From: a virus
Direction: 5' to 3' (one strand)
Length of the DNA: 64,000 nucleotides
Virus record (IMG/VR): IMGVR_UViG_3300036800_000031
Span: 1 to 64,000 of that record
Of the stretch, positions 1-64,000 are shown piece after piece. A model generated the notes under the pieces. It ran no database searches, was not told where the DNA came from, and saw only the letters and a list, made by a program, of their open reading frames with translations. The translations under genes were made by a program, and so were the position numbers. How positions within the stretch are numbered: position 1 is the first letter of the stretch; the number at the start of each line of letters is the position of its first letter.

Positions 1-115
1 GGATGCGCTCCACCTTGCTCATCGCCTCGATGTCCTTGACGGTGGTGGTGTTGGCGGCTGCCTTCACGGCCGGGGCCTTTTTGGCGGTGGTCTTCTTCGT
101 TGGTGCAACTGTCAT
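1..115 (-). CDS. hypothetical protein, Lys/Ala-rich N-terminus, runs off the left window edge
   Basis: ATG at 115 preceded by AAGGAG; reads MTVAPTKKTTAKKAPAVKAA... and stays open to the edge. Confidence 0.6.
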   Translation of the reverse strand, partial: MTVAPTKKTTAKKAPAVKAAANTTTVKDIEAMSKVERI

Positions 116-208
116 GTTGTGCTCCTTGTAGGTGCTCACCTTTCGGTGCCGTTGGTCACTTGCCATCGGGAAGGGCATCCGAGTTTCCCCGGCTGCCCTG
201 CTCGACGT

Positions 209-403
209 CTAGTTGTCCTCCTCCTCCTCGATGTCACCGATCTCCACGTCGGCGCTGTATTGACGGTCGCCGTCGAACTCCAGATAGGTGTTGTTCTCGA
301 CGTAGTTCCGGGCCTCATCCTCATTCGCCATGTCCAACACCGTGACGGCGTAGGTGATGGTGACTTCCACCGAGTAGTTCATGGTCTTCCGGGGAAGGCC
401 CAA
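209..403 (-). CDS. small acidic hypothetical protein
   Basis: 64-aa ORF co-directional with its neighbours; start uncertain. Confidence 0.55.
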   Translation of the reverse strand: MGLPRKTMNYSVEVTITYAVTVLDMANEDEARNYVENNTYLEFDGDRQYSADVEIGDIEEEEDN

Positions 404-505
404 CTCCTCCAGCCGTTGGTTCAGGCCGGAGTCGCACCAGCTCTACTGTTCCGGGCTATCCGGGACCGGCACCCGGTGAGGGGTGCCCGGCTCGGGCAGT
501 ACGGG

Positions 506-940
506 TCAAAGGGCTGCCAACTCGGCGTTCAGCCTTTCGGCTTTGGCCCTTAACGTCGCCGATTGAACTCGGGCGTTCGGTACCCAGTCCGGATGGTCCT
601 TGTAGAAGTTCAAGTCGCTTCCGGGGATGTGAGGTCCGTCACCCAACATTGAATCCATCCAGTCGGCAACCTTCGTTGCATCTCGGATGGCATTTTCCAG
701 CGGCTCTCTCAACGCTGCTTTGAAGCGGGCCAGCGGCTCTCCGTAGCCGTAATCCGGCATGGCCTGTTGGTCAGCCAACCTTTCAATCACTTTCACCGCC
801 TCGGCCAACAGCGTTGGGAAGTCCGCCCGAACCAGCGGACCCGGCGGGTCACCCGGCCCCCGGTCGGCACAATCGCCGCAGAGGGTGAGGTCGTTCTCCG
901 TCCTCACATCTTCTTCGCTACCGCATAGTTCACAACTCAT
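506..940 (-). CDS. hypothetical protein with N-terminal CxxC...CxxC zinc ribbon
   Basis: MSCELC...LCGDC; ATGA overlap with the upstream stop at 937-940. Confidence 0.6.
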   Translation of the reverse strand: MSCELCGSEEDVRTENDLTLCGDCADRGPGDPPGPLVRADFPTLLAEAVKVIERLADQQAMPDYGYGEPLARFKAALREPLENAIRDATKVADWMDSMLGDGPHIPGSDLNFYKDHPDWVPNARVQSATLRAKAERLNAELAAL

Positions 941-1392
941 CCGTTGGCCTCCAGCCACTCGTTGGTTTCGGCGTAGGTCCATCCCAGCGAACACCGGAAG
1001 ACCTCAGCGGCGATCCCAAACTTGATCACGTTCCGCCGTGCCCCGATCACTTCGACCGAAACGTAGGACTGGGTTACTTCACTGGCGATTGACTCCTCAT
1101 CTATCCCGGAGTCGAGGGCGGCTTCCGCTACCCAATGTTCGGCTTCGGTGATGGCCTTTGTCACGGCCGTCGGTGAAGCTCGATGTGCCAACCGTTCTAG
1201 CGCGTCAACTCCTTGTGCTTTCCGGGTGGCGGTGGCGAGGTCGCGGCGGGCCTTCTTGGTGGCCTTGGCCGCTTCTTCACCGCGGGTTTTCCAACTGGGA
1301 TCAGCCCGGAGAGCGTGAATCCGCTCTCGCCTTTCTTCCTGATCCGTGGGGAAAAAGTAAGTCGTCATGTTTTCCTCCTTCACCTGTCTCAT
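937..1392 (-). CDS. hypothetical protein
   Basis: 151-aa ORF; AAGGAGG before the alternative ATG at 1368. Confidence 0.6.
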   Translation of the reverse strand: MRQVKEENMTTYFFPTDQEERRERIHALRADPSWKTRGEEAAKATKKARRDLATATRKAQGVDALERLAHRASPTAVTKAITEAEHWVAEAALDSGIDEESIASEVTQSYVSVEVIGARRNVIKFGIAAEVFRCSLGWTYAETNEWLEANG

Positions 1393-1612
1393 CAGTACCG
1401 GGTGGTGAACCCCGGCAGACGCCTCGCGGCGTTATCGACTTTTGTTCGTTGACCAAGTGAACCGTTCTTGTCATTGACGGATCTCCCCCGACCCTTCCGT
1501 CCTTGCGGAAAGGCGTCACTGGTTGGTTAGTGACTCACCGGCTACCGCCCCCGCCTCCCGCCGCCGTAATGGCTTGACGTTCACTGGCTCATGCGCTACC
1601 TACTGAGCACAA

Positions 1613-1626
1613 GTATAGGGGGCTAT
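1613..1626 (-). promoter_or_regulatory. intergenic motif ATAGCCCCCTATAC overlapping a -10-like TATACT
   Basis: 13/14 identical to the motif at 6425-6438; both lie upstream of minus-strand gene blocks. Confidence 0.35.
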
Positions 1627-1684
1627 GCGATACGGGGCGGAGAAAACTGCCCAACCTGCGTCGCCCCAACCAGCGAGTTTGAGA

Positions 1685-2491
1685 TTATTTCGAGATTGGT
1701 TTGCGCTGGGGCCGCAAAACGACATGAGAGCCGAGGGGCCAACCGGCCTTCGCCTTGAAGGCGATCAGGTCCGGGTACGTCGCTACCAGGTACTCAGCTT
1801 CCTTCAACTTCTGAGGGAGCCGGTCTTCAATCGAACCGTAGGCCCCGGACGTGTACCGCTTGCAATCCGGGAGTACCCATCGGTCCACCACGACGACGCC
1901 GTAGTGCTTGATGTTCAGCGCCGTCCAACAGAGGTCGTCAATCATCTGGACGTTGGTGTCGAAGCGGAGATCACCCTTCTTCACGATCCAGGCCCGGCCG
2001 TCGGCCAGGATGTTGAAGCCCCAATGGGACTTCCGGTACATCGGATTGTCGATCCCGCCCCATCCTCCAAGGTGAGCGCCGTACCGTTCGCACTTCAATC
2101 GGAGTTGGTCGGCCCGGTGGAGAAACCCCTTCATGGTGATTGGGTGCTTGAACCGCTCGGCGTAGCTCCGCTGGTTCGCGTTGGTCATGGGAAGGGGGTC
2201 AGGAGCCGTGTCATAGTTCCGTAGCTCCGTGACCCCCTTCAAGTCATCCACGAGGAACACGGCCCACTCGCCGTCTTCCATCATGTCCAGCGCAAAGTTC
2301 CGGTTGTTCGCTAGGCCCTTCGGCTGACCGGTGACCACGATGGAATCGGGACGTACCAGTCCGCCTTTGACGAACCCGTTGAACGCCTCCTCCGTGTGGC
2401 AGAGGACGGTGTGGTCGAGTCCCTCCGCCTCCAACATGGCCGACGTACTAATGGAGTCGTATCGGTCATAGGTGAAGACGAAGATCCTCAT
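1685..2491 (-). CDS. TET/JBP-associated glycosyltransferase (TAGT/GREB1-like, GT-A fold)
   Basis: RIFVFTYDR N-terminus, LANNRNFALD, acidic FLVDD motif, IDD..WT and SGAYG motifs; same operon as the TET/JBP-like oxygenase. Confidence 0.65.
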   Translation of the reverse strand: MRIFVFTYDRYDSISTSAMLEAEGLDHTVLCHTEEAFNGFVKGGLVRPDSIVVTGQPKGLANNRNFALDMMEDGEWAVFLVDDLKGVTELRNYDTAPDPLPMTNANQRSYAERFKHPITMKGFLHRADQLRLKCERYGAHLGGWGGIDNPMYRKSHWGFNILADGRAWIVKKGDLRFDTNVQMIDDLCWTALNIKHYGVVVVDRWVLPDCKRYTSGAYGSIEDRLPQKLKEAEYLVATYPDLIAFKAKAGWPLGSHVVLRPQRKPISK

Positions 2492-2497
2492 GGGCTG

Positions 2498-3205
2498 CTA
2501 GTGGCCGGTGCCGTGGCTGCCGATGGTGGACCCTCCAACCGACCCTCCGGAACCGCCGGGCTTGGCCGCTTCCCGTTGGGACTCGTCATACTCGGGAGCG
2601 AGTCCGGTCGTTCGGGTCTGTCCGATCACCGACGACATCCCGGCGTAAGCCGCTTCAACTCCACCGCTGTCGGCGGCAAAGTTAATCGAAGACATCCGGG
2701 CAATGCCCATGTCCCGAGCCACCGTGATCGCGTCCTGGTTGGCCCCGAGGTAGGTGAAGTGCCACCCCTCCGCCGTCTTGGTTTCGATCAGCGCCTTCAC
2801 CTTGCCGATGTCCCATTCACGGGATGAGTTTTCCTCACCATCCGTGATGATGGCGACGATGACTTCGGAGGGCTTGTAGGCCGTGGCCTGCTGGGCTTCT
2901 CCCACTGCGACGACGGTACGCCCGATGGCGTCCAGGAGGGCCGTACCTCCACGGGGGATCAACTCGTAGCTGTCGATGCTTTCGATGTTCAAGACGTTCG
3001 CCAGTAGCTCGTACTCGGTGTCGAACTGCACCATCGTGACAAAGCACTTTCCGGGCAGCTTGGCCTGGTCCTCGAACAGCCGCTTGATGCCGCCTTCCAT
3101 GTCCTGCTTAATCGGCATCATGGAGCCGGAGCGGTCAACGATGAGGACGAGCCAGGTTCCGGCGGTCCTCCCGAGGCCTTTGGCGGGCTTCAGTTTCAGG
3201 GTCAT
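2498..3205 (-). CDS. von Willebrand factor A (vWA) domain protein
   Basis: MIDAS motifs DRSGSM, GGTALLDAI and ITDGEENSS. Confidence 0.85.
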   Translation of the reverse strand: MTLKLKPAKGLGRTAGTWLVLIVDRSGSMMPIKQDMEGGIKRLFEDQAKLPGKCFVTMVQFDTEYELLANVLNIESIDSYELIPRGGTALLDAIGRTVVAVGEAQQATAYKPSEVIVAIITDGEENSSREWDIGKVKALIETKTAEGWHFTYLGANQDAITVARDMGIARMSSINFAADSGGVEAAYAGMSSVIGQTRTTGLAPEYDESQREAAKPGGSGGSVGGSTIGSHGTGH

Positions 3206-3426
3206 GGTGTTCCTTTCGGTTGGTTTTTTCGGGCAAGACAGCGTTCATTTTTGTCCGTCCCGTAGAAGACGAGGAGTTTCTTCTTCTCCCGGCCTTCGGG
3301 GGCGAACCGGCCGTGGCCGTCGTCCGCCGGTATGTCGGTCTCACGCTCTTCCCGGGTAGCCCCGCAGAAACAGCAAGTGCTGTCGATGTCCGGAGGAGTG
3401 CCCACGTCATGCCAGCAGTGGTTCAC
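3202..3426 (-). CDS. small Cys/His-rich hypothetical protein
   Basis: HCWH...CCFCG...HG; 4-nt overlaps with both neighbours. Confidence 0.5.
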   Translation of the reverse strand: MNHCWHDVGTPPDIDSTCCFCGATREERETDIPADDGHGRFAPEGREKKKLLVFYGTDKNERCLARKNQPKGTP

Positions 3427-4235
3427 TTCGTGGCCTTCACCGCTGCCCGTTGGGCTTCGTCCGCCGCCGCTCCACACTGCATGAGTCCCCGCTTCGCATA
3501 CCAAACGAGGGTAAACCGGTGCCCACCTTCCCGGTGGGCGAAGGGCGTCACCCCGTGCCAGGTGGCCTGGCCGTTGAAGATCGTCACGCTGGCGTGGGGG
3601 ATGTCGAGTGTGATGCCGTACTCGGGGAGGTGGAGGTGCCCGCCGTCCACCCCTTTGCGGATCGCCAACATGGCGCTCCAGGTGTCTTTCACGTTCCCGG
3701 CGTCCCGGTGGTAGGGGAGGATCGACCGGTTGTTGATGATCCCCCCGGTCCAGGGGCTTCCGGCGAAGTGCCAGTCCTGGTGGATGTTCCCGTCTACCAG
3801 TAGCTCGTGCTCGGCGGCTTGGAAGGGAGAGACTCGCTCAAACAGTTCCCAAAGGGCGGGGGTCACCGCTTCCAGGTAGCCGGTCATGGCCGGGTGCTGA
3901 CGGTGGATAGCGGCCGCGCTGGCCCCGTACCGGCGGCGGAGGGGCTTTGGCTCGGTGAACCCGAACACTCGGCTCACGGTCCGGATGCCGGAGAGTCGGC
4001 TTTGGCTGCTCGATCCGATCCCGTCGTCCCAGTCCATACGCAGCCGGAGGTACCGGCCCATGTCGCCCAGGAGTTCGTCCATGCCTTCCAGCCGTACCGA
4101 CGCCCCAAGGACTTGATCGGTGTAGGCATCCACCAAGATGACGTCCCCTTCGATCAGTTCGTCCGGGGCCGGGGCGAACGTCTTAGGAGCGGGCTTCTCG
4201 TAGTCCTCAATCCTTTTGATCGGTAGCCGGAGCAC
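3423..4235 (-). CDS. TET/JBP-family 2-oxoglutarate/Fe(II) 5-methylpyrimidine dioxygenase
   Basis: HxD (YHRDAGN), GGHLHLPEYG, distal His (WHGVTP) and 2OG-binding Arg (RFTLVWY). Confidence 0.8.
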   Translation of the reverse strand: MLRLPIKRIEDYEKPAPKTFAPAPDELIEGDVILVDAYTDQVLGASVRLEGMDELLGDMGRYLRLRMDWDDGIGSSSQSRLSGIRTVSRVFGFTEPKPLRRRYGASAAAIHRQHPAMTGYLEAVTPALWELFERVSPFQAAEHELLVDGNIHQDWHFAGSPWTGGIINNRSILPYHRDAGNVKDTWSAMLAIRKGVDGGHLHLPEYGITLDIPHASVTIFNGQATWHGVTPFAHREGGHRFTLVWYAKRGLMQCGAAADEAQRAAVKATK

Positions 4236-4872
4236 AGACTTCCTCCAATAAGCAGTAGATGGCTTCGCTGTTGGTGGTGCGCCCGTACTTCACCCGGACC
4301 AGTTCCAACCACCGGACCACCTTCTCATGGTCCTTCTCCGGGTAGGGCAGCACGACCGACCGAATCCCCGCCGCCTCGTACAACTCGGACCGCTCCCCGG
4401 CGCTGGTACCGGTAATCGGGATCTTCTCCAGCTGGAACAGCAAGTCCTTGATGTCGTCGTCGGAGTAGCTCGATGCGCTGAGCAGCCCTTCGTCTTCCTC
4501 GATCTGCCGGAGCATCGCCAGGAGAGCTTCGTCGTCGTAGGTGCCGAGGTCGCCGGTCCGGTTGTCAGCCAAGGCCCAAGCCGCTTGGGTGGCCGGGTCG
4601 TGGTCGGTCTTCACCACCGCCAACCGTTCCCAGCCGAGTTCCGTCGCGGCTAGGAGTTGGTGGTTACCGGCCGACACCGTGCCCCTCTCTCCGGCTTCAT
4701 CGAACTGAGCGGTTACCGGCTTCAACTGACCGAACCGGGTGTAGCTCCGCTTGATGGCTTCGACGTCACCCCGGCGCGGGTTGCCGGGCAGCCCGTCCAA
4801 GGTGTCAATCGGCACCGCCAACGGCCACAAATCCTTTGCGATCTGTGTCTTCCATTTGACCAGCACCATCAC
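4207..4872 (-). CDS. ParB/Srx-like N-terminal domain protein
   Basis: NPRRGDVEAIKRSY..FGQLKP...AGNHQLLAA...LADNRT pattern of ParB-N proteins found with DNA-modification enzymes. Confidence 0.8.
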   Translation of the reverse strand: MMVLVKWKTQIAKDLWPLAVPIDTLDGLPGNPRRGDVEAIKRSYTRFGQLKPVTAQFDEAGERGTVSAGNHQLLAATELGWERLAVVKTDHDPATQAAWALADNRTGDLGTYDDEALLAMLRQIEEDEGLLSASSYSDDDIKDLLFQLEKIPITGTSAGERSELYEAAGIRSVVLPYPEKDHEKVVRWLELVRVKYGRTTNSEAIYCLLEEVCAPATDQKD

Positions 4873-5213
4873 TTACTCCCAGGTTTCTCGATCAGTCCCA
4901 ACATGCGCCTTCCGGAGAAGGTGATTCGACATACTTGCTGCTCGGCCCCGGCGGAGGAAGTCCTCGTTGCCCCGGTGGGGCGGATCATCCCGAGGTTCCG
5001 TAGCTCGCTACAGCGTTTCCATGCCCCCGAGTAGACCTTGATCTCATCGGCGGCTTCTTCATCGGTCAGCCCCTCAGCTTCGCCGTAAGCGATCAGGAGC
5101 CGGTGACGCAGACTTCCCCGCCGGTACGGTTTCGCCGCCGCAGCGTGGCTTGTAGCGGGGTCTGTGGACCGGGCACCGGCCGGGAGGTCGAAGAAGCCGG
5201 GCTGGTCGGTCAC
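4869..5213 (-). CDS. putative winged-helix DNA-binding protein
   Basis: ARSTDPATSHAAA...GLTDEE...WKRCSELRNLGMI...TR pattern; GTGA overlap with the upstream gene. Confidence 0.55.
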   Translation of the reverse strand: MTDQPGFFDLPAGARSTDPATSHAAAAKPYRRGSLRHRLLIAYGEAEGLTDEEAADEIKVYSGAWKRCSELRNLGMIRPTGATRTSSAGAEQQVCRITFSGRRMLGLIEKPGSK

Positions 5214-5761
5214 TTCTTCGGGGCTTCCGGGTTCAGGGCCGCTTCCAACTCGGCCAACCGGGTCGAGGGAACCAACTGGCTCACGGTGGGGATCGTGGAC
5301 AAGAACGCCTTGGCATCTTCGCTTTCCAGCGCCCCGAGGGCCAGTTCCCGAAGGAGGTCCGCCTCTTGCCGCTGGATATGGGTGAGGGCGTGCTTCACCG
5401 TCTCGGCGATGTCGGCCCGGGTTTGCATTTCCAGCCGGTCCTTGTCCGTCCCGCCGCCGGAGTATTTGTTGCCCCAAAGCATGGGCTGTTCAACCCACAT
5501 GCGTTCGGTGGTTCCTCGGACTTCGAATCCTTGCTCCCGCAGCGTGTCGTTGATCTTCCGGTTGCATTCCAGAACATGCTGATTGACCATGAACTCGGTC
5601 TCTCCCCGGATTCGGTCTTCTTCGGTCTCCCGTTCCGTGAGCAGCCGCCGGGCGTCGGCGATCAGTTCCGCTTCCCGCTGGGTGACTTCACTCCGGAGCA
5701 CCTTGAACTGGTTTCTCACGACCGACTTCAACTCCGCCCGTTCTCCCTTGGTCATGGTCAT
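5210..5761 (-). CDS. hypothetical helical protein
   Basis: 183-aa ORF overlapping both neighbours. Confidence 0.65.
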   Translation of the reverse strand: MTMTKGERAELKSVVRNQFKVLRSEVTQREAELIADARRLLTERETEEDRIRGETEFMVNQHVLECNRKINDTLREQGFEVRGTTERMWVEQPMLWGNKYSGGGTDKDRLEMQTRADIAETVKHALTHIQRQEADLLRELALGALESEDAKAFLSTIPTVSQLVPSTRLAELEAALNPEAPKK

Positions 5762-5985
5762 GGGAGTTCCTTCCTCCGCTTGCCCATCGTGAGCTTCACC
5801 GCCGCTACCGTCACCTTCGACGCCTTGGCAATCTCGGTCAGCGAGGCTCCGGCTTCCTGGGCTTTGAAGTAGAGGGCGTCACGCTTCCGGTACAGCTTGC
5901 GTGATTCCTTGGTGACCAGGTTGAGTTGGCCGGTGACTTCGGCCATCTGCCTGAGTAGGCGGTCCTTGGGCTTCTCCGCCATCAA
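5758..5985 (-). CDS. small HTH protein
   Basis: GASLTEIAKASKVTVAAV helix-turn-helix. Confidence 0.6.
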   Translation of the reverse strand: MMAEKPKDRLLRQMAEVTGQLNLVTKESRKLYRKRDALYFKAQEAGASLTEIAKASKVTVAAVKLTMGKRRKELP

Positions 5986-6398
5986 CCTTCCTCAGCCGCC
6001 GGTTCTCCGTCCCGGCCGAACAGGTGGGAGATGCCTTGGGCCTTCTCGGCTTCCTCGTGCAGTTGAGCGAGCCGGTCGGACTGGTCCTGCAACGCGTCCA
6101 CCGCCCACTGCGAGTCCACCATCGTCGCATCGGTGCAGCGGAAGATGGGGACGTACTTCAATGCCCCCTCGTCGCCCTTCACCGGCTGGTAGCGGACCTT
6201 GGTGCAGTCGGCCCGGAGAAGGAAGAACCGGGTGTCACCGATGGTGACCTTGGCGACTTCGCCAATCATGGCGGGGTCGATGTCCAGCGGGTCTTGCAAT
6301 CCGCCGGAAGCGTTGGTGATCTCAACTCCGACGGTCTTGATGGCTTGGCCCTGAAAGGAGGGCAGACCGAGGGGATTTTCTTTCGTCTGACGTGGCAT
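5982..6398 (-). CDS. hypothetical protein
   Basis: 138-aa ORF with AGGAG RBS. Confidence 0.65.
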   Translation of the reverse strand: MPRQTKENPLGLPSFQGQAIKTVGVEITNASGGLQDPLDIDPAMIGEVAKVTIGDTRFFLLRADCTKVRYQPVKGDEGALKYVPIFRCTDATMVDSQWAVDALQDQSDRLAQLHEEAEKAQGISHLFGRDGEPAAEEG

Positions 6399-6424
6399 TG
6401 AGCTACTCCTGGATAGGTGAATGG

Positions 6425-6438
6425 GTATAGGGGACTAT
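6425..6438 (-). promoter_or_regulatory. second copy of the intergenic motif, ATAGTCCCCTATAC
   Basis: 13/14 match to 1613-1626. Confidence 0.35.
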
Positions 6439-6451
6439 CGGCTAGGTCACT

Positions 6452-6928
6452 CTACCGCACCCGAGTTGCGGCTTTGCGGATTTGGCTGAGCTCTTTTTCT
6501 TCCTCCCCGCTGACCTCCAGAGAAATCGTCGCTCCCGGCCTTTGATTCCCTTTGACGTAGAGCTTCGTGGCGCTCACCCGCCATATCCGGCTGTCGTTCA
6601 CGATCAGCCCTGAGTCGGTAAGGGCGTCGAAGGTGGACCGGAGCAACTTGTCAATGTCGGGGGTAGTGGTCATCCGGGTACGGAAGGGTTCCGAGGGTAC
6701 CGGGGGGAACCGGAAGGTGATCCAGACCGCTATCGGTTCATCCAGGGGGGCTACCGGGTAGACGGCGAGATGATCCATTGCCGCCGCTGTCACTGCCTTC
6801 CGCCAAACCTTCGTGGCCTTCCGGCCTTCCTTGGAAGTACCTGGCACCAAGACGGCCCGATTGCCGATCAGCATGGCGGTGGCCGATCCTTGCGGAGCCG
6901 GTAGCCCGATGACTTCCAACTCGATCAT
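6452..6928 (-). CDS. rusA: RusA-family Holliday junction resolvase
   Basis: GLPAPQGS N-terminus and PDIDKLLRSTFDALTDSGLIVNDSRI catalytic motif. Confidence 0.9.
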   Translation of the reverse strand: MIELEVIGLPAPQGSATAMLIGNRAVLVPGTSKEGRKATKVWRKAVTAAAMDHLAVYPVAPLDEPIAVWITFRFPPVPSEPFRTRMTTTPDIDKLLRSTFDALTDSGLIVNDSRIWRVSATKLYVKGNQRPGATISLEVSGEEEKELSQIRKAATRVR

Positions 6929-7230
6929 GGCTCTTGCTCAATGGTGAGAATCCGTCGCCTGTCCTCCTGGATGAGGGCTTTACGTTTGGCCTCCCGTTTC
7001 GTGACAGGCAAAGTCGAACGACGGCGAGGAAGGCTCTTATTGGGAGGGGGGGGGATCGTGTCCGAACTTTTCGATGGGCGCGTCTGGATGCGCTCGCACT
7101 TCCGACAGTCTCTCCTCTCGGTAGCGTCTAGAACGCCTGCTCGCCGCCAGGGTGTCCATTGGTGTTTGCACTTCTGCCCGACCCGGACCACTCTCGCCGG
7201 TGTCCCCATCGAACCTTTAGGGTGGCTCAC
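6925..7230 (-). CDS. hypothetical protein (CxHxW...CxxC)
   Basis: GTGA-coupled ORF; zinc-ribbon-like residues. Confidence 0.5.
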   Translation of the reverse strand: MSHPKGSMGTPARVVRVGQKCKHQWTPWRRAGVLDATERRDCRKCERIQTRPSKSSDTIPPPPNKSLPRRRSTLPVTKREAKRKALIQEDRRRILTIEQEP

Positions 7231-7643
7231 TGTTTCAGCCACGGCATGAGGTCCCACCTCACCGGGGTCTTCGCCGGGTCTTCGCCCATCACCAGGAGCA
7301 GCTTCAGTTCCTTGGCCCGGTCCCGATGGCTTTCGATCCACCCGTGGCACCCGGTAGTTCCACTGCCGCAAAGATGGACAAGATTCTCCGGGGTGTCGGC
7401 GGCCTTGGTGCCCCCCATGCCCCTTGGATCGCGGTGGTGGTAGTTAGTGGCCCGACCTTCGCATACGGTCGGCAGGCGGGCCTCACAGACGCCTTGGGAG
7501 CGCATAGCCACAACGATGCGGGCGTCCCGGTTCTGCGCCACCTTCTGCCGGGTTTGGCGCTTCGGCTTTCGTTGGTACTCGCCGCCCTTCAATGCTCCTC
7601 CTGACTTCAGCGGCGTTTTGCGCTTCAGTTCGCTTCGCTTCAC
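7227..7643 (-). CDS. HNH endonuclease
   Basis: CE..C...HHRDPRGMGG...NLVHLCGSGTTGCHGWIE. Confidence 0.85.
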   Translation of the reverse strand: MKRSELKRKTPLKSGGALKGGEYQRKPKRQTRQKVAQNRDARIVVAMRSQGVCEARLPTVCEGRATNYHHRDPRGMGGTKAADTPENLVHLCGSGTTGCHGWIESHRDRAKELKLLLVMGEDPAKTPVRWDLMPWLKQ

Positions 7644-7846
7644 TTGGCCCTGCCGTGGTGCCAGAACTTGCACCGGGGGCAGCGGTAGACCATCTGATCG
7701 GTCCACCCGTTGTCGTCTATCTTTTTCTGCGCACTCTCCGCCGAGAAGAAGCTCACCTTCGGCAACCCTCCGGGTCCGTAGTGCTCACTGCCCCTCATCC
7801 TCCGCTTCCGAGACATACGGGCCGGATCCGGCTTCCGACCTACCAC
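7640..7846 (-). CDS. small zinc-finger protein
   Basis: YRCPRCKFWHHG. Confidence 0.5.
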   Translation of the reverse strand: MVGRKPDPARMSRKRRMRGSEHYGPGGLPKVSFFSAESAQKKIDDNGWTDQMVYRCPRCKFWHHGRAK

Positions 7847-8007
7847 CGGCCACCCCGCTTCGCCTTCCACGCCATCTTGATCTTGCGCGGATAGTTGAAG
7901 TACCAGCCCGGCTTCGGCTCGGTGATGATGACCGCCTCATCACCGGTCTCTAGGTTCCAGGCTTGGAGGGCAACGGTCCCCCGGAACACCGCGTGGATCA
8001 CTCTCAT
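7840..8007 (-). CDS. small hypothetical protein
   Basis: ATGA-coupled ORF filling the gap between neighbours. Confidence 0.45.
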   Translation of the reverse strand: MRVIHAVFRGTVALQAWNLETGDEAVIITEPKPGWYFNYPRKIKMAWKAKRGGRW

Positions 8008-8432
8008 GGTTGGTAAGCCTCGATCTCCCGGTCGCATTCTTCGCACCCGCTGGAATCCTCGTCGGAGTTGCATCCCCAACATGATCCGTGTTCACAGCGG
8101 GTAAGCCGGGCGGTCAAGCCCTTGAACGGTGGAACCCCGTCCCCCCGTTGCATCGTGACCCACTCGGAGAAGTCCTTGTCCTGGACGGCCAGCTTCTTCG
8201 CCTCGGCGGCGTTGTGAACGAAATACATCCCCCAAGCTACCGATGGCTCCGGAGGTTCCCCGTAGCTGAACGACGTCATCACTTCCGAGAACACTTCGTA
8301 GTGAAACCGCCGGGCCGGAATCGTTCCCTCTGCGTTGCAGGCGGAGCAGGAGAAGTTGGCATCCGGTACCTCCCCAGCCCCGTTGCACTCCGGGCAGTAG
8401 TCCCAATCGGCACAGGGAACCGGTCGCTTCAT
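8004..8432 (-). CDS. Cys-rich hypothetical protein (DnaJ-type CxxCxGxG repeats)
   Basis: CPECNGAG...CSACNAEG plus C-terminal CxxC pairs. Confidence 0.6.
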   Translation of the reverse strand: MKRPVPCADWDYCPECNGAGEVPDANFSCSACNAEGTIPARRFHYEVFSEVMTSFSYGEPPEPSVAWGMYFVHNAAEAKKLAVQDKDFSEWVTMQRGDGVPPFKGLTARLTRCEHGSCWGCNSDEDSSGCEECDREIEAYQP

Positions 8433-8764
8433 TGTCGCCTCAGCAATCCACTAGGGGGGAACTTCGGCCCGTCGGGGTCTTGGCAGTTCCCGTTGGCGCA
8501 TTCAATCGCGCCCGCGGTGGTTTGGTTATTGAAGCATGACCAGCAACTCAGCGGCCCGTAAGCCAACCGGCAAGCCGCCCACCAAACCGCAATCGGAACG
8601 TGAACAAAGGTGACCCTGAAACACGGTCCCGGGTCACCGTCGTATTGCGGGTCGTAGGTGAGAGGGACGTTCGGCCACCCGGCTTCACACAGCGCCATAT
8701 CCAACCGTCGCCGCATCGCTTCGATCTCCTCCGGGGAGAAGGTCAGTGTTTGTGACAGAGACAT
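8429..8764 (-). CDS. hypothetical Cys-containing protein, paralog of 9766-10092
   Basis: shared EAG(W/Y)P.V, AVWWAAC..AY, CW.C and GNC..P.GP motifs. Confidence 0.65.
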   Translation of the reverse strand: MSLSQTLTFSPEEIEAMRRRLDMALCEAGWPNVPLTYDPQYDGDPGPCFRVTFVHVPIAVWWAACRLAYGPLSCWSCFNNQTTAGAIECANGNCQDPDGPKFPPSGLLRRQ

Positions 8765-9063
8765 TCGCACTCCTCTCGCCAACCGGCCCCGAACTCGTCG
8801 TCGTAGATGCCCCAACAAGGGCAGTGACTTTCGTCCTCCAACAACATCTGGTGAACGACGGTCCCGCAACTTCCGCACTCCACAGTCAGAGCCGAGGTCA
8901 CCATGTCGAAGATGTCCGAGAAGTACCGGATGATGTTCGACAACTCCTCCGTCGCCGTTGCCCGCTCCTCCGGGGTGAGAGAGTCGAAGGCAGCTTCGGG
9001 GGTGAACCCGGCCGAGAGTTTCTGCCGGAGCCGGTTGCTCACCGGGTAGTCGGGGAGGTTCAT
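8743..9063 (-). CDS. hypothetical protein
   Basis: ATGA-coupled ORF with C-terminal Cys clusters. Confidence 0.5.
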   Translation of the reverse strand: MNLPDYPVSNRLRQKLSAGFTPEAAFDSLTPEERATATEELSNIIRYFSDIFDMVTSALTVECGSCGTVVHQMLLEDESHCPCWGIYDDEFGAGWREECECLCHKH

Positions 9064-9527
9064 TCCCCGGTCCCTAGCGCCGGGAGCATGGTCGGCATCT
9101 TGCCGGTCTTGTAGACCTCCGTGATCTGCGGTTGCATCCACTCTCCGGCGGTGCGCCCGTCAGGGAGGACGGTGTGGGCGAGGAACTCGTCCTCAAAGGT
9201 GCTGATCTCGCTCTCTACGGCTTCCAGCTTCGCTTTGATGCAGAGGGCCAATGCCCTCCACTTCTGGCGACACGCCTGTTCCCAGGCTTTCAGCGCGGCT
9301 TCATTGGTCCGCTGACCGCGAGAGTGGAACATGAACTCGTCATCGCCCCGGCCGGGGAGGGTGAGAGTGAACCGGATGCGCCGGTCGCTAGCGGCGAACT
9401 CGATAACCGCCATGCTCCCGCTCCACCCGTACATGAACTGGTCGGCTCCGTAGCGTTGCAGGGTGCGTTCGATCTCCCCCCGGCTCGACTCGGTACTGAC
9501 GGTCGTGTTGGCAGCGTACTTAGTCAC
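9060..9527 (-). CDS. conserved phage hypothetical protein
   Basis: YA..T.VS.E.SR.EIERTL.RYGA...WRAL.L.IKAKLEAVE..I.TFE.EFLAH pattern, common in phage replication regions. Confidence 0.75.
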   Translation of the reverse strand: MTKYAANTTVSTESSRGEIERTLQRYGADQFMYGWSGSMAVIEFAASDRRIRFTLTLPGRGDDEFMFHSRGQRTNEAALKAWEQACRQKWRALALCIKAKLEAVESEISTFEDEFLAHTVLPDGRTAGEWMQPQITEVYKTGKMPTMLPALGTGE

Positions 9528-9769
9528 TTCTTCCAGTCCTTTGCATCGACACAGGTTTGGAAGTGGCTGGTGTAGAGCGGCGAAGTGTTCGCTTCCAACT
9601 CACTGTCCTTGACAAAGTGAACGAGCTTGTCCCCGTTCGGTAGTAGCCGTTCCTTGCGGAGTCGGCCGGTTCCATCCCCCGGCGGAACAGGGTCGAGCGG
9701 CATCTTCTTCCCGTTCTCGGTCACCACCCAAATCACCGGCTCGTGGCAGCTTCGACACTCCTCACTCAC
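9524..9769 (-). CDS. small zinc-binding phage protein
   Basis: CRSCHEPVIWVVTENGKKMPLD...SHFQTC. Confidence 0.7.
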   Translation of the reverse strand: MSEECRSCHEPVIWVVTENGKKMPLDPVPPGDGTGRLRKERLLPNGDKLVHFVKDSELEANTSPLYTSHFQTCVDAKDWKK

Positions 9770-10092
9770 GACGCTCTCCGGAGCAGTTCTTTCGGGGGCC
9801 GGGCCGGTCCTTCGGGGTTGGCACAGTTCCCCGCCATGCAGGCGCTGTGGATGTCAGGCTCCATCGTTGACCAGCAAGTCCAACAGGCCCCGGTCCCTTC
9901 GTAGGCAATGTCACAAGCCGCCCACCAAACCGCACCGGGGATTTGCCGACGGTTTCCGATGTTCGGCCACCCGTTGCTAGCGGTACCCGACTGGAAAAGT
10001 TCAACGTCCGGGTAGCCCGCCTCCGACATCGCCATCTTCAACCGCTCCATGACCAACTCGGCCGGTGGTGGAATGACTCGGGTGTCGCTCAC
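9766..10092 (-). CDS. hypothetical Cys-containing protein, paralog of 8429-8764
   Basis: same motif set as 8429-8764. Confidence 0.65.
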   Translation of the reverse strand: MSDTRVIPPPAELVMERLKMAMSEAGYPDVELFQSGTASNGWPNIGNRRQIPGAVWWAACDIAYEGTGACWTCWSTMEPDIHSACMAGNCANPEGPARPPKELLRRAS

Positions 10093-10295
10093 CGCTTCGG
10101 CTTCGGATTGAACCCCGCCGCTTCCAATATCTTCGGCTCTACCAACCCGAACCGGCGACACCGGCAGACTGCCTGCTGGATCGTCCGGGCTGTGTAGGGA
10201 GTACCCATCTGCTTCCGGTAGGCCCCTCGGTTGGCCGCAGCCAAGATGGTTACTCGGGCGATTGCCCGGTCCATAGTTCGCTTCATTCTCTCCAT
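10089..10295 (-). CDS. small basic hypothetical protein
   Basis: coupled ORF. Confidence 0.4.
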   Translation of the reverse strand: MERMKRTMDRAIARVTILAAANRGAYRKQMGTPYTARTIQQAVCRCRRFGLVEPKILEAAGFNPKPKR

Positions 10296-10492
10296 CCTTC
10301 CTCGATACGTCTGATGATTTTGTTGATCTCATTGGTGGTCAACTCTCGGTGCTCGGCCCGCGGCCAGAACGTGGTGATCGTCTTCCCGTTGATAAACCGC
10401 TGGACGTAGTGGTCGCCGGGGTGGTCGAGCGTTCCCTGGCACATCGGTTCGGCGCAATAGCCAAGAGCGATGGACACGGCGAGGTCTCTCAT
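10283..10492 (-). CDS. small hypothetical protein
   Basis: TGATG coupling to the helicase stop. Confidence 0.45.
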   Translation of the reverse strand: MRDLAVSIALGYCAEPMCQGTLDHPGDHYVQRFINGKTITTFWPRAEHRELTTNEINKIIRRIEEGWRE

Positions 10493-11739
10493 CAAAAGTC
10501 CCCCTGTGGTGAGGGAGCGGGAGTAACTTTCTTCTTCCAAGCCCCTACCCAAGGCCAGACGTCGCCGTGGCTCAGCGCCACCGGCCAGTCGGTCACCATC
10601 CGGTCTCCTCGGAAGCGTTCCAGCTTCCAGTTGTTGATGGAGGTTTTGTCCGGGCGAAGGCTGATGCCGATTTCCGGCCAGGCCTGCCACTGCTGGCTTC
10701 CATAGGGGCGGAGGTCACGTTGCCCGGCGTAACCGTTCGGGGCGTGGCTTTCGATCAGCAGGCCGAAGCCGTAGCGGGTACGGAGGTCATCCAGAACGGC
10801 CAAGAGTGGGGACGTCGCCTCCTCGTGGCTTTCGGTTCCGCCCCGTTGGCTACGACGGTGAACCATCTTGTAGATCGGGCCGATGCAAACCAGGTCCGGA
10901 CGTTGAAGGGTTATCTCCCGTTCCAACTCCGTCTTGCCGTGACGGGTGCGGGGGTCCATCCCGCCCGGCCGCTCAAAGATTCGGCACCGGGTCGGGTCGT
11001 AGTCGGGGATGTCACGGAGAAGCCGCTGGGCCATCCGGCCTCCGGTTTCAGCGATGGAAGCCGCCGGGTTCTCCAGGTCCACCACGAGGGTGCGAATCTT
11101 CGGGATGGTTTGGAACTTGAACGGGTGAAGCCCGTTCGCTGCCAGCATGGCGATCTGCCGGAGGATCACGCTCTTGCCCTGACCCTCCGAAGCGACGATG
11201 AGCGCCCGCCAGTCGCGGCGGATCATCCCGTCGATAATCCAAGGACTCATGTCGTCGGCGGTAGCGACGATTTCCTCCACGGTCCGCGCCCGTTGCTTGG
11301 ACGTGTCCGCCGGGGAGTCGATCATTCCGAGTTCCGCCGAGAGCCGGTCAGCCACTTCGTAGGGATCGTTGAGTTCCATTGCCGCCGCCGTCGCCTCAGC
11401 ACAAACCATCAACACCCTCCGCGCTGCGGCGTGCCGAGTGACAATACGGGCATACTCCCCGACGTTCCGTACTGACGGGACGCTCGACATATATCCGAGC
11501 ATCGTTGACCGGGCTTCCCCCGACATCTTCGCGGCGTCCCCCACGGTTTGGAGATCGACCGGTTGACCGGTTCCGTGGAGCTTCCTCATGGCAGCAAAGA
11601 GACTGGAGTTGGTCGGGACGTAGAAGTCCTCAGCCTCCACGATGTCGAGAGCGGCCTTCACTGCGTCCCCCGACAAGAGCATCGCCCCGATGAGGTCGCC
11701 TTCCGCTTCGGCGTTGAAGGGAATCGTTCGGATTGTCAC
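10492..11739 (-). CDS. dnaB: DnaB-like replicative helicase
   Basis: DnaB N-domain (PFNAEAE..LIGAMLL...EDFY), Walker A ASEGQGKS, RecA-like core. Confidence 0.85.
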   Translation of the reverse strand: MTIRTIPFNAEAEGDLIGAMLLSGDAVKAALDIVEAEDFYVPTNSSLFAAMRKLHGTGQPVDLQTVGDAAKMSGEARSTMLGYMSSVPSVRNVGEYARIVTRHAAARRVLMVCAEATAAAMELNDPYEVADRLSAELGMIDSPADTSKQRARTVEEIVATADDMSPWIIDGMIRRDWRALIVASEGQGKSVILRQIAMLAANGLHPFKFQTIPKIRTLVVDLENPAASIAETGGRMAQRLLRDIPDYDPTRCRIFERPGGMDPRTRHGKTELEREITLQRPDLVCIGPIYKMVHRRSQRGGTESHEEATSPLLAVLDDLRTRYGFGLLIESHAPNGYAGQRDLRPYGSQQWQAWPEIGISLRPDKTSINNWKLERFRGDRMVTDWPVALSHGDVWPWVGAWKKKVTPAPSPQGDF

Positions 11740-12476
11740 AACGCGATCCGGTTTCCGCTGGCGTCGATGAAGAAGTGCTCATCCCCATCGGGAGTACCCC
11801 GCTCAGCGTTCCACTTCACCTGGTTCCGAATCCAGGTTTGCCAGGCCCGGTCCCACTTCACGAACTTCGTTCCGCGGGCCGCGTGGTAGTCGAGAAACTG
11901 CTGGGTTTCCCGGTCGAGATCGAGAGCTTCACCGCCGTTGCCTTTGGCCCAAGAACGCATGGAAGGGGTGATGGGGAAGGTGTCCGGCGCAGCCGTCTTT
12001 CGAGCCGTTTTGGTAAAGGACGGTTCTAAGGACGAGTCAAAGGACAAGTCGGGCGGTGTCAGACCGCCCCTGACCGGTACCGTAGACCGCCCCTGGATGT
12101 CCTGTAGACCGCCCCTGAGAGGCGGTGTCAGACCGCCCCTGTCAGGCGTGGCTAGACCGCCCCTGGCCGCGTCGCCTTCGGCCATCAACCAATGGGTAAG
12201 GGGGATCGAATACCGATGGGTTCGGTACCGGTCATCACGTTCCAAAGGCCCGCCCATGTGTTCTTCGACTTGAAGCTCTCCCAGGGAAACCAACCCCTTG
12301 ATCTCCCGCTGGACGGTGCGCCGGTTGGTAGCTGACCTTGATGCGATTGTTTCGTGGCTGGGCCAGGCGTTGGTGCCATCGTCATCGGCGCAATCGGCAA
12401 TGACGACCATCACGAGCCTCCCGGCCCCGGTTGACTTTGAGTGACGGAGAACCAGCCCCGTAACGAAACCGCTCAC
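11736..12476 (-). CDS. phage replication initiator (N-terminal wHTH)
   Basis: RLVMVVIADCADDDG..AWPSHETIA...RRTVQREIKGL; C-terminal FLDYH...KWDRAWQTWIRN; internal iterons; adjacent to the helicase. Confidence 0.85.
   Translation of the reverse strand: MSGFVTGLVLRHSKSTGAGRLVMVVIADCADDDGTNAWPSHETIASRSATNRRTVQREIKGLVSLGELQVEEHMGGPLERDDRYRTHRYSIPLTHWLMAEGDAARGGLATPDRGGLTPPLRGGLQDIQGRSTVPVRGGLTPPDLSFDSSLEPSFTKTARKTAAPDTFPITPSMRSWAKGNGGEALDLDRETQQFLDYHAARGTKFVKWDRAWQTWIRNQVKWNAERGTPDGDEHFFIDASGNRIAL
12051..12165. repeat. five AGACCGCCCCTG iterons, probable replication origin
   Basis: copies start at 12061, 12084, 12106, 12130 and 12154; two sit in a GGCGGT-GTCAG-ACCGCC palindrome. Confidence 0.75.
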
Positions 12477-12642
12477 GGCCGTCCTCGGCCGCTCGGTGAA
12501 GGTGTTACTGCGTACATCGAACCTCCTACTGCTCTAGATCGCGTGTCGGGGTCGGGAGTCGGGAGCGGTAGGAAAAAACACCGACCCCGACCCACGATCA
12601 CGCTTGACACACATCGGGAGCAACCCCGATGCCGTTGATACT

Positions 12643-12945
12643 TTACCCCCGGCGGTCGAGAACCTTAACCGACCGGTCCTGCGGAAGTGGGGTTCGTAAA
12701 AACCGCACCCGCCGCGCACTCGCACCGAACGCTCCGACTCCGAACAGCCACAAGAAACTCGCGGCGTAAATCCCCACGGAGAGGAGGTCCGGCCACAGTG
12801 ACAACGCCGTGACCACTCCGATGCCGAAGCCAACCCAAGCGGTCGTCTTTGCCCATTTGCGGCCGCTGTAGTCACTCCTAAGCCCTTGGAAGGGGCACCC
12901 CGGTCCGTTGGTCCGGGGGACTCGTTCCATCCGGTAGGCGGTCAC
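12643..12945 (-). CDS. putative membrane protein
   Basis: two hydrophobic stretches; GTGA coupling. Confidence 0.5.
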   Translation of the reverse strand: MTAYRMERVPRTNGPGCPFQGLRSDYSGRKWAKTTAWVGFGIGVVTALSLWPDLLSVGIYAASFLWLFGVGAFGASARRVRFLRTPLPQDRSVKVLDRRG

Positions 12946-13730
12946 GACGGACTCGGGAGGGGTTCGACCCTCGCCTTGTCGATAGCGATGGAAGCCTCGG
13001 CAGCCGTCAGGTCGTTGAGCGAAGTGATTTCTCTCCCGACGTAGGCGGAAACGACATCGTGGACTTCTTCGTTGTCCACGATTTTCCGGTCGTTCCTCAA
13101 CCGAAGGCGGAGCATGTTCTTCTGCCCCTGGTTGGCGAGGACTTCCCCCTTCTCGTTCACCGGCTCGCTTCCATCAGCCGAAGCGGCTGCTTCCGGTGCG
13201 GGTGCCGCCGTGTCAGTGGCCTTGGCTTTGGTGCGCCGGGTGGAGCTTCGCCGGGTAGTGGTCTGAGCTTCTCCGCTATCGGTAGCGTGAGATTCCTTGT
13301 CCCCGTCGTCCTTCGGGTCCGAAATGCAGAGCAACTCCAACAGGAGGTACTTGTAAGCCGCGGTCTGCGCCTTGTTCGCCCCCTTGTCCGAGTTGTCCCG
13401 GCCGATGCCGAACGTCGTGGCCTTGATGCAGTCGGTGATGCCGCCGGGACCGTAGATTCGCCAGTCCACTTCCAGGAAGGTGTCGGTCCAGGGGTTGGAG
13501 TTGACCACGATGTCCTTCGTCTCTCGGGACCGGGTTAGGGGAACCGTGACGACGCCGTACTTGGCGAACAACTCCTGACACTCAGCCGTGATGTTCTCGA
13601 TGCCCCGGAAGGCGTACTTCACCCCGGCGTTCGGGTCTCGGGTCTTGCCGATGGCGGGGAGTTCTTCCATCACTCGGGCCAACGCTTGGATCACGTTGGT
13701 GGGCATTGGTCGTTCAGCGGATTCAGTCAT
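12942..13730 (-). CDS. erf: ERF-family single-strand annealing protein
   Basis: YAFRGIENI...G.G.DNSDKGANKAQTAAYKYLLLELLCI...DGD. Confidence 0.85.
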   Translation of the reverse strand: MTESAERPMPTNVIQALARVMEELPAIGKTRDPNAGVKYAFRGIENITAECQELFAKYGVVTVPLTRSRETKDIVVNSNPWTDTFLEVDWRIYGPGGITDCIKATTFGIGRDNSDKGANKAQTAAYKYLLLELLCISDPKDDGDKESHATDSGEAQTTTRRSSTRRTKAKATDTAAPAPEAAASADGSEPVNEKGEVLANQGQKNMLRLRLRNDRKIVDNEEVHDVVSAYVGREITSLNDLTAAEASIAIDKARVEPLPSPS

Positions 13731-14488
13731 GCCGTCACCGTTGCCTTCCATGCGTTTTTCGCTGCCTTGTCCAGGGCCTTCATTGTGTCGCTCCTTGCAT
13801 AGTTGTATATGTCCAGCAGCCGGAGGAACATCCCCCAAGCTGTTTCATCGGCGGGGTACTCCTGAAAGTGGAATGTCCCGTCGTCACGCGTGTAGAGACA
13901 CGCTGCGAAGTCAATGTGAGGCAGGGGTTTGAGGTCGATGAGGTCGCCGTTGGCCCCGTAGATGGCCGTCCCGTCGGCGTAGCGGTAGGCGCTGAGTTGG
14001 AGGGTGTGCTCAAAGGGGTTCCGTCGGCCCGTCTTCAAGTCGATCAAACCGATCTTCCCCTTGAACTCCCCGGCTTCCATATGGCTGATGAGGTCGAACC
14101 GACCGCCGTAGCCCATCCGGCTCAGGGCAACCTCCTCCTGACCGATCAACGTCGGGTCGTTCTCCACCATCCACTTGTCCAGCGCATCGACGTGACCGGC
14201 TTCATCGTGGCGCTGGTCGATCTCCTCATCCCGCATGAAGGCTTCCATGTGAGCGTGGATTCGGGAACCCCGTTCGGCCTTCTCATCCCAAACCTGCCGG
14301 TAGTTGAAGCCCTGTCGGGTGAGCTTCACCGCCGCCCCAGCAAACGCTCCCGCCTTACCGTCGTCAAACGCTCCGCTGATGGCGGTGACGTTGACCACCG
14401 GTTTCCCACCGTGCTCCACGACGTACTTGTGATCGTGATGCGCTCGATAGCGGTCGGTCAGTTGCCAGGCCGCTTTTCTCGTTGCCAT
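13727..14488 (-). CDS. PD-(D/E)xK exonuclease (Cas4/RecB-like)
   Basis: VT.I, ERGSRIH, EE, YGGRFD, IDLKTG and LQLSAY motifs; next to ERF. Confidence 0.8.
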   Translation of the reverse strand: MATRKAAWQLTDRYRAHHDHKYVVEHGGKPVVNVTAISGAFDDGKAGAFAGAAVKLTRQGFNYRQVWDEKAERGSRIHAHMEAFMRDEEIDQRHDEAGHVDALDKWMVENDPTLIGQEEVALSRMGYGGRFDLISHMEAGEFKGKIGLIDLKTGRRNPFEHTLQLSAYRYADGTAIYGANGDLIDLKPLPHIDFAACLYTRDDGTFHFQEYPADETAWGMFLRLLDIYNYARSDTMKALDKAAKNAWKATVTA

Positions 14489-14499
14489 GTACCCTCCTT

Positions 14500-14780
14500 G
14501 GGCTTCTACCAGTATACCTACCTATACCTTACTAGGGGGGTATATCAGGGGTCAGTACCAGGGGAGATGTGGCGAGGGGGAGGCCGGGACCCCCGAAGGT
14601 CTACCGACCTCCCCGCTCGCAACAAGGAGGGAACATGACTTCCCTTTGTCAGCCCGCCGGGGGGATGGGTAGACCGGGGGGCGACGGGTTCACTCTACCG
14701 CAAACGCCTTCCCCCCGAGGCTTCGCCTTCTGACCCGGCGTTAGTAGAAAAGTATTCACCCTTATACCTTCGGAGTTACC
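14500..14780. promoter_or_regulatory. divergent control region between the early operon and the single plus-strand gene
   Basis: non-coding; clustered TATACC/GGTATA elements (14513-14545, 14763); AAGGAGG RBS before 14488. Confidence 0.4.
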
Positions 14781-14788
14781 CTTGGCTC

Positions 14789-15070
14789 ATGGTCACGAGA
14801 GAGGAAGCCCAAGCAGCCGGGAGGCGAGTGTTCGCCCCCATTGACGGGATGAGCGAACTGCTCCACCCCCGCCGCCGGACACGGGTCTACTTCTTCGGTG
14901 GCCCGCTGGGCTGGCTGGTGATCGGCTTCGTCATGTTCACCTACATGCTTTTCAAGATGGCGGTGGTCTTCACCATCTTCGCCGTCGTGATTCTCTACCG
15001 GGTGGCGGTGTGGATCACCTACCTCATCCGGGCTAGAACAGGCAACTCACCATCACCCATAGGACGATGA
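14789..15070 (+). CDS. small membrane protein, the only plausible plus-strand gene
   Basis: long hydrophobic stretch; fills the gap between minus-strand blocks. Confidence 0.6.
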   Translation: MVTREEAQAAGRRVFAPIDGMSELLHPRRRTRVYFFGGPLGWLVIGFVMFTYMLFKMAVVFTIFAVVILYRVAVWITYLIRARTGNSPSPIGR

Positions 15071-15368
15071 CTTCCGTGGTCCCTGTCGGGGTGAAGCCGA
15101 TCTTCAACCGGTACTGACGGTCCACCGACAACGCTGCCCCGTTCAGGAGCACTTCCACTACCGTCCCGCTCGCCATTATTGGAGAGAGAGTCTCGGGGAT
15201 CACCTGGTTGGTCTTCACGTCCACCAGTACCGCCGTCGGGTTGATAGCCGCCGCCGCCCCGAGGGATGTCAGGGCCGCGCTGAGGTCGAAGCTCAGCGTC
15301 TCCACTGTGTCCGTCGTGAAGTCGATAGCCGGGGGATCGAACAGGAGCAAGCTAGGGGCGATGTTCAT
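15033..15368 (-). CDS. small beta-rich putative structural protein (cassette B)
   Basis: ATGA coupling; same position in its cassette as 18160-18459. Confidence 0.6.
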   Translation of the reverse strand: MNIAPSLLLFDPPAIDFTTDTVETLSFDLSAALTSLGAAAAINPTAVLVDVKTNQVIPETLSPIMASGTVVEVLLNGAALSVDRQYRLKIGFTPTGTTEVIVLWVMVSCLF

Positions 15369-17347
15369 GGGGTGACCTCCGTGGTCAATGGTTGAGCGGT
15401 GAGAGTGGCCGAGACTGGCTGGCTAGAGAAGAAAGTCACGAGCGGCTGGCTGGAGAGCGTGCTGGAGAGGGCGTGGCTGGTGAACCCGATAGCCCCGTTG
15501 ATGAAGGGTTGCCCGGTGGCCCCCGCTATCACCGAGACGAAACCGGAAGCGGACTCCCGAGCGAAGACGTCCCCGCTGATGCTGACTTGGGCAGTGAGAC
15601 CGCCCGCGATGGCCGGGGTTCCGTCGCCCGCCGCCGTAACCGTGACGAACCCGGCCCCCGTCCCGGTCCAGCCCGCCTGGCCCGACAGCGAAGCGAAGAC
15701 CGTCAGGTTCGCCGTAGCGCCCCCGGAGAAGTCCGGTGCCCCGGTAGCCCCGGCAAACACGCTCAGGGCCGCAGAAGCGATTGCAGAGGCCGGTGGGGGG
15801 TTCCCAAGGACGCTTACGGAAGCCGACGCCGAACCGGTAAGGCCCGGCGACCCGGTAACCGGCGAAGCCACCACCGTGACAAAGCCGACCTGGCCTTGGG
15901 GCGGGACGTTACCAATCGCCAGAACCTCCACCGAAGCGGAAGGGGCGATGGCGACGGTCGGAGTCCCCGAGGAGGAGGCGACGACTGCCATTGCTGCGTT
16001 GGCCGAGCCGGGGATGGCCGGAGTCCCTGAAGCTGAAGCCACCACCCCTACCGCCGCCGTGCCCGTTCCGGGGTAGTTGAGGGTTCCGGCTCCGGAAGCG
16101 ACAACGGAGACCAGGGCCGGTGGAGTCCCGGAGATAGCCGGGGTTCCCGTCGCAGAGGCTATGACGCTGACCGTTCCAGAAGCGGTGCCGGAGAGGGCCG
16201 GGTTGGGTATCGCCGAAGCCACAACGCTGACCGCGGCCGTACCGGCTCCGGGGTAGTTCAGCGTTCCCCCGCCCGCCGCCACAATGCTGACCGCGGCCGA
16301 CGCCGTACCCGTCAGGGCCGGGGAACCGGCAGCCGCCGCCACCACTGAGACTGAAGCGGACGCCGCCGCTGAAGCCGGGATAGCTCCAGCATTGACCGTG
16401 ACCGCCGCCGAAGGGGCGACCGCTATCGCCGGGGTGCCGGAGGCTGCTGCCACCACGCCAACCGAAGCTGAAGGGGCCGCGCTGATCGCCGGAGTTCCGG
16501 CAGCCGAACCGACGACAGAAACCACCGCCGAAGCTCCTCCTGATGCCGGGGGCGGATTGGCAAGGAGGGAGATGGACGCCGAAGCCGTGCCGCTCAGGGC
16601 CGGGTTGGGAGTGGCTGCCGCCAGCAGCGACACCGCCGCTGGTGGAGTCCCGGCGATGGCCGGAGTACCCGAAGCCGCCGCAACGACGCTGACCGCCGCA
16701 GAGCCGCTTCCGGTGACGGACGCCGTGTAAGTGAGGACGACGACGCCCGGCGCTCCTGCGGGGGATGTCGCATTGTTCCACGACCCGCCGCCCCCGCCGC
16801 CGTAGTTGGCTCCGGGGTTACCTACCCCGGCTCCGGACAGCCCCGCCCCGCCCGCTCCCGCCTGCCCGCCGCCCGCCGCTCCCGCCGTACCGGGGAACCC
16901 GGCCGTCGAGTTGCCGCCTGCTCCCGTCGTACCCGCCCCACCACCACCACCACCGCTACCTCCAGCGGAGGCACTACCGCTTCCACCCGCTCGGACGGTA
17001 TCGCCGATGCCCCCAGTGGACGATCCTGCCCCCTGGGTCGATCCAGAGCCGTTGGTGGCTGACGTTCCTCCCTTGGCCAGCGCCCCGTGCGTCGAGGTCG
17101 TAGGGGCCGAGCCGGTGTCGCTCATCCATGAGTCACCCGCCGCCCCTCCCACGGTGAGGGTGTAGGTGTTCCCAGGAACGACGGTGAGGGAGGTCTTCTT
17201 CGCGTACTGCCCACCGGCCCCGCCAGCGCACAGCCCGAGGCTGTAGCCGCCGCCGTTACCCCCGCCGCCGTAAGCCTCGATCTGGACAGAGGTGACGCCC
17301 GCCGGGCACGTCCAGGTTGTCGAGGAGGTATGAGTCTCGGTGGTCAC
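15365..17347 (-). CDS. Gly-rich and Ala/Val-repeat putative virion fibre protein
   Basis: WTCPAGVTSVQIEAYGGGG Gly-rich domain followed by many approximately 20-aa AAVSVVA.ASGTPAI repeats. Confidence 0.75.
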   Translation of the reverse strand: MTTETHTSSTTWTCPAGVTSVQIEAYGGGGNGGGYSLGLCAGGAGGQYAKKTSLTVVPGNTYTLTVGGAAGDSWMSDTGSAPTTSTHGALAKGGTSATNGSGSTQGAGSSTGGIGDTVRAGGSGSASAGGSGGGGGGAGTTGAGGNSTAGFPGTAGAAGGGQAGAGGAGLSGAGVGNPGANYGGGGGGSWNNATSPAGAPGVVVLTYTASVTGSGSAAVSVVAAASGTPAIAGTPPAAVSLLAAATPNPALSGTASASISLLANPPPASGGASAVVSVVGSAAGTPAISAAPSASVGVVAAASGTPAIAVAPSAAVTVNAGAIPASAAASASVSVVAAAAGSPALTGTASAAVSIVAAGGGTLNYPGAGTAAVSVVASAIPNPALSGTASGTVSVIASATGTPAISGTPPALVSVVASGAGTLNYPGTGTAAVGVVASASGTPAIPGSANAAMAVVASSSGTPTVAIAPSASVEVLAIGNVPPQGQVGFVTVVASPVTGSPGLTGSASASVSVLGNPPPASAIASAALSVFAGATGAPDFSGGATANLTVFASLSGQAGWTGTGAGFVTVTAAGDGTPAIAGGLTAQVSISGDVFARESASGFVSVIAGATGQPFINGAIGFTSHALSSTLSSQPLVTFFSSQPVSATLTAQPLTTEVTP

Positions 17348-17390
17348 GCTGGCACCTGTTGTTCGGGCACGTCAGGTGCCCCCTTACCGA

Positions 17391-17702
17391 TCAGGCGATG
17401 CCGTGTGAAGTTTCGTCGCCGGTCACGGTCAGGGCCGGACCGTCGTAGTCCTCGCCGTGGACGAGCTTGCCCAACCGACCCGATGCCTCGTGGGTCTTGG
17501 CGATGTGGAAGGCGACGGCCGGGCCGTGCTCGGCCTTGTCCACTTGGATGTGCTCGGGGGTGACGTCGTAGACGGTCCCGTCGGCGAGGATGACCGAACC
17601 GGTCACCGGGCCGGTCTGGATGACATGAATCTGTCCGTCCGGGCCGGGTGTCCACACGTTCTCGACGGTGCCGTCCGGGTGGTTGACCTTTGTGAGTCCC
17701 AT
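17391..17702 (-). CDS. hypothetical protein
   Basis: AAAGGA RBS; MGLTKVNHPDG... Confidence 0.6.
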   Translation of the reverse strand: MGLTKVNHPDGTVENVWTPGPDGQIHVIQTGPVTGSVILADGTVYDVTPEHIQVDKAEHGPAVAFHIAKTHEASGRLGKLVHGEDYDGPALTVTGDETSHGIA

Positions 17703-17712
17703 CTTCGTCCTT

Positions 17713-18081
17713 TCAGGAAGCCGCGATAGTAAGAGCGCCGATGGCGACGGTGAACGTCCCCGCCGTGGCGAACGTCTGACTGGCCGACAGCGCCCCGCCG
17801 ACTGCGTAGCCGGTGGTGCCGCTGACGGTGGCCGTGTTCCACAGCGAGAAGTGGGTGATGGTGGTGCTGGTCGGGATGTTGCTGACCAGCGAGCCGGTGT
17901 TCGCCATCGAACCGGAGGAAGGTGAACCCCAAGCGACGGCCACTCGGGCGTAGGAGCCTCCCGAGACTTCATTGCTGCCGACGGTGGTCGGGTCGGCGGT
18001 GTTGTAGCCGATGTCGAGGGCTACTCCGTCCAGCCCCCCGTGGAGGCAGGCGTTCTCGCCGATAGCTGATGCTCGTGCCAT
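17713..18081 (-). CDS. small fibre-associated structural protein, paralog of 22224-22589
   Basis: TADP...NEVSGGSYAR motif. Confidence 0.7.
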   Translation of the reverse strand: MARASAIGENACLHGGLDGVALDIGYNTADPTTVGSNEVSGGSYARVAVAWGSPSSGSMANTGSLVSNIPTSTTITHFSLWNTATVSGTTGYAVGGALSASQTFATAGTFTVAIGALTIAAS

Positions 18082-18159
18082 GCCCTGCTCCTTCTAGTCA
18101 GCCGCGTTCTCCGCCCATATGACCACACCGGAGGGCGGTGGTCCGGGGATGGAAGGGGT

Positions 18160-18459
18160 TTACAGGGGGGCGAGAAGGATTTGGAAGGGCTTGGCGTCGA
18201 TGGCCTGGCAGTTCTCAGTCCCGGCCCACAGGTAGTACCAAACACCCGGAGCGAAGGAAGTTGTGTCGATGTCGGCGTGGTAGTTCCCGGTGGCATCACG
18301 GATGATCATGGCCCCGACTCCATAGGTGTAGACCGTCTCGTTCATCGGTCCGGTCCCGATCTTCAACGTCACCACGGTCGGATCAGTGGGCGTCCGAGTC
18401 ACATTGTCGATGAACGCCGCCGTGACGGTGATCAGGGAGTCTTGGAGGTACTGGTTCAT
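18160..18459 (-). CDS. small Ig-like putative structural protein (cassette A)
   Basis: DPTVVTL...TGNYHADIDT...PGVWYYLWAG. Confidence 0.65.
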   Translation of the reverse strand: MNQYLQDSLITVTAAFIDNVTRTPTDPTVVTLKIGTGPMNETVYTYGVGAMIIRDATGNYHADIDTTSFAPGVWYYLWAGTENCQAIDAKPFQILLAPL

Positions 18460-19670
18460 GATTCTCCTATCGTGGCAAAGAATATGGCCGAGTCGGTGGT
18501 ATCCACCGAGAACCGAGGAGCGTCCAAAAGGGACACGGAGTTTTTGAGCCGGTCCGTGATCGTGACCTTGCCGGGGATCGGGCTGACCAACGGCTGGAGG
18601 TGACCGGCGAGCGTGGTGGTAGAGACCAACACTCCCGCCGCCGCCACAACGAGGTGAATCGCTCCATGAAAGACGGGAGAAGTGGTGACCTTCCCTGTCC
18701 CGTTCTGGACGATGATCCCCGCCCCTCGGAATACGGGTGAGGAGGCCAAAGGGTTCGGCGGATCGTACTTTGTGGTAATGCCAGAGCCGTACTGGGTGAA
18801 GCCGTAGCCGTGGCTGCTGTATTCCTTCGGCTTGTAGACCACCGTCCCATGAGGGACTCGTACAATCGTCCCTGCGCCCCGCAACACCGTTGAAGCCCGG
18901 AAGGTAGCCGAAGCGACCGCCGTGAGCGTTCCAGCGGCCCGGAAGACTCCCGCTGCAACCGTTGAGCCGGAAGCCGGGAGGGTGGCCGTAGCTCCCCCCC
19001 GGAAGACGGGAGAGGTAGTGACCTTGCCGGTGTCATTGACCGCATAGGTGAGGACGACCAGGCCCGGTGCCCCGGCGAGACCGGTGGCGTTGGCCCCGGC
19101 CCCGCCGCCGCCGTAGTTGGCTCCTGCTGCCGCCGTTCCACCGTTCCCACCGTCCGTAGCGTGCCCGGTACCGCCCGTCGCCCCCGACCCGGCTCCACCG
19201 GCTCCACCGTCACCGGCTCCACCGCCGCCACCGCCGTTGACCGACCCTCCCGAAGAAGCCCCGGCCCCGCCGTTGAAAAGGACATCGCCAGTTCCGGCGG
19301 TTCCCCCCGGCCCCCCGGTCGTGCTGCCAGACGGCTTCCCGCCGCCCTGACCGCCCTTGGCGATGCACACCGCCGCTGCTTCGGCCGCGCTCGCCCCCGG
19401 AGCGAACCAGCTATCGCCGCCGTCGGTTCCGGGGTGGCCCGCGGTCGCCCCTCCGGTCCCACCCGCTCCGACCGTGATGGTGTAGCTGTTGCCGGGAGTC
19501 GTGGCGTAGCTGGTCTTCTGAGCGAACTCCCCACCACCACCGCCCGCACCGAAGCTGAGCGAGACCGTTCCCCCGCCGCCGCCCGCCCCGGTCGCCTGGA
19601 TCTCCACGGAAAGAACCCCGACCGGGCATACCCAGTTCGTGTTGGTCGTTGTGATCCGCTCGACGGTCAT
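18456..19670 (-). CDS. Gly-rich putative virion fibre protein
   Basis: WVCPVGVLSVEIQATGAGGGG domain paralogous to 15365-17347; TTSPVFRG repeats. Confidence 0.75.
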   Translation of the reverse strand: MTVERITTTNTNWVCPVGVLSVEIQATGAGGGGGTVSLSFGAGGGGGEFAQKTSYATTPGNSYTITVGAGGTGGATAGHPGTDGGDSWFAPGASAAEAAAVCIAKGGQGGGKPSGSTTGGPGGTAGTGDVLFNGGAGASSGGSVNGGGGGGAGDGGAGGAGSGATGGTGHATDGGNGGTAAAGANYGGGGAGANATGLAGAPGLVVLTYAVNDTGKVTTSPVFRGGATATLPASGSTVAAGVFRAAGTLTAVASATFRASTVLRGAGTIVRVPHGTVVYKPKEYSSHGYGFTQYGSGITTKYDPPNPLASSPVFRGAGIIVQNGTGKVTTSPVFHGAIHLVVAAAGVLVSTTTLAGHLQPLVSPIPGKVTITDRLKNSVSLLDAPRFSVDTTDSAIFFATIGES

Positions 19671-21592
19671 TACGAAACCTGTTCTTGCAGCGCCCTACAC
19701 ATCCCGTGGGCGTAGAACGCCGAGCCGGTTTCGAGCGGGTGGACAAAGTCCCCGCTGGAGTGGTTGAGCATCATGGTCGGGTTCCATGCCCCGGTGTAGG
19801 GACCGGCCCCGACCGTGGCTCCGCCCATTCCGACAACATCGAAAAGGACCACGGCCCCTGGCGGGAACCGCCCCTGGATTGACTTCGCCAAGGCGCTGTA
19901 GGTGTCGGCGACTGCGTTGATCCCCGTATCCCCGGAAGCCGCTTCATCCAGGTGCTCGATGGTGTTGAGCAACACGATAGGCGGGGTGGCGGAGACGATG
20001 AGGTACCCGTCGAGGCAGAGGATTTGCCCGGCGCTCCCGGTGTGAGTGATGACGATGGTGTGCGTCCCGGAACCCATGTTGTAGATGGGAACGCACATCT
20101 GGACGGAGGGAGCTTGGGCGAAGTTGGTGCTGGTCGATTTGAGCATCTGGTCGCTGGTGGTTCCAGTGGCGAAGGCAACGCCGTCCACCGTCACAGAGAA
20201 GGGTGCTCCGGTTGTGCCGAGGGCGGAGTTGTCAATCGCCAAGAGCACGAGGTCGATGCTCGGGTGTGTCGTGGTGATCGTGAAGGTGTCTCCGGGCGTC
20301 GTCGTGGAGGTGATCGAACCTCCTGAATAGATGCTGGCGGAGGAGGTGGTCGGGTGGGCCGGAGGAGTTACCGAAGCGTCGGTCTGTTCGACTACTGAAC
20401 TGGCCCGGAACAGCCTGATCATGGCATCAGTGGCGTTCACGGCTCCCGCCCGGCACTTGGCCGAGTTCCCTCCCAGGTATTCCGCCAGGGCGTCGTCGCC
20501 GAGACAGTCGAGAACGACCAGGCCCGACCGGTTCGACTTTCCCATCCAGGTGATAGCCCGCTGGATGGCGAAGTTGGTGTCGAGGCTGGAGGCCCGGCTG
20601 TAGTAGACAGCCGAGCCGTAGACCCCGCCGCAAATGTCAGAAGCGGTGCCACCGCCGTAGCCGTCGAAGTCGAATGGCCCGTTCATAATCGAAGCCAGCC
20701 GATGGATGAACAACGACTCGGAAAAGTGGGTTGAGGTAGACCCGCCCCCGGCCGGAGAGCTTCCCGCCGGAGGACTCACCCACGTCAAGTAGGAGTTCCC
20801 GTACCCGTGGAGGCTGGCCCCTTGGAGGGAGGGCGGAACTTGGTCGGTCGGCCGGTGGAGAGCCGGGCTGATCGACAGCGCACACCCCCCGCCGATGATG
20901 TCCGACCCGGAGGTGGAAGACGTGGTGGACACGTTCGTGGCGCTCACCGCCGGGCCACTACACAAGTAGGCGGCACAGACTGGGCTGAGGTTGGGGAAGG
21001 ACTGGGCGGCGATGTTCTTCAAGAGGGTGAACCCCGTCGGGGCCGAAACCAGGAGGGGGTCAGTAGCCCCGTCGGAGAGAGCCGCCTTGGCCGCTCCAGC
21101 GAAGATCACCAAGTCCTGCGGGCCGGGGATGATAGCGGGCCAGGTGATGAAGTCGCTGATTGCCCCGACGTTGGCATCGACATTGTTGGAGCAGAAGGCC
21201 GGGCCGACCGCCACGTCCGACCCCCCCTGGACGACGGTACCAACCCCCACGATCACGTCGGAGGTCGAGCAGACGATAGTGACCGCCGCCCCGGCGTCGG
21301 CTCCCCTGGTCAGCTTCTTCTTGTAGACCGAATAGCAGGACGGGCTGGACGACTGAAGGTTGCTGGAGAACTTGGTTCCGAGCAAGGTCCACCCGGTCGG
21401 GGTGGTGAGGTTGTTGGTGGCGGTAATCATCGAGGCACAGATGATCCCGATGTCTCCATCTTGGATTGTGCTCGGCAGAGTCAACACGACCGAAGTGGCG
21501 TTGGCCGTGTTGTGGAACGAATCCCGGATAGAAGGAGGGGTCCCTTCCCCCCTACGGGGAGCCGCTCCAGCGATGGATGCAGGAGAGAGCAT
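19670..21592 (-). CDS. putative structural protein with an SGNH-hydrolase-like domain
   Basis: N-terminal TTPTGWTLL beta domain; YGNSY block I and C-terminal DFVHP...G...YA (DxxH). Confidence 0.55.
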   Translation of the reverse strand: MLSPASIAGAAPRRGEGTPPSIRDSFHNTANATSVVLTLPSTIQDGDIGIICASMITATNNLTTPTGWTLLGTKFSSNLQSSSPSCYSVYKKKLTRGADAGAAVTIVCSTSDVIVGVGTVVQGGSDVAVGPAFCSNNVDANVGAISDFITWPAIIPGPQDLVIFAGAAKAALSDGATDPLLVSAPTGFTLLKNIAAQSFPNLSPVCAAYLCSGPAVSATNVSTTSSTSGSDIIGGGCALSISPALHRPTDQVPPSLQGASLHGYGNSYLTWVSPPAGSSPAGGGSTSTHFSESLFIHRLASIMNGPFDFDGYGGGTASDICGGVYGSAVYYSRASSLDTNFAIQRAITWMGKSNRSGLVVLDCLGDDALAEYLGGNSAKCRAGAVNATDAMIRLFRASSVVEQTDASVTPPAHPTTSSASIYSGGSITSTTTPGDTFTITTTHPSIDLVLLAIDNSALGTTGAPFSVTVDGVAFATGTTSDQMLKSTSTNFAQAPSVQMCVPIYNMGSGTHTIVITHTGSAGQILCLDGYLIVSATPPIVLLNTIEHLDEAASGDTGINAVADTYSALAKSIQGRFPPGAVVLFDVVGMGGATVGAGPYTGAWNPTMMLNHSSGDFVHPLETGSAFYAHGMCRALQEQVS

Positions 21593-22215
21593 TAGGTCGC
21601 GTCTCCACCTATGACCCATTCATCAAAGGCACGCTGCCGCAAGGTGAGAGTTGACCACTGGGCACGGGTCGTGTTCGAGGAGGCCATTCTTCGGGTTACC
21701 CCGCCCGAACCCGTGACCGATACCTGGCCGGTCCCTTTCTGGCAAACCTGGATGACCTCCCCAATCGGGAACGGCACCGAAGCGTTCGTCGGAATGATGA
21801 GGTTCACGGGAGTCGTGGAGTCCATCTCTATAACCGAACCTCGGTCGGCCAAGGTGAGGGTGTAGCTGGTGGTCTGGACGGTGCCGGGGATGATGTCCGG
21901 GCCAGAGAGGCTCGGAACGTAGTCAGCGATGGTCGGGCCGTGTGCCCACCGGCCGGGGCCGGGGTGCGCTACAGCGGGCCAGTTTCCGGCGTCTTCTGCC
22001 GCTCGGATGACCGTGGCCGTCGTGGCTCCAACCGTGTAGGCCGTCACCCACACAATCTCGAACAGGTTGGAGCCGGAGTCGAGGATGAGCGGGATGACGT
22101 CGGGAGAGACCAGCGTGGCGAAGTCCGGGGCCGAATCGAACGAAAGTGCTGTACCCGAAACGCCGGGGTCTCCCCCGAGTAGACCGGCCTGGTTGTTATA
22201 GCGGAGCCGCGACAC
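21592..22215 (-). CDS. putative minor structural protein
   Basis: FEIVWVTAY...TVIRAAE N-part; SYTLTLADRG...IPTNASVPFPIG...WVIGGD C-part typical of fibre modules. Confidence 0.65.
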   Translation of the reverse strand: MSRLRYNNQAGLLGGDPGVSGTALSFDSAPDFATLVSPDVIPLILDSGSNLFEIVWVTAYTVGATTATVIRAAEDAGNWPAVAHPGPGRWAHGPTIADYVPSLSGPDIIPGTVQTTSYTLTLADRGSVIEMDSTTPVNLIIPTNASVPFPIGEVIQVCQKGTGQVSVTGSGGVTRRMASSNTTRAQWSTLTLRQRAFDEWVIGGDAT

Positions 22216-22223
22216 TTAGCGGC

Positions 22224-22589
22224 CTACGACTCAGTAGCGGTGACCGCCCCGATAGCGAAGTTCACGGTCGAACCGGCCGGGATGGTGAGGGCCGTGTCCA
22301 AAGCGCCGCCCCATACCGGGTTAGCTCCGGTGGAACCAGTGAACAGGCAGAGGAAGCCAACCGAAACCGCTGGCATCCCCGTAAAGGACTGGGCGGTGGT
22401 GGAAGCCTTGCTCCCGGCCGAAGCCGCCACACCGAAGACGATGGCCTGGCGGGCGTAGGAACCACCCGTGACTTCGTTGGCTCCGGTAATGCCGGGGTCA
22501 GCGGTACAAAGGCCCAAGTAGTACGTGGTGCCCGTGGTGATCTTGGCGTCGATCCCGGCGTTGGCCGCTGCGACTGTTTCTCTTGCCAC
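22224..22589 (-). CDS. small fibre-associated structural protein, paralog of 17713-18081
   Basis: TADPGITGANEVTGGSYARQA. Confidence 0.7.
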   Translation of the reverse strand: MARETVAAANAGIDAKITTGTTYYLGLCTADPGITGANEVTGGSYARQAIVFGVAASAGSKASTTAQSFTGMPAVSVGFLCLFTGSTGANPVWGGALDTALTIPAGSTVNFAIGAVTATES

Positions 22590-22661
22590 AGTTGGGCACC
22601 TTTCGGTAGAGGGGAGGAGGGGGCCGGGATGTCACTCCACCGACCCCCTCCGGGGGGTAGA

Positions 22662-23192
22662 TCAGGCAGGGACCGGCTGGGTTGCTCCGGTCCATTCGGC
22701 CCAGTCGGTGCCGGTGGTGGCTTCGCCGCTCCCGGTCCATGTGTAGAGCGGCAGGCCGGTGTCGGTCTGGACGTCCGCCTTGGCCCACAAGGTGGTGTCG
22801 ATGGAGGCCGGGTCGCCGGAGAACGTGAACAGGACCGGGGCCGGAGCCGGGGCCGGGGCTGCCTCGATGGGCGTGGAGGTGATGGACACCGAGACCACCG
22901 GGCCGGGGACCACTTCGCCCACCCAAGCCGCTGACAAAGTGCCGGAGTCGGCGCTGGCGGCGAAGCTCACCGTGGCCTTACCAACCTTGCCGGTCGGGAC
23001 CAGGGTGGCCGACAGCTGATCGTCAGCCGGGTTGAACGTGAAAACGCCGTCCGGGTCGGCAATGGTCAACGACGGACTGATCATCCCGGTGGTAGAGGCT
23101 TCCCCATTTCCATCGACGCCTACGACATCGAGCTTGACCCCGAGAGGGGCGACGGTTTCGGCTGGGGCTTCTTGGGTTGCGGTATCGCTCAT
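22662..23192 (-). CDS. acidic Ig-like hypothetical protein
   Basis: AAAGGA RBS; beta-rich sequence with an APAPAP linker. Confidence 0.65.
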   Translation of the reverse strand: MSDTATQEAPAETVAPLGVKLDVVGVDGNGEASTTGMISPSLTIADPDGVFTFNPADDQLSATLVPTGKVGKATVSFAASADSGTLSAAWVGEVVPGPVVSVSITSTPIEAAPAPAPAPVLFTFSGDPASIDTTLWAKADVQTDTGLPLYTWTGSGEATTGTDWAEWTGATQPVPA

Positions 23193-23204
23193 TGGTGTGT
23201 CCTT

Positions 23205-23360
23205 TCAGACAATCGGGGTGGAGATGATGGTGACGCTGGTGACTGGCCCTGGTGCGGGGTGCTCCAGAGAGTGAACTTCATCGGCGAGATCCTCAACCTC
23301 ATCGAGGAGAATCTCGTCAATCTCGGCAAGCTGTTCGATCTCTTGGCGCTCCCCTTCCAT
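23205..23360 (-). CDS. 51-aa acidic protein (absent from the ORF track)
   Basis: TGATG-coupled; MEGERQEIEQLAEIDE...PGPVTSVTIISTPIV. Confidence 0.55.
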   Translation of the reverse strand: MEGERQEIEQLAEIDEILLDEVEDLADEVHSLEHPAPGPVTSVTIISTPIV

Positions 23361-23785
23361 CAGGTCGGGATAGGTGGGGGTGGTTCGGTATTGACCATCT
23401 GAGGGTTTGCGCCACCGCCACCTCCGCCAGCGCCTCCGGAGACAACGCCCAATGAGCTAACCCCCGCTGCCGCGCCGCCGCTGCCCAAATGGAGATCACC
23501 GGATACCTGGACACTGCCGATGGTCGGGGCTGCCGGTGCGGCCGGAGTGACCGGCGGAACGTACCGAAGCATGGCCGGGATGGTTCCAGAGCTTTCCAGG
23601 GCATTGTGGACGGCGGAGACGAACACGTAGATCGCCCCGACAATCCCAATGACCTTGGCGTCCTGGGTGGCAGAGAGGGGAGAAGCCGCGAGCAGGGCAG
23701 CGAACGCCGCCGGACTAGCAATGGCCGCTTGAAAGAGGGACCGGATGACCCGCTCGATAGAACCCGTGGCTGTGGAGGACTTCAT
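23360..23785 (-). CDS. holin-like membrane protein
   Basis: ERVIRSLFQA N-terminus and two transmembrane segments, near the endolysin. Confidence 0.55.
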   Translation of the reverse strand: MKSSTATGSIERVIRSLFQAAIASPAAFAALLAASPLSATQDAKVIGIVGAIYVFVSAVHNALESSGTIPAMLRYVPPVTPAAPAAPTIGSVQVSGDLHLGSGGAAAGVSSLGVVSGGAGGGGGGANPQMVNTEPPPPIPT

Positions 23786-23830
23786 GGGGCCGAGAGTAAT
23801 GGCCGTCCCCGTCTAGGTCAGGGGATGGTC

Positions 23831-24139
23831 CTAGCGCCGGGTGCGATTTCGATACGCCTCAGCGATGTGCTCGGCGGTGGCCCGGCTCGGGATAGCGGGG
23901 TGGTGCTTCTTGCAGACAATGAACGGGGTTCCTTCCACCGGGTGGAGTCCCATCCTCCAACATCCCTTGGTGTGACAGTTGTGTTTTCGGGCCAGTTGGA
24001 TCACCCCGGCCAGGATGGCTATCTCCCCGATGTCCGAGCCGAACCCGCTCCAGAAGTTGTACCAGGGGTTGTTCCCACCGGTTCCGGTGTAGTGGTAGAG
24101 CCAGTTCCCGATCTGCCCGATCACCGAATCGCCGAGCAA
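23831..24139 (-). CDS. hypothetical membrane-associated protein
   Basis: WYNFWSGFGSD...CH..GCWR.G.H...CKKHHP. Confidence 0.6.
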   Translation of the reverse strand: MLGDSVIGQIGNWLYHYTGTGGNNPWYNFWSGFGSDIGEIAILAGVIQLARKHNCHTKGCWRMGLHPVEGTPFIVCKKHHPAIPSRATAEHIAEAYRNRTRR

Positions 24140-24651
24140 TCACGAGGGGCGTAGGTGGAGTCCACCTTGGCCTGGAAGGCCGTGTAGGCGGCGGATTGGG
24201 TGGGGGTGGGGTTGGCGGGCTTGATAGCCGGGATCACCGTGTTGTCCCAAAAGTCGCGGGTGCCCTTCCGGGCATCGTTGTTCGACTGGCACGCTGCCAC
24301 CTGAGCCACGAGGCTCGTGTTCGCCTGGTTGTTGGCGCTGATGGCCGTCCTCAGCCCGACCCCGAGGCCGATAGTGAGCAGGAGGTCGAAGGCGATGATG
24401 GTGATGGCGAAGATGGTCCTGCGCCGGACGTCGGTCTTCAAGTCGGAGAGGGTGATGTTCAACCGCTCCAGGGCGGCAGTGAGTCCCCCCGCCGAAGCCA
24501 ACAGGTTGATGGAGGCAGCATCGGCGGCATCCCCAAGAACCTTCCGGGCCGCTGACGCCGCATCGTCTATCTTCCCGCGGGCGGTTACCTCGGCGTCCCC
24601 AAGAACCCCACGGGCCTGATCCTCTGGTGAGTCGTTCTCAGCTTTCGCCAT
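24121..24651 (-). CDS. single-transmembrane protein
   Basis: transmembrane segment plus ACQSNN..R...RDC pattern. Confidence 0.6.
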   Translation of the reverse strand: MAKAENDSPEDQARGVLGDAEVTARGKIDDAASAARKVLGDAADAASINLLASAGGLTAALERLNITLSDLKTDVRRRTIFAITIIAFDLLLTIGLGVGLRTAISANNQANTSLVAQVAACQSNNDARKGTRDFWDNTVIPAIKPANPTPTQSAAYTAFQAKVDSTYAPRDCSAIR

Positions 24652-24805
24652 TTCCATTCCTGTTCTCTTTGTCCAACGCTTCGGCAAGGGAACTCACCGA
24701 CAGGGCCAACTCTCCCACCACATCCACCAACTCCGGGAGGATGGAGTCGATTTCTCCCAGGGCAGCATCCAGGCGTCGTTCCTGTAGCCGGGTGGCTCTG
24801 CTCAT
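24638..24805 (-). CDS. small hypothetical protein
   Basis: ATGA-coupled 55-aa ORF, MSRATRLQERRLDAAL... Confidence 0.45.
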   Translation of the reverse strand: MSRATRLQERRLDAALGEIDSILPELVDVVGELALSVSSLAEALDKENRNGNGES

Positions 24806-25191
24806 TTCGTCGTCTTTGGCTTTGTCCCCGGCAACGGTCCGAAGTTCGGGAGCGGCTCACAAGGGATACCGACTATCCCCAGCTTGGAGTCGATCAGCAC
24901 CATGTTCTGGCAAAGCTGAGAGTCGATGGTGGCGAGATAGAGGGCGAACTTTTCCTGTTCAACTCCGGCCGCAGCGAGGTTCGCCTGTTCGGTGACGTAG
25001 GTGGTTAGCAGGCTCCGGTTCGACTCGCCAAGCATCCGGTTCGCCACCGTGAGCACCGCCGTGGACAGCACCGCAGCGACCACGACTACCGCCACCACGA
25101 CCGTGAGCACGACTTTGATGAAGTCCACCCGGTCTTCATGCTTGGAAGTGAGAAGGAGGTCTTCTTTACGTCGGCCTAGCGTTTCAGACAC
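24802..25191 (-). CDS. membrane protein
   Basis: Val-rich transmembrane helix. Confidence 0.6.
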   Translation of the reverse strand: MSETLGRRKEDLLLTSKHEDRVDFIKVVLTVVVAVVVVAAVLSTAVLTVANRMLGESNRSLLTTYVTEQANLAAAGVEQEKFALYLATIDSQLCQNMVLIDSKLGIVGIPCEPLPNFGPLPGTKPKTTK

Positions 25192-25540
25192 GGTGATCTC
25201 CCTCTATCAAACCGTCCACGTCCACCCGTAGGCGGCTGACCTTCGTGCTGAGGCCGTCAGGCCCCAAAAGCACCATGTCCAGCGTTTCTTTGATGTGCCC
25301 GACGTCTGTCTGTACCAAACCCAGCTTCTCTTTCAACTGACGGTGGTCCTTTAGCAGTCCAGGCTCCTCATCAAACCCAGGTTCGGCCGGGCGACCGAGA
25401 ATCGCCTCGTCCAACCTCAGCCGACGCCGCCGCTTCTTGAAGAAGTTACGCGCCCACTTCGCCGCCAGCACCCCGACCGTGATGACCACGGCGAGACTGG
25501 CGGCTCCTGCGGAGATAGCTTCACTACTCACAGCCCACAC
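25184..25540 (-). CDS. membrane protein next to the endolysin (start uncertain)
   Basis: N-terminal transmembrane segment then coiled coil with ILGRPAEPG. Confidence 0.55.
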   Translation of the reverse strand: MWAVSSEAISAGAASLAVVITVGVLAAKWARNFFKKRRRRLRLDEAILGRPAEPGFDEEPGLLKDHRQLKEKLGLVQTDVGHIKETLDMVLLGPDGLSTKVSRLRVDVDGLIEGDHRV

Positions 25541-25571
25541 TGAGTGGCTCTCATGTCCCTGAAGGACCGAG

Positions 25572-26429
25572 TCAGACTGCCCCGGCGTAGTTCGGCCGGA
25601 GATGTCCCGTGGAAGAAGCATCGTCAATCACCCAGGCCAGGGCGGTGTCGGGGTCGCCGCCCCATCCAGGCTTGCCCCAGGCGGTCTGGTCCTTCGGGAG
25701 CTTCCAGAAGTAGTCGAAGAACGGGGGAGCGCCGGGAGGCATCGGATCACTGCGGATCGTTGCCCACCAGAAGCGCATCTGAGCCTGGACGGCTCCGGAG
25801 TCGGTACAACCGGTCGGGATCATGAACACACTTCCTTGGATGGTTGGAGCGGGAACAGCGAAGACGGCTTCGAACTGAGCCTCCGAGCCGCAAAAGATGT
25901 TCATGTCGAACACCCCTGCTGCGCCAGGGATAACCCCGTCACTCGCGTATTGGTGGATGATGCTGGGGAAAGCAACATTGCCGGGCTGGCCGTTATATTC
26001 GGCGAGCCAGAGGCCGATGGACTGGTCGTAGCCTTCGGCCGCTTCCGACTGGTTGAGGTACTGGATTGCCGGGTGTTGGGCGATCAGGCCCTTCAAGTGT
26101 TGGATGTAGGCCGCTTCGCTCAGCCCGTCCGGAAGCTCATCGTCATCGAACTGAGGCACCCCGGAGACGACGTTGTTGTAGGTGCCCTCCTCGCCTCCAG
26201 GGTCCGCTGTCCCCTCATCCATCAGGTATCCGCCGACAGCGAACCCGGCAGCCTTAAAGGCCATGATGTCGCTGACTGCGTAGGGGTTCACATAGCCGGT
26301 GCCCTGGTTCACCTTGACGATGGCGAAGGGCTGACCTCCGCCCCCCAGCCTCTCTAGCTCCGCCTTGATCGCGTCGATGTTGAGGGGGTGGGCGTTGTTG
26401 CTGGAAACGTCCACGCCGTAGTGACTCAT
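25572..26429 (-). CDS. GH25 muramidase endolysin
   Basis: GVDVSSNN, FAIVKVNQGTGYVNP, DDE, LWLAEY, HQYASDG and DMN motifs. Confidence 0.85.
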   Translation of the reverse strand: MSHYGVDVSSNNAHPLNIDAIKAELERLGGGGQPFAIVKVNQGTGYVNPYAVSDIMAFKAAGFAVGGYLMDEGTADPGGEEGTYNNVVSGVPQFDDDELPDGLSEAAYIQHLKGLIAQHPAIQYLNQSEAAEGYDQSIGLWLAEYNGQPGNVAFPSIIHQYASDGVIPGAAGVFDMNIFCGSEAQFEAVFAVPAPTIQGSVFMIPTGCTDSGAVQAQMRFWWATIRSDPMPPGAPPFFDYFWKLPKDQTAWGKPGWGGDPDTALAWVIDDASSTGHLRPNYAGAV

Positions 26430-26477
26430 GAGCCTGAGACTATTCGGCGGAGGGGTAGAGGCCTTGGGATAGGGGAC

Positions 26478-27335
26478 TTACAGCGCCCGGATAATCCACT
26501 GAGCGGCCAGGTAGGGGGTCATGTTGTTCATGGCCGTTCCCCTTCCGACCGCCGAGACTGTCACGCTGTGGACGTGGAGAGCTGTCTCATTGTCGGTAAC
26601 GGCTTCGGCGACCCGGAAAGTGCTGCTCAGGGCACCAAGAGCGAAGTTGCCCCCTCCGGTACCGGGAGCGGCCTGGTACACGTCGTCACGGGTGTCGGCG
26701 GTGTGAGCGTGGGCCTGGCTCTCCGTCCCCGTCGAAGCGGGGTGGGAGTGGGTAGGCATTTCCCCGGTGACCATCGTGTGGTTCTGCTCACCGCCTACCG
26801 ACCCGAGCGGCAAGTTCGGCTGGGTGTTGCTGCCGCCTATGCCGCCGGTTCCAGCGATCATCCGGCCCCGAGCGTCGGGGAGAGTGGTCCCACCGAGTGA
26901 GGCCATCAAGTCGGGATAGGTGGTGCCGCTGAAGGTGCTGCCGTCCATGAGGAGCCAGTTGGTCGGGACCGTTGACCCGTGGAAGGGGACACTGGCCCCG
27001 ATAGGCACCAGTCCGAACGTCCCTCCCGCAATCGAAGTCGCCAAGGCTCCGTCCACCACCATGCGAGTCCCGAACAGGTGGAGCTCAACAACCGAGTCCA
27101 CCGAAACGACGACGTGAGCCAGGCGGTCACAAGTGACGGCCGTCGTAGCACCGTTTATTTCCACCTGGAGGGTTCCATCGGCGTTGAGGGCGGTAACTAC
27201 CCCTCGGGCGAACTGAACGTCTGTAGGGGTCGGTGGGACCGGCGTAGGGGCCGCTGGGGCACCAGCGATGATCTTCGCCAAGGCACTCGTAGCCGCGCTG
27301 GGAGCGTTCGAGGGAGTAACGGGGGGCATGGTCAT
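26478..27335 (-). CDS. tail fibre with collar domain
   Basis: VPIGASVPF.G..VP..WLLMDGS...YPDL...LPDARGR...GGE..H...EMP.HSH. Confidence 0.85.
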   Translation of the reverse strand: MTMPPVTPSNAPSAATSALAKIIAGAPAAPTPVPPTPTDVQFARGVVTALNADGTLQVEINGATTAVTCDRLAHVVVSVDSVVELHLFGTRMVVDGALATSIAGGTFGLVPIGASVPFHGSTVPTNWLLMDGSTFSGTTYPDLMASLGGTTLPDARGRMIAGTGGIGGSNTQPNLPLGSVGGEQNHTMVTGEMPTHSHPASTGTESQAHAHTADTRDDVYQAAPGTGGGNFALGALSSTFRVAEAVTDNETALHVHSVTVSAVGRGTAMNNMTPYLAAQWIIRAL

Positions 27336-28633
27336 ACGAAGACCGATCCAGTGATCTGCCGACGGGGCTTGCAGGTCACCTGCATAGCGGAACTGACATC
27401 CAAGGGGATTGTGTATTTCTGAATGATGTAGGTGCCGCCAATACCCATTCTCTCTCGGAGGAGTTCGACAATGTCACCTTCCCAAAGGGCCGGGTTCGGG
27501 ACACACTGAAATGTCGGTGTGTCGAAGGCGGTGAGGATGAGTTGGAGTTGGGCGTAGGCAGCAGAGTCGATCTTCGCCTGGGCTTGGAGGGCCGTATCCG
27601 GCAGGGCCGTCACCCCGGTGCTACTGAAGCCGGGAATGGCCTGAGTCTCGAAGATGTAGGGGACCGGGCCGATGGTGCTCAGCGTCGGGTGAGCCGGGTC
27701 GTAGTAGCTGGGACTGGTCGGATCGGTATTCCAAACTTCCCCTTGGACGGGTGGAGCGTTCCCCCCGGCTCCGGTGCCGATGGCGATAACCCCGCTGTAG
27801 GTTTGGGTCTCGTCCAGGGTGTTGTCCATTTCTACAACCGTGCAGTTCTGCCCTTCTTCGTAGGACAGCGGGAAGACGGTCTTTGTGAAGGTCGGATTGC
27901 CCAGTTGGTCGGTGGTGGCGAGCGGTTGCATCACCACTTGGCCTTGCGTCCCGAAGAACAGTTCCATCCCTCCGGCAGCGGCGAGAGTTTGAGCATCGGC
28001 CCACGGGTCGTTACTGCTCGAAAGTGCAGCCCCGAAGGTAGTCGTGGGAACCACAACTGATTGGCCTGAGTTGATGTATCCGGGGGGAATCGGATTGGTC
28101 GGGGTAACGGAGAAGTTGAGAACCTCAGCAGGAAGCCAACGATTCGACAGCAAGGATTCTACCGCTTGGGCGAGGTCAGTCCCCGAAACAATCTGGTAGG
28201 GGGCCGTCCATTTGAGCCGACTAATCTCGGCTGCCCGGTCACTCCCTTTGATGTCAATGGTGATTTGGTCACCCGTGTCAGTGACCTTCGGCTGAGACAT
28301 CCTGAACACACCAAGGCTGCACATATCCGAAGACCCGTCGGAGTATTGGAAACCCCGGAAGACGTGAAGCTCATTCCCCGACAACGGGTGGAGAAGGTCG
28401 GTCGGGTCTTTTGGAATGTAGCTGTCCAACGACCTTCCCCGGCTGACCAGTTGAAGCGTCAGGGTGGCGCGGGTGGACGCGGTGGAATCCCTCGTGACCG
28501 ATCCGCTCAGGACGTTGGGAAGCGACTGGAGGAAGGTGGTGCCGTGATATACGTCCACCCGCACCACTCGGGTCTGGTTGGTGTCAGAGAGGGCAGCAAG
28601 GTATCGAGGGGTAAGCCCTAGCGGATCGGGCAT
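27332..28633 (-). CDS. minor tail (hub-type) protein
   Basis: SGSVT.D.T...R, P..GNEL.VFRG, LGVF and PNPAL..GD motifs of actinophage minor tail proteins. Confidence 0.75.
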   Translation of the reverse strand: MPDPLGLTPRYLAALSDTNQTRVVRVDVYHGTTFLQSLPNVLSGSVTRDSTASTRATLTLQLVSRGRSLDSYIPKDPTDLLHPLSGNELHVFRGFQYSDGSSDMCSLGVFRMSQPKVTDTGDQITIDIKGSDRAAEISRLKWTAPYQIVSGTDLAQAVESLLSNRWLPAEVLNFSVTPTNPIPPGYINSGQSVVVPTTTFGAALSSSNDPWADAQTLAAAGGMELFFGTQGQVVMQPLATTDQLGNPTFTKTVFPLSYEEGQNCTVVEMDNTLDETQTYSGVIAIGTGAGGNAPPVQGEVWNTDPTSPSYYDPAHPTLSTIGPVPYIFETQAIPGFSSTGVTALPDTALQAQAKIDSAAYAQLQLILTAFDTPTFQCVPNPALWEGDIVELLRERMGIGGTYIIQKYTIPLDVSSAMQVTCKPRRQITGSVFV

Positions 28634-28634
28634 C

Positions 28635-31600
28635 TCAGGGCTTGTCCTGCGGGATGCACACCACGATCACTTCAGTCATCGACTGAGGGGTGGTCCGGTC
28701 AGCCCCGGTGTACATGTCTCGCGGACGGTTCGGCCCGAGGGCGATGTAGTAAAGCTCTCCCGGCATGTCCGAGCGGAAACACAAAGTGACCCGCCGCTTG
28801 CGGAGAGCGTCGAAGGCTTCCCAATCTGCAAGGCTCCCGAACCACAATGCGAGATCGAAACTCGGGGAGTAAAGGTCTCCTCTGACCAACACGGTGCTCA
28901 CCCGGCCGAACGGCTGGAACGAACCTTGTTGTTCGATCTGGTCAATCTCATGGCTCAACCGGATACCACTTGCCGTAGATCCCACTCGGCTTGACGTCCG
29001 ATAGAGGGGGATAGCCCCAGGGTTTCCGTCAGCGTCGAGTCCGGGGCTTAGCGGGTCTACCAACCAAGGCCGGTCGGTCTCCAGAGAGTTTGCCTTCACG
29101 ATTGACCAGTTGGAAGCGACCGACTGACCGAACTCCTGGCCTATCGTCCGGCATCGGTAGTAACGCTGGATGGCGAACGGCCCTTCGTAATCGGTCCCGT
29201 AGGTGGTCTGATCCGGCTCATTGATCAATCCAACATCTCGGATGTCGGCCCACGTGATGAGGTCGGCGCTGCCCTGCATTTCGACGGTCGTGGCCTGATT
29301 GGCGAAGCCGCCTATGGACCACCGTTGAACCTGTGAAGTCTTAGAGTCCTTCGCTGCCTTGTAGTGGTCGAACACCTGGGTGTCGGTGAGGACCGTCGGG
29401 TAGATTGCGATGTTCCCCAGCGTCCCCTTTTGGAAGCCGATATGGCTAACCCCGATTCGGGCGTTGAACGTAGCCCCGCCCACGGTTCCAGAGAACGTAG
29501 CCGCCGCCGCTTGAACCCCGTCGATGTAGAGAATCTGGTGGCCGCTGGTATGGGTAGCAACGATGTGGTGACGTCCGAGGGTGATGGGCGCAGAGACCTG
29601 AGAAGAAGTAGAAATCCCCACCAAGAACAGTATTTCGTCAGCGTTTTGGAGGAGCCACCAACCGGCTTCGCCAGCACCCCCGGCCGGGTTACCGGTGCTG
29701 ATGATCGTTTGGAAGTTAGATCCGCTGATGTCTTCGATGTCCACCCAAGCCTCAAAGGAGATCACCTGTTGGCCCAGCGGCAGTGCGGTCTGGATGAAGC
29801 CGCTAGTTCCATCGAACTTCGCTCCGGTTTCGCCGGGGAAGGCTTCGATAAACCCCTGCTTCCCGAAAGTGATCCCGCCCATGACCGCACCGGCCCCGGC
29901 CGAGCCACAAAGATCGGTCACCGTTGTTGAGAAGGGAACGTCGTCCAGGGGCCAGTAGTTGGAAGGCCCATCGTTGAGGATCGTCAGGTCGTAGCCCAAC
30001 GTGCCGGGGAAGATTCCACAGGTGTCAGTGTTGTGGATTTCACCTCCCGAGACAGAAACGTCGTCAATCTGGATCAACAAGCGGGCAAAAGCCGCCCCGC
30101 CCGGAGCTTCGGCTTCCAAGAAGGGAAATACCCAATCAACCAGCCCGTCGGTGTACCCGTCCCCGTTGTTGATAGAGAGCAGCGTGAAGGAACTGTCGTA
30201 CCAGTAGATATTGACGTGGACCACGCGGGCAATGGTCGCCGCCAGCATCGCCGCCATAGCCGTGTACATCTGCCCGGGGACGACGGCGTACTCACCAGCG
30301 ATGGCGTAGGCAGCACCGTCAACCCCTCCAATGATCTCCATTGAAGCGGTCCCATCGAGAGACACCGTGGTCGAAGGGGCGAGCGTGCAACCGATGTACG
30401 GTGCCCAACTCCCCAGCCCCAACTCGAAGGTGGAATCTTCGGCACTCATGATGTTGTCGATACCGATGGAAGTCAGGGCGGTGATAGGGCACCCGGTCGA
30501 TGAATCCGTCTCGGCTGCGGTGAGGAGTGAGGGAGTGGCCGGAGAATCGAACTTCACTGTGAAGATTCGGCTTCCGAACAGCGAAGAAATCCCACCCGTC
30601 TCGGTGACCCTCACATAGACGACGTAGGTAATGTCGGTTTGGAGGTTCACTGATGAAAGAACCGCAGAGTTGGCCGCAGTGGTCCCGGCGAAGTCGGTGA
30701 TCAACCCCGCAGATTGTTGAGGGTTGAACCCTGTTTTCAGAGTGGTTGACAGTTCGTAGACGTACCCGTCGTATCCGATCTGGCTCAGCCCGGCCCCCAA
30801 ACTCGCCGCCCAAGTCACCGTCGGGTTGCTGGTGCGGACGGGGGAGGGGGGACCCGTCACGTTCACGACGGGTCGGGGAACGGCGAAGAAGATGGAGTCG
30901 GAGGCGAAGGGGCCTTGAAGGTCGTGGTAGCTCTCCTGGGTGGCTACCGACCAGTTGTAGGTCACTCCGTCGGCCAGGAGGCCAGCCGGGATCGTGAAGT
31001 GGTAGATGCTGCCGAGGTCATCCACCGGCATCGGCCACGTCCCCGGCGGTGAACTGACAAAGCTCGTTCCGTTCCAGTAGAGGTAACTGCCACCCGCTTG
31101 TTTGATTCGCAACAGGGCACCGTTGAGAAGGCCGGAGTCGGTGCCCTTCTGAGCAGTGAACTGAAAGCTCATCCCGAGGTTGGAGTCCTCGTAGGTACCG
31201 CTGGCCGGTGCGTTGAGAACGGGGGCAAAGGGAGCGTCGGCCGTGACGTAGGTGATGATGATGTAGGGGGAGATGGCGTTCGATCCGTCGAAGGAACCTT
31301 CCAGCGTTACGGAGCCGTGAACGAACGACCATCCACCACCACCGCCACCGGCCGCGCTTCCCGGGGTTCCACCACCACCACCGCCTCCGCCGCCATACCA
31401 ACCGCCGCCACCGCCGCCGCCGCCACCGCCGCCGGTCGTGCCCGAAGCTCCGGCTCCCCCGCCGCCACCGCCACTGACTCCAGCCGCTCCGGCCGTAGCC
31501 CCACCGCTGGTTACCCCGCCCGCTCCGTTCGCCGGGTGACCGCCCGCCCCACCGCCTCCACCGAAGTTGCTGACGCCTTGGCCGTTGGTTCCCGGCTGAC

Positions 31601-32045
31601 TCCCGATCTGCCCGCCCCCACCGCCGAAGCCCCCCTGATACCCCGGAGACCCGGCGAACGGCCGCGAGGCCCCACCGCCTCCTCCTCCTCCTCCTCCGGC
31701 CGCTTCGATCAGGATGACCGCCGTTGAGCTTATGCAAGCCGCAGAAGCCCCCCCAATGCCCCCGTATCCCCCGTTAGCCGTCCCGCCGCCGGTTCCGGTG
31801 CCAGGGGTGCCTCCCGCCCCCCCGGCCCAGTGGGCGACGTTACAGGTGATGAAGTCACCGATGGAGAGCGGGATGAACCCGACGAGGGTGCTTCCGTTGC
31901 CGGGGGGTGCGGCTGCATCGGCGGTGGTTGGTTGGCCCGGTTGACCCACCCCCCCGCGCACGCTCGCCAGAACCCCTCCGTCGATCATGTTGGCGGGGGC
32001 AGTGAAGGTGCCGTCGGCGATGAAGGTTCGGTTGTTGGTGGTCAT
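28635..32045 (-). CDS. large minor tail protein (Gly-rich, carbohydrate-binding-like and LamG domains)
   Basis: follows the tape measure; YWPLDD...FDGTSG...SFEAWV...HHIVAT...LYIDG LamG signature. Confidence 0.8.
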   Translation of the reverse strand: MTTNNRTFIADGTFTAPANMIDGGVLASVRGGVGQPGQPTTADAAAPPGNGSTLVGFIPLSIGDFITCNVAHWAGGAGGTPGTGTGGGTANGGYGGIGGASAACISSTAVILIEAAGGGGGGGGGASRPFAGSPGYQGGFGGGGGQIGSQPGTNGQGVSNFGGGGGAGGHPANGAGGVTSGGATAGAAGVSGGGGGGAGASGTTGGGGGGGGGGGWYGGGGGGGGGTPGSAAGGGGGGWSFVHGSVTLEGSFDGSNAISPYIIITYVTADAPFAPVLNAPASGTYEDSNLGMSFQFTAQKGTDSGLLNGALLRIKQAGGSYLYWNGTSFVSSPPGTWPMPVDDLGSIYHFTIPAGLLADGVTYNWSVATQESYHDLQGPFASDSIFFAVPRPVVNVTGPPSPVRTSNPTVTWAASLGAGLSQIGYDGYVYELSTTLKTGFNPQQSAGLITDFAGTTAANSAVLSSVNLQTDITYVVYVRVTETGGISSLFGSRIFTVKFDSPATPSLLTAAETDSSTGCPITALTSIGIDNIMSAEDSTFELGLGSWAPYIGCTLAPSTTVSLDGTASMEIIGGVDGAAYAIAGEYAVVPGQMYTAMAAMLAATIARVVHVNIYWYDSSFTLLSINNGDGYTDGLVDWVFPFLEAEAPGGAAFARLLIQIDDVSVSGGEIHNTDTCGIFPGTLGYDLTILNDGPSNYWPLDDVPFSTTVTDLCGSAGAGAVMGGITFGKQGFIEAFPGETGAKFDGTSGFIQTALPLGQQVISFEAWVDIEDISGSNFQTIISTGNPAGGAGEAGWWLLQNADEILFLVGISTSSQVSAPITLGRHHIVATHTSGHQILYIDGVQAAAATFSGTVGGATFNARIGVSHIGFQKGTLGNIAIYPTVLTDTQVFDHYKAAKDSKTSQVQRWSIGGFANQATTVEMQGSADLITWADIRDVGLINEPDQTTYGTDYEGPFAIQRYYRCRTIGQEFGQSVASNWSIVKANSLETDRPWLVDPLSPGLDADGNPGAIPLYRTSSRVGSTASGIRLSHEIDQIEQQGSFQPFGRVSTVLVRGDLYSPSFDLALWFGSLADWEAFDALRKRRVTLCFRSDMPGELYYIALGPNRPRDMYTGADRTTPQSMTEVIVVCIPQDKP

Positions 32046-35008
32046 CAGCTGTTACCTGTCGAGTGTTGCCCTACGAGTTGGAGAAGCGTTGCGTCGTGCT
32101 GGGAAACTGCCGTGTTCAGGGCAGCGGTCAACTCGGCCTGGTTCAGGCCCGAGCCGTTGATCGTGAATGAGTAGACCGGCTGGTAGTTGAACCCGCTGCT
32201 GCCGACTCCCGTAACCGGCGTCCCGAGCACTCCGTCTCCCAAGCGGGGAAGGGCCGAGTTGGGGATGATCGTCCCGGCGTTCGGGCTAAGGAACAGTTCC
32301 GGCCCGTTCTCCCCGACGATGTAGGGCGTGTTCGCATCGACCGGGCCACCGCCAGCGCGGTGCGGGGCCGGGGCGTCCGGAGCGTTGTTTTGTGCGGGTC
32401 CAGGGCCACCGATGGTGGGGATGTCGCTGATGTGCTCGGCGAAGGGAATCTTGTCGTAGGCGTTGATCAGGGTGTTGATCACTCCGATTACATCGTTGAT
32501 CAGACTCTTAATGACGTCGATGGCCCCGGAGATCAGAGTCCCGGCGACCGATACCGCCGTAGCCATAGCCGACCAAATCTGGTTCCACACGTCCCCGACG
32601 TCCTTGATTGCCGCCTTGATTATGTCGAGGCCAAGCGTCTTGATAAATCCAAAAATGGGACCCATGATCCCCCACGCGATATTGAGGGCTCCGGAGATCA
32701 CCGGCCACACGGCATTCCAGACATCGCGCAGGAACCCGATCTCGTCCTTGATGATGTCGATGCCCAAGGTCTTGATAAACCCGAACACCGGGGCCATGAT
32801 CGCCCAGGTCGCCGACAGGATCGTGCTGATTACCGACCAGGCCACGTTCCACAAGTCACGGAAAATCCCGAGAGCCTCTTTCACTACGTCGAAGCCCAAG
32901 GTGACGAAGAAGTTGAAAATGGGCTTCATGAATGACCAGGCGGCATTCAACACCGAACTGATCACCGGCCATATTGCCGACCACACTGCCTGGAAGGCGA
33001 TAATCGCCAACTCCACCGGGAGCAACGCGATGATCCGGATGGCATCGAAGATCACCTTGATGATGTCCCAGGCGATAGTCAGGGTTGTGGTTATCACCGG
33101 CCAGATAGCACTCCAGACCGACTTGAAGACATCGAGCACCGGAGGGATCACGGCCGAGAAAAACCGCTCCAACGGGTGAAATACGTCGTTGTCGATGGCG
33201 TGCCAGACGTCATTGGTAATCGAGCGGATTGCCGACCACGCTGCCTGCCAGTGGACCGCCAGGAGAGCTATCCAGCCGATAGGACCCAACAGCATGAGGA
33301 CGATTGACCCGAAGCCCGAACGCAGGAACGTGACCGCCTCATCGAACACCTGCTTGATTTCCGACCACACCTGACGCCAGTGAGTAACCAACTCGGTGAT
33401 GCCGACCACGAGCAAAGCGATGGCCGTGATAATCAACCCGACCGGGTTGGAATCCATAAGACCAACCAGGACGATAGCCAATGCCCCCAACCCAGCCGTC
33501 AGGCCACCCAAGAGAGCCGGTGAACCCGCCAGAAAGGCCATGAGCCGACCGAGTACCCCTATGAAGTTGAGCAACACCATCCCGACCGGGGCGAGAGCGA
33601 CGGCCAGCTTGCCCACCCCGTCGATCAGCGATACCACGTCCTTCACGATGGTCGGGCCGTTGGCGATGAACCAGTTGACAAACTTCTGGAATCCGCCGTC
33701 GTCAACCCAGTTAAGGAAGATGGCAGTGAGACCTTCAAACCCCTTCTCGAACATGGCAATAAGCGGGCCTGACTTCTGCAACATATCCGCGAAGCCCTGA
33801 CCAAACTGCTCCACCGCCGCCAGGATGGTGTTGATTGCAGGACCGGCTTGGGCAGCCAGGAAGGAGATGAAGCTCTTGAAGTCCGGCTGTTGAGCGATCA
33901 AACCGATCTGCTCGAAAATGTCATGGAACTCCGCCGCCCCGGCTTTGACCAGGGGGGTGATGTCGTTGAGCAGCGGCATCATGTCGGAGATGGCCGCAGA
34001 GAACACCGAGATGATTTCGGGCTGGAACTGCTGGTCCCACTGCATGAAGGCGCTCTTGGCCTGCATGATCAATCCCACTAGTGAGGCGATTCCGGGGCTG
34101 AGGTTCTGAACGTCGCTGGCGAGTTGGGTGATGGCGGTGTTCTTGGCGGTGGTAGTCGTGGCTCTGGTGATGGCTTGTTGGTCGGCGGTGATCTGCTGCA
34201 TGGCGGTAGACACCTGAGTGAACACCGGCAACGCCGCCAACCCGAACGCGCCGATACCGGCCCCGGCGGCAGTAGCCATTCCTGCGAATCCGATACCGAT
34301 ACCGGCCACGGCCCCGGCCAGCGGAACCAGGGCGGTAGCGAGCAACCCGACCAGCGGGATCATGGGACTTATCGACCCCGCGCTTTCCTCCAGTGAGGAG
34401 GACAATCCACCTGCTCCGCTAGAGGCTCCGTCGAGGGACGAGGTGAGCTTCCCCAACTCGGAAGATGCGGCTTCAGCGTCCATGACCACGGAGCCGATGT
34501 TGGAGTGCTTCTTCAGGTTGTCGAGTCGGGAGGCGAGGTCGTCAACCGTCCTACGAGCGTCGGACTCGGTGATGTCTACGTTGATTACCTGGTGGCTCAG
34601 CGCCTCCATCTCAGCCTTGATCTCGGCGAGCTTTACCTCATCCTCGGTGGTGTCCATCCCCACCTTGATGTCAGGAAGGTCTTTGAGTGCAGCGTCCAGG
34701 TGGAGCTTGAAGGCGTCGGCGAACTTGCCCCCGGTGGAGCTTCCCTTTTCGGCGGTAGTGGTGTCGTCCGGGCCTACGGTGGTGTTCTTGGTGGACTCAG
34801 CCACCGCCGTCTTGAAGGGGTCAGCGAACTTCTTTCCAGCCTCATCCCCGGTCGCGGCGACTTGGGTGTCGTCAACGGTGGTGCCGACTTGGACGTTTTC
34901 CTCGCCGGTCTGCTCAATGGCCTGGCCCAGCTTTGCCTTCAAGTCCTCCTCGAAGTAGGACATATCCGGCGTGATGGTGATTGACGCTGATCCAACTTCA
35001 TCAGCCAT
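32045..35008 (-). CDS. tape measure protein
   Basis: 987 aa, Trp/Phe periodic repeats, C-terminal RAGGGPV...YIVGENGPELF motif. Confidence 0.9.
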   Translation of the reverse strand: MADEVGSASITITPDMSYFEEDLKAKLGQAIEQTGEENVQVGTTVDDTQVAATGDEAGKKFADPFKTAVAESTKNTTVGPDDTTTAEKGSSTGGKFADAFKLHLDAALKDLPDIKVGMDTTEDEVKLAEIKAEMEALSHQVINVDITESDARRTVDDLASRLDNLKKHSNIGSVVMDAEAASSELGKLTSSLDGASSGAGGLSSSLEESAGSISPMIPLVGLLATALVPLAGAVAGIGIGFAGMATAAGAGIGAFGLAALPVFTQVSTAMQQITADQQAITRATTTTAKNTAITQLASDVQNLSPGIASLVGLIMQAKSAFMQWDQQFQPEIISVFSAAISDMMPLLNDITPLVKAGAAEFHDIFEQIGLIAQQPDFKSFISFLAAQAGPAINTILAAVEQFGQGFADMLQKSGPLIAMFEKGFEGLTAIFLNWVDDGGFQKFVNWFIANGPTIVKDVVSLIDGVGKLAVALAPVGMVLLNFIGVLGRLMAFLAGSPALLGGLTAGLGALAIVLVGLMDSNPVGLIITAIALLVVGITELVTHWRQVWSEIKQVFDEAVTFLRSGFGSIVLMLLGPIGWIALLAVHWQAAWSAIRSITNDVWHAIDNDVFHPLERFFSAVIPPVLDVFKSVWSAIWPVITTTLTIAWDIIKVIFDAIRIIALLPVELAIIAFQAVWSAIWPVISSVLNAAWSFMKPIFNFFVTLGFDVVKEALGIFRDLWNVAWSVISTILSATWAIMAPVFGFIKTLGIDIIKDEIGFLRDVWNAVWPVISGALNIAWGIMGPIFGFIKTLGLDIIKAAIKDVGDVWNQIWSAMATAVSVAGTLISGAIDVIKSLINDVIGVINTLINAYDKIPFAEHISDIPTIGGPGPAQNNAPDAPAPHRAGGGPVDANTPYIVGENGPELFLSPNAGTIIPNSALPRLGDGVLGTPVTGVGSSGFNYQPVYSFTINGSGLNQAELTAALNTAVSQHDATLLQLVGQHSTGNS

Positions 35009-35250
35009 TACTCACCACCTCCCATTTTGCTGTTGACGTTGGCGACGAAGGCCGCTATGTCCGTGACGGTGGCGAGGTCGCCTTCTTCCAGTTCGCCTTC
35101 GTCCTCGTCCGGCTGGCCCTGGTGCATGTCCAGGGCGTCGTAGAAGTCATCCAGGAAGTGAGGCTGGGGAACACCCTCCCCCCGGTTCTCCATGAGGAGA
35201 ACGTCGGCCCGCTCAGCCCGGTCGGCCAAGAGCGCATAGGCGGCGGACAA
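35008..35250 (-). CDS. pre-tape-measure small protein (tail assembly chaperone C-part)
   Basis: position between the chaperone and tape measure genes. Confidence 0.5.
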   Translation of the reverse strand: MSAAYALLADRAERADVLLMENRGEGVPQPHFLDDFYDALDMHQGQPDEDEGELEEGDLATVTDIAAFVANVNSKMGGGE

Positions 35251-35264
35251 GACCGCCTCCGCGC

Positions 35265-35696
35265 TTAGCTTGCTCGGCGGGAGCGTTTGGCCTGAGAGGA
35301 CGAGCCGCCCCCGGAAGTACGTGCGCTCGGTCGCCGCCCAGTGGGTGAGATACCAGGCGGCTCGGTAGGGACCCCGAACACTTCCTCAGCGACCGTTTTC
35401 GCCAACTCCGAGAACCGCTTGTAGGTCATGGGGCCTTGCTTGTCCTGCTTCATCGCCATGAAGTCTTCGACTTCATCGGGGAACAGGACCGCCTCGAACA
35501 AGGTGTCCACGTTCATCACGACGGCGGAAACGTCACCGCTTCCTTGGGCCTTGAAGAACTCCTCGATGATCGGCCAGGGGATTTCGTCACTGCCCTTGCA
35601 GTGCCAAGTTCGGCCCCCGATGTTGAAGGTCATGGAAGGCTCGTCCGAAGCCTCAATGGCGTCAAGGTCGAGATGGGGAATCGAGTTCACGCTCAT
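35265..35696 (-). CDS. tail assembly chaperone
   Basis: follows the major tail gene; ends ...FGVPT plus a low-complexity tail. Confidence 0.7.
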   Translation of the reverse strand: MSVNSIPHLDLDAIEASDEPSMTFNIGGRTWHCKGSDEIPWPIIEEFFKAQGSGDVSAVVMNVDTLFEAVLFPDEVEDFMAMKQDKQGPMTYKRFSELAKTVAEEVFGVPTEPPGISPTGRRPSARTSGGGSSSQAKRSRRAS

Positions 35697-36289
35697 GCTG
35701 CCAGGTTGGGTTCGAGGATGAACCGGAAGGGCTGTGCGCCGTAGGGCTTCTCCAGCTTGAAGCTGGCCGCGTACATGCTCTTGTTCGCGCCCTTCTTGGC
35801 GGTGCGCTTCACCGTGCCGGTCTGAAGCGTCTGGCGGACGATCAACCGGCTGTTCGGGTCGGCAGCGGTGGTGGCTGCGAGGGGGATCGAGTCCCACCCG
35901 AGCATGACCCGGACCTCAGACCCGGCGGAGGGCGTCTCCTGCCAGAGCGAGCCGTCCCCGTTGGTGCCCTGGGACGAGGCGATGGTCGAAGCGCCGATTC
36001 CGGCGTTCAGCACCAGGGCCAGGTTCTGACGGGTGACTTCGGCGAGGACGAACGTCATGGTGCCCGTGTAGCCGGTGATGGCCTGACGGATTTCCCACAG
36101 TTCTTCCTCGACGCTGATCGGAGAAGTGGTAGGGCCGAAGTCGAACTCCGAACCGGCGTCGGTGTACCCGAGGGCTGTCCAGCCAGCAGGCCACGCTCCG
36201 GTAACGGAAACGGGTTCAGCGGTGCCGAGCGGGGCCGCATAGAGCGTGCCGGGGCCGACCTTGATGTTGTTCGGGTTGTAAGTACCCAT
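35693..36289 (-). CDS. major tail protein
   Basis: NI.VGPGTLYAAPLGTAEP...W..LGYT..G. Confidence 0.85.
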   Translation of the reverse strand: MGTYNPNNIKVGPGTLYAAPLGTAEPVSVTGAWPAGWTALGYTDAGSEFDFGPTTSPISVEEELWEIRQAITGYTGTMTFVLAEVTRQNLALVLNAGIGASTIASSQGTNGDGSLWQETPSAGSEVRVMLGWDSIPLAATTAADPNSRLIVRQTLQTGTVKRTAKKGANKSMYAASFKLEKPYGAQPFRFILEPNLAA

Positions 36290-36388
36290 TGGTGCTCCTT
36301 GTCTGCCGGAGTGGCGGGTGAACTCCGCCTTGGCTTACAAGGCGACAAGGTGATCGAACCACACAGACCCCCGGAGGTTCGGGGATAC

Positions 36389-36823
36389 TCAGAGCGCCAC
36401 AGTGAAAATAATGTCCATCATCATCCGCGGCCAACCGGTGTCCGGGTCCGGAGAATCGAAGGAAGTGGTCACGTTGACGTTGAGGCCACGGGTGCCCCCG
36501 TCGCCCAGGATCGTGCCGGGCTGGAGGACGAGAGCGGCCTGCTCGATGGCCAGTACCGCCGCCCGAACTTTGTCGTAGTCCTTCCCCGCCATCCCCCAAA
36601 CTTCCACGGCAACTCGGATGTCGGAGACCGGGGCTTCGCTGTTGCTCTGGACCCCTCCGCCTGACCGGGAGACCCGGATGAAGGGCACCTTGTTGGGATT
36701 GGGATTCACCGGGAGTCGGAAGAAGGCCCGCCCGGCGATGTGGGGAGTGATCCACTCGTTGGTACGGAACCAGTTGCGGATGTCCGGCATGGCGTCCGGG
36801 ATGACCAGCGGGGGCAGGCTCAC
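36389..36823 (-). CDS. tail terminator
   Basis: PFIRVSRSGG...VEVWG...PDPDTGWPR; synteny. Confidence 0.75.
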   Translation of the reverse strand: MSLPPLVIPDAMPDIRNWFRTNEWITPHIAGRAFFRLPVNPNPNKVPFIRVSRSGGGVQSNSEAPVSDIRVAVEVWGMAGKDYDKVRAAVLAIEQAALVLQPGTILGDGGTRGLNVNVTTSFDSPDPDTGWPRMMMDIIFTVAL

Positions 36824-37245
36824 GAGTTCACCACCGCATCCATAGCGGGCTTCAAAAACGGCCGGGGCTTCATCAGAGACGTTCCGACTTCCAGGTAGTG
36901 GGCGTACTTGGTGTTCGCCGTGACCCTGGCGATCACCACCTCACCGCCGAGTTCCACCCGGTGGCCGATCTGATTGAGCAAGAAGCCGGTGTTCGACGCC
37001 GGGGGCTGACCGGGGGCCGAAGCGCGGTGGGCCGGGCCGGTCTGGACCCAGTGGTAGAGCTTCCCGTTGTGCTTCATGAAGTACGAACCCGGTTCGTACA
37101 ACCGGCCGGAGCCGGGGATGGTCAAGAATGTCTTGGCGAGGGTCTCGATCTGGAACGCCTTTTGCAAGAGAATCTTGGCGACCGGCCCTTCCAAGTCGGC
37201 GAACAGGGCGTGGATTCCCTCGGTGTCGGTGTCGTAGGTGGACAT
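36820..37245 (-). CDS. HK97 gp10-like neck protein
   Basis: ASAPGQPPASNTG.L...YAHYLEVGT..M.PRPFLKPA. Confidence 0.85.
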   Translation of the reverse strand: MSTYDTDTEGIHALFADLEGPVAKILLQKAFQIETLAKTFLTIPGSGRLYEPGSYFMKHNGKLYHWVQTGPAHRASAPGQPPASNTGFLLNQIGHRVELGGEVVIARVTANTKYAHYLEVGTSLMKPRPFLKPAMDAVVNS

Positions 37246-37583
37246 CAGCTGGCCCCCGTCACTTCACGGAGCGAAGCCACCGTGTGATCGAGTCCTAGCC
37301 CGATTGACTGTCGTGCCCAAAGGCAAACCCAGGTGGTCCCTTCGATGTCGTCGGTCACGAGATCGTTGGCTTGAAGGTCCACCGGGTCACAGGTCAGCCG
37401 GGTGTTGTAGACGATGCGGTCACCGCCGACCAGTACCGGCGCTCCGCCGGGGAGGCTAACGACGGCCGGGACGCCTTCCTTGACCAAAGCCGGACCAGCC
37501 GGGTTGGGGTCGTAGCCGTCGGTGTCAGCCGGAACGGATGACCGGGTGATGGTGACTGTGGTGGTGGCGAGGGGGATCGACAC
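37245..37583 (-). CDS. head-to-tail stopper
   Basis: synteny and size; TTTVTITR...D.YD. Confidence 0.65.
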   Translation of the reverse strand: MSIPLATTTVTITRSSVPADTDGYDPNPAGPALVKEGVPAVVSLPGGAPVLVGGDRIVYNTRLTCDPVDLQANDLVTDDIEGTTWVCLWARQSIGLGLDHTVASLREVTGAS

Positions 37584-38243
37584 TTAGGTCTCCCAAGCGT
37601 GAGCCTGCGCCCGGCGGAAGCGGAGGATGTCCCGCTTCAACTGCGGGTCGGCCAGCATGAAGGAGGACAAGTCTCCCGAGATCGATACTCCGCCGATGGA
37701 GATGGACTTCTGCCCCATCGCCTGGACGACGGCCGGGTGCTGGGAGTAGTAGGCGATCCGGGCGATCACCCGAGCCAGCTTCGGAGGGAGTCCGGGGGTG
37801 GTCCCGTCCTTGACGCCGTAGGGGTGATAGCCGCCCATGTAGGTCACGTTCGTCTGCGGGGGGATGACCCCCTGCCAAACCGGCATCCACGGCAAGGGAG
37901 TGAACCAGCCCACCCATACCCCGAACCCCTGAATGATCGAGCCGGGGGCGTTGTCGGTGGCCGGGTTGTAAAGCGCCTCCCCGGAACTGATCGGCTTGGT
38001 CGGGTCGATGGGGACGGCCGAGGGATAGACCTTCCCGTCAGCGTAGAGATACAGGTTCTCGGTGTATTGGCCGTACCCGAGAGTTCGGACGCACTCCACC
38101 TCGACCATCGTCACCGCTTCGTCCAGGGCGCGGGCGACGTCATCGGGATCGTTCGCCCGGTCGTTGGTGATCCAGCCGTAGTCATCCACCGACACCAACG
38201 GCTGCGTAAGGCCCGTACCACTGGCGGGGGTACTAGGTATCAC
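37584..38243 (-). CDS. head-to-tail adaptor
   Basis: VTYMGGY...PPKL...SISIGGVSIS; synteny. Confidence 0.7.
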   Translation of the reverse strand: MIPSTPASGTGLTQPLVSVDDYGWITNDRANDPDDVARALDEAVTMVEVECVRTLGYGQYTENLYLYADGKVYPSAVPIDPTKPISSGEALYNPATDNAPGSIIQGFGVWVGWFTPLPWMPVWQGVIPPQTNVTYMGGYHPYGVKDGTTPGLPPKLARVIARIAYYSQHPAVVQAMGQKSISIGGVSISGDLSSFMLADPQLKRDILRFRRAQAHAWET

Positions 38244-38515
38244 TTCTGACCTTTCCGGGGCTTAGACGGCCGTAGAGAGGCTGGGGTGTGGTCCCTGGAG
38301 AGCCATTCAGCCTCGGTAGTCAGCAACGGGCCAGCTTCCGCCGGGTACTCCTTGCCGACCGCCGCCGCCAAGCTCCCGTCCCGCTTCCAGAGCATCCGTT
38401 CGGTGGCGACCACCATCGGCCGCTCGTCCTTCGGCTTCGGGTACGGGTACGACTTCAAATCCCAGTCAGCCGAATCCAGCGCCGATACTTCTCTCTCGCA
38501 GAACATCTTTGCCAC
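38240..38515 (-). CDS. small protein downstream of the capsid gene
   Basis: GTGA coupling. Confidence 0.55.
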   Translation of the reverse strand: MAKMFCEREVSALDSADWDLKSYPYPKPKDERPMVVATERMLWKRDGSLAAAVGKEYPAEAGPLLTTEAEWLSRDHTPASLRPSKPRKGQK

Positions 38516-38561
38516 GGGCTGATCCTAACTGTGGGTGTACACGAAACCTCGGGATAGACGC

Positions 38562-38593
38562 GGAGCGACCCCGGCCGAAGCCGGGGCCACTCC
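38562..38593 (-). terminator. GC-rich hairpin after the major capsid gene
   Basis: CCCCGGC/GCCGGGG inverted repeat; no U-tract. Confidence 0.35.
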
Positions 38594-38622
38594 ACCCGTA
38601 GCTCAATACGAACTGCTGCTGG

Positions 38623-39861
38623 TCAGACCGTGGTGACGTTGCAGAACAGGTCGGGACGGAAGATCATCAGTCCGACCCGCTCTTCGCAGACCATGAGGAT
38701 CTGGTTCAGCTCGGCGTACCGCTCCTTGTAGGTCTCCACGTTGACCTGCTCGCGGTCGGCGATCATGCCGCCCAGCTGGAAGTCGCCGACCAGCGAGGTG
38801 TTCAGCGCCATCGCACGGGTCCGGTAGGTCGGAACACCCCAAACCGTCAGCGGAAGGTCGCTGAAGGGGGTTCCGGCGTCGAACGTGCCCGAGCCGCCCG
38901 CTGCCCGCTTGGTGAACATGTTCCAAGCGTTGGTCGGGTTGAGGACAACCGCCGTCGGGGTGCCGTCGTGGTTCTCCACCTGAGCGAACGCAGCCCCGAA
39001 GGTCTGAGCGTTGTCGGTGTTGACCGCACCCTGCGTCAGCACGCCGTTGGCTCCCAGGACGCCCTGGAGGTCAGGCCAGGTGCCCGAACCGTTCAGGAAC
39101 TCCCAGTCCTCCTTGAAACGGACCAGGTACGGCAGCCGCTGGTTGATGTATTGGATCACGGCCTGGGCGTCCTCGAACAGCTGCTTCGAGATCACCAACG
39201 TGGCGGCGATGACGGTCGGGTCGGCCTTGGCAGCCTGGAAGCTCAGCGTGGCGTTGGGCTTCACTCCACCCTCGGGGACGGCGGATGCCGACTCGTAGTT
39301 GGTGGGGTTGAGTTCCTGGACGTAGGGAATCTGCGCCAGGGTGGTCGTCATCTTCGGGAACAGGTCCCGGAGGAACAACCGTGCCTGCCTCGGCACCGGG
39401 GCGATGGGCTGACCGACCGGGAGCAGGTAGCCCGCTCCAGAGGGGTCAACGCCGGGGGGGCCGGACGAACCAAAGTCCTGCACCGCACGGGTGAGCATCT
39501 GGTCCAGCGTGCCCTTGCCTTCGTAGGCTTCCTCGAAGGGGGCGTTGCGGGTGCCCGAGAGCGCCCACTTCACCATGTCCTCGGAGATGAACATTTCCCC
39601 GAGCGACCGGCGCTCGATGTCATCTTCGGTGCTGCGTGCCCCGCCACCAGCCGTTGCGGCCAGCTTTGCGTTGGCCCGGCGCTCCTCCAACTCGCCCAGC
39701 GTGATCTGAGCGTCAAGCTCATTCACCTTGGCGAACATGGACTGGAGGCGAGCGGAATCCTCATCGGAGCGCACGCCTTCGGGCAGGTCGGCGAACTCAC
39801 GACGGAGGTTTGCGCACTCCTCGTAAAGCTCGTCCAGGTTCAGGGTTGCTGCTTCAGCCAT
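38623..39861 (-). CDS. HK97-fold major capsid protein
   Basis: coiled-coil delta domain, VPEGGVKP, FLNGSG, GDF and EERVGLMIFRP motifs. Confidence 0.95.
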   Translation of the reverse strand: MAEAATLNLDELYEECANLRREFADLPEGVRSDEDSARLQSMFAKVNELDAQITLGELEERRANAKLAATAGGGARSTEDDIERRSLGEMFISEDMVKWALSGTRNAPFEEAYEGKGTLDQMLTRAVQDFGSSGPPGVDPSGAGYLLPVGQPIAPVPRQARLFLRDLFPKMTTTLAQIPYVQELNPTNYESASAVPEGGVKPNATLSFQAAKADPTVIAATLVISKQLFEDAQAVIQYINQRLPYLVRFKEDWEFLNGSGTWPDLQGVLGANGVLTQGAVNTDNAQTFGAAFAQVENHDGTPTAVVLNPTNAWNMFTKRAAGGSGTFDAGTPFSDLPLTVWGVPTYRTRAMALNTSLVGDFQLGGMIADREQVNVETYKERYAELNQILMVCEERVGLMIFRPDLFCNVTTV

Positions 39862-40059
39862 GACAGACCTCTTTCGATTGAATCAGGGAACGGACGCCCG
39901 GATAGGCGATCCAACGCTCTCCCGACGGTCAATCGGACCTGTCGTGGGGTGCTGAGGAGAAAGGTAGCGCAAGGAAGGGAGGAGGGTATGGGATACCCCC
40001 GAACGCGAAACGACCGGAGCCTTTTGGACCCCGGCCGAATCGCCTTCACAGTACCTACG

Positions 40060-40131
40060 TGGCGGAGGGGAGACTCGAACTCCCGACTTCCTGGTTATGA
40101 GCCAGACGGGCTGCCGCTGCCCTACTCCGCT
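40060..40131 (-). tRNA. tRNA-Met(CAT), initiator-like
   Basis: cloverleaf; loop CTCATAA; A1xC72 mismatch. Confidence 0.85.
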
Positions 40132-40661
40132 GTGCTCATAGAAGCTACCAGGGTGGGCCTACCGATAGCAAGGTATGGCTCCCAAGCGGGGTCTGGCCGG
40201 ATTTTCAGGAGGTGGGCAGCGACGCCCTTGGGCCGGAAAGGGGTGTTGTGAAGTTCCCATCCCAGCGAGTCCAGGGTCTGGTGGCCCTTCTTCTGATTGC
40301 ATCTCCGGCAACAAGCGGTGACGTTCTCCCAGGTGTGCTTTCCACCGAGCGCCCTGGGGACGATGTGGTCGATGGTGCCGTCCTGGCGGACGTCCTTCTG
40401 GCAGTAGCCACACCGGTACCCATCTCGGGCACAGACGTTGGAAGTGATGAGCATGATGCTCCGGTGCTTCTCGGGCATCACGACGTACTTCCGAAGGACG
40501 AGGACCGAGGGGACCATGACCTGAGTAGACGGAGAGCGGAAGACTTCACCGCTGTATTCGATGGGGTCGGCAAGCTCCTCCAGGTAAAGCTCGACAGCAT
40601 CCCGGTCGCGAATGATCGCGAGGGGTTCTCTGCTGGCGTTCAGGAGGAGCGCCCTGTTCAT
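40122..40661 (-). CDS. HNH endonuclease (McrA-like)
   Basis: RDGYRCGYC...TIDHIVPRALGG...WENVTACCRRCNQKKG. Confidence 0.9.
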   Translation of the reverse strand: MNRALLLNASREPLAIIRDRDAVELYLEELADPIEYSGEVFRSPSTQVMVPSVLVLRKYVVMPEKHRSIMLITSNVCARDGYRCGYCQKDVRQDGTIDHIVPRALGGKHTWENVTACCRRCNQKKGHQTLDSLGWELHNTPFRPKGVAAHLLKIRPDPAWEPYLAIGRPTLVASMSTAE

Positions 40662-40707
40662 CTGATTCTCGGTCTCTTTGTCATCGTCACTGCTTTCTGG
40701 TTGATTC

Positions 40708-40794
40708 TGGTCTCAGCGGCGGGAGTCGAACCCGCATGGCCGTTCAGGCCAGCCCGTTTTGAGCGGGGTGCGTATTCCGTTCCGCCACGCTGAG
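40708..40794 (-). tRNA. tRNA-Leu(CAA)
   Basis: type II cloverleaf, loop CTCAAAA, CCA encoded. Confidence 0.9.
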
Positions 40795-40812
40795 GTGATC
40801 TGAATAGTCCAA

Positions 40813-40899
40813 TGGTGCGAACGGGGAGAGTCGAACTCCCACTGGGCCGAGCCCACCACAGTCTCAGTGTGGCCTGTCTACCGATTCCAGCACGCTCGC
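40813..40899 (-). tRNA. tRNA-Leu(GAG)
   Basis: type II, loop CTGAGAC, CCA encoded. Confidence 0.9.
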
Positions 40900-40900
40900 A

Positions 40901-40972
40901 TGGTGCCCCCGCCCGGAATCGAACCGGGATCGGCCTGATTAGAAGTCAGAGGACGGATTCCATCCCGAGGGC
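40901..40972 (-). tRNA. tRNA-Arg(TCT), atypical D arm
   Basis: loop CTTCTAA, canonical T arm, CCA encoded. Confidence 0.75.
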
Positions 40973-40973
40973 T

Positions 40974-41043
40974 TGGTACCGGAGCCGAGAATCGAACTCG
41001 GTCGCCACGATTATGAGCCGTGGGCCTGCCCAGCAAATCCGGC
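40974..41043 (-). tRNA. tRNA-Met/Ile2(CAT), short D arm
   Basis: loop CTCATAA, T arm, CCA encoded. Confidence 0.7.
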
Positions 41044-41193
41044 AAGATCAGATCGAATCTCCCGTGTGGCCTCTCGCTTCTCCTGGGCACGGGTAATGCG
41101 CTCGGGGCGTAGCCAGGAGTTGACCTCGCACATCCGATGCCCGTGGACAGGGCAGTGTGCGTTGATACCGATGTGCCCACGCATTTTCGCCAT
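41011..41193 (-). CDS. small basic protein inside the tRNA array
   Basis: MAKMRGHIG..CPVHGH..C...RAQEKREA; fills the gap between tRNAs. Confidence 0.5.
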   Translation of the reverse strand: MAKMRGHIGINAHCPVHGHRMCEVNSWLRPERITRAQEKREATREIRSDLAGFAGQAHGS

Positions 41194-41207
41194 GAGCACA
41201 TCGTAGG

Positions 41208-41283
41208 TGGGGTGGATGAGGGGAATCGAACCCCCTAACAGACACGGTCACAGCGTGCTCCCTCGCCATTTGGGTTCATCCAC
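41208..41283 (-). tRNA. tRNA-His(GTG)
   Basis: loop CTGTGAC, C73, CCA encoded. Confidence 0.85.
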
Positions 41284-41285
41284 AG

Positions 41286-41357
41286 TCCACCAGGTAGGGA
41301 TCGAACCTACGACCTTCACTTTGTAAGAGTGCTGCGCTCCCGCTGCGCCACTGGTGG
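41286..41357 (-). tRNA. tRNA-Val(TAC)
   Basis: loop CTTACAA. Confidence 0.9.
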
Positions 41358-41414
41358 TTGATGCTGGGGCCGGAGGATCGTAGGCAGGCCCTTACCTCCC
41401 CTCCGGCCTTAGCG

Positions 41415-41487
41415 TGCCCCCGGCAGGAATCGAACCCGCTCATCCTCCGATTAAAAGTCGGCTGACCTCCCACTGGCCTACAAGGGC
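41415..41487 (-). tRNA. tRNA-Lys(TTT)
   Basis: loop CTTTTAA. Confidence 0.85.
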
Positions 41488-41488
41488 A

Positions 41489-41564
41489 TGGTCCCCACCC
41501 TGGGTGTCGAACCCAGTGTCTTCCGAGTATCAGTCGGACGCCTTCACCGTCTGGCCCGATGGGG
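41489..41564 (-). tRNA. tRNA-Ile(GAT)
   Basis: loop CTGATAC, CCA encoded. Confidence 0.9.
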
Positions 41565-41608
41565 ATAAGTCAGGGCGGGATGGCAGCGAACCACCATCAC
41601 CGCCCCGG

Positions 41609-41681
41609 TGCCCGCAGAGGGTCTCGATCCCCCGGCCTTCGGCGTGTCGTGCCGACGCTCTCCCAACTGAGCTATGCGAGC
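41609..41681 (-). tRNA. tRNA-Val(GAC)
   Basis: loop ACGACAC (C33), otherwise canonical. Confidence 0.8.
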
Positions 41682-41682
41682 T

Positions 41683-41830
41683 TGGTGGAAACTCTCTCCC
41701 GGTCACGTCTGGCGACCGAACGGCACCGAGAGGGATGAACTCCGATGCTTCACGGTCGGCGGCTTCAGCCACGTTCATCAGCGCGTGACGCCACCCAGCG
41801 ACGTTCCTGAGAAGGAGGAGACAGGCTCCC
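41683..41830 (-). ncRNA. 148-nt structured RNA ending ACCA with an Ala-type acceptor stem
   Basis: 5' GGGAGC pairs with 3' GTTTCC-ACCA; internal GTCACG/CGTGAC and GATGAAC/GTTCATC helices. Confidence 0.55.
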
Positions 41831-41837
41831 CCTTCGG

Positions 41838-41910
41838 TGGTTCCCGCCGGGATCGAACCGACGCCTTCCGGGCTTCAACCGGACGCTGCTGCCAACTAAG
41901 CTAGAGAACC
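41838..41910 (-). tRNA. tRNA-Phe(GAA)
   Basis: loop TTGAAGC; 5' end overlaps the HNH stop codon. Confidence 0.85.
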
Positions 41911-42368
41911 TTGTTTTTTCTCCCCCGCCAGGTCGGCGTAAGGGCATGGCAGTTGGGGCATAGGATCGCCAGGTTCTCGATCCGGTGATCGTCCTTCACC
42001 CCGTTCATATGGTCAACCTCCAGTGGTATTGGCTGACCCATCCACTGGACCCGCTTGCACTCTTTACATTGACGCTTCCGCCCCTGCGCCAAGAGAATGG
42101 GCAGGAGGTGATAGGTCGGGTAGGTCGAGTTCTCGCAAAAGATTTCCTCCAGCGTGCGCCGACGAAGGGGCGCTCCACGGGTACCAACCCAGGACTGCCC
42201 GGTGAAGTGGCTGACATCGGCCCCAAGCCGCTTTGCATGTCTCTGGACCGAGCCGTAGTTGCCTCCGGCGAGATTAAGGCCGACTCCCCTGACTACCTGC
42301 GCCCAACTGGTCGAGGCGACGATGGCCTCCAGTAGCTCGGAATCGGTCCATGACCTCGGCTTGCCCAT
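41901..42368 (-). CDS. HNH homing endonuclease
   Basis: CKEC...W.GQPIPLEVDHMNGVKDDHRIENLAILCPNCH. Confidence 0.9.
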   Translation of the reverse strand: MGKPRSWTDSELLEAIVASTSWAQVVRGVGLNLAGGNYGSVQRHAKRLGADVSHFTGQSWVGTRGAPLRRRTLEEIFCENSTYPTYHLLPILLAQGRKRQCKECKRVQWMGQPIPLEVDHMNGVKDDHRIENLAILCPNCHALTPTWRGRKNKVL

Positions 42369-42385
42369 GCCGTAGTCTACCGTTA

Positions 42386-42416
42386 CGGACGCTCTCCCTG
42401 ACTGAGCTAGGGAACC
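42386..42416 (-). pseudogene. orphan 5' half of tRNA-Phe
   Basis: GGTTCCC-TAGCTCAGTCAGGGAGAGC-GTCCG, breaks off in the anticodon stem. Confidence 0.8.
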
Positions 42417-42417
42417 T

Positions 42418-42492
42418 TGGTGCGGCCCGGAGGAATCGAACCCCATCCGAGAGGGCATAAGCCTCTCTGCGGCCACCAGCCGCACGAGCCGC
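42418..42492 (-). tRNA. tRNA-Ile(TAT)
   Basis: loop CTTATGC, A73, CCA encoded. Confidence 0.75.
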
Positions 42493-42493
42493 A

Positions 42494-42566
42494 TGGAGCC
42501 GTCGCTGGGGGTCAAACCCAGCCGGGCGTCGTTACAAAGGACACCTCCGCATCGGGCGGCGACGGC
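42494..42566 (-). tRNA. tRNA-Thr(TGT), atypical
   Basis: loop TTTGTAA, GCC...GGC-TCCA acceptor, degenerate D arm. Confidence 0.65.
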
Positions 42567-42567
42567 A

Positions 42568-42646
42568 TGGCTGGGGAGGAGGGCCTCGAACCCCCAAGGA
42601 ATCCTGTTTCAAAGACAGGCGACTTTGCCACTTTGTCTACTCCCCA
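42568..42646 (-). tRNA. tRNA-Gln(TTG)
   Basis: loop CTTTGAA, CCA encoded. Confidence 0.9.
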
Positions 42647-42647
42647 A

Positions 42648-42721
42648 TGGAACGGACGAAGGGAATCGAACCCTCATAGTCAGATTGGAAGTCTGACGTT
42701 CTACCGTTGAACTACGTCCGC
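42648..42721 (-). tRNA. tRNA-Gly(TCC)
   Basis: loop CTTCCAA, CCA encoded. Confidence 0.9.
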
Positions 42722-42722
42722 A

Positions 42723-42824
42723 TGGTGGACAGAGAGAAGATGCTCTCGACGTATTACCGCCGTAAGTGTGACCCTCCCCTTTCCCAAGACCGTGGCATTG
42801 CCAGCTTGGGTTAGGCGTCTGCCC
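42723..42824 (-). ncRNA. 102-nt structured RNA ending ACCA with an Ala-type acceptor stem
   Basis: GGGCAGA/TCTGTCC-ACCA 7-bp stem with G3:U70; no TTC loop and no anticodon arm. Confidence 0.6.
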
Positions 42825-42835
42825 AGCGCCATCGG

Positions 42836-42907
42836 AGCGAATGACGGGGGTCGAACCCGCGACCTTCTCGTTGGCAACGAGACGCTCTACCACTGAGCCA
42901 CATTCGC
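42836..42907 (-). tRNA. tRNA-Gly(GCC)
   Basis: loop TTGCCAA. Confidence 0.9.
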
Positions 42908-42909
42908 AT

Positions 42910-42983
42910 TGGAGGCTGGACCCGGAATCGAACCGGGCTGACGCGGGTTGCAACCGCGCACCTCACCACTCGGCCATCCAGCC
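42910..42983 (-). tRNA. tRNA-Cys(GCA)
   Basis: loop TTGCAAC, U73, CCA encoded. Confidence 0.9.
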
Positions 42984-42987
42984 AAAG

Positions 42988-43058
42988 CCCCCTCGCTAGG
43001 TAACGATCCCAGTTCTTCCGATTAACAGTCGGACGTGTGGCCTTCACACCGCAAGGGG
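42988..43058 (-). tRNA. tRNA-Asn(GTT), divergent D and T loops
   Basis: loop CTGTTAA. Confidence 0.75.
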
Positions 43059-43062
43059 AAAA

Positions 43063-43479
43063 TCAAGCCACCACCTGCCGGTTGGCGCACCCACCCATTC
43101 GGTAGATCCGTTTGGCCTCCCTGCATCGGGAACACCGGCAGCCGTTTGGCATGTTGTACCGAGCACCTGTTCCGTGAGGTGGTACCGGCAACTTGTTGTG
43201 TCCACCACCAGAAGCCATATCTCCGGCTTCTTTCCCTTTCTCTATGTGGAGGGCATGGCAAAGAAGTTGACATTTCTCCAACTCGACCAAGAGGTTCTCC
43301 ATCGAGTGAGAGAGCATGTTCGCTATCCCCTCGACCTTTGTAGTCCGGTCGATGTGGTCTATTTCTAGGCGGTCTGTCGTACCGCAACGGACGCATTCAC
43401 CTCCGAGGAAGTCGATAACGAACTCTCGTCGCTTCTTCCGACGTTCGACCATGTAGGTGTTCATATCTGCCATCGGCAT
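43063..43479 (-). CDS. HNH endonuclease
   Basis: LGGECVRCG...LEIDHID...ELEKCQLLCHALH; C-terminal HGT...GCRCSRC. Confidence 0.85.
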   Translation of the reverse strand: MPMADMNTYMVERRKKRREFVIDFLGGECVRCGTTDRLEIDHIDRTTKVEGIANMLSHSMENLLVELEKCQLLCHALHIEKGKEAGDMASGGGHNKLPVPPHGTGARYNMPNGCRCSRCREAKRIYRMGGCANRQVVA

Positions 43480-43539
43480 AGGGGTTAACCGTACTACCGA
43501 CGCCGACTGAGCACCCCCGCCAAGAGGGTCCGGTCAGGA

Positions 43540-43590
43540 TGGTGCCAGGCTTTCCGCCCCACTCGATCCCCGAAGGGTTACGAACCTGGC
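43540..43590 (-). ncRNA. 51-nt mini-RNA ending ACCA
   Basis: GCCAGGTT/AGCCTGGC-ACCA stem enclosing a CCC-TTCG-GGG hairpin. Confidence 0.4.
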
Positions 43591-43602
43591 TGGTGGTCTT
43601 CG

Positions 43603-43674
43603 TAGCGCGTGCGGGTGTTGATCCCGCGGCCTCCTGACTGAGAATCAGGCGTTCTCCCGTTGAACTAACGCGCC
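43603..43674 (-). tRNA. tRNA-Glu(CTC)
   Basis: loop TTCTCAG. Confidence 0.85.
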
Positions 43675-43675
43675 T

Positions 43676-43750
43676 TGGTACAGCGACGGAGAATCGAACT
43701 CCGATTACCAGGGTGAAAACCTGGCCTCTTCGCCGTTAGAGGATCGCTGC
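43676..43750 (-). tRNA. tRNA-Glu(TTC)
   Basis: loop TTTTCAC, CCA encoded. Confidence 0.9.
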
Positions 43751-43816
43751 ATGAAGCTGAGTAGCCGCCACCCCAGGTACCCAGGTGACCAGTGAAGCCC
43801 CGGCGGACTGCCCCGG

Positions 43817-43900
43817 CGGAGAGTACAGGTGTCGATCCCGCGGACTTTCATCCGTATCCCTGCTTTCAAGGCAGGTTCCCAGGCCGCTGGGATACTCTCC
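43817..43900 (-). tRNA. tRNA-Ser(TGA)
   Basis: type II, loop CTTGAAA, G73. Confidence 0.8.
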
Positions 43901-44301
43901 CTGCTCGGGCTCGAACGGTGTTCTTGCCCTTGTAGGTTTCCGTCTGAGCGTGACAGTTCGCGCAGAGCAGACGGAGATTCTCGATGCGGTGGTCATCGTT
44001 GATCCATCTCCAACGGAGCTGGCTCGCCGTTCCATTCGGTCAGGCCACACCGATCACACTTCGGCTGCTTGATCCCCTCTCGGAGAAGCCGCCGTTTCAC
44101 GTTGCCGGTGCTGTAGGTGGAGTGCTCCACTAGCACCGACTCCAGGGACCTCTGGTTGCCCCGTGGGGTCGCCCACGGCCTCGTGTGGGAGGTCGAGCAA
44201 CTGATGGAGCAGTAGGCCCGCTGGGTCTGAGACAGGAAGTTGTGACAGGAGCCATTCCCGCAAACATGCTGGCTGCGACCAGCGATCGGGAGCCAACTCA
44301 T
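43866..44301 (-). pseudogene. frameshifted HNH endonuclease
   Basis: one frame ends ...WNGEPAPLEMD and another continues NDDHRIENLRLLCANCHAQTETYKGKN; the HING segment is missing. Confidence 0.8.
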
Positions 44302-44346
44302 GACGACAGCTTACTATCCTGTTCGGGCGACCGAATGGCCGTCCAG

Positions 44347-44429
44347 CGGAAGTGGTCGGGGTCGAACCGACAGGGGCTTTCACCCGTAGACGCTTAGCGG
44401 GCGTCCTGCTCACCATTCGCATCACTTCC
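44347..44429 (-). tRNA. tRNA-Ser(GCT)
   Basis: type II, loop CCGCTAA (C33), G73. Confidence 0.8.
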
Positions 44430-44433
44430 AAAG

Positions 44434-44501
44434 AACCCCCGCTGGGAATCGAACCCAGCCAGCCGGTTTAGGAAACCAGCGCCCCTTCCACGGGCGAGGG
44501 C
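44434..44501 (-). tRNA. tRNA-Arg(CCT), reduced D arm
   Basis: loop TTCCTAA. Confidence 0.7.
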
Positions 44502-44502
44502 A

Positions 44503-44578
44503 TGGAGCCGACAGCCGGGATCGAACCGGCCACCTACGCGTTACGAGTGCGTCGCTCTCCCTACTGAGCTATGTCGGC
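44503..44578 (-). tRNA. tRNA-Thr(CGT)
   Basis: loop CTCGTAA, CCA encoded. Confidence 0.9.
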
Positions 44579-44579
44579 A

Positions 44580-44656
44580 TGGAGCCACGACGGGGGATCG
44601 AACCCCGGACCTCCTACTTACCAAGCAGGCGCTCTCCCTGACTGAGCTATCGCGGC
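44580..44656 (-). tRNA. tRNA-Thr(GGT)
   Basis: loop TTGGTAA, CCA encoded. Confidence 0.9.
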
Positions 44657-44730
44657 CGGACCGGCTAGACCATCAGCGCCCTTCCGGGTTGATTACGTCA
44701 GGGACGTTGTACACCGTCCTTTTCGCCGAG

Positions 44731-44799
44731 TGGCCAAGGTGGGACTCGAACCCACAGGGCGTTCCTTCGGAGGGATCGCTGCATTCCATCGCCTTGGCC
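44731..44799 (-). tRNA. tRNA-Arg(CCG)-like, degenerate D arm
   Basis: perfect acceptor and T arms; loop CTCCGAA on an extended, mismatched stem. Confidence 0.55.
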
Positions 44800-44800
44800 C

Positions 44801-44876
44801 TGGTACCCCCATCCAGGGTCGAACTGAAATCTTCGGTTCCGTAGACCGACGCTCTGATCCATTGAGCTATGAGGGC
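44801..44876 (-). tRNA. tRNA-Arg(ACG)
   Basis: loop CTACGGA, CCA encoded. Confidence 0.9.
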
Positions 44877-44882
44877 AAGAAA

Positions 44883-44993
44883 AAAGCGGACCTCCCACTC
44901 GCAGGCCGGTATGCCTTCCGACCCCGTACACTCGGCTCGGGCACCACCCCTTCGCCACGTCGCAATCATGCTGGTGGTAAGACGGTCCGCTTT
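44883..44993 (-). ncRNA. 111-nt rod-shaped structured RNA
   Basis: AAAGCGGACC/GGTCCGCTTT terminal helix extended by three further helices; 3' U-tract. Confidence 0.5.
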
Positions 44994-45048
44994 CGGGACA
45001 GCCGCCCTGTGGCGGCTTTTCATCGCAGGATTGCCTGCGCATCCCGAG

Positions 45049-45121
45049 CGGTCGTGACCGGTTTTGATCCGGCTACCTCCACCTTGACAGGGTGGCGCTC
45101 TCCCGAGTGAGCTACACGACC
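45049..45121 (-). tRNA. tRNA-Asp(GTC)
   Basis: loop CTGTCAA, G73. Confidence 0.9.
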
Positions 45122-45122
45122 T

Positions 45123-45199
45123 TGGTCCGCTAGACAGGATTTGAACCTGCGACCTCATCGTCCCGAACGATGCGCGCTCCCTAGCTGCGCTACTAGCGG
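45123..45199 (-). tRNA. tRNA-Pro(CGG)
   Basis: loop TTCGGGA, CCA encoded. Confidence 0.9.
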
Positions 45200-45200
45200 T

Positions 45201-45274
45201 TGGCTCCCCAGCCAAGGGTCGAACTTGGATACCGAGATTCAGAATCTCGTGTGCTGCCATTACACCACCGGGGA
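45201..45274 (-). tRNA. tRNA-Gln(CTG)
   Basis: loop TTCTGAA, CCA encoded. Confidence 0.9.
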
Positions 45275-45347
45275 AGGCTGCGGACTCTGCCGCGGGTCAC
45301 GCCTAGTTAGGGTCGGCGTTCACCCATGCCCGGTGATCAGTCGGGAG

Positions 45348-45419
45348 TCGGATACCGGAGAGTCGAACTCCGCTGGGCCTGGCCCCAAACCAGGTGCCTA
45401 ACCGATCGGCATGTATCCG
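45348..45419 (-). tRNA. tRNA-Pro(TGG)
   Basis: loop TTTGGGG. Confidence 0.8.
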
Positions 45420-45493
45420 GTGTCGCTGTCTCTCCAGCAGCAACGTCTGGTATCCCCAGGTCTAAGTAGGGGTTCGGGACGACGTTCTCCCGG

Positions 45494-45565
45494 TCGGACT
45501 GGAGGGGATCGAACCCTCGACTTCTCGGCCCCCAGCCGAGCGCTCTACCTCTGAGCCACAGTCCG
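45494..45565 (-). tRNA. tRNA-Pro(GGG)
   Basis: loop CTGGGGG. Confidence 0.9.
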
Positions 45566-45669
45566 GTGAAACCTGACCCGCTGCCAGTAGACAGTTGCCC
45601 CGGAGGGCTTCACATGCGTGTGCACCTCGCATGAACGACGGAATGGATTATCACCGTCCCGAGTCATTG

Positions 45670-45742
45670 TGCGCCCGGTGGGGTTTGAACCCACGACCTT
45701 GGGATTAAGAATCCCCTGCTCTCCCGGCTGAGCTACAAGCGC
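45670..45742 (-). tRNA. tRNA-Lys(CTT)
   Basis: loop TTCTTAA. Confidence 0.9.
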
Positions 45743-45743
45743 C

Positions 45744-45828
45744 TGGTGCGTGTGGAGGGAGTCGAACCCTCAGCCCCGAAGGGCACCGCTTCTGGGGCGG
45801 CTGCGTATACCAGTTCCGCCACGAACGC
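45744..45828 (-). tRNA. tRNA-Leu(CAG)
   Basis: type II, loop CCCAGAA (C33), CCA encoded. Confidence 0.8.
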
Positions 45829-45863
45829 AGGATGGGCAGTTTTCAGACTTGGCCCAGGTCGCG

Positions 45864-45936
45864 TGGAGCCTACGAGGATCGAACTCGTTACCTCCTGTTT
45901 GCAAAACAGGCGCTCTCCCGGATGAGCTAAGGCCCC
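45864..45936 (-). tRNA. tRNA-Ala(TGC)
   Basis: G3:U70, loop TTTGCAA. Confidence 0.9.
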
Positions 45937-45942
45937 AAAGCT

Positions 45943-46044
45943 AGGATGCGGGCTGCCATTACACCACCGCAGCCCCCGAGGGGGTGAAAGTTCCCTTGCG
46001 GTTGCTCTCTTACGCGACGTGGAATCGAACCACGACCTCATCCT
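45943..46044 (-). ncRNA. circularly permuted tRNA-like RNA (YrlA/Y-RNA-like)
   Basis: T arm CGTGG-TTCGATT-CCACG lies 5' of the D-arm sequence TGGTGTAATGGCAGC; ends closed by AGGATG/CATCCT. Confidence 0.65.
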
Positions 46045-46046
46045 CG

Positions 46047-46125
46047 TCCGCCGCCTCAGAATCGAACTGAGCGTGCTTGCGCGGCTGGTTTACAGCCAGC
46101 CTGGCCCCCTTGGCGCGTGCGACGG
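46047..46125 (-). tRNA. tRNA-Tyr(GTA)
   Basis: loop CTGTAAA, variable arm, C1:G72. Confidence 0.75.
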
Positions 46126-46265
46126 ATGCGGGACGGTCGGTACCCGGGCAACTGCCCGGCCCGTCCCATTTGGACTATTCAGCGTGACGGGTTTTGTTCG
46201 GTACCGTCACTATCGCCTGCTACCTCCCTCACTCGCCATGACGGACGAGGTACTGAGGTTTGAAG

Positions 46266-46297
46266 CATGGGTGGAGGGAGTCGAACCCCCCTTCACC
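46266..46297 (-). pseudogene. orphan 3' remnant of the resident tRNA-Trp
   Basis: T arm plus CACCCAT-G, exactly complementary to ATGGGTG at 46756-46762. Confidence 0.8.
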
Positions 46298-46300
46298 TCG

Positions 46301-46371
46301 CATGGGCGTCAGGAATCGAACCTGATCGGCGAGAGTTTTGGAGACTCTCCGGCTACCTCAGCCTCGCCCAT
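46301..46371 (-). tRNA. tRNA-Trp(CCA), replacement copy overlapping the HNH gene
   Basis: ATGGGCG/CGCCCAT-G acceptor, loop CTCCAAA. Confidence 0.8.
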
Positions 46372-46707
46372 ATGCGCTCGGAAGTAGGTGCGATCCCCGT
46401 GGCACAGGGCACACACCACTTCACACTTGGCTATCTCGGCCAGCAGCCGGGCAACCGAAGCCGGAGAATGAGCCATCCGGTTGATACATCGGTCTTTCTC
46501 CTCGTCCCCGAGGTGGTCGAAGTGCATGTTCCAGAACCCGTACTGGATTCCACAATCTGCACAGGGCCGGTTTTTGTGCTCTCGGACTATCGACCGATTG
46601 CGCTCCCGGTACTCGACTACTCGCTGCCGATACTGAGCCTTGTTGTTTCGATAATGCTTCCTCTTGCTCTCCTTCAGTCGTGGATCTTCTAGGTCGAGAT
46701 AGGCCAT
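46309..46707 (-). CDS. HNH homing endonuclease
   Basis: PCADCG...MHFDHL...EIAKCEVVCALCHGDRT. Confidence 0.85.
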   Translation of the reverse strand: MAYLDLEDPRLKESKRKHYRNNKAQYRQRVVEYRERNRSIVREHKNRPCADCGIQYGFWNMHFDHLGDEEKDRCINRMAHSPASVARLLAEIAKCEVVCALCHGDRTYFRAHMGEAEVAGESPKLSPIRFDS

Positions 46708-46726
46708 GCCCTCAGCGTAGGTCCAG

Positions 46727-46762
46727 TGGAAGCCGCTGCTCTGCCCACTGAGCTACACCCAT
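46727..46762 (-). pseudogene. orphan 5' half of the resident tRNA-Trp, ending at the anticodon
   Basis: ATGGGTG-TAGCTCAGTGGGCAGAGC-A-GCGGC-TTCCA, then unrelated sequence. Confidence 0.85.
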
Positions 46763-46763
46763 A

Positions 46764-46793
46764 AGAAAAGGCCACCCCTATTGGGATGGCCTC
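46764..46793 (-). terminator. intrinsic terminator-like hairpin at the head of the tRNA array
   Basis: AGGCCATCCC-AATA-GGGGTGGCCT followed by TTTCTT. Confidence 0.6.
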
Positions 46794-46955
46794 TGGATTC
46801 TCCGCTTCTACTTCAGATGCGGTTACGAGAGGCTCACCCCTGGCTTGGCTTCGGTGGATGTATTCCACTGATAGCCGGGCACGAGGATCGACAGGCACGG
46901 CAACGCCGTCCCTCGATCTTCATAGCTCGGAAACAGTTGGAACCTCATGACGTTC

Positions 46956-46983
46956 ATAGTACCCCGATTTCGAGGGGGGTCAA
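46956..46983 (-). promoter_or_regulatory. sigma70/SigA-like promoter for the tRNA array
   Basis: TTGACC-N16-TACTAT. Confidence 0.55.
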
Positions 46984-47621
46984 GTACCCTGTGCTGCCCG
47001 GCGGCTTGGAAGGCCCATCGTGTTGCCGATCTGCCCGCCGTTCATCCAGTGGTGCCAGGTCCAGGTGCGCTCCGGAAGGTGAGCGATTTTGTACCCGGAG
47101 CGGGCGAGCTTGATGGCGAAGTGGAACTCCTCCCCAGCCCGATTTCCGTCCTCATCCTGACCCGGATCGAGAGGGTCGGTCCCGTCTTCCCAAAGGAACC
47201 CGTTGACCGCCAATGCCGCTTCGGTACGCACGAGGACGGTCACGGTGGTCTGGTGGGGATCGGCCAGATCGAACTCCCGTCCGAAGTTGTCAGGGAAGGG
47301 GTCCGAGCCGCCCATGACGTAGAACCAAGGGAACACCATGTCCGCCCCGGTCTCAATCTGCTTCTCCATCAGCCGTTGGAGGTGGTGCTCCCCGAACTCG
47401 TCGTCGTCATCCAGAAAGGCAACCCACTCGGTGTCCACCATTTCCAAGCCACGGGTGCGGGTGATGGCCGCTCCTACTCCGAAAACGTCGCTGGCGACGA
47501 TCAGCGTATGGGGGAGAACGGTGCCCTTCTGGACGGAAGTAACCGCCCGGCCTAGAAGCTGTGCCCGCTCGGGGATGGTGGTGACGACGACGGTGATCCC
47601 CGGCCTTAGCTGGCTCGACAC
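46980..47621 (-). CDS. glycosyltransferase family 2
   Basis: ITVVVTTIPER...AITRTRGL...WVAFLDDDDEF. Confidence 0.85.
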   Translation of the reverse strand: MSSQLRPGITVVVTTIPERAQLLGRAVTSVQKGTVLPHTLIVASDVFGVGAAITRTRGLEMVDTEWVAFLDDDDEFGEHHLQRLMEKQIETGADMVFPWFYVMGGSDPFPDNFGREFDLADPHQTTVTVLVRTEAALAVNGFLWEDGTDPLDPGQDEDGNRAGEEFHFAIKLARSGYKIAHLPERTWTWHHWMNGGQIGNTMGLPSRRAAQGT

Positions 47622-48247
47622 AGTGATCCCTCCTTGGTCCGTTGGAAATGACGACGGTGCCGCTCGTCAGTTGGGAAAGACCTTCCGCAGGCATCACAAT
47701 AAAACTCCCCCCTGGCTCTATCAGAGCGTTTTCGGGCTGCGTACTTTCGGCTGCTGACATTCCTGCACGTTCTACATGTTCGGTTTCCGTTCGCCCGGAT
47801 AATCGTGTTGCTAAGGGTGAACCTATGACCCCGATTACAACAATCGAGAGCCTTGCGCCTTACTGCTATAGGCGAATGGGGAGCAGGGATAGGGCCTAGC
47901 TCCATGTGTCCAGGGTTCACACAGTGACGCAACCCGCACAAGTGAAGGGGCATTTGTTCGTCGGGTATTGGGCCAACTAAAAGTTGGTAGGCATACTTGT
48001 CAGCCCTGACTGTCTTTGTCGGCCTCCCCTGTCCGGCTCCGAAGATCCCATATCCTGTCCCTGGGTGTACAGCTGCCATCCAGACCCAACAACCGCCTTC
48101 CAGCTGTATATCGACTTTCTCCCAAAACCGTTCCACCGCATCCCTTCGTCGGATCAGATTCCAACACTGGGGGTTACAAAATCTTTGACCACGACGACCC
48201 TGGAACTCATCCCCGCACTGTTCACAGATCAGACTTCGGTCAGTCAT
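47606..48247 (-). CDS. HNH endonuclease with zinc fingers
   Basis: RFWEKVD...CWVW...GYG...GPIP...LHLCG...CVNPGH. Confidence 0.8.
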   Translation of the reverse strand: MTDRSLICEQCGDEFQGRRGQRFCNPQCWNLIRRRDAVERFWEKVDIQLEGGCWVWMAAVHPGTGYGIFGAGQGRPTKTVRADKYAYQLLVGPIPDEQMPLHLCGLRHCVNPGHMELGPIPAPHSPIAVRRKALDCCNRGHRFTLSNTIIRANGNRTCRTCRNVSSRKYAARKRSDRARGEFYCDACGRSFPTDERHRRHFQRTKEGSLCRAS

Positions 48248-48426
48248 CGTCCGGCGATCTTCTCGGTGAGCTTGTTGCCCGGCTCACAGTCGCGCCCGTC
48301 GTAGTAGTGGGTCATCCCATCGCCAGGCTGGCAGGCGGAGTCGCCCTTCTGCGGACCGTCCAGTTGGTCTGGAACGAACTGCTCGGTTATGCCGCATTGG
48401 CACTTTCTCGGTTTGGCATACCTCAC
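48244..48426 (-). CDS. small hypothetical protein
   Basis: coupled ORF. Confidence 0.45.
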   Translation of the reverse strand: MRYAKPRKCQCGITEQFVPDQLDGPQKGDSACQPGDGMTHYYDGRDCEPGNKLTEKIAGR

Positions 48427-48800
48427 TTACCCAGTTCCTTCCACGCCTCCAGCGCACCGTCAGCGGCTCGGTCAATCCACTCGTCGTAGTTGACGATTTC
48501 ACATTCCGGGTTGGTGCAATGAGCCAGGTGCTCCGAGGTGATGAAGCACAACGGGCATCGGTCACTCCCGTCTTCGTTCTGGAACATCACCGACATCCCG
48601 ACCGGGCTTTTCATCACGTTTCCGATGATCGCCCAGTGAGCCGACATCAGCGGATCGAAGTTGTCGACGTTAGAGCCGTCTTGGGCCTCCGAGACTAGGT
48701 TCTTCACCGCTTGTTCCCCTCCCTCTGCTACCAGAGAGGAAAGTCCACGAGCGTCAATCGCCGCCCGCAATGCTGACCAGTGGTCGGTGCAGAACTTCAT
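48423..48800 (-). CDS. hypothetical protein
   Basis: MKFCTDHW..LRAAI..RGL...FDPLM...CPLC; coupled to neighbours. Confidence 0.65.
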   Translation of the reverse strand: MKFCTDHWSALRAAIDARGLSSLVAEGGEQAVKNLVSEAQDGSNVDNFDPLMSAHWAIIGNVMKSPVGMSVMFQNEDGSDRCPLCFITSEHLAHCTNPECEIVNYDEWIDRAADGALEAWKELGK

Positions 48801-49684
48801 GCTTTCATCGCCCTTCGGATGCCTTCCTCCAGGGTGACCTTCGGCTGGTAGTAGCGGAACATGAGGTCCGGGTTGGCGCAGCGGTAGAAGGCCCCGGTGG
48901 GCTTCTCAGATCGGGTCTGCATCTTCGGCTTGTATCCGAAGGCGGTGGTGACCATCTCGGCCAAGGTGAGGAGGGAAGTCGGGACGCCCGTCCCCAAGTT
49001 GACCGGGCCTTGGAAGTTGGCCTCCAACATGGCCATCACCGCAGCCACGATGTCGTCAATGTGGATGAAGTCCCGCACTTGGTCCCCGGTTCCCCATACC
49101 GGAAAGGGGTCGGTCTTCTTCATCGCCCGGTCCAGGAAGGCGGTGAAGGGGTAGTCCACGCTTTGGTCGGTGCCGTAGCCGCTGAACGGCCGGAGGACCA
49201 AGATGTCGAGACCTTGGCGCTTCGCCTCACGGGCTTGGACTTCCCCGGTGAGCTTGGTCAAGCCATACATAGCGTCGGGGCAGGCGAGATTGTCCAGGTC
49301 GATTGAGTCCTCCCCGAGCCGCCGGGCCGCTGGGTACCGCTGAATGCTGATCGGGTAGGCGGCGGAGGAGGAGAAGTAGACGATCTTGGTCGGGGGGTTG
49401 CGCAGCGCCCACTGGAAGAACATCGAGTCGATGGCAAAGTCCTGAGCGACCGGCATGTCGTTGTGCTTCCGCTGGTCGATAGGGGGGATGGTGGCGGCGC
49501 AGTGAATGGCGAGGTCGAACTTCACCTCCACCGTCTGGAAGAACTTGATCGCGTCGATGGGTAGCGGCCCCCGGATGTCGAAACCGTAAGCGTCCCACCC
49601 GGTTTTTTCTAGGTAGGACTGGAAATGCCGCCCGACGAATCCGAGGTTCCCGGTGATCAGCGCCGTCTTCCGCTTCCGCCTCAC
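48797..49684 (-). CDS. NAD-dependent nucleotide-sugar epimerase/dehydratase
   Basis: TGNLGFVG, SSSAAY, YGLTK and GTGDQVRDFIHIDD motifs. Confidence 0.9.
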   Translation of the reverse strand: MRRKRKTALITGNLGFVGRHFQSYLEKTGWDAYGFDIRGPLPIDAIKFFQTVEVKFDLAIHCAATIPPIDQRKHNDMPVAQDFAIDSMFFQWALRNPPTKIVYFSSSAAYPISIQRYPAARRLGEDSIDLDNLACPDAMYGLTKLTGEVQAREAKRQGLDILVLRPFSGYGTDQSVDYPFTAFLDRAMKKTDPFPVWGTGDQVRDFIHIDDIVAAVMAMLEANFQGPVNLGTGVPTSLLTLAEMVTTAFGYKPKMQTRSEKPTGAFYRCANPDLMFRYYQPKVTLEEGIRRAMKA

Positions 49685-50286
49685 GGTTGGACTCCGACGA
49701 TGACCTGGAAGCCGTAACCGTCCGGGTCACTGAGGGCGTGGTGGATCACCTGGAATCCGCCTTGTTCGATCAGCGCCCGGTAGCCGTCCAAATCCCAGGC
49801 CCAAGCGTGGCAGGCGTCGTGGCTCTCGTAAGTCTCAAAGGCCGGGCTGCTGGCGACGATGAACCGGGAGTGGCGACTGATCCGGCGCACGGCGGCGTGC
49901 GGGTCGGGCAGGTGCTCCAGGCACTCGGTGATAATGGTGAGCACGCCCCACTGAATCTCCTCGTGCTCGAAGTCCCGGTGGTGGACGGTGACCCCCCTCG
50001 TATTTTGAGCGTAAGCCACGTTGGCCGGGCTGAGGTCGTAACCCCACCTTTCGACATCCAAGCCGCTTAGAAGGGACAGCAGGCCCCCGTCACCGGCCCC
50101 TAGATCACTAATGGTGGTGATGTCGGGGTAGTGGGCTACCAGGGAGTGAACTTCGACCGCGACGTCCTTCAAGCGGGTGACGTGCGCCCCTTGCTCCAGA
50201 TGAGGAGCGTGCTCACGGGTGTCATACCAAGAGGGGATGAAGAAGTCCGGCGGGTCGGCCGGGTCGTACAGCTGGTGCTCGGTCAT
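49681..50286 (-). CDS. class I SAM-dependent methyltransferase
   Basis: DLGAGDG, GYDLS and ECLEHLPDP motifs. Confidence 0.85.
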   Translation of the reverse strand: MTEHQLYDPADPPDFFIPSWYDTREHAPHLEQGAHVTRLKDVAVEVHSLVAHYPDITTISDLGAGDGGLLSLLSGLDVERWGYDLSPANVAYAQNTRGVTVHHRDFEHEEIQWGVLTIITECLEHLPDPHAAVRRISRHSRFIVASSPAFETYESHDACHAWAWDLDGYRALIEQGGFQVIHHALSDPDGYGFQVIVGVQP

Positions 50287-50516
50287 GGTCCTGCGATCAG
50301 ATCGGCGGAGACCATGAGTTCGTTCCCGCTCATGGGGTCGATCCGGTACTTCCAGGTGCCGTTGTCGGCGACGATGGTAATGACCCCGTTGACGACGCTG
50401 ACCCCGCTCAGGGCGTCGTGGCTCATCAGCCCGATCAACTCCCGGCTGAAAAGCTCCCGCGGCCCGGCGTCGTGGACGAGGGTGGCCCCGGTGGGGTCCC
50501 GCTCAATGGTGATCAC
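50283..50516 (-). CDS. small hypothetical protein
   Basis: GTGA-coupled ORF. Confidence 0.5.
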   Translation of the reverse strand: MITIERDPTGATLVHDAGPRELFSRELIGLMSHDALSGVSVVNGVITIVADNGTWKYRIDPMSGNELMVSADLIAGP

Positions 50517-51205
50517 GACAGTTCTCGCAGCTTCTGGACGTCGAGCACCATCTGGCCGAGTTGGTACCGGTTCCAGGCTTCCAGGTCGTGGCTGTACATC
50601 TCGGGGCTGTTGACTTCTTCGTAGCGAGAATCCCAATCGCTCTTGCCGTTGGCGTGGGGGTGGAGGTGTTCGATCACCACTTCGGGGAGGTAGCGGAGCC
50701 GTTGGGTTTGCTCTCCCCAGGACTTCCAGGCGTTGTCGAGGTAGAGGTGAGTCTGCTCCGGCGGGCACATATAGCCGAGGGTCTGGATGATCCGGCTGTC
50801 CATGAACACTGCCGTCGGCAGGTTGATCCCTTGGAAAAGGTCGTTCCCGTAGACGATGCCCGGTCCCTGAATCGACTCCAGCGCATCGCAGATCAGCCGG
50901 TCCCAACCTTCGGTACGGGGAAGGTGGTCATCCCCCATGAAACCGACGTAGGGGAAGCCGCTGGCCCAAACCAGGGCCTCTCGGTTGAGAGTAGGGCCGA
51001 GCCGGATGCGGGGGCCACAGCTGAGACCGACGAACCCGCCGCTCCCCATAATGGCGTCGATGTCATCCTCCAGGAAGGAGTCGTCGTCGTTGTCGAGAAC
51101 GATCTCCAAACTGGCGGTGGCTCCGGTGGTTCCCCAAGAATCGCAAAGTCTCTTGACGTTCTCCGGGCGTCCACGGGAGGGGACGATGACGCAGAGGTCG
51201 TTCAC
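50513..51205 (-). CDS. GT-A fold glycosyltransferase
   Basis: VIVPSRGRP...FMGDDH...HLYLD...IEHLHP. Confidence 0.8.
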   Translation of the reverse strand: MNDLCVIVPSRGRPENVKRLCDSWGTTGATASLEIVLDNDDDSFLEDDIDAIMGSGGFVGLSCGPRIRLGPTLNREALVWASGFPYVGFMGDDHLPRTEGWDRLICDALESIQGPGIVYGNDLFQGINLPTAVFMDSRIIQTLGYMCPPEQTHLYLDNAWKSWGEQTQRLRYLPEVVIEHLHPHANGKSDWDSRYEEVNSPEMYSHDLEAWNRYQLGQMVLDVQKLRELS

Positions 51206-51453
51206 TGGTCCCTCACGATGCGGGGGTCGCCGTCGGGTTTGAAGATTTCCGGCCCTTGTTCCCCCACGATGTAGAGCTTGTCCTTCACTACTCCGCCAGT
51301 AGCAAGCTCACTGAACCCTTGGAACTCCAAAGCGGTCTTGTGCGCCGGGCAGAGCCAGACCGGCACCGTGAAGGTCCGACTCACCACCACGGTTCCACCT
51401 TCCCCACATCCGTCCACGGCGCAGGGGTTGAGGGGGTTATCTTCGTCCATCAC
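51202..51453 (-). CDS. small zinc-finger protein carrying a tape-measure-type motif
   Basis: CAVDGC...CPAH plus ATGGVV...YIVGEQGPEIFKP. Confidence 0.55.
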   Translation of the reverse strand: MMDEDNPLNPCAVDGCGEGGTVVVSRTFTVPVWLCPAHKTALEFQGFSELATGGVVKDKLYIVGEQGPEIFKPDGDPRIVRDQ

Positions 51454-51478
51454 GGCTCTCTGTCTAGTTGATATGCGG

Positions 51479-51556
51479 TAGCGGGGGTGGGATTCGAACC
51501 CACGACCTCCGACCCGAAAGTGAGTCGGCGAGCTAACCGGGCTGCTCTACCCCGCG
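51479..51556 (-). tRNA. initiator-tRNA-like RNA with an aberrant anticodon arm
   Basis: CGCGGGG-TAGAGCAGCCCGGTTAGCTCG fMet-type body, C1xU72; CCGAC-TCACTTTCGG-GTCGG arm. Confidence 0.65.
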
Positions 51557-52635
51557 CTGGAAGCCATTACGTGGAGCGAAGTTTGACGCCGGGTACCGGT
51601 CCACGCCTCCCACCATTCGTCGGCGTGGCGCTCGTAGGTCAACCCGGCCATGACTTCTCGACCGCGCCCGGCCACGTCCGCCCGGAAGTCAGGATTCAGG
51701 GCCAGCGCCCGGAGCCACTTCTTCCACCGTTGAGGGTTGGACGCTTCCAGACCGACCCCGAGGGCATGGAGCCGGTGGTTGTCCCAAGTGGGCGAGGCAA
51801 CGACCGGAACCCCGACAGCGGCCATCTCCCCCATTTTCAGGGCGCTCTTGGCAGCGTTGAAGGCGGTAGCCGCAAGGGGAACGACCCCGACTTCCATCTT
51901 CGCCAGTTCGGCCGGGTACTGGTCAAAAGGCACCCACCCCCGGCTCGTAGAAGGCTCCTCAGCCAGCCCCAGGGCCTCCCTAACGCCTTCGCCGGTCCCC
52001 ACGGTATGGAAGCCCCACCCGGTAGCTCGCATGACGTCAGCGACCGTCCCGCCGGTTACTTGCAAATCGACCGGGTGGGTAGCGACGCTTCCAGCCCAAC
52101 CGAATGTCTCCGGCCGGTCCCCGGTCACCTGGAGGTAGCTCTCGGGGACGTAGTTAGGCAGGAGTACCCCGTGACCGAACCCGTAGCGTTTGAGGAGGGC
52201 GGGGGTTGTGCAGGTCACAACGTCTGAAATCATGCAGGCTTCGTTGATCCAATGGTGGCTACTGAGCGAGTCCCGGCCCGTGGCGTAGGCAGCTTTGGCG
52301 ATGTTCCCGTCGTCAATCTGATCGAAGCGGTCATCCACGTCACAGACCACCTTGATCCCCCGTGCTTGGAGATGAGGGATCAAGTCACTCCACCACCGCC
52401 GACTCGGCCGTTGGACAACCACGACGTCGGCGTTCGGCCTCCGGGCCAACCCCATCACGTTCACCCAGGGAGGAGGTTCTCCCCCGGACCACTTCTGGTC
52501 CCACTGAACGGTCGGGCCTATCCGGTCGATCACGACCTCAGCGCCTTGGGCGGCGAGGATGCGGGCCGGGAGTAGGAGTCGGTATTGGCTGGTGGCGTCG
52601 TTGTCGTCGCCAGCAGGCCAGACAAGAACCCTCAC
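51547..52635 (-). CDS. GT-B fold (GT4-like) glycosyltransferase
   Basis: YRL..P, VVVQRP, DVDD, GWAGS..H..DL and FN.AKSALKMGE..A.GVPVVASP motifs. Confidence 0.85.
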   Translation of the reverse strand: MRVLVWPAGDDNDATSQYRLLLPARILAAQGAEVVIDRIGPTVQWDQKWSGGEPPPWVNVMGLARRPNADVVVVQRPSRRWWSDLIPHLQARGIKVVCDVDDRFDQIDDGNIAKAAYATGRDSLSSHHWINEACMISDVVTCTTPALLKRYGFGHGVLLPNYVPESYLQVTGDRPETFGWAGSVATHPVDLQVTGGTVADVMRATGWGFHTVGTGEGVREALGLAEEPSTSRGWVPFDQYPAELAKMEVGVVPLAATAFNAAKSALKMGEMAAVGVPVVASPTWDNHRLHALGVGLEASNPQRWKKWLRALALNPDFRADVAGRGREVMAGLTYERHADEWWEAWTGTRRQTSLHVMASSAG

Positions 52636-52642
52636 CGGGTCA

Positions 52643-52870
52643 TCAGGAAGTCACGATCAGGCACCAGTGACCCGGCAGCCGAAGGCAGACGCCGGTTCGC
52701 CAGGTCAGGTCTTCCCGCTCGACGTTGCACCCGGCCTTCTGGATTCGGCAGGTGATGTCCGGCTTGCGGATCAGGTTCAGGTGTCGGTACATCCACTTGC
52801 GACCGTACTGATTCCACAACTGCCGACACCGCAGCGGCAGGGGAATCTGCGGGTGCTTGCGGAGAGACAT
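52643..52870 (-). CDS. small hypothetical protein
   Basis: TGATG-coupled to the protease gene. Confidence 0.35.
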   Translation of the reverse strand: MSLRKHPQIPLPLRCRQLWNQYGRKWMYRHLNLIRKPDITCRIQKAGCNVEREDLTWRTGVCLRLPGHWCLIVTS

Positions 52871-54588
52871 CAGGCGGCGGGGGACTGGCGACGGTTCAGC
52901 CGGGTGTCCAACTTCGCCAGCGCAGCGTCACGTTCAGCGGCCAGTTCTTCTTCCCGGTTGCCCGCTCCGGCGACTTTGAGCACATTCGGCGGAACCGGCT
53001 TCTTCATCTTGCCGTGGAGGCTCATCAGCTTCTTGGCTGCGGCCGTCTTGGCCTCGTCCGGAGCGTCCACCTGGTTGATCCGGCTGGAAGCGGCGGCGAT
53101 GGCGTGGGTGTTGTAGGTGCCGTCAGGCTCCTTCACCGGAAGGTGGTGGGCGTCCTTGTTGTCGCCTTCACCCTTGATCAGCGCAGCTTCCTTCCACTGC
53201 TCCGGGGTGTAGTCGGCCTGGCTGAAGTCGCTCCAGGGCTTGTCGCTGAAGGTGGTGTCGCCACGGTTGCCGTCTTCGCCTTCATCCGGGTCATCCGGGT
53301 CGTCCACGCCCATTGCGTCGAGCAGGGCATCCACGCTGACCGAAGCCGCCTGAACCAGCGCCAACGACTGCTGGACATCATCCGGCAGGGCCGCAATGTC
53401 CACGTCCCGGAGGTACTCCACCGCCGAGTCGAGGGCGGCGTCGGTAGCGGCGGCGAGGCTGGCGGCGACTGAGTTGTCGTTCCCGCCGGTATCCGTGCCG
53501 GTAGCGACGTGGGGAGCGATGGCGATGGCCGCTTCCCGCAGGATCAGGCCGAGAGCCGGGTGAGCCTGCTCGATCACCGACCGAACGTAGTCGGCGTCGA
53601 TGTCGTCGGGGTCGTCCGGAAGCTCGAACTCAAACGGCTCGCTGCGTTGGCCCTTGCTGTGGACGGCCTTCGCGGCGGCGCTCTTGGCGCTGGCCGGGCT
53701 GTCGCTCTCGGTGGTGCCGTTGCCTACCGGCTCACCTTCGTCGTCGGTGACTGACCAGGAGTGGCCGGTCACGGTGTCGCCGTCCTTCACGGGCTTCACC
53801 CTCATGGCTTCGCCGTTCGGGCCGGTAGCCGTGTGGGTGCCGCTGTCGAGGGCTGTCCACTCCACCGGGGCAGTGTCATCTTCGTCTGCACCTTCGGGAG
53901 CGGCGGCTCCATCGCCTGCGGAAGCGGTACGGACGCCCGGATCGGTGAGCACGATCTTCTCCAGCAACTCGGGGTGATGCTCCTCGACCAAAGCCCGGAA
54001 GCCGTCGAAGGTGACCAGGCCGCTATCGCGAAGCTGGAGAATCTCTGCCATTTCCATGATGATGAGTCCTTGCTCTCGTAGCCCGACCGCCTTAGCGCCA
54101 GGGATCGAACCGATTGTGACTGGGGAGAACTCTGCCATGAAGGCGGAGGTGATGCGTGACACGCCGCGAGTGCCGGTGGGCTGGAACTTGGCATTCTTGA
54201 AGCCGAAGCTGAAGTCGGTGATCGTCCCGTCTTGGATTTGGCTGAAGGCCCGCTTGGCATTCGGGACCGCATCCGGGTCGCTGAACTTGCCCCGGATCTC
54301 GTTCACCTTCGGGGTCACCTGGGCGGTGAGTGCCCGGCCGATGGGGTCGCGGAGGTCGTGCTGCCAGCACATGGTGGGGAGCCGCTGCTCAAAGCTCTCG
54401 GCGAAGGCCCGGTCCCCGAACATCGTCTTGTAGGAGTCCACGGTGTCGTGGGGGAACTCGACCAAGACCTGGTGGGTCTTGTCGTCTACGTCCTTGAAGT
54501 GACCCTGGAGCGAGTCGATTGAACGCAGTTCCAGACCGCCGATAACGGGGCCACCGAGGTCTCCAGGGTTTGCTTCGCGTGTGTCCAC
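52870..54588 (-). CDS. HK97-family prohead protease with a long C-terminal extension
   Basis: DSY...AF...WQHD...PIG, FSFGF and EFSPVTIGSIPGA motifs. Confidence 0.9.
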   Translation of the reverse strand: MDTREANPGDLGGPVIGGLELRSIDSLQGHFKDVDDKTHQVLVEFPHDTVDSYKTMFGDRAFAESFEQRLPTMCWQHDLRDPIGRALTAQVTPKVNEIRGKFSDPDAVPNAKRAFSQIQDGTITDFSFGFKNAKFQPTGTRGVSRITSAFMAEFSPVTIGSIPGAKAVGLREQGLIIMEMAEILQLRDSGLVTFDGFRALVEEHHPELLEKIVLTDPGVRTASAGDGAAAPEGADEDDTAPVEWTALDSGTHTATGPNGEAMRVKPVKDGDTVTGHSWSVTDDEGEPVGNGTTESDSPASAKSAAAKAVHSKGQRSEPFEFELPDDPDDIDADYVRSVIEQAHPALGLILREAAIAIAPHVATGTDTGGNDNSVAASLAAATDAALDSAVEYLRDVDIAALPDDVQQSLALVQAASVSVDALLDAMGVDDPDDPDEGEDGNRGDTTFSDKPWSDFSQADYTPEQWKEAALIKGEGDNKDAHHLPVKEPDGTYNTHAIAAASSRINQVDAPDEAKTAAAKKLMSLHGKMKKPVPPNVLKVAGAGNREEELAAERDAALAKLDTRLNRRQSPAA

Positions 54589-54636
54589 GGGTGACAGTTT
54601 GGCCCGAAACTCGTCGGAGGCGTGGGGATACTGCGG

Positions 54637-54855
54637 TTAGAGGACGATGGCTTTGACCGACGGGTACGCAAACGGAGGTCGGTGGGAGTAGAGAACCAAG
54701 CGGAACTTCTCCGTCCAGGTCTCGTTGAGAACTTCGGTCTCGGGGTGCTTCCGGGTCTCGGTGATGGCCGAGAACTCCTCCGGGGTCATCCGCATGGGGA
54801 TGTCTTCGGACTGGGCCTTCCAAGCCGCTTCTGCCAGTTCGTCCAGCGTCCTCAT
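54637..54855 (-). CDS. small hypothetical protein
   Basis: ATGA coupling. Confidence 0.45.
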   Translation of the reverse strand: MRTLDELAEAAWKAQSEDIPMRMTPEEFSAITETRKHPETEVLNETWTEKFRLVLYSHRPPFAYPSVKAIVL

Positions 54856-55058
54856 TGCTGGGGAGGGGAGGTGGAAGGCTTGACGTTCGGCCGGTCCGGA
54901 GCGTCTTCGTCCGGCTGGTGGAGGGCTTCTACGAGGTCAGGGTCTGGATGGAAGTCGTCGTCTGGCCCGAAGATCATCCACGGTGGCTTACCTTGCGCCG
55001 CCCGATCTGGCCTCTTGAACTTTGCCATTGCTTCCTCGTAGTCGGATTTATCGCTCAC
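54852..55058 (-). CDS. small acidic protein after the polyvalent gene
   Basis: GTGA coupling; Asp/Pro-rich. Confidence 0.55.
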   Translation of the reverse strand: MSDKSDYEEAMAKFKRPDRAAQGKPPWMIFGPDDDFHPDPDLVEALHQPDEDAPDRPNVKPSTSPPQQ

Positions 55059-58000
55059 TTGGCAAAAGCCTCCAACTGCTTCAAGTATACGTGGGTGATA
55101 GCGCCGACCTTCTTGACGCTCTCGACTTGGAACTTACCGGCAGAAATCGTTTCCACTTCGCTGTCGTAGTTGACGACTCTCCCGACGTCCAACGACACGG
55201 TTCCAGCCGGAGCGTGAATCCAAAAATCGCGGGGCGGGTTGCTACCGGACCAGGCATTCGGGTCAGTAGACCAAGACGTCAACGGGATGTCAACCTTGTT
55301 GCCGACCGTCGTGAGGGAAGCGATAACCGAAGCGGGCATTCCACTCTTGTACAGCTTCCGCTGGAAGGCTTGCTTGTTCGGTTCTCCCTTTTCAATGTAC
55401 ATCTGAGCGATCTGTTTCGCCGCCTTCGCTGCCTGCCCGTTGCCAGGGTCATGTCCTTGGGCCATCTTGTCGAGCGCAGTGTTCATGGCGGAATGGCTAT
55501 AGCGGTAGTTGGCCTTCCACATCCCCACCGACCCAAGCTCCGAGGAGGTGAAGGACAGCTGAGTGTCGCTCTGGTTGTTCTTGTACGGGTTCCCGCTCTG
55601 TACCGACGTATAGGCACCGTGACCGCTCTTGTCGGCGAGCACCCCTTGGTGGATGATCGACTTAGAGGAGGCATTCGGGTGTTGGTCGGGGTTCTTCTTC
55701 AAGTCAACCGCGGCCTTACCGGCTCCCTGAGCCAGACCGGCAAGGTGAGCCTGGTCGATGATCCCGGATTCGTCACTGGGCTGGCCGAGGGCCGTCGCTT
55801 GGTCGAGATACCCCTGGGCGGCTCCGTTGATCTGTTCCGGCGTCTTCCCTTGGAGATGTGCCGCTATTGCTTGGTCATAACCCTGAGCGATGGCTTGGTT
55901 GTAGCCGACTTCGGAGGCTGTGGTGGCGTGAGCGGGCTTCGTCCCGTGGGGGATCGTGTCGGGGACGGTCTTCGGGGTCTGTGTGTCCTTTACTTCAAAC
56001 GGAGTTTTAGACGTGTAGAAGGAGTTGACCTTCTCGATGAACTCCTTCTCCTGGGCCTTCTTCGCTTCACTCTTGTGGGTCTTCGCCCATTCCTGCTGAC
56101 TTGCCATCGCCCCGGCGAACTTGCCCTTGGCGATTGCAGCTTCTTCGGTCCCAGGCTGGGAATCCTTCTGAGCCTTGTCCAACTTTGCCATTTCGGTGTT
56201 ATCAGGCGGCGCTGTCGTAGATGCAGATGAGTAGGCAGCGTCGTAGGCGTCGTTGTGGTAGCCGGGGTGCTGGTGGAAGGGTTCCCCGTTGCTGGCCGTG
56301 TCCCCGGTGAAGTGGATCGGTTGAGCCTTTGCCTTCAATGAAGAAGGCATCCCGCTGGTGGAGGGGGAATATCCCGGCCCGGCCGCTGCCTTCGCCGCGC
56401 TGGCCTGAGCGGACCCGGTAGAGAACTGGGCGTGCCCCGGCTTGATCTTCGTCACCTTGGTGGTCGAAAGGCCAGGCTTGAAATCACTCTCTCCGGCGTT
56501 CGGGTTCCCGTTCTCCTTGACGTAGAAGTGAGTGCCCATCGAGTTTGTGGCGGTGATGGTGTGGCCGACGTTGCCGATCAGGATTTGGTCCCCGGCCTTC
56601 AAGTTCTTCGCCATCACCTGGCTCTTGGTCGGCCCCTTCGGCTTCGGAGTAGATCGTCCACCGACAACCTTGGAAACCAGTAGGTTCGGATTGGTGCTGA
56701 TGTGTTGGAACGGGCTTCCAATGGTCTTCCCGGTACTGTTCATCTTTTGGAGAGTGAAAGCCCCCGACGGGCTGACCGCCATCACCTTGTACTTAGTACC
56801 GCCCTTGGTCTTCCAGACGTCGCCGGGCTTCAAGTCCTTCTTCGCTACCTCGACGGTGCCCGGTGACAGTGAAACCTGTGGTGATGCCTGTGGCGATGGA
56901 GTGCTGACCGACGCCTTCACCCCGCCCTTCTGGTTGGGACCGCCCAGCGGGCCTCCTGCGGCCTTGTGCTCGGCTGCTGCGGCTTTGATGCCGTGGTTCA
57001 TGCCGGAAGACTGGGCGAAGCCGCTCATCTCCCCGGCCTTCTTCGACTTCTTCCCCTTGTTGTAGTGGCTGAACGCTGCCAACTGCATCTCGTGGACGGT
57101 GGAACCGTTCGCCGCCATCTGCTTGCCGAGGAGGTACCCCTGGTTGAAGCCTTCTTGGTAGTGGGGCTTGTTCTCGGCGGGGATTTCGGGAGGCAGAGAC
57201 TTCGGGAAGGGGACAGCCGGAGCTTCGACCGGCTTCCCACCCGGACCTTCGTTTTTGACGGTGAAGCCTGGCCCGTAGTTGGAAACGGGCGGAGGGTTGC
57301 TGAACGAGTCGCTGACGTGACCCGGCTGGACGGTGGACTTGTAAACCGTCGCGGCCAAGAGATGAGCTTGGATGTCTGCCTGGCGGGAAGCCAGAGTGTT
57401 GAGAACTTCTTCCCGGTGAGCCTTCGGGATTCCGGCGTCCTGCATCTTCTGATCGACGTTTTCCAAGTTGAGGTTCGCCGCTACCTGGAGACTGCCCTTC
57501 ACCTGGAGCGGGTCCGGGTTCGATCCGTAGAGGAACTTCCCCTGGTCACTGGCGAGCAATGACTTGTCCTCTACTACTTCCTTGCCCCAACTGACCTTCA
57601 CTGCGCCCATCGCCCGGAACTTGCCCGCTCCGCCGATGTCGATACGGACGACGTTGCCGTTCGCGTCCTTGAACACGTTGTCATTGGTCAGCCCGGCGAC
57701 GTCGTGATTGGCCGTGAGGACGTCGATCCCGAACCCCTGGACGCCCTTTACCTTCTCCGTCGGGAGTCCCTGGAGGGGAGTCAGTCCTTCGATTTTCTTG
57801 CTGACCACGGAGAGTGAACCGTCGCCATTCGTCAAAATCGTGGTGTGGGGAACCGTGATCCCGGCGGCTTCGTACACCTTGCCCATCGCCACTTCGTTGT
57901 AGGCGTGCTCGTTCGAGTTCGCGGGCTTCACGAGGTAGCTCGATCCGTCAGCCGCCTTGTACCACTGACCCCCGTTGCTCCCCAGCGGACCGCTGATCTT

Positions 58001-61000
58001 CTGCATAGTGGAGAGGTCGGCGGCGTTCTTCGGGGTGTGATCCATGCCGAGGGAAGCGGCGGTGCTCAGGGGCTTCGGAGCCGGACTGGCTGATGCCTTC
58101 GGAGTGACGACCGTGGTGTCGGCGGTCTCTCCGGCGGCGGTGACGTGTCCCTGGTAGCTGTAGCCGTGGGCCTTCCGGGTGTCCATCACCTTGATGTGGG
58201 CGGCGACAGCGGCGGCGGTGGATGAATATTCCTTGGAAGCGGTAGAGACATGAGCGCCGGGCTTCGTACTCCCGTAGGCCGTGTGGTGGGTGGCGGTGCC
58301 GTCGGGGTGCTGGATGACGGTGGACTCGTAGAACTTGTCGCTCGTGCCGGAGTGGTTCTCGACTCGGGTGGAGGTATAGACCTTGCCGGGTTGGATGGTG
58401 GTCGGGGCGGAGACACTCGGCTCGATGGGCTTCGGACTGACCAGCGGCTGGCTCTTGGCGGTAGCGGCGTATTCCTTCAGCCCGGCGCTGAGTCCTTCCA
58501 AGCGGGCCTTGTCTATCCCGGCGTGAGAGTTGATTGCGGCCTCATCATGCTGGCCCGCTTGGGTGAGGGCTTCTTCCTTGGTCATACCGAGCTTCGTCGC
58601 TGATTCGATGCCGACCTTGTGCCCGGCCGTGAAGGCGTCGTGCTTCGGGGAACCGGGGAGGTACTTGGTAGCGGGACTTTCGGTGTGGAGCTTCTGTTCG
58701 GCGACGTATTTGTCGAACTGATCCTTCAGTTGCTTGTCATAGTCCGCAGCCGATTGGCCCGGTGCCCGAGGGTGGGCGAGGTACGGGTGCTCCTCGTGCC
58801 ACTTCTTCCAATCCCGAGTCTCCAGTTCTTCGTCGTCCCGTCCGGCCAGAGCCGCCTTTGCCGCTTGGTGCTTCTTGTGAGCGATCATCAACTGGGTGGC
58901 TTCGTTGCCGATAGCCGGGACCATGACCGCGATCAGCCCGAGCAGGACCGGCAGAGCCAACCCTCCGGTAGCGGCGGTAAGGGCAATAGCGGCCGCGACT
59001 TCCCCGAGCTTGATGATGAAGCTGGTCTTCGCTTCCTTGTGCTTCTCGTCGGCGATCTTGGTTTCTAGCTCGGTCACCCGGCCGTGGAGATGGGCGGCTT
59101 CGGCATCACTGACGATTTGGGCGGCGTGAGCCTTGTCGATGCTGGTGCTGGCTTCACTGGCGATCTTGTGAACCTGCGCATCGGTGACCTTCGCGGCGTT
59201 CGCCGGGCTGATCTGCGGGGTGCGGGATTGCTTGGCGGCTTCGGTATAGGCGTGAGCCGCGGCCAGGTGGACGGTCTGCGCCTTGCTCTCTCCGATGGAC
59301 TTGGCGACTCCGGCGGCTCGACGGTGCTTGGCGGCTTCGCTGCGGAGGGCGGCTTCGTCTCCGGCCTTCGGACCGTGAGTGGCCTCTTGAAAGTGCTTCA
59401 CGGCGGCGTTGTTGTAGGTGGTGACGCGGGTACCGACGATGCCGTGCTTGGTGGAGAGCTTCTTGAACTCATCGCTGCTCAGCGGGCCGGTGACCTTGCC
59501 GTGCTCGTCCATCCATCCCTGGAAGCCGGACTTCAGCCGGGCGTCGTAGGCCGCTGCGCTTTCACCCTTCGCCCGAGGGTGGGGAACGTAGGGATGCTCC
59601 TCATGCCACTTTTTCCAGTCTCGGGTTTCCAAGTCGCCTATGGATCGGCTACCTCCGTGGAGGTGATCCTGCCAATCGGCGTGGCCCGCCTTGAATGCCT
59701 CGTTGATATCTTCATCCGGTTCGGAGCGGACACCGTAGCTCTGCTGACTGACGTAGGCGTGGGTGGTGCCAGCGCGGTTCTCCACCCGGTCGATGTGGAA
59801 CTTGCCGCCGGAGATAACCTCTCGTTCCTCGGCGTACTGATTGCCCGGCAGGGCGCTGATGTCCAGACCCTTAGCCCCACTGGCGGCGTGGAAAATGACC
59901 GACTCCGTGCGAGCGCCCTTCTGCTTGGTGCCGGTGGCCCCGTGAGCGAACCCGTTAGCCACCGACGCCTTTTTCGACCACGATGCGCTGTCCAAAGCGA
60001 AGGTCTTACCGGGTGTCAGGTGCTGGACCTCGGTGGGCGTCATAAACACGCCTCGGTGCAGTGTCCCCTGCCGAGCGGTCTTGTCTTGGAGCAGCCGGAG
60101 GATGTGCTGGGCCTTGGCCCGCTGGACGTCAAAGTGCTCGACGGGCAAATCTCGAACCTGGCTGCGGTGTAGCTCGTCCTCGAACGGAGTTCGGGCGGCA
60201 GCCTGGTGGTGCCGGAAGGAAGTCGTCCAAGCCGCTATCGCCTGACTGTTTCGATCTTCTTCGGTGGCACCCTCCCATTTGGCTCGGGCGTTCTTCGTCT
60301 GTCGATCATGGGACTCGTTGAACTGGATTCCTGCACTCCCCGATAGGGAGTCCTGGCTTTTCTGATCCAGACGCAGGATCTTGCGGCTTGTCGGCACGAG
60401 GTTTTGCTTGAACCCGGTCCCCGTTCCCGCCTCCGCCGTGGGGTCGGTGGTGTTGACGATCCAGCGCCCCGGCTGTTTGCCGCCGATGCTCTTGAAGGCG
60501 TTGGTCACCCGACGGTGCTGACCGCCGATGAGAATGTGATCGCCCGGCTTCAACCGCCCGACGGTGACCTTCACCCCGGTTGGCCTCGCCGCCAGATGCT
60601 CGGCGAACGCACTCTTGATCCGCTCGTCATACTGCTCGGCGGTTTCGTTCTTCGTCCTCGGGTGAACTTCATACGGGTGTTCTTCGTGCCATTTCTTCCA
60701 GTCTCGGGTTTCGAGGTCTTCGTGGTCATCGGTCTTCCCGCTGTTCTTCCAGAAGGCTTCGTCGGCTGCGGCCGTCTTGCTGCCCTTCTTCGTTAGCCAC
60801 TTCGGCAGTTGGGTTTGCTTCAGCCCCTTCAGCCCCTTCGGCTTGGAGGTGGACGGAGAGAGCTCCAACTTCGGCACCTTGGACTTCGGTGAGCTAGGAG
60901 CCTTCGGCAGGGAATCCCCCGGTCCCTTGTCGCCGGGGCTGAAACTCGTCTTGAAGTAGGGCTTCGGCTTCGGCGGCGGGGGAGGGAGGACGATCTTCGG

Positions 61001-61684
61001 GAAGGAAAGCTCGGGGTGGAGCTTCCCGTAGGCCTCATAGGCAGCTTGAAGGGTCTGGAGGTCGCGATAGCGCCCCTGGAGATTGGTGGACTGGCTGATC
61101 GAGTTGAGGGCCTCTTGCGGCGTGGCCCACTTCAGGGCGTTCGTCTCGCCGTTCGCCTCCATCGCCGTCCGGTCCACCTGACCGGCGGTGTCGGTCGCCA
61201 GATAGAAGTGGTTGGTCGAGGAGGTCGTCCCGCCCCTGAACGCTCCGGGAACGTGCCCGACGATTTGGGGAGCATGACCGGTCTCCTCCAGGGTCTCTCT
61301 AAGGGCAGTGTCAGCTGGGTGTTCACCGTTGTCCGGTCCCCCCTTGGGAAACGTCCAGGCGTACCCGTCGAAGTGGTTGGTTGGCTCCCGAAGTAGCACT
61401 CGTCCAGCAGAGTCAAATGTAATTGCGCCATAGCGGGGGTTGCCTCCCTTGGGCCATTCGCCTTCGGCGTGGAGGTCACGGCTCCCGTAACTCCCGGTGA
61501 GTGGGTTGTGGCTGACCGGCGGTTCCTTCGGATCCTTCGGGGCGGAGTGGCTCTCTTTCGGGGTGTGCCCTTCGAGCATGGCGGCGAACTCAGCGGCGTG
61601 GTGGCTGCCCTGACCTTCGTGTTCGGCGTCCCACTTCGCCCAGTCGCGCTGGCTGAGGTCAGACCGTGAAGGAGCAAGCGCCAT
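55055..61684 (-). CDS. 2209-aa polyvalent protein: NUDIX, ART-like, TM, WGR-like, kinase-like, second ART-like
   Basis: Nudix box GGPDNGEHPADTALRETLEETG; R-S-E motifs LHRG/SASWS/EEREV and LYK/TSWS/SEVET; SDKFYE...YG; GSNGG...YLVK...NEV...NHD...DN...RIDIGG. Confidence 0.8.
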   Translation of the reverse strand: MALAPSRSDLSQRDWAKWDAEHEGQGSHHAAEFAAMLEGHTPKESHSAPKDPKEPPVSHNPLTGSYGSRDLHAEGEWPKGGNPRYGAITFDSAGRVLLREPTNHFDGYAWTFPKGGPDNGEHPADTALRETLEETGHAPQIVGHVPGAFRGGTTSSTNHFYLATDTAGQVDRTAMEANGETNALKWATPQEALNSISQSTNLQGRYRDLQTLQAAYEAYGKLHPELSFPKIVLPPPPPKPKPYFKTSFSPGDKGPGDSLPKAPSSPKSKVPKLELSPSTSKPKGLKGLKQTQLPKWLTKKGSKTAAADEAFWKNSGKTDDHEDLETRDWKKWHEEHPYEVHPRTKNETAEQYDERIKSAFAEHLAARPTGVKVTVGRLKPGDHILIGGQHRRVTNAFKSIGGKQPGRWIVNTTDPTAEAGTGTGFKQNLVPTSRKILRLDQKSQDSLSGSAGIQFNESHDRQTKNARAKWEGATEEDRNSQAIAAWTTSFRHHQAAARTPFEDELHRSQVRDLPVEHFDVQRAKAQHILRLLQDKTARQGTLHRGVFMTPTEVQHLTPGKTFALDSASWSKKASVANGFAHGATGTKQKGARTESVIFHAASGAKGLDISALPGNQYAEEREVISGGKFHIDRVENRAGTTHAYVSQQSYGVRSEPDEDINEAFKAGHADWQDHLHGGSRSIGDLETRDWKKWHEEHPYVPHPRAKGESAAAYDARLKSGFQGWMDEHGKVTGPLSSDEFKKLSTKHGIVGTRVTTYNNAAVKHFQEATHGPKAGDEAALRSEAAKHRRAAGVAKSIGESKAQTVHLAAAHAYTEAAKQSRTPQISPANAAKVTDAQVHKIASEASTSIDKAHAAQIVSDAEAAHLHGRVTELETKIADEKHKEAKTSFIIKLGEVAAAIALTAATGGLALPVLLGLIAVMVPAIGNEATQLMIAHKKHQAAKAALAGRDDEELETRDWKKWHEEHPYLAHPRAPGQSAADYDKQLKDQFDKYVAEQKLHTESPATKYLPGSPKHDAFTAGHKVGIESATKLGMTKEEALTQAGQHDEAAINSHAGIDKARLEGLSAGLKEYAATAKSQPLVSPKPIEPSVSAPTTIQPGKVYTSTRVENHSGTSDKFYESTVIQHPDGTATHHTAYGSTKPGAHVSTASKEYSSTAAAVAAHIKVMDTRKAHGYSYQGHVTAAGETADTTVVTPKASASPAPKPLSTAASLGMDHTPKNAADLSTMQKISGPLGSNGGQWYKAADGSSYLVKPANSNEHAYNEVAMGKVYEAAGITVPHTTILTNGDGSLSVVSKKIEGLTPLQGLPTEKVKGVQGFGIDVLTANHDVAGLTNDNVFKDANGNVVRIDIGGAGKFRAMGAVKVSWGKEVVEDKSLLASDQGKFLYGSNPDPLQVKGSLQVAANLNLENVDQKMQDAGIPKAHREEVLNTLASRQADIQAHLLAATVYKSTVQPGHVSDSFSNPPPVSNYGPGFTVKNEGPGGKPVEAPAVPFPKSLPPEIPAENKPHYQEGFNQGYLLGKQMAANGSTVHEMQLAAFSHYNKGKKSKKAGEMSGFAQSSGMNHGIKAAAAEHKAAGGPLGGPNQKGGVKASVSTPSPQASPQVSLSPGTVEVAKKDLKPGDVWKTKGGTKYKVMAVSPSGAFTLQKMNSTGKTIGSPFQHISTNPNLLVSKVVGGRSTPKPKGPTKSQVMAKNLKAGDQILIGNVGHTITATNSMGTHFYVKENGNPNAGESDFKPGLSTTKVTKIKPGHAQFSTGSAQASAAKAAAGPGYSPSTSGMPSSLKAKAQPIHFTGDTASNGEPFHQHPGYHNDAYDAAYSSASTTAPPDNTEMAKLDKAQKDSQPGTEEAAIAKGKFAGAMASQQEWAKTHKSEAKKAQEKEFIEKVNSFYTSKTPFEVKDTQTPKTVPDTIPHGTKPAHATTASEVGYNQAIAQGYDQAIAAHLQGKTPEQINGAAQGYLDQATALGQPSDESGIIDQAHLAGLAQGAGKAAVDLKKNPDQHPNASSKSIIHQGVLADKSGHGAYTSVQSGNPYKNNQSDTQLSFTSSELGSVGMWKANYRYSHSAMNTALDKMAQGHDPGNGQAAKAAKQIAQMYIEKGEPNKQAFQRKLYKSGMPASVIASLTTVGNKVDIPLTSWSTDPNAWSGSNPPRDFWIHAPAGTVSLDVGRVVNYDSEVETISAGKFQVESVKKVGAITHVYLKQLEAFAK

Positions 61685-61726
61685 GAGGTGAGTATCGCCT
61701 ATCCAACGGGGGAGGGCTGAGTATGG

Positions 61727-64000
61727 CTACTTGCCGTGGGCGGCGTCAGCCGTCGCCCCGACCAGCGCCTTGCGGTTCGCGGCTTGCTGAGTCTGGATAG
61801 CGACCAGGGCTTTAAGGGAAGAAGCCGGGATGAGTCCGGACAGGTTCGTGGCGCTGAGCACTCCCTGGCCCATACTCATGTCGGGAGGCAGGAACGCCTG
61901 AGAACAGCGGCAGTTGATTACCTCATCCGGAGGAGCGGCCGGGTCGCCCGGAAATAGCATCGGCCACCCGCCGACGTAGAACGGTCGGCTGACGGGGACG
62001 GTCTGGCCGTCGGCAATTGCGTGGGTCGGGCGAACCCGGTCGTCATGGAGGCTGAGCCAAGCGTGGCTACCGACCGTTCCGTCGGGGAGCTTGGCGGCGT
62101 AGGCCTGGGCGGCTTGGTTCAAGCTGCCTACCGTCTCCGTCCGGGCGATCATTGCGGCCCGTACCGAGTCAGCCGTGTCGAAGATGTCGTTGATGTGCCC
62201 GGCGAGTTCGGTCGCTCCCTCACCCTCCACCACACCCTTCTGGATGGCGGCGTAGATGGCTTGGCGGGTGGTCTCGGTGATACCGGCGGCTTGGCGCTGG
62301 GCACGGACGGCCAGAATCTCGGTGACGTGGTGGAGGCTGTCCCCGTCGTCCAGGCTGACGGGGGCATTTACCTGACTCCTCACCCGGCCTCCGGCGACTT
62401 CCGCCGCCAGGGCGTAGTGCTGAGCGAGCGCCTTCTCCAGGGCGTTCTGCCAGAAGGTGGCGTCGAAAACGGCTCCAGGGTCAACCGCAGCGGCGGTAGC
62501 GCCCGCCAATACGTCAGCGTTGGCCGGATTGACCCCTGTAAGGCCACCTACGGCGCTAACGGAGCCGACCGGGGGAACGGGGCCACCGGCTTGTGCCGCC
62601 CGCTTCAGCATCGTTTTACCGCGCTTGCCGGTCAGGCGGCTGATCACGGCTTGGCGCTGCTTGGCGAAGTGGTCCTTCACCATCGCTTCCATGCCCGGCT
62701 CGATTTTCCGCTGATCGGTGGTGGATTGGCTCTTGGCGGCTTGGAGGTGACGGCGGTAGTTGCCTTTGACGTGCCCGGTGGGGACGTGCTCGTGGCCGAG
62801 CGGCCCGGCGTGGCGCTTTCCGGAGGTGGACCGGTGAACGGCGGCGGTGATCGGCTTTCCACACTGTTCACAGGAGGCCAGGTCGCTCCCGACGAACCGA
62901 TGCGTCTTCAAGACTCCGGCGATGGCGGCGTCTTCCTTTTTGTCCGGGCCGACCGGTAGGAGGGAACCGGCGTTGTCGGGGGTGGACTCGCCGATCATGT
63001 CTCGGAGGCGCAGAGCTTCCGCTTCGATTTGCTCCAAGGGGATGAACAGTTCCTGGTCTTCACGCTTGGTCAGCGTCAACGTGGGGGCACCGAACTGGTC
63101 CTTGCCCCAGGTGAACCCGGCCGGAGGCTTCTTGGCGGCGTATTGGGCACGGGCCGGAGCCGGGAGCTTGTTGATGGCGTTCGCCATTGCCTGGCTGCTC
63201 TTGGTCACCGGCATCTGAGCGGCGGCGCTGGCGGCTACCTGAGCGGCGGTAACCGTCGGAGACGGAGCGGCCGCAGAAGACGTTGAAGCCGCCGGGGCGG
63301 CGGAGGTGGAAGGGGCGGGGGTGGAGGGAGACCCGGAAGAGGATGTTGAGGGTGAGCTAGACGAGGTTGAAGCTGAGGTTGAAGTGGAGGTTGAGGAAGC
63401 CGGAGTGACCAGCGCCAACGACCAGCCCTTCGAACCACCATCGACCCACTGATGCCCGGCCGGGGGAGAAGTCGTTGACATAAGTTGCCGCTGGCTGGCC
63501 GGGAGGGCATTGATCGTGTTCGCCTTGGCTATCGACGCCTTAGACGCCGGAGTGGCCGAAGCTACCGCATGGCTGGCGGTGGCCTTTTGGGCGCTGGACA
63601 TATTTTGAGCGGTCACCTGGGTCAGTGTCGGGGAACCGTCGGCTCCCTTCCCCCAGGTGTATCCGGCGGGGGCGGCTCCGGTCGAGAGGGCCTGGCGCTG
63701 GTCAGCGGGGAGGGCATTGATCTTGATGGCTTTGGCGCTCGATCCGGCCGTGGCGGCGGAACTGGCGGTGAGAGCGGTCTGTGCTGACTTCTTGCTGGCA
63801 GCGGTCGCCTTGTTGGAGGCGGTGGTCTGAGCAGTTTGAGCCTTCTTTGCGGCGGCAGCAGCGGCCTTTTGAGCGGCGGCGGCTTTCGCAGCATTCGCCT
63901 TCACGGCGGCGGCGGCTTTCGCGGCCCCTCCGGCAGCAGCTTTGGCGGCTCCGGCCCCTAGTGCCGCCTGAACCCCGGCCAGTTGGCTCACGGTGAACTT
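61727..64000 (-). CDS. MuF (SPP1 gp7-like) minor head protein, 5' end beyond the window
   Basis: RAAMIARTET...W...DDRVRPTH...DGQ...FPGDP...INCRC; frame open to the right edge. Confidence 0.85.
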   Translation of the reverse strand, partial: KFTVSQLAGVQAALGAGAAKAAAGGAAKAAAAVKANAAKAAAAQKAAAAAAKKAQTAQTTASNKATAASKKSAQTALTASSAATAGSSAKAIKINALPADQRQALSTGAAPAGYTWGKGADGSPTLTQVTAQNMSSAQKATASHAVASATPASKASIAKANTINALPASQRQLMSTTSPPAGHQWVDGGSKGWSLALVTPASSTSTSTSASTSSSSPSTSSSGSPSTPAPSTSAAPAASTSSAAAPSPTVTAAQVAASAAAQMPVTKSSQAMANAINKLPAPARAQYAAKKPPAGFTWGKDQFGAPTLTLTKREDQELFIPLEQIEAEALRLRDMIGESTPDNAGSLLPVGPDKKEDAAIAGVLKTHRFVGSDLASCEQCGKPITAAVHRSTSGKRHAGPLGHEHVPTGHVKGNYRRHLQAAKSQSTTDQRKIEPGMEAMVKDHFAKQRQAVISRLTGKRGKTMLKRAAQAGGPVPPVGSVSAVGGLTGVNPANADVLAGATAAAVDPGAVFDATFWQNALEKALAQHYALAAEVAGGRVRSQVNAPVSLDDGDSLHHVTEILAVRAQRQAAGITETTRQAIYAAIQKGVVEGEGATELAGHINDIFDTADSVRAAMIARTETVGSLNQAAQAYAAKLPDGTVGSHAWLSLHDDRVRPTHAIADGQTVPVSRPFYVGGWPMLFPGDPAAPPDEVINCRCSQAFLPPDMSMGQGVLSATNLSGLIPASSLKALVAIQTQQAANRKALVGATADAAHGK

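Follow-up and report, generated by a model that had tools for sequence, protein, structure and literature searches.

A tRNA-Phe gene within the tRNA array of the uncultured soil phage analyzed here probably houses a free-standing HNH homing-endonuclease cassette, one that enters the gene without an intron, breaks it, and rebuilds it. We favor a homing-endonuclease cassette because a 506-bp unit, edged by imperfect direct repeats of the tRNA 5' end, is present at the site in one allele and missing from another, which is the signature of such an element. In a genome carrying the unit the old front of the gene would have been left upstream as a dead stub, and the working tRNA-Phe would begin with the copy carried along by the nuclease, such that the tRNA is kept whole without splicing.

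The DNA analyzed (the window) is a 64-kb stretch of a virus record that is complete at 89,253 bp and has terminal repeats. ARAGORN identifies a minus-strand array of 34 tRNA genes between positions 40059 and 46371, plus one more at 51477, and the only open reading frames with family matches inside the array at 40059–46371 are HNH genes. Read along the minus strand, the site begins with a tRNA-Ile(TAT) gene called by ARAGORN (42418–42492, with its CCA end at 42418), followed by a single A, a 31-nt orphan 5' half of a tRNA-Phe gene without a 3' half (the stub, 42386–42416), a 17-nt spacer (42369–42385), the HNH gene (41901–42368; 155 aa), and a working-looking tRNA-Phe(GAA) gene (41836–41910), beyond which lies a further spacer of 154 nt (41682–41835). 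The HNH reading frame opens with ATG at 42368 and closes with TAG at 41903–41901, and its last 10 nt are positions 1–10 of the tRNA, the stop codon being U8-A9-G10. This is the only tRNA-Phe called in the window, and it scores 53.3 bits with the Infernal tRNA model against a gathering score of 29. An earlier reading of this DNA made from the letters alone (the sequence-only reading) had described an orphan 5' half ahead of an HNH gene with an intact tRNA-Phe after it, and all of these parts lie where it had placed them.

What is inserted does not have the form of an intron. tRNA genes are classic sites of group I introns and of site-specific integrating elements alike, and the insert could in principle be either; PMC2330249, in its accessible part, refers to tRNA genes that contain group I introns. 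Yet the reading frame fills 468 of the 506 bp, and Infernal reports neither a group I intron nor any other ribozyme at E ≤ 10 across 39800–47200, such that the HNH gene is not inside an intron or intein. The flanks of the insert are an imperfect direct repeat of the same 31 nt of the tRNA-Phe 5' end rather than two exons, the duplication expected at an attachment site would be of the 3' part of the tRNA, and there is no integrase reading frame in the array region (39500–47500). We regard an intron or an integrating element as scarcely credible here. The GC and GC3 content of the HNH gene carries no foreign signature.

A duplicated gene end thus lies on both sides of the HNH gene, a remnant at 42416–42386 and the end in use at 41910–41880. 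The remnant has the layout GGTTCCC TA GCTC AGTCAGGGA GAGC G TCCG on the minus strand: 7 nt of acceptor strand and TA lead into a canonical D arm of 4 bp, after which come a G and four bases of an anticodon stem. Compared without gaps, the remnant agrees with the 5' half now in use at 23 of 31 positions; the differences fall at raw positions 6, 13, 17, 18, 20, 21, 22 and 23, seven of the eight in the D arm, and the three bases preceding position 1 are identical in the two copies. The longest identical run is 8 nt, with runs of 8, 6 and 8 nt and a 3-nt AGT run altogether. The alignment shows homology stopping at position 31, the first spacer base being already unrelated. When the stub 31-mer is compared with both strands of the window, the present 5' half is the best non-self match and the runner-up reaches 21/31; local alignment of the tRNA-Phe 5' half to the stub region scores 16 (p = 0.002, the floor for 500 shuffles), and the best matches to the stub are the 5' halves of phage tRNA-Phe genes. 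As judged from these alignments, the stub is a true homologue of a tRNA-Phe 5' half. Infernal makes no truncated-tRNA call on the 32-nt stub alone, a stretch so short that the search tests little. A local alignment for a remnant of a tRNA-Phe 3' half in the 154-nt downstream spacer finds none (score 8, p = 0.55, 1000 shuffles), in keeping with continued use of the resident 3' part.

The two 5' halves differ in how well they fit that 3' part. The acceptor strand of the stub forms seven of seven Watson-Crick pairs with the 3' acceptor strand of the tRNA-Phe, and the present copy has one G:U pair (T6:G67), just as the sequence-only reading had it and as the folds bear out; the present gene in addition has a T13:C mismatch in the D stem. 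A scripted chimera of stub positions 1–31 and tRNA positions 32–75 has no mismatched pairs, and its minimum free energy (MFE) fold is the cloverleaf, at −30.1 kcal/mol, whereas the cloverleaf of the present tRNA-Phe, at −24.4 kcal/mol, is not its MFE fold, although ARAGORN still calls the gene.

The protein encoded between the two gene ends belongs to a recognized family of phage HNH endonucleases, as had been claimed from its letters: it matches phrog_10822 at E 1.7e-40 over residues 3–153, and Pfam HNH (PF01844) at 23.3 bits, above the cut-off of 21.4, with PF13392 falling narrowly below its cut-off (24.6 bits against 24.8). A large protein collection contains 1492 homologues at E ≤ 0.001, the closest with 59% identity, and seven residues are invariant in 46 aligned sequences (C101, C104, H120, N132, C137, C140, and H141), making up two CxxC pairs and the catalytic His and Asn. 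In an AlphaFold2 model with a mean pLDDT of 89.6, and above 90 in the beta-beta-alpha region, an N-terminal three-helix domain (residues 9–47) is followed by a loose linker (about 55–70) and a C-terminal beta-beta-alpha zinc-bound HNH domain. The model thus reads as a DNA-binding domain tethered to a zinc-stabilized HNH nuclease, the usual build of a homing endonuclease, and predicts a nuclease activity of this kind. Foldseek returns no significant whole-protein match in the PDB (best E 0.011), and phmmer finds weak HNH-motif matches only among PDB sequences; the HNH domain resembles the McrA type, with 35–36% identity to ScoMcrA over 66–68 columns at a level that is not significant (E 0.3–0.75). 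We know of no phrog_10822 protein of a cultured phage that has been assayed to date.

An allele of this locus without the HNH gene is present in public sequence data. Two public runs share words of the stretch, X1, the probable source, and X2, a soil metagenome from another study with 10% of the words, and no RNA run among the public runs shares any. Aligning both to 39800–47200 reveals in run X2 one 151-nt contig of depth 2 whose first 100 letters lie on 41795–41894 and last 51 on 42401–42451, such that it joins 41894 directly to 42401 and skips 506 bp (41895–42400) with nothing between; run X1 has no such joint. The contig differs from the window at 41834 and 41836 only. On the minus strand it reads as tRNA-Ile, A, stub positions 1–16, tRNA-Phe positions 17–75, and the downstream spacer, and the tRNA-Ile(TAT) gene is the left flank common to the window and this allele, with no differing letter on 42401–42451. 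The missing unit accordingly comprises stub positions 17–31, the 17-nt spacer, the HNH gene, and positions 1–16 of the tRNA-Phe. Twelve letters at the joint fit either side, so that its edges may slide by up to 12 nt and the boundary as read from the joint lies between positions 5 and 17. An error of 31-mer assembly is unlikely to have made the joint, since identity between the two repeats never extends beyond 8 consecutive nt. An HNH-less allele that is near-identical to the window but for the 506-bp indel thus exists, on evidence that is thin, being one contig of depth 2, but specific. We note separately that run X2 has zero cover over 42023–42269 and in bins within three other nuclease genes, an observation that carries no weight on the direction of the indel.

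The allele resembles one copy at its front and the other thereafter. At positions 17–23 it has the D loop of the present gene (six of six discriminating positions). At positions 6 and 13 we infer that it has C and C, as the stub does, because no differing letter is recorded at 42411 or 42404, unlike at 41834 and 41836; it would then begin GGTTCCC, like the stub, rather than GGTTCTC, like the present gene. The outcome that the sequence-only reading had named as its refutation, HNH-less relatives already bearing GGTTCTC, is therefore not what we read here. The stub therefore matches the allele at positions 6 and 13, as read from absent differences, and the working copy matches it at 17–23. By the recorded differences, the allele passes from stub-type to present-type sequence somewhere between positions 13 and 17. 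This mosaic of the two repeats hints at conversion of the flanks.

These matches suggest what we take to be the most likely path by which the locus was built. The nuclease would cut an HNH-less tRNA-Phe gene of the X2 type in its 5' half, and the break would be repaired from a donor already possessing the layout of stub, HNH gene, and tRNA, with the tRNA pieces and their flanks serving as homology arms. Positions 1–16 of the resident gene would then end up as the front of the stub, and its positions 17–75 would supply the remainder of the working gene. The present tRNA-Phe would be a chimera of cassette positions 1–16, recognizable by T6 and T13, with resident positions 17–75, and the stub would be the converse chimera. 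The combination of sequences in the X2 type would be absent from both copies in the carrier, which may thereby be immune to its own enzyme. The sequence-only reading had also proposed that the present tRNA is a chimera of an element-borne 5' half and the resident 3' half; a chimera survives in our preferred reading, but at most positions 1–16 are specific to the cassette, and the proposed junction at the shared GCGTCCG is not supported as it stands, as the X2 allele shows full identity with the present gene once position 17 is reached.

Two histories can relate the alleles. The X2 allele may represent the uninvaded type, as in the path above, or it may descend from a carrier that later lost its HNH gene. 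Gain and loss of the 506 bp both fit the sequence, in that loss of the HNH gene by recombination between the two 5' halves would yield the same mosaic. We mildly favor the uninvaded type, because under the loss history the crossover would have to lie within just 3 identical nt when stretches of 8, 6 and 8 nt were on offer. We also considered that the whole of the present gene might be resident and the whole of the stub foreign; this third history fits poorly, as the X2 allele has the bases of the stub at both discriminating positions within 1–16.

The exact model of the sequence-only reading can survive only if the X2 allele arose secondarily by recombination between the repeats. In it the HNH gene arrived with a complete foreign 31-nt 5' half, GCGTCCG being the point of fusion with the resident 3' half; the resident gene's entire 5' half survives as the stub, the D-arm differences provide immunity, and the X2 allele came later, when recombination between the two 31-nt repeats removed the HNH gene. 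Several features accord with it: the perfect cloverleaf and complete acceptor pairing that the stub, and not the present 5' half, makes with the 3' part; the end of stub homology exactly at position 31; and the concentration of differences in the D arm. Moreover, tRNA-Phe genes with a canonical D arm and the same anticodon arm are common in phages, and 13 of 13 tRNA-Phe loci with that anticodon arm are without an adjoining HNH gene of this family. Against it, the sole HNH-less allele found has the D loop of the present type, and the crossover that it needs would fall within AGT. We consider this model unlikely, although it retains an appreciable share of our belief. What had been observed is confirmed, and its interpretation is partly supported.

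Within our preferred reading, a more specific proposal is that the 506-bp unit is a self-contained cut-and-rebuild homing module, with a cut in the D arm at about positions 13–17 and with the flanking tRNA pieces acting both as repair arms and as the source of immunity. This is a tentative proposal that we think possible but doubtful. If it is true, a resemblance between their tRNA-Phe genes could be enough for such a module to pass from one phage to another that is otherwise unrelated, leaving chimeric tRNAs in its wake, and two unrelated HNH families would have converged on the strategy in one genome, one in the Phe cassette and the other in the Trp cassette of the same window. The HNH proteins of the two cassettes do belong to different families, where different subfamilies had been suspected, that of the Phe cassette being phrog_10822 and that of the Trp cassette phrog_3106, with no blastp match between them at 1e-3.

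Further relatives of the window are few. A capsid-based search recovers one related phage alone, L022 (capsid 65% identical), whose tRNA-Phe is too diverged for its allele to be typed, and a glycosyltransferase-based search recovers none. In L022 the local gene order is likewise Ile(TAT)-Phe-Ile(GAT); a 49-nt gap free of reading frames separates Ile(TAT) from Phe, and homologues of four of the five HNH genes of the window are missing from its array. Presence and absence of the HNH gene at the same site among relatives thus has the thin support of the X2 contig and one distant relative. Exact searches find no match to the stub 31-mer in the viral collection or to a stub 26-mer in the metagenome collection; neither the present D arm nor the T arm plus acceptor of the tRNA-Phe has an exact match in the viral collection, and the D arm with one Y has none in the viral or genome collections, so that the X2 contig is the one read-level witness to the empty site. 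Megablast against cultured phages yields a tRNA-Gly piece only.

These relatives bear on whether the two gene ends need be the work of the nuclease at all. Were there once a tandem pair of tRNA-Phe genes, or a local duplication, an intergenic HNH gene could have landed between the two and deleted the 3' half of the first, leaving the stub as a decaying pseudogene. Most members of the family do sit between two whole tRNA genes without a stub, and at one locus (L056) the HNH gene is flanked by two whole but divergent tRNA-Asp(GTC) genes, much as this account would have it. However, the HNH-less allele consists of one gene after the tRNA-Ile, with the front of the stub and the remainder of the present gene, and the related array of L022 has a single tRNA-Phe at this site; we judge an ancestral pair to be quite improbable.

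The placement of the HNH gene directly before a tRNA gene is a habit of its family. We collected 19 family loci from the viral collection and 53 from the metagenome collection, and set aside ten that are repeats of the same contig (L004, L038, L045, L052–L055, L061, L074, and L075) and 13 with a short HNH motif match only (L016–L021 and L082–L088), such that 49 loci together with the window provide 50 places. At 34 of the 50 the stop of the reading frame is either overlapped by a same-strand tRNA gene or followed within 120 nt by the start of one, and in seven of those 34 the stop lies on positions 8–10 of the tRNA. A second rule, under which the tRNA starts within 200 nt of the end of the tblastn match, is satisfied at 27/50, the tRNAs concerned being Gln, Gly, Phe, Leu, Ser, Trp, Val, Glu, and Asp. 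HNH proteins of this type are found in cultured phages as well, with 235 records matched. Among the closest relatives (52–57% identity) the HNH gene adjoins a tRNA-Phe gene in four of five independent arrays (the window, L003, L037, and L039) and a tRNA-Gly gene in the remaining one (L036/L042), and it is the preponderance of tRNA-Phe among these close arrays that points to tRNA-Phe genes as the home of this branch, insofar as gene order reveals it. A comparison of L036 with L039, where an HNH gene occupies the same array position without and with a tRNA-Phe, was uninformative, as the proteins are only 46% identical.

Broken tRNA 5' halves are a rarer matter. Local alignment of the 5' half of the next tRNA to the 260 nt preceding the HNH gene is significant in the window only (p = 0.002; the next lowest values among the 27 tests are 0.03–0.04), such that a stub resembling the next tRNA is seen at one of 27 testable places, and an earlier version of the test covering 34 places gave the same answer. 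A profile search for tRNA 5' halves with nhmmer lacked sensitivity, missing the stub of the window, and a strict regular expression for the D arm was used instead; across 324,939 nt it gives 55 matches within called tRNAs and five outside. These five are the Phe stub of the window, the stub of the Trp cassette, which is thereby confirmed, and one each in L003, L037, and L069. Those in L003 and L037 precede the genes of the two closest homologues by no more than 150 nt and do not match the adjacent tRNA-Phe, the L037 stub resembling instead the 5' half of a tRNA-Val(GAC). In the sequences compared, broken 5' halves cluster around these nucleases, and the layout in which the replacement is of the same type is confined to the window; the stub may reflect the chance outcome of a single event and not a built-in component of the cassette.

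The same comparison speaks to a possible function for the stub as an RNA, either as a tRNA-half-like leader of the HNH message or as a 5' half that is joined in trans. The stub is intact, its D arm is canonical, and there is no separate promoter match for the HNH gene nearby on its own strand, all of which would suit such a role. Yet no partner 3' half is detected downstream, 26 of the 27 testable family members are without such a stub, the stubs of L003 and L037 differ in both sequence and position, and the stub has no Rfam match. A functional RNA is, in our estimation, very unlikely, and we continue to read the stub as the displaced front of the tRNA-Phe gene.

On that reading, a selfish nuclease can occupy an essential RNA gene without an intron by bringing a substitute for the part that it displaces. 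Stubs, unusual D arms, and chimeric tRNAs in the tRNA arrays of phages would find an explanation in events of this kind, as would part of the rapid turnover of those arrays. There is a warning for annotation as well, in that a 'partial tRNA' beside an HNH gene may be the footprint of such an event. The tight placement of family members before many types of tRNA suggests a natural reservoir of nucleases directed against tRNA genes.

One of the closest known parallels comes from Gordonia phage GodonK (MK620899.1), whose gp149 belongs to phrog_10822 like the HNH protein of the window, with 40% identity over 97% of the query. It is similarly placed, starting 3 nt after a tRNA-Leu and overlapping the following tRNA-Glu by 10 nt, with its stop on positions 8–10 of that tRNA, but it differs in lying between two whole and different tRNAs with no stub. 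In the phage literature searched, in which few subscription journals are represented, we find no description of a tRNA stub, an HNH gene, and a replacement end together.

Free-standing homing endonucleases are already known from the tRNA clusters of T4 and T5. According to the accessible part of PMC2330249, SegB of T4 cuts the tRNA genes of phages that lack it and passes to nearly all progeny, and the tRNA region of T5 carries the F-Tfl endonucleases; in the available text of PMC13096335, SegB homologues are widely co-located with tRNAs, and microhomology shared by tRNA-Tyr at its 5' end and segB at its 3' end drives rearrangement. As far as these portions of the two sources go, the Phe cassette is like SegB of T4 and T6 and F-Tfl of T5 in that the nuclease gene stands between tRNA genes, is not intronic, and is absent from close relatives, and it would follow the same logic in that the targets are the tRNA genes of nuclease-less relatives. 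By the same accounts SegB is a GIY-YIG enzyme rather than an HNH enzyme, and, unlike the Phe cassette, it sits between whole tRNA genes and recognizes a T-arm motif. The same portions contain no truncated tRNA stub accompanied by a second, working 5' end that overlaps the nuclease reading frame.

For that arrangement the closest counterpart in logic is in fungal mitochondria. The accessible part of PMC3630166 describes mobile reading frames (mORFs) that enter atp6, atp9, cox2, and nad3 with a foreign C-terminal piece, leaving the native end as a remnant, and the resulting gene hybrids include atp6 of Allomyces and atp6, atp9, cox2, and nad3 of Glomus. In both the mORFs, as represented there, and, on our reading, the Phe cassette an endonuclease reading frame brings a substitute gene end, the native end lies unused nearby, the gene is a working hybrid, and an imperfect direct repeat surrounds the endonuclease reading frame. 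The fungal elements in that text concern protein genes, the 3' (C-terminal) end, and LAGLIDADG or GIY-YIG enzymes, whereas the phage element concerns an RNA gene, the 5' end, and an HNH enzyme, so that the one is the mirror image of the other; the fungal remnant moreover matches the uninvaded relative throughout, whereas in the phage the match switches from one copy to the other at positions 13–17. The Phe cassette is thus a variant of both the SegB-type nucleases of tRNA clusters and the fungal mitochondrial gene hybrids, and the mirror-image parallel with the latter, as they appear in the part of the account available, suggests a general solution reached in very different genomes.

Outside the window, several relatives of the Phe nuclease (the 155-aa HNH protein of phrog_10822) also lie beside partial or duplicate tRNA genes. 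At L037, the locus of its closest homologue, an orphan tRNA-Val(GAC)-like 5' half (2845-2876; 85.7% identity over 35 nt to window 41653-41687) is followed after 9 nt by a whole tRNA-Phe, the HNH gene and a tRNA-Val(TAC). At L003 an orphan canonical 5' half (5917-5950) lies approximately 20 nt upstream of the start codon region of an HNH gene with 57% identity, which is followed in turn by a tRNA-Phe, and the 5' half and this tRNA-Phe are mismatched in acceptor and anticodon-stem bases. L056 is the arrangement 'old copy, nuclease, new copy' in full-length form, with two whole and very different tRNA-Asp(GTC) genes (2861-2935 and 3636-3708) on either side of a family member. L039 contains two tRNA-like stretches at approximately 390-530 that are not called by ARAGORN; inspected by eye, one looks like L036's tRNA-Pro(TGG), but its anticodon loop is shorter, and the other is Ala-like, its D arm being reduced in size.

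The Phe stub and the phage's own tRNA-Thr(GGT) gene have exactly the same 20-nt D arm, which in tRNA-Thr(GGT) lies at window 44630-44649. This identity probably reflects a common consensus; an ectopic repair template is the less likely reading. Some family HNH genes, in contrast to the window's copy, seem to have their own promoter, because inspection by eye of four members (L006, L007, L008 and L012) reveals, approximately 80 nt upstream of the HNH gene, a conserved TTGACA-like and TATACT-like pair and, after it, a hairpin that is also conserved.

In the source run, the probable origin of the window, contigs break at window positions 41963-41979 and 42859-42885, and the 923-nt piece containing most of the Phe HNH gene has a depth of 8.1, slightly below the 10.2 and 9.5 of its neighbours. 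No joint points to a mixed population.

Other nuclease genes are present in the window's tRNA array, also on the minus strand. A frameshifted HNH pseudogene of the Phe-nuclease family (43901-44301; 35% identity over 81 aa), in which the frame breaks within the HNH motif, lies directly 5' of tRNA-Ser(TGA); no clear stub was seen upstream of it. An HNH_5-type gene (40122-40661) likewise has a TAG stop codon that coincides with positions 8-10 of the tRNA that follows it, here tRNA-Met. Of the five nuclease genes in the window, it alone has a homologue in the array of the related phage L022 (47% identity; L022 8932-9492). In the Trp cassette, a stub with acceptor ATGGGTG and a canonical D arm (46729-46765) precedes a phrog_3106 HNH gene (46309-46707) that is unrelated to the Phe HNH and overlaps tRNA-Trp. 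Here perfect acceptor pairing belongs to the working gene and the wobble to the stub, the opposite of the Phe cassette.

What the first reader, a model, noticed from the sequence alone, without database searches (positions are those of the whole stretch)
42723..42824. 102-nt CCA-ended RNA with alanine identity but no tRNA body
Seen: spaced like a tRNA gene between two Gly tRNAs, with a 7-bp GGGCAGA/TCTGTCC stem, A73 and CCA. The interior has a CCCAAG/CTTGGG hairpin and small stems but no TTCG T loop or anticodon arm. Known: G3:U70 with A73 is sufficient for AlaRS charging, as in tmRNA and minihelices. Inference: an alanylatable non-decoding RNA, possibly a decoy for tRNA-targeting defences, a tmRNA/SmpB competitor or an aminoacyl donor.
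Basis: partly seen in the sequence, partly recalled or inferred. Interest (0 to 1): 0.72.

Follow-up and report, generated by a model that had tools for sequence, protein, structure and literature searches.

The report
Alanine-type tRNA-like RNA without anticodon
Inside a soil phage's row of tRNA genes lies a 102-base stretch that ends like an alanine tRNA but has no tRNA body; it may be a chargeable, non-decoding RNA, but it has no known relatives and could be a leftover.

Summary
On the minus strand, 42824-42723 has a perfect 7-bp stem (G1-C72, G2-C71, G3.U70), then A73 and CCA. It ends 1 nt before tRNA-Gly(UCC). ARAGORN (also relaxed, intron and mitochondrial modes) and Rfam (E up to 10) find no tRNA, tmRNA or other family there.

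G3.U70 is otherwise found only in tRNA-Ala here (0 of 38 other tRNAs). In relative L005 it occurs only in tRNA-Ala and tmRNA.

Against a selected function:
- The element has no homolog in any collection I could search.
- The nearest relative's contig bridges this interval with 297 unalignable letters in place of 407.
- The 'CA' of the CCA fits a general C-A-U leader consensus before tRNA genes.
- Closing stems are common in these spacers.

For it:
- Only 1 of 3505 background CCA sites carries the full feature set.
- L005 has a second alanine-type closed element.
- Related phages carry clear CCA-ended minihelices and anticodon-less tRNA-like RNAs.

Best reading (about 0.4): a co-transcribed RNA that is processed like a tRNA, can be charged with alanine, and does not decode. 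The main rival is an unselected relic or structured spacer. The scan had noted this same stretch once before, in another window of the same genome.

The parts
42723..42824 (-). The whole element (E1): 102 nt, closed by an acceptor-like stem, with an encoded CCA
   Evidence: Sequence read. Fold. Single copy in the 89,253-bp genome.
42818..42824 (-). 5' strand of the acceptor-like stem (element nt 1-7, GGGCAGA)
   Evidence: Pair probabilities 0.75-1.0.
42727..42733 (-). 3' strand of the acceptor-like stem (nt 92-98, TCTGTCC). The T at nt 96 pairs with G3 to give G3.U70.
42723..42726 (-). A73 (42726) and the encoded CCA (42725-42723)
   Evidence: One base (42722) separates the CCA from tRNA-Gly(TCC).
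42783..42810 (-). Interior hairpin 1 (nt 15-42, CCCAAG...CTTGGG), framed by CCT/AGG (nt 10-12 and 45-47)
   Evidence: MFE and centroid. Pair probabilities 0.98-1.0.
42747..42762 (-). Interior hairpin 2 (nt 63-78): 5-bp stem with a 6-nt loop, not an anticodon-type 7-nt loop
   Evidence: Pair probabilities 0.74-1.0.
42734..42747 (-). Alternative T-arm-like hairpin (nt 78-91): 5 bp with a 4-nt loop, stacking directly on the acceptor stem
   Evidence: The constrained fold is -37.9 against an MFE of -38.8 kcal/mol. Pair probabilities are only 0.13-0.26.
42825..42833 (-). Short leader between tRNA-Gly(GCC) and the element
   Evidence: In the precursor MFE, part of it pairs with the CCA-T tail.
42834..42907 (-). 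Upstream tRNA-Gly(GCC), without an encoded CCA
   Evidence: ARAGORN. Rfam 71.9 bits. Gene ends.
42648..42721 (-). Downstream tRNA-Gly(TCC). RNase P cleavage at its 5' end would create the element's 3' end (inferred).
   Evidence: ARAGORN. Rfam 71.6 bits.

Best explanation
E1 is a non-decoding, tRNA-like RNA gene embedded in the phage's polycistronic tRNA array. It is a roughly 102-nt multi-hairpin RNA whose ends form an alanine-type acceptor arm (G1-C72, G2-C71, G3.U70, A73) with a genome-encoded CCA.

How it would work (all steps inferred):
1. It is transcribed with its neighbours. No promoter or terminator separates them.
2. RNase P cleavage at the 5' end of tRNA-Gly(UCC), 1 nt downstream, leaves ...ACCA-U. 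One base is then trimmed.
3. The 5' end is made by RNase P acting on the acceptor helix with its RCCA tail, or by trimming of the roughly 10-nt remainder of the tRNA-Gly(GCC) trailer.
4. The closed stem and the CCA protect the RNA.
5. Host AlaRS reads only the acceptor helix, so it can alanylate the RNA, as it does tmRNA and minihelices.
6. The RNA has no anticodon arm and no T/D-loop elbow, so it cannot decode. Whatever it does must go through factors that read the acceptor end only.

Shown directly: the sequence features, the position, the absence of any tRNA or tmRNA body, and the exclusivity of G3.U70 in this genome. Transcription, processing, charging and any role are inferred.
For: Acceptor arm and position:
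- The stem is 7 of 7 paired, followed by A73, CCA and one base before the next tRNA. At least 16 recognised tRNAs of this array end in CCA and most are followed after 1 nt by the next tRNA. The two tRNAs that ARAGORN missed do the same.
- G3.U70 occurs in 0 of 38 non-Ala tRNAs of the genome and in 0 of 34 non-Ala tRNAs of relative L005. It occurs in both tRNA-Ala genes and in L005's tmRNA. That tmRNA shares the first four pairs (GGGC/GTCC) and A73 with E1.
- The identity set listed for bacterial tRNA-Ala is A73, G2-C71, G3.U70, G4-C69 and G20 (PMC9976931, passage). Three of the four acceptor items are met.

Chance:
- Only 1 of 3505 background CCA sites has the closure plus A73 plus G3.U70.
- Across 80 spacers of four phage arrays, 2 strict alanine-type closures were found (E1 and L005 3358-3466). 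Shuffles gave a mean of 0.28, and 13 of 300 shuffles reached 2.

Fold:
- E1: z = -2.28. L005 3358-3466: z = -2.49, with a cloverleaf-like four-arm fold but no tRNA match in Rfam.
- In both, the helices are intact while the conserved tRNA loops are absent. That is not the pattern of neutral decay (inference).

Class context:
- Related phages carry clear CCA-ended non-decoding RNAs placed 0-1 nt before tRNAs.
- These include two 11-bp minihelices with an identical loop and ACCA tail. Four of their 11 pairs are changed on both sides and all cells are paired.
- CCA-ended closures abutting a tRNA or another element: 20 hits on the sense strand against 2 on the antisense strand.

Transcription unit: no promoter-like site, and the one terminator-like hit lies inside tRNA-Gln, not beside E1.
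Against: - No homolog was found. The 31-mer, the 28-mer and the junction pattern each gave 0 matches in viral or genome collections. The end-motif pattern gave 23 loci and all 23 have unrelated interiors. BLAST against relative L005's record found nothing at E up to 10. A covariance model of E1 found only E1 itself, plus one 17.5-bit hit that lies inside a coding frame.
- Contigs of the nearest relative (capsid 86% identical) join 42501 to 42909 with 297 letters where this phage has 407, in 4 of 4 runs. Those letters do not align at 80% likeness. The 110-nt difference equals the element plus its spacers. This is compatible with absence but does not prove it.
- L005 has an unrelated, unstructured 162-nt spacer at the syntenic place (z = +0.37).
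- C at -3 (17 of 20), A at -2 (12 of 20) and T at -1 (11 of 20) form a general leader consensus before tRNAs here. Only the first C of the CCA is therefore informative.
- Many spacers are closed hairpins with 4-8-nt 3' tails. A stem that stops 5 nt before the next tRNA is not rare.
- There is no T loop. The T-arm-like hairpin has pair probability of only 0.13-0.26. Recognition by RNase P, the CCA enzyme and EF-Tu would be minihelix-grade at best.
- C4-G69 replaces G4-C69.
- In the precursor fold the leader pairs with the CCA-T tail. A paper whose abstract I saw only in a search listing (PMC9433436) reports that such pairing inhibits RNase P.
- The second element's alanine-type stem (E2) is 6 of 7 paired, and its 5' strand is heavily changed in the relative while the 3' strand is not. 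The 'two RNAs, same identity' argument is weak.
- There are no expression data.
Confidence: 0.4

Rival explanations
1. Unselected relic. E1 is what remains of an alanine-identity gene (a second tRNA-Ala, or a tmRNA) whose body was replaced or collapsed during the recombination traffic of this array. It is still transcribed and may even be trimmed and charged, but it has no role of its own.
For: - The array is visibly remodelled. HNH endonuclease ORFs lie in four spacers, with an orphan tRNA 5' half beside at least one (earlier notes).
- A 51-nt CCA-ended element (43540-43590) has the same GCCAGG/CCTGGC-A-CCA ends as a fuller tRNA-like element at genome 72029-72096, but has lost its T arm. Relics that keep their ends do exist here.
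- The element is absent or unalignable in both relatives examined.
- L005's tmRNA shares the outer four pairs and A73 with E1, and this phage lacks a tmRNA.
Against: - Nothing of the supposed parent is left. Local alignment to L005's tmRNA scores 16.0 against a shuffle mean of 16.3, and 316 of 500 shuffles score as high.
- Rfam finds no tRNA or tmRNA match at E up to 10.
- E1 has no paralog in the genome.
- A decaying gene should lose stem pairs as fast as loops. Here the stem is 7 of 7 paired and the interior folds better than 197 of 200 shuffles.
Confidence: 0.36
2. Ordinary structured inter-tRNA spacer. The hairpins merely insulate neighbouring tRNAs in the precursor, and the acceptor-like end with alanine marks is coincidence.
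For: - Spacers of this array are commonly strong closed hairpins, for example 41358-41413, 41565-41606 and 44877-45047. Their 3' tails are 1-8 nt long.
- The leader consensus C-A-T supplies two of the three CCA bases.
- Seven-bp closures before a CCA occur about once per kb per strand: 66 and 72 in 64 kb.
- A looser scan for alanine-type closures gave about one chance-looking hit per array.
Against: - The full feature set occurs at 1 of 3505 background CCA sites.
- There were 2 strict alanine-type closures in 80 spacers, against 0.28 expected.
- C at -4 is found in only 2 of the 16 spacers that are not tRNA-like.
Confidence: 0.14
3. An unrecognised decoding tRNA of unusual shape, for example one with an insertion or intron, or with an expanded or contracted anticodon loop.
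For: ARAGORN and Rfam do miss real, odd tRNAs in this array. Examples are 40901-40972 (anticodon TCT) and 42494-42566 (anticodon TGT), which have reduced D arms.
Against: - Those missed tRNAs keep a canonical T arm and a 7-nt anticodon loop. E1 has neither.
- ARAGORN's intron, mitochondrial and lowered-threshold modes give nothing that matches its ends.
- All 20 amino acids are already served by the array.
Confidence: 0.04
4. A small protein-coding gene: the ATG at 42832 opens a 43-codon frame on the minus strand.
For: An open frame crosses the element. One search lists it as part of the 58-aa ORF 42701-42877.
Against: - All six ORFs that cross the element run into at least one flanking tRNA gene.
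- The frame starts within or right after tRNA-Gly(GCC), with no room for a ribosome-binding site, and it stops inside tRNA-Gly(TCC).
Confidence: 0.02

Closest known systems
tmRNA (SsrA), tRNA-like domain
   Same: Both are non-decoding RNAs whose 5' and 3' ends form an acceptor stem with G3.U70 and A73 and are charged by AlaRS. The tmRNA of the related phage L005 has the same first four pairs and discriminator.
   Different: - E1 is 102 nt against about 377 nt.
- E1 has no T arm, no pseudoknots and no tag reading frame.
- There is no match to RF00023 over cut-off in the genome and no ARAGORN tmRNA call.
- There is no sequence similarity to L005's tmRNA.
- The phage has no SmpB.
Phage T4 RNAC and RNAD (species 1 and 2 RNAs)
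   Same: Both are small stable RNAs transcribed from a phage tRNA gene region with still unknown roles (PMC3014915 passage; PMC9697503 passages). That they are processed with the tRNA precursors is my recollection and comes from no call.
   Different: - They were not compared by sequence, because no T4 record or model was fetched.
- No alanine identity is known to me for them.
- T4 infects E. coli, whereas this is a 62% G+C soil phage.
Synthetic tRNA-Ala minihelices and microhelices
   Same: An acceptor helix with G3.U70 and A73-CCA is enough for AlaRS. [quoted passage not shown] The kinetic details are recalled.
   Different: - E1 is natural.
- It carries a 70-nt multi-hairpin insert between the acceptor strand and the T-arm-like hairpin.
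- It has C4-G69.
CCA-ended minihelices and anticodon-less tRNA-like RNAs of related phages
   Same: They have an encoded N-CCA and a closing acceptor-like stem, and they sit 0-1 nt before a tRNA gene or another such element.
   Different: - Those lie next to a PTH2-like ORF and an amber-suppressor tRNA.
- Most keep a T arm or T-loop-like hairpin.
- None has G3.U70.
- They share no sequence similarity with E1, and the models R1 and R2 do not cross-hit.
Other RNase P-processed or aminoacylatable tRNA mimics (mascRNA RF01684, YrlA RF02553, plant-virus tRNA-like 3' ends)
   Same: All are tRNA-like ends used outside decoding. mascRNA and YrlA are Rfam models that gave weak matches to other odd tRNAs of this phage.
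   Different: Neither model matches E1 at E up to 10. All of these mimic the elbow (T and D loops), which E1 lacks. I know the plant-virus examples only from a listing abstract (PMC5723415) and from recollection.

Membership tests
tRNA (RF00005) | Cloverleaf with D arm, 7-nt anticodon loop and T arm with a T-loop motif | tested here: not met
   No ARAGORN call. No Rfam match at gathering level or at E up to 10. Relaxed, intron and mitochondrial ARAGORN modes give nothing with the element's ends.
tRNA (RF00005) | 7-bp acceptor stem, discriminator and 3' CCA | tested here: met
   7 of 7 pairs, A73 and an encoded CCA.
tmRNA (RF00023) | tRNA-like domain with T arm, pseudoknots and a tag reading frame | tested here: not met
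   0 matches over cut-off in the whole genome. No ARAGORN tmRNA. No similarity to L005's tmRNA.
tmRNA (RF00023) | A partner SmpB is available | tested here: not met
   No SmpB in the phage genome. The host is unknown, so a host SmpB cannot be checked.
Alanine acceptor identity (bacterial AlaRS substrates) | G3.U70 | tested here: met
   Otherwise found only in tRNA-Ala among 39 tRNAs of the genome.
Alanine acceptor identity (bacterial AlaRS substrates) | A73 and G2-C71 | tested here: met
   Identity set taken from PMC9976931 (passage).
Alanine acceptor identity (bacterial AlaRS substrates) | G4-C69 (and G20) | tested here: not met
   C4-G69 is present instead, as in L005's tmRNA. There is no D loop, so G20 does not apply.
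Alanine acceptor identity (bacterial AlaRS substrates) | Actual charging with alanine | not testable with these tools
   Needs an in vitro AlaRS assay or a charging-sensitive sequencing method.
RNase P minihelix-type substrate | About 12 bp of coaxial acceptor plus T stem with a 3' RCCA | tested here: inconclusive
   ACCA is present. A 7+5-bp stack is possible at -37.9 against an MFE of -38.8 kcal/mol, but its pair probability is only 0.13-0.26.
Phage tRNA-cluster small stable RNAs (T4 RNAC/RNAD kind) | A discrete stable transcript from within a phage tRNA cluster | not testable with these tools
   No RNA run holds this phage. Location within the cluster is met.
Protein-coding gene | An ORF with its own start context that does not overlap structural RNA genes | tested here: not met
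   All 6 ORFs crossing the element run into flanking tRNA genes.

The most novel reading that the evidence does not exclude
Phage tRNA arrays encode a so far undescribed class of non-decoding, CCA-ended acceptor-arm mimics. Its members would be bare minihelices, anticodon-less tRNA-like RNAs and larger alanine-type elements such as E1 and L005 3358-3466. They would be matured by the tRNA-processing machinery. Those with G3.U70 would be alanylated. They would act on factors that read only the acceptor end, for instance as sponges for host defences that cut, extend, pyrophosphorylate or sense tRNA CCA tails, or as aminoacyl carriers.
Probability: 0.15. Interest if true: 0.85.

Novelty: new variant of a known kind. 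Interest (0 to 1): 0.5.

Why it matters
AlaRS is the one synthetase that needs nothing but the acceptor helix. Alanine identity is therefore the obvious way for a genome to make a chargeable RNA that never decodes, and tmRNA is the only natural bacterial example in general use.

A second, much smaller kind carried by phages would add a new player to the tRNA-centred conflict between phages and bacteria. Recent work describes defences aimed at acceptor stems and CCA tails:
- MenT (PMC10435456, listing only)
- toxSAS FaRel2 (PMC11559606, listing only)
- Cas12a3 with Adt1 (abstract read)

An acceptor-arm mimic is a testable counter-measure to such systems. Even if E1 itself proves to be a relic, the CCA-ended minihelices found beside suppressor tRNAs in related phages deserve a study of their own.

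Tried and rejected
Relatives by DNA
- A distant blastn of 42400-43100 against phage records gave 73 records. All matched tRNA-sized pieces and 0 covered 80% of the query.
- Exact and gapped patterns of the element gave nothing useful in viral contigs, metagenome contigs (using the second element's 3' end), viral contigs again and genome contigs. The 23 loci were read by eye. All have unrelated interiors. I did not scan them for tRNAs.

Relatives by protein
- The capsid gave 5 IMG/VR loci. Only L005 carries the array. L006-L008 have no tRNA and L009 has one.
- Metagenome and genome scans with the capsid alignment found no relative.
- The large protein search listed closer relatives that exist only in Logan assemblies, at 83-87% identity.

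Expression
- No RNA holder is listed for this phage, so nothing can be said about expression.
- In read laying, the bin 42758-42831 had no cover in 4 of 4 runs. I use only the bridging joint as evidence.

Origin
- I considered tmRNA-relic and paralog origins. Local alignments of E1 to L005's tmRNA, to E2 and to two L005 spacers were all within shuffle expectation.
- A 13-nt match at genome 82685-82697 lies at the end of a coding frame.

Models
- A covariance model built from E1 alone found only E1 and one false hit in a coding frame.
- An alignment of E1 with L005 3358-3466 shares only the stem that both were selected for, so it is not independent evidence.

Partners
- Ten neighbouring ORFs are glycosyltransferases, an epimerase, a methyltransferase, an HNH endonuclease or unknowns.
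- The genome has no SmpB, no CCA-adding-enzyme head domain and no AlaRS/AlaX SAD domain.

Survey
- Microbacterium phage Zooman gave no E1-like element.

Literature
- Six searches found no paper in the held library describing CCA-ended anticodon-less RNAs or minihelices in phage tRNA arrays.
The tRNA tables of PMC5852040 and of other phage genome papers could bear on that claim.
Full report
WHAT THE WINDOW IS

The window is the first 64 kb of an 89,253-bp IMG/VR virus record with direct terminal repeats, rated 100% complete. Its G+C content is about 62%. All genes around the finding lie on the minus strand. ARAGORN finds 35 tRNA genes. Thirty-four of them lie in one array at 40.0-46.4 kb, between the major capsid gene (38623-39861, Pfam Phage_capsid) and a group of sugar-modifying genes. 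No cultured phage is close: 73 records matched, but only tRNA-sized pieces.

THE OBSERVATION

The minus strand of 42824-42723 starts GGGCAGA and ends TCTGTCC-A-CCA. The stem is 7 of 7 paired and has a single wobble, G3.U70. A73 and CCA follow. One base later tRNA-Gly(TCC) begins. tRNA-Gly(GCC) ends 9-11 nt upstream.

The interior has a CCCAAG/CTTGGG hairpin and a second 5-bp hairpin with a 6-nt loop. It has no T-loop motif.

Neither ARAGORN nor Rfam calls anything here, at gathering scores or at E up to 10. ARAGORN with lowered thresholds, intron mode or mitochondrial modes also calls nothing that shares the element's ends.

IS IT MORE THAN CHANCE?

The fold is moderately better than random: -38.8 kcal/mol, z = -2.28, with 3 of 200 shuffles as good. 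The acceptor pairs have probability 0.99-1.0 for six pairs and 0.75 for the seventh. Three cautions emerged.

1. A 7-bp closure in front of N-CCA is common. There are 66 and 72 on the two strands of the window, and 2.6% of background CCA sites have one.
2. tRNA genes here are preceded by a leader consensus. Among 20 spacers, C is at -3 in 17, A at -2 in 12 and T at -1 in 11. L005 and a third phage show A at -2 and T at -1 as well. Two of the three CCA bases are therefore expected anyway. Only the C at -4 is unusual: 6 of 20 spacers have it, and four of those are E1, E2 and two missed tRNAs.
3. Spacers of this array are often closed hairpins with short 3' tails.

What remains unusual is the complete set. 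Only 1 of 3505 background CCA sites combines the closure with A73 and G3.U70.

G3.U70 is also strictly reserved in these genomes. It is absent from 38 of 38 non-Ala tRNAs here and from 34 of 34 in L005. It is present in both tRNA-Ala genes and in L005's tmRNA. I judge the feature set unlikely to be pure coincidence, at roughly the 1% level. The caveat is that the identity reading is post hoc.

RELATIVES

The capsid finds five IMG/VR relatives. Only L005 (65% identity) carries the array, and it carries it in the same gene order, with a tmRNA and two tRNA(CUA) genes in addition. Between its two Gly tRNAs L005 has 162 nt with no similarity to E1 and no unusual fold.

A closer relative (capsid 86%) is present in four soil runs of another study. 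Its contigs align to the tRNAs on both sides. They join 42501 to 42909 with 297 letters in place of 407. Those letters do not align at 80% likeness. The 110-nt deficit equals E1 plus its spacers, which is suggestive of absence but not proof. The tRNA-Asn next door also failed to align.

Pattern scans and a covariance model of E1 found nothing else. E1 is thus an orphan, and no covariation test was possible.

WHAT IT IS NOT

- It is not a decayed ordinary tRNA-Ala as far as any model can see.
- It is not a tmRNA, and the phage has no SmpB.
- It is not a coding gene. Every ORF across it runs into a flanking tRNA.
- It has no paralog in the genome.

CONTEXT FOUND ON THE WAY

1. ARAGORN and Rfam miss real but odd tRNAs in this array. 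Examples are 40901-40972 (anticodon TCT) and 42494-42566 (anticodon TGT). They have reduced D arms, but they keep T arms and anticodon loops.

2. HNH endonuclease ORFs and orphan tRNA halves show that the array is being remodelled (earlier notes).

3. Other CCA-ended, stem-closed, non-tRNA elements exist in this genome:
   - E3 at 43540-43590.
   - E4 at genome 72029-72096, which keeps a T arm but has a tetraloop hairpin where the anticodon arm should be. Rfam does not call E4.

4. Upstream of the amber-suppressor tRNA and beside a weakly PTH2-like ORF, related phages carry unmistakable members of this kind:
   - a 60-nt RNA with D and T arms but no anticodon arm;
   - a 54-nt acceptor-hairpin-T-arm RNA;
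   - two 34-nt minihelices with the same 8-nt loop and ACCA tail, in which 4 of 11 pairs differ on both sides and all cells are paired.
   These lie 0-1 nt from each other and from the tRNA. In one of these phages none of the 26 array tRNAs listed ends in CCA, so the CCA of those small RNAs is not an inherited tRNA feature. A count of CCA-ended closures that abut a tRNA or another element gave 20 on the sense strand and 2 on the antisense strand.

5. L005 has, right after its tRNA-Ala, a 109-nt element (3358-3466). It is closed by GGGGTAG/CTACTCC plus A73, again with G3.U70 as the only wobble. Its fold is cloverleaf-like with four arms, z = -2.49, and it has no Rfam tRNA match. With E1 this makes 2 strict alanine-type closures in 80 spacers of four arrays. 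Shuffles gave a mean of 0.28, and 13 of 300 reached 2.

A point against: E2's alanine-type stem is only 6 of 7 paired. In the relative its 5' strand carries many substitutions and insertions, while none of the 12 listed differences of that aligned piece falls in its 3' 32 nt. Five of the piece's 17 differences are not listed. E2 therefore does not back up E1's identity reading.

MECHANISM

No promoter-like site was found around E1, and the only terminator-like hit lies inside tRNA-Gln. Co-transcription with the tRNAs is therefore the default (inference).

RNase P cleavage of tRNA-Gly(UCC) would leave ...ACCA-U, as for the tRNA-CCA-N-tRNA pairs of this array (inference). The 5' end needs RNase P acting on a minihelix-grade substrate, or else exonucleolytic trimming. 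A 7+5-bp coaxial stack is energetically possible but is not the favoured fold. In the precursor the leader can pair with the CCA tail, which may slow RNase P.

Once made, the RNA offers AlaRS three of the four acceptor-stem determinants listed for bacteria (PMC9976931 passage). The missing one, G4-C69, is also missing in L005's tmRNA. The RNA cannot decode.

I commit to 'processed, alanylatable, non-decoding acceptor-arm RNA' at about 0.4. What it does beyond that is open. A role as a mimic for factors that read only the acceptor end is the most attractive idea, given described defences against CCA tails and acceptor stems (abstract read; listings). I give it about 0.15.

COMPARISON WITH KNOWN THINGS AND NOVELTY

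Functionally, E1 resembles the tRNA-like domain of tmRNA and the synthetic alanine minihelices. By location, it resembles the small RNAs RNAC and RNAD of the T4 tRNA region, whose roles are still unknown. It fails the membership tests for tRNA and tmRNA.

Six literature searches found no description of such elements in phage arrays. I rate it a new variant of a known kind, with interest 0.5. The reasons are:
- the features are real and specific;
- the element is a singleton without conservation or expression data;
- part of the signal has an ordinary explanation.

The wider class of CCA-ended minihelices is, in my view, the stronger lead.

Noticed in passing
L041 3299-3421 (a 164-kb IMG/VR phage, G003); L042 3273-3332 (G002); L005 2398-2456 and 2536-2569; G000 genome 72029-72096: CCA-ended minihelices and anticodon-less tRNA-like RNAs lie in tandem, 0-1 nt apart. 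They sit between a weakly PTH2-like ORF and an amber-suppressor tRNA(CUA). Two 34-nt minihelices share the loop and the ACCA tail, and 4 of their 11 stem pairs are changed on both sides. No description was found in six literature searches.
   Followed up: partly
L005 3358-3466: A 109-nt element directly after tRNA-Ala. It has a 7-bp stem with G3.U70 as the only wobble, A73, no encoded CCA, and a four-arm cloverleaf-like fold (z = -2.49). Rfam gives no tRNA match.
   Followed up: partly
Its alanine-type stem is 6 of 7 paired and competes with a 10-bp hairpin that includes 5 upstream bases. In the nearest relative both of its ends align and the middle 67 nt are replaced by 65 letters. The 5' strand carries many changes.
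   Followed up: partly
window 43540-43590 (-): A 51-nt CCA-ended hairpin RNA. Its GCCAGG/CCTGGC-A-CCA ends match the 68-nt element at genome 72029-72096, but it has no T arm. It looks like a reduced copy. An orphan tRNA 5' half and an HNH ORF follow it.
   Followed up: partly
window 40901-40972, 42494-42566 and about 44657-44730 (-): tRNA genes missed by ARAGORN and Rfam, with anticodons TCT, TGT and probably CCG. They have reduced D arms containing a GATGGAAT-like motif and normal T arms. L005 has the CCG one too.
   Followed up: partly
window 40.0-46.4 kb; L005 2200-8950; L038: A leader consensus lies directly before tRNA 5' ends. It is C-A-T in this phage and L005, and C-A-A-T in the 164-kb phage. 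It may be a processing signal. It inflates the apparent number of encoded CCA ends.
   Followed up: partly
window 40132-40707, 41911-42417, 43059-43539 and 43901-44345 (-): HNH endonuclease-like ORFs sit inside the tRNA array. The one at 41911-42417 is preceded by an orphan tRNA 5' half (HNH domains confirmed for 40122-40661). The relative's contigs skip 536 nt at 41864-42401, which means they lack that cassette.
   Followed up: partly
L005 3988-4364 and 2458-2645; G000 genome 72098-72241: L005 and the 164-kb phage encode a tmRNA inside their arrays. This phage has none and no SmpB. All carry tRNA(CUA) genes. The first one in G000 is noncanonical and scores best against the mascRNA model.
   Followed up: no
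window 45937-46045 and 46129-46299 (-): T-arm-like sequences lie just outside the ARAGORN calls for tRNA-Tyr and tRNA-Trp, so those calls look mis-bounded or interrupted. Earlier notes read these as a permuted tRNA and an HNH-split tRNA-Trp.
   Followed up: no
L033 (Microbacterium phage Zooman, OK040793.1): Its large tRNA region is interleaved with genes annotated as Ro-like RNA-binding protein, RtcB-like ligase, peptidyl-tRNA hydrolase, ADP-ribosyltransferase and HNH endonuclease. No E1-like element was found there.
   Followed up: partly

Follow-up and report, generated by a model that had tools for sequence, protein, structure and literature searches.

A predicted nuclease gene and a fused tRNA-Trp gene nested in a split phage tRNA-Trp gene: a probable homing cassette

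Homing endonuclease genes are thought to persist by residing in self-splicing introns, in inteins or at intergenic sites, and group I introns with homing endonuclease genes occur in the anticodon loops of bacterial tRNA genes. The locus described here has its closest known counterparts in the T4 nuclease SegB and in mobile endonuclease ORFs (mORFs) from fungal mitochondria. SegB of phages T4 and T6 is a free-standing GIY-YIG homing endonuclease whose gene lies in a tRNA gene cluster (PMC2330249; PMC13096335). According to excerpts of these papers, it cuts within the tRNA genes of phages without SegB, reads a conserved T-loop motif of many tRNAs, and is co-inherited with neighbouring tRNA genes at the cost of the rival's tRNA markers; the excerpts describe neither a one-to-one pairing with a tRNA of the same anticodon nor an insertion inside the target that leaves half-tRNA remnants. 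SegF and SegG of T4, which act by intronless homing and marker exclusion, lie beside a variant of their target gene, and when the cut allele of the rival is repaired, the flanks are co-converted (PMC2330249, in excerpt). The mORFs create gene hybrids, for example at atp6 of Allomyces macrogynus: on entering a gene, the ORF carries with it a foreign version of the portion that it displaces, the native portion is left as an unexpressed downstream remnant, and insert-free relatives have the whole native gene (PMC3630166, in excerpt). The free-standing phage enzyme F-CphI, a DHHRN (Endo VII-motif) homing endonuclease, targets psbA (PMC6083498, in excerpt).

The present locus lies on the minus strand of a 64,000-nt stretch of DNA from a soil phage, referred to below as the window (positions 1 to 64,000 of IMG/VR record IMGVR_UViG_3300036800_000031). 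As with SegB, a nuclease gene stands free among the tRNA genes of a phage, a location common to further known nuclease ORFs for which no split or passenger tRNAs were found described, but the predicted enzyme here is of the His-Me-finger type, the cassette has a tRNA with the anticodon of the broken gene, and it shows both an insertion inside the target and half-tRNA remnants. It resembles the mORFs in the logic of insertion and differs in target and setting: mORFs occur in mitochondria, belong to other endonuclease families and supply an in-frame C-terminal replacement piece to a protein gene, whereas the present element targets a tRNA gene and supplies a whole gene. The replacements by SegF and SegG are clean, allelic exchanges of protein genes between collinear genomes, whereas the arrangement in the window is nested and non-allelic. 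As with the group I introns, a tRNA gene is broken close to its anticodon arm while a working tRNA is presumably retained; neutrality there comes from RNA self-splicing, whereas here it would come from a spare gene, with no ribozyme and with 12 nt of the target lost. A limited literature search turned up no description of a tRNA gene that houses a nuclease gene together with a replacement tRNA. The architecture, which the sequence-only reading took to be undescribed, is nevertheless not entirely unprecedented, since mORFs do likewise to protein genes.

Layout of the locus and its insert-free allele

The features of the locus, in the direction of transcription, are as follows.

46956..46983, minus strand: promoter-like site (TTGACC, 16 nt, TACTAT) upstream of the tRNA array; consensus match only
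46763..46794, minus strand: G+C-rich hairpin followed by a T-rich run, read from the sequence; ends 1 nt before the 5' remnant
46727..46762, minus strand: 5' remnant of the resident tRNA-Trp, tRNA positions 1-36 (ATGGGTG acceptor strand, D arm, 5' strand of the anticodon stem, loop to CCA)
46291..46726, minus strand: inserted cassette, 436 bp, replacing 12 bp of the resident gene (tRNA positions 37-48)
46708..46726, minus strand: cassette leader, 19 nt, with GAGGG 5 nt 5' of the ATG, resembling a ribosome-binding site as judged by eye
46309..46707, minus strand: predicted HNH / His-Me-finger nuclease ORF, 132 aa (ORF list and PHROG profiles)
46300..46371, minus strand: inner tRNA-Trp(CCA), intact, with a compact D arm (ARAGORN); the passenger of the cassette
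46291..46299, minus strand: cassette tail, 9 nt, linking the inner tRNA to the resident T arm; missing from the insert-free allele
46266..46290, minus strand: 3' remnant of the resident tRNA-Trp (T stem-loop, 3' acceptor strand CACCCAT, discriminator G)

The sequence-only reading had named a tRNA 5' half, an HNH ORF, a complete tRNA-Trp and an orphan T arm with acceptor strand, and all four are present in that order on the minus strand. Its 3' remnant, with T arm, CACCCAT and G ending at 46266, is correct except for the start, which is 46290, since positions 46297-46291 belong to the insert as judged by the insert-free allele. The acceptor strands of the two outer remnants, ATGGGTG and CACCCAT, form 7 of 7 Watson-Crick pairs, and both orphan pieces are matched by a tRNA profile built from 268 phage tRNAs (5' piece, 10.0 bits; 3' piece, 9.6 bits). 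The resident tRNA-Trp is the first gene in the tRNA array of the phage. The promoter scan found one site, compared with a mean of 0.3 in shuffled sequences, and this predicted promoter (46956..46983) is the likely source of the transcript entering the locus. The hairpin at 46763..46794 aligns weakly with the terminator part of the Rfam Phe_leader (20 bits, E 1.8) and was not called by the terminator scan.

An allele without the insert was found only by aligning contigs to the locus. Two contigs from two other soil studies, one of run X3 (54,612 nt, depth 18.2) and one of run X7 (227 nt, depth 2.2), align on both sides and join position 46290 to 46727 through the same 12 other letters, skipping the 436 nt from 46291 to 46726. 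ARAGORN identifies the rejoined form as an intact tRNA-Trp(CCA) of 74 nt, which folds into a cloverleaf. Relatives are thus polymorphic for presence or absence of the cassette, and the intact ATGGGTG...CACCCAT tRNA-Trp gene, which the sequence-only reading had proposed to look for in related phages, exists without an HNH gene. These data show that the cassette took the place of tRNA positions 37-48 of the resident gene, and that the resident tRNA-Trp gene is dead here, because the 3' strand of the anticodon stem and the variable loop are gone.

Other searches for related sequences were negative. A further run, X2, covers the stretch partially and bridges neither junction. No megablast match to a close relative was obtained in 50,697 phage records, and an exact search with the 36-nt 5' half found nothing in IMG/VR, JGI metagenomes or GTDB genomes. 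The neighbouring glycosyltransferase has no relative in IMG/VR, and its only relative in JGI metagenomes is 28% identical (L086, left out of the analysis).

The inner tRNA-Trp(CCA) is the sole tRNA-Trp that ARAGORN finds in the 89-kb genome. Its cloverleaf is common to the HNH-linked tRNA-Trp of two other loci, L009 and L045, and among the three phages 13 of the 21 pairs show compensatory changes. It scores below the Rfam RF00005 gathering score, its best clan match being tRNA-Sec (32.6 bits versus 47), and for this reason its function is not assured; the adjoining tRNA-Tyr called by ARAGORN is likewise below the gathering score. Compared with the resident-type tRNA, it differs at nearly every position of the anticodon stem, the variable loop and the T stem. 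The inner tRNA covers the final 63 nt (21 codons) of the HNH ORF. The overlap, described in the sequence-only reading as a tRNA recoded within the coding sequence, is real, but "recoded" overstates it: the matching HNH-tRNA junction of L009 has a stop codon at tRNA positions 8-10, and the 21-codon read-through therefore looks like a lost stop rather than designed dual coding. When introns were allowed, the sole ARAGORN call was a chimeric "tRNA-Leu(gag)" that begins at the 5' end of the outer tRNA, closes at the 3' end of the inner one and contains a 369-nt intron; we regard it as spurious.

The predicted nuclease and its homologues

The protein matches three PHROG "HNH endonuclease" families, 3106 (E 1.1e-19), 2255 (E 3.2e-17) and 4234 (E 5.5e-9). 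All 16 residues that are invariant across 37 aligned homologues are kept in the window protein, including C49, C52, D64, H65, C99, C102 and H103, which comprise two CxxC pairs, D64-H65 and the His after the second pair. By likeness to T4 Endo VII (PMC6083498), these residues would provide a catalytic Asp-His pair and a zinc site. N101 of the CANCH motif, present in at least 90% of the homologues, is L in the window protein. The conserved core ends near residue 108, and residues 113-132 are read-through into the inner tRNA. The Pfam HNH family PF01844 does not match the window protein and matches 1 of the 37 homologues (E 0.0077). A PDB sequence search with the protein returned nothing at E <= 1, and Foldseek with the structure model (pLDDT 90.3) nothing at E <= 0.001. 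Matches to the beta-beta-alpha-metal fold were weak: with VIA-align, the top rows were mostly HNH domains with Z values in the tool's middling range; the best was the Gme HNH nicking endonuclease (4h9d_C, Z 5.4, rmsd 3.0, 60 aligned residues), and T4 Endo VII (2qnf_A) gave Z 4.0, rmsd 4.3 and 71 aligned residues.

F-CphI is similar in its small C-terminal domain with CxxC...DH...CxxC, a metal ligand and no central Asn. The DHHRN enzymes are defined by DHDH, Arg and a terminal Asn, whereas the window protein has FDHLGD, an invariant K71 and H103; by the definition in the excerpt of PMC6083498, it has a related layout and is not a member. The target of F-CphI is likewise different, being psbA and not a tRNA gene.

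The survey of homologues comprised 86 HNH units, including that of the window, with 80 loci kept of the 575 IMG/VR loci that encode a relative. In six units (the window, L021, L022 twice, L059 and L064) the HNH gene lies between two matching split-tRNA halves, compared with a mean of 0.37 in permutations, none of 1000 of which reached six; the other 80 units have no split tRNA by the criteria applied. These criteria were set after a lax version (6 of 50 candidates, where permutations had a mean of 1.785 and reached 6 at most; not significant), in which one match (L012) looked false and L064 was missed; in the final scan the pairing and D-arm criteria were tightened and the T-loop pattern was widened. 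The association of HNH homologues with split-tRNA remnants, named by the sequence-only reading as a way to check its idea, is therefore borne out in a minority of the family, and together with the existence of the insert-free allele the permutation test on the 86 units excludes a chance layout. In all six cases the 5' remnant stops somewhere from position 36 to position 45, and the 3' remnant resumes at the T stem or immediately ahead of it. The full nested layout is present again in L022 (Glu-CTC), and again in L064 (Arg-TCT) with a degenerate inner tRNA.

Fusion of the HNH gene to an intact tRNA is a trait of the family. In 23 of the 86 units a same-strand intact tRNA starts between -11 and +28 nt past the conserved core, compared with scattered distances of 38-433 nt to upstream tRNAs. 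Among the 27 units with an intact downstream tRNA, four, namely those of the window, L022, L021 and L059 (two with Trp, one with Glu-CTC and one with Arg-ACG), have an orphan 5' half of the same anticodon upstream, a number reached in 4 of 5000 permutations. The stand-alone 5'-half scanner is unspecific (0.555 matches per 340 nt of background) and was used only with an anticodon match. A tree of 79 of the 86 units (seven, with an internal stop or fewer than 70 aa, were left out) left most forks unresolved; the HNH genes linked to tRNA-Trp form no supported clade, and the four Trp-linked rows need four changes, equal to shuffles, which gives support in neither direction.

A cultured pair of phages provides a further comparison. 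The Streptomyces phage Patelgo carries an HNH homologue, gp131, and the near-identical Moab does not (99.2% identity across the shared 54% of the query, with identical flanks). In Patelgo a segment consisting of a 48-nt spacer, the HNH gene and a tRNA-Cys replaces the resident tRNA-Cys, and the exchange respects the tRNA-Cys boundaries exactly. The two tRNA-Cys genes agree in just 39 of 75 columns, and four clustered substitutions, which may reflect co-conversion of flanking markers, occur in the T arm of the adjoining tRNA-His, beside 144 identical columns. This clean swap agrees with the tRNA-swap interpretation offered by the sequence-only reading, and resembles the SegF and SegG cases, as excerpted in PMC2330249, in being a clean replacement between collinear genomes.

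A proposed mechanism and its alternatives

We think it likely that a free-standing homing-endonuclease cassette, consisting of leader, HNH gene and fused tRNA-Trp, inserted into the resident tRNA-Trp(CCA) gene; cleavage of the resident allele by the HNH protein and immunity of the spare tRNA are what we infer from the data. In a co-infected cell, the nuclease would cleave the resident-type tRNA gene, at the DNA level, past the anticodon arm and short of the T stem; a few bases would be lost to resection, and repair of the break would copy in the cassette from a donor genome. The passenger tRNA would escape cutting because it has diverged from the resident type in the anticodon stem, the variable loop and the T stem, and by keeping the phage supplied with tRNA-Trp it would make the insertion nearly neutral. 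With 12 bp gone at its junction, the broken gene may likewise be immune. Collinear donor and recipient arrays would give a clean swap, as between Patelgo and Moab, whereas in the window both ends would have been resolved within the target gene, leaving two remnants. Because the tRNA begins within the ORF, maturation of the tRNA 5' end would sever the nuclease mRNA and may act as a brake on expression; such a brake has been proposed for SegB and the T5 enzymes (PMC2330249, in excerpt).

It is conceivable that the HNH gene and tRNA arrived by illegitimate or tRNA-repeat recombination, independently of any cutting of this tRNA gene, and that the nuclease is aimed elsewhere or dead, tRNA genes being possibly recombination-prone landing places. 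Such a history would account for junctions without visible homology, for the L at position 101 and for the orphan tRNA pieces at 46044-45943, which have no HNH gene nearby; tRNA arrays are moreover rich in short repeats, and breaks induced by SegB are reported to promote recombination among tRNA genes (PMC13096335, in excerpt). We nevertheless consider it unlikely, because isoacceptor and position are respected, which disfavours chance landings: the inner and broken anticodons match in 4 of 27 units, the break position is consistent in the six split cases, and the Patelgo/Moab swap is exact at the tRNA-Cys edges. Searches revealed no donor that shares these junctions, and neither junction shows clear homology, so this particular insertion may be illegitimate rather than true homing. 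A further extension of the cassette reading, to which we give little credence, is that the nested form is a self-contained mobile element, with the remnants of the last victim serving as portable homology arms. If so, the cassette would home into any tRNA gene of that type in any surrounding genome and cause continual turnover of tRNA alleles in phage arrays, and the incoming tRNAs could benefit the phage, because they differ in the anticodon arm and variable loop, the parts attacked by tRNA-cutting host defences; such cassettes would then be mobile anti-defence modules and not pure parasites.

A functional outer tRNA-Trp, through removal of the insert from the RNA or cooperation of the two outer pieces, is very improbable. 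The idea draws on four of the six split cases, all outside the window (L021-2291, L022-1501, L022-551 and L064), whose outer genes retain all arms: when the insert is simply removed in silico, ARAGORN again calls a tRNA of consistent anticodon for 148-159 of the 308 boundary pairs. In the window, by contrast, the 12 nt of the 3' anticodon-stem strand and variable loop are missing, excision yields a tRNA-Trp in only 7 of 308 cases, and fewer than 30 nt of the insert are neither ORF nor inner tRNA. No group I or II intron or other ribozyme was among the 12 Rfam matches (E <= 10, 45900-47100), and a group I intron in a tRNA gene was rejected, there being no ribozyme core and no complete tRNA from the flanking exons. 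Assembly error, by a chimeric join of two molecules bearing tRNA-Trp, is hardly credible: repeats, tRNAs among them, can mislead assemblers and the sole run with the whole stretch may be the source sample, but an independent Logan contig from the same run (5,093 nt) contains the entire 1,201-nt stretch with 0 differences, the record, at 89,253 nt, is a genome that bears terminal repeats and has a completeness rating of 100%, and the nested layout occurs also in the unrelated contigs L022 and L064.

Read as a homing cassette, the locus would represent a fourth way for homing endonuclease genes to persist, suited to RNA genes: the gene is destroyed and a spare is brought along, with the states before and after both documented. 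The spare is cheap, because a tRNA gene is only about 72 bp. As 23 of the 86 units are fused to a tRNA, the mechanism may be among the chief forces behind the mosaic and rapidly changing tRNA arrays found in large phages, and it would explain the stray half-tRNAs that annotation pipelines ignore or miscall. Patelgo, with the cassette, and Moab, without it, are cultured and harmless Streptomyces phages, and offer a tractable system for studying homing, co-conversion and what a swapped tRNA does to fitness.

Elsewhere in the 64-kb window, a second cassette with an HNH gene of another family lies at a tRNA-Phe gene, with an orphan 5' half, and the orphan tRNA pieces at 46044-45943 are distant from any HNH gene.

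Layout of the split tRNA-Trp locus

The record is 89,253 nt in length, has terminal repeats and is rated 100% complete; its first 64 kb, the window, is G+C-rich and carries 35 ARAGORN tRNA genes, of which 34 form a minus-strand array at 40059-46371 and one more lies at 51477. The split tRNA-Trp locus is situated on the minus strand at the upstream end of the array, and its parts in order of transcription are as follows.

46794-46763, minus strand: hairpin with a T-rich tail
46762-46727, minus strand: 5' half of the resident tRNA, with ATGGGTG acceptor strand, regular D arm and anticodon-stem 5' strand, ending at CCA
Between the 5' half and the ORF, minus strand: 19 nt ahead of the ATG, containing GAGGG
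46707-46309, minus strand: nuclease ORF, 132 aa
46371-46300, minus strand: intact inner tRNA-Trp(cca) called by ARAGORN, overlapping the final 21 ORF codons
Between the inner tRNA and the 3' remnant, minus strand: 9 nt
46290-46266, minus strand: 3' remnant, consisting of T stem-loop, CACCCAT strand and G

The outer acceptor strands, CACCCAT and ATGGGTG, pair at 7 of 7 positions, and both outer pieces were recognized as orphan fragments (10.0 and 9.6 bits) by a tRNA profile built from 268 phage tRNAs. These results bear out the sequence-only reading that an orphan 5' half ending at anticodon CCA matches an orphan T arm plus acceptor strand, and the ARAGORN call agrees with its complete tRNA-Trp(CCA) overlapping the 3' end of the HNH gene. 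It had placed the 3' remnant at 46297-46266; the T arm and acceptor strand are indeed present, but the true start is 46290, as given by the joint of the insert-free allele described below. Since the outer anticodon-stem strand has no partner in the outer pieces, the outer tRNA gene is incomplete.

In PHROG the ORF hits three families, all of them labelled HNH endonuclease (E 1.1e-19, 3.2e-17 and 5.5e-9); no family was matched in Pfam, and a PDB sequence search gave no match. At E <= 1e-5, 117 proteins match the nuclease, with a top non-self identity of 56%. An alignment of 37 homologues contains 16 invariant residues, including C49, C52, D64-H65, K71, C99, C102 and H103, in the layout CxxC ... 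DH ... CxxC-H, and N101, nearly invariant among the aligned homologues, is L in the window's protein. With the confident AlphaFold model (pLDDT 90.3), Foldseek returned nothing at E <= 0.001; VIA-align ranked HNH domains at the top, although the scores are in the middle range (Gme HNH, Z 5.4, rmsd 3.0, 60 aligned; T4 Endo VII, Z 4.0). The layout resembles that of the Endo VII-motif (DHHRN) family of F-CphI as characterized in PMC6083498, but the second His, the Arg and the terminal Asn typical there are absent, so the product files only as a predicted His-Me-finger (HNH sensu lato) nuclease.

The inner tRNA is the sole ARAGORN tRNA-Trp of the whole 89,253-nt genome. It is atypical, with one base between the acceptor and D stems and a very short D loop, and it falls below the Rfam tRNA gathering score, as does the adjacent ARAGORN tRNA-Tyr. 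In two other loci, L009 and L045, a homologous HNH gene (proteins 43% and 40% identical, respectively) is followed by a tRNA of the same odd type. All three tRNAs fit a single cloverleaf in which 13 of 21 pairs have changed in a compensatory way; though a small sample, they argue for a constrained RNA travelling with the nuclease gene. As the ORF stop TAG in L009 lies within tRNA positions 8-10, at a spacing equal to that of the window, the 21-codon overlap looks like the loss of a stop codon. The resident-type anticodon arm (GCGGC-TTCCA...) recurs in two other tRNA-Trp genes, a free one of Myxococcus phage Mx1 and a split one of locus L021. Beyond the window the record adds just two tRNAs, both with anticodon cta and labelled 'Pyl' by ARAGORN; they are adjacent at 8098-8241 of L087, a later part of the same genome (genome 72098-72241, plus strand), and are possible amber suppressors.

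Insert-free and exchanged alleles

No close relatives were found in phage records, IMG/VR, JGI metagenomes or GTDB genomes; a run index showed that parts of the stretch are present in soil metagenomes, and contigs (not reads) of four runs were compared against 45900-47100. In run X1, possibly the source sample, the entire stretch lies inside a 5,093-nt contig with 0 differences. In contigs of runs X3 (54,612 nt, depth 18.2, study P3) and X7 (227 nt, depth 2.2, study P4), position 46290 is joined straight to 46727, with 436 nt skipped and an identical 12 other letters at the joint in both; the cassette is thus 46291-46726. The X3 contig differs from 45900-46290 by 32 other letters and 13 gaps, from 46727-46909 by 29 and 14, and from 47008-47098 by 10 other letters; being aligned on both sides of the locus, it represents a related phage at the same genomic position.

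When the 12 letters were placed by script between the two window pieces, ARAGORN called a 74-nt tRNA-Trp(cca), which RNAfold folded to a cloverleaf (-27.7 kcal/mol). The related phages with an intact tRNA-Trp at the locus that the sequence-only reading had asked for are therefore at hand in the X3 and X7 contigs. The 12 letters make up positions 37-38, the anticodon-stem 3' strand and a 5-nt variable loop, exactly the gap between the remnants. As a deletion could not create them, the insert-free state, judged from these sequences, must be ancestral relative to the cassette-bearing state.

In the X3 relative, 2,650 other letters replace 98 nt at window 46909-47008, between the array's promoter-like region and the glycosyltransferase gene; this replacement is itself a further indel difference beside the locus. 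Three other X7 contigs carry the resident-type 5' half and anticodon arm, with loose ends at 46727 and a different T arm onward. Other phages, or bacteria, are the probable owners of these tRNA-Trp genes, and the putative target sequence would then occur beyond the window's phage.

An exchange is also seen between two cultured Streptomyces phages. The nuclease homologue of Patelgo, gp131, is fused to a tRNA-Cys, and the Moab region matches that of Patelgo at 99.2% identity across 54% of the query in two pieces. The upstream flank has 144 identical columns, 4 clustered substitutions in the T arm of tRNA-His, and then identity through the tRNA-His end. Patelgo continues with a 48-nt spacer, the HNH gene and a tRNA-Cys that agrees with its Moab counterpart at that place in only 39 of 75 columns; from the final 4 tRNA bases onward, 454 of 455 columns are identical. 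The nuclease gene thus arrives with a different same-anticodon tRNA replacing the resident one in otherwise almost identical genomes. Among Gilsonvirus-like Streptomyces phages, the tRNA-His/tRNA-Cys junction holds a LAGLIDADG endonuclease gene in Forrest and unnamed ORFs in Jada, Kenrey, Phredrick and Francob; on gene content, this junction is a hot spot for predicted mobile nuclease genes.

Recurrence across the nuclease family

A pattern derived from the alignment was scanned against IMG/VR and gave 599 stretches, 575 of them encoding a relative. The best 80 of the 575 loci, the window and four named-phage loci were surveyed (85 loci, 317 ARAGORN tRNAs); their 92 HNH matches gave 86 units after removal of identical copies. 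In 23 of the 86 units an intact same-strand tRNA begins -11 to +28 nt past the codon aligned with residue 108, while distances to the preceding tRNA are scattered (38-433 nt). This tight downstream spacing indicates that 3' fusion to a tRNA is a family trait; the fused isoacceptors are Trp, Gln, Glu, Arg, Pro, Lys, Met, Cys, Gly, Leu and Asn.

A split tRNA was scored where a downstream orphan T arm plus acceptor strand and an upstream orphan 5' half with D arm had acceptor strands pairing at 7 of 7 positions with at most 2 G-T. Six units qualified (the window, L021-2291, L022-1501, L022-551, L059-2585 and L064) and 80 showed none by these criteria, the half-tRNA detectors being apt to overlook degenerate pieces (L064 and L021-2291 each escaped one version). 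Shuffling acceptor strands among units gave a mean of 0.37 split cases and reached 6 in 0 of 1000 shuffles. A same-anticodon orphan 5' half lies upstream in 4 of the 27 units having an intact downstream tRNA, namely the window (Trp), L021-1501 (Trp), L022-551 (Glu-CTC) and L059-1501 (Arg-ACG), a number reached in 4 of 5000 label shuffles. The proposed association of HNH homologues with split-tRNA scars was upheld by both comparisons.

L022-551 repeats the full layout of 5' part, HNH, intact same-anticodon tRNA and 3' remnant; L064 does so with an inner tRNA-Arg(TCT)-like sequence uncalled by ARAGORN, and an intact inner tRNA is lacking from three of the split cases. In each of the six, the 5' remnant breaks off within positions 36-45, and the 3' remnant resumes at the T stem or immediately ahead of it. 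Simple excision gives an ARAGORN-positive tRNA with a stable anticodon in four of the six (148-159 of 308 boundary pairs), but not in the window (7 of 308).

Three contigs (L021 1334-2620, L059 1321-2900 and L022 385-1820) carry two cassettes each in differing states. One state has a 5' remnant and an intact tRNA, another a split tRNA with no inner tRNA, and a third the complete nested layout. The second HNH ORF of L059 starts within degenerate tRNA-like sequence.

Proposed mechanism, precedents and other nuclease genes of the array

The insertion takes the place of 12 bp of the resident tRNA gene and brings a passenger tRNA with the anticodon of that gene; across the family, nuclease-tRNA fusion, recurrence at the equivalent part of other tRNA genes and presence/absence polymorphism are observed. 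In the most likely mechanism, the putative nuclease would cleave the DNA of a resident-type tRNA gene at a point past the anticodon arm and ahead of the T stem, and the cassette would be copied in during repair. The passenger tRNA would escape cutting because it differs from the resident type in that region, and would render the insertion nearly neutral. Collinear arrays may yield a clean exchange, as in Patelgo/Moab, while in the window both ends would have been resolved within the target gene. Given the ORF-tRNA overlap, tRNA maturation would cut the nuclease mRNA; a processing brake of this sort on expression is put forward in PMC2330249 for SegB and for the enzymes of T5.

Passive, untargeted insertion would fit the missing junction homology and the N101L change in the nuclease, but is unlikely in view of the matching anticodons of the broken and inner tRNAs and the constant interruption position. 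Very little weight falls on an intron or two-piece tRNA, a reading conceivable for the four non-window split cases that retain all arms, but excluded for the window by the 12 missing nt together with the lack of a ribozyme match. Slighter still is the chance of an assembly artefact, given the independent contig and the same layout elsewhere.

According to PMC2330249 and PMC13096335, SegB of T4/T6 cleaves tRNA genes and is passed on along with the tRNA genes beside it, so displacing the markers of the rival. It works like the window's cassette at the level of the tRNA cluster but is, in these accounts, a GIY-YIG enzyme without one-to-one tRNA partner or nesting. The closest logic is that of fungal mitochondrial mobile endonuclease ORFs, which, according to PMC3630166, enter atp6, atp9, cox2 or nad3 carrying a C-terminal piece of foreign origin, the native piece persisting as a remnant. 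The literature searched, with partial coverage, contained no description of this insertion-plus-spare-copy logic for tRNA genes.

The array contains further nuclease genes beside tRNAs:

42416-41836, minus strand: second cassette, with orphan 5' half (GGTTCCC ... to position 30), HNH ORF and intact tRNA-Phe(gaa)
43479-43063, minus strand: HNH ORF of PHROG 4234, one of the main nuclease's families (E 1.7e-32), ending 5 nt before tRNA-Asn
40661-40122, minus strand: HNH ORF of PHROG 16726, its 3' end overlapping the tRNA-Met start

No half-tRNA remnants were seen by eye beside the latter two ORFs. In the second cassette (orphan half 42416-42386) the HNH belongs to PHROG 10822 (E 1.7e-40), a family distinct from that of the main nuclease. 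The 3' acceptor strand of its tRNA-Phe pairs perfectly with the orphan half, whereas pairing with the 5' strand of the tRNA-Phe itself includes a G-T wobble; this points to a chimeric gene, its 5' part imported and its 3' part resident.

Between tRNA-Tyr and tRNA-Ala (46044-45943, minus strand), orphan tRNA pieces occur in the order 3' part (T arm plus acceptor strand) then 5' part (acceptor strand plus D arm), with a profile match to the T arm at 46041-46015 (6.3 bits); they could be two scars of earlier cassette turnover. The X3 relative spans this region with many changes. At 44301-43900 (minus strand), ORF 43993-44301 matches PHROG 10822 to the catalytic region only and ends ...EMDQR, the remaining HNH motif lying in another frame and running into tRNA-Ser(tga). 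It appears to be a decayed homing endonuclease gene with a frameshift.
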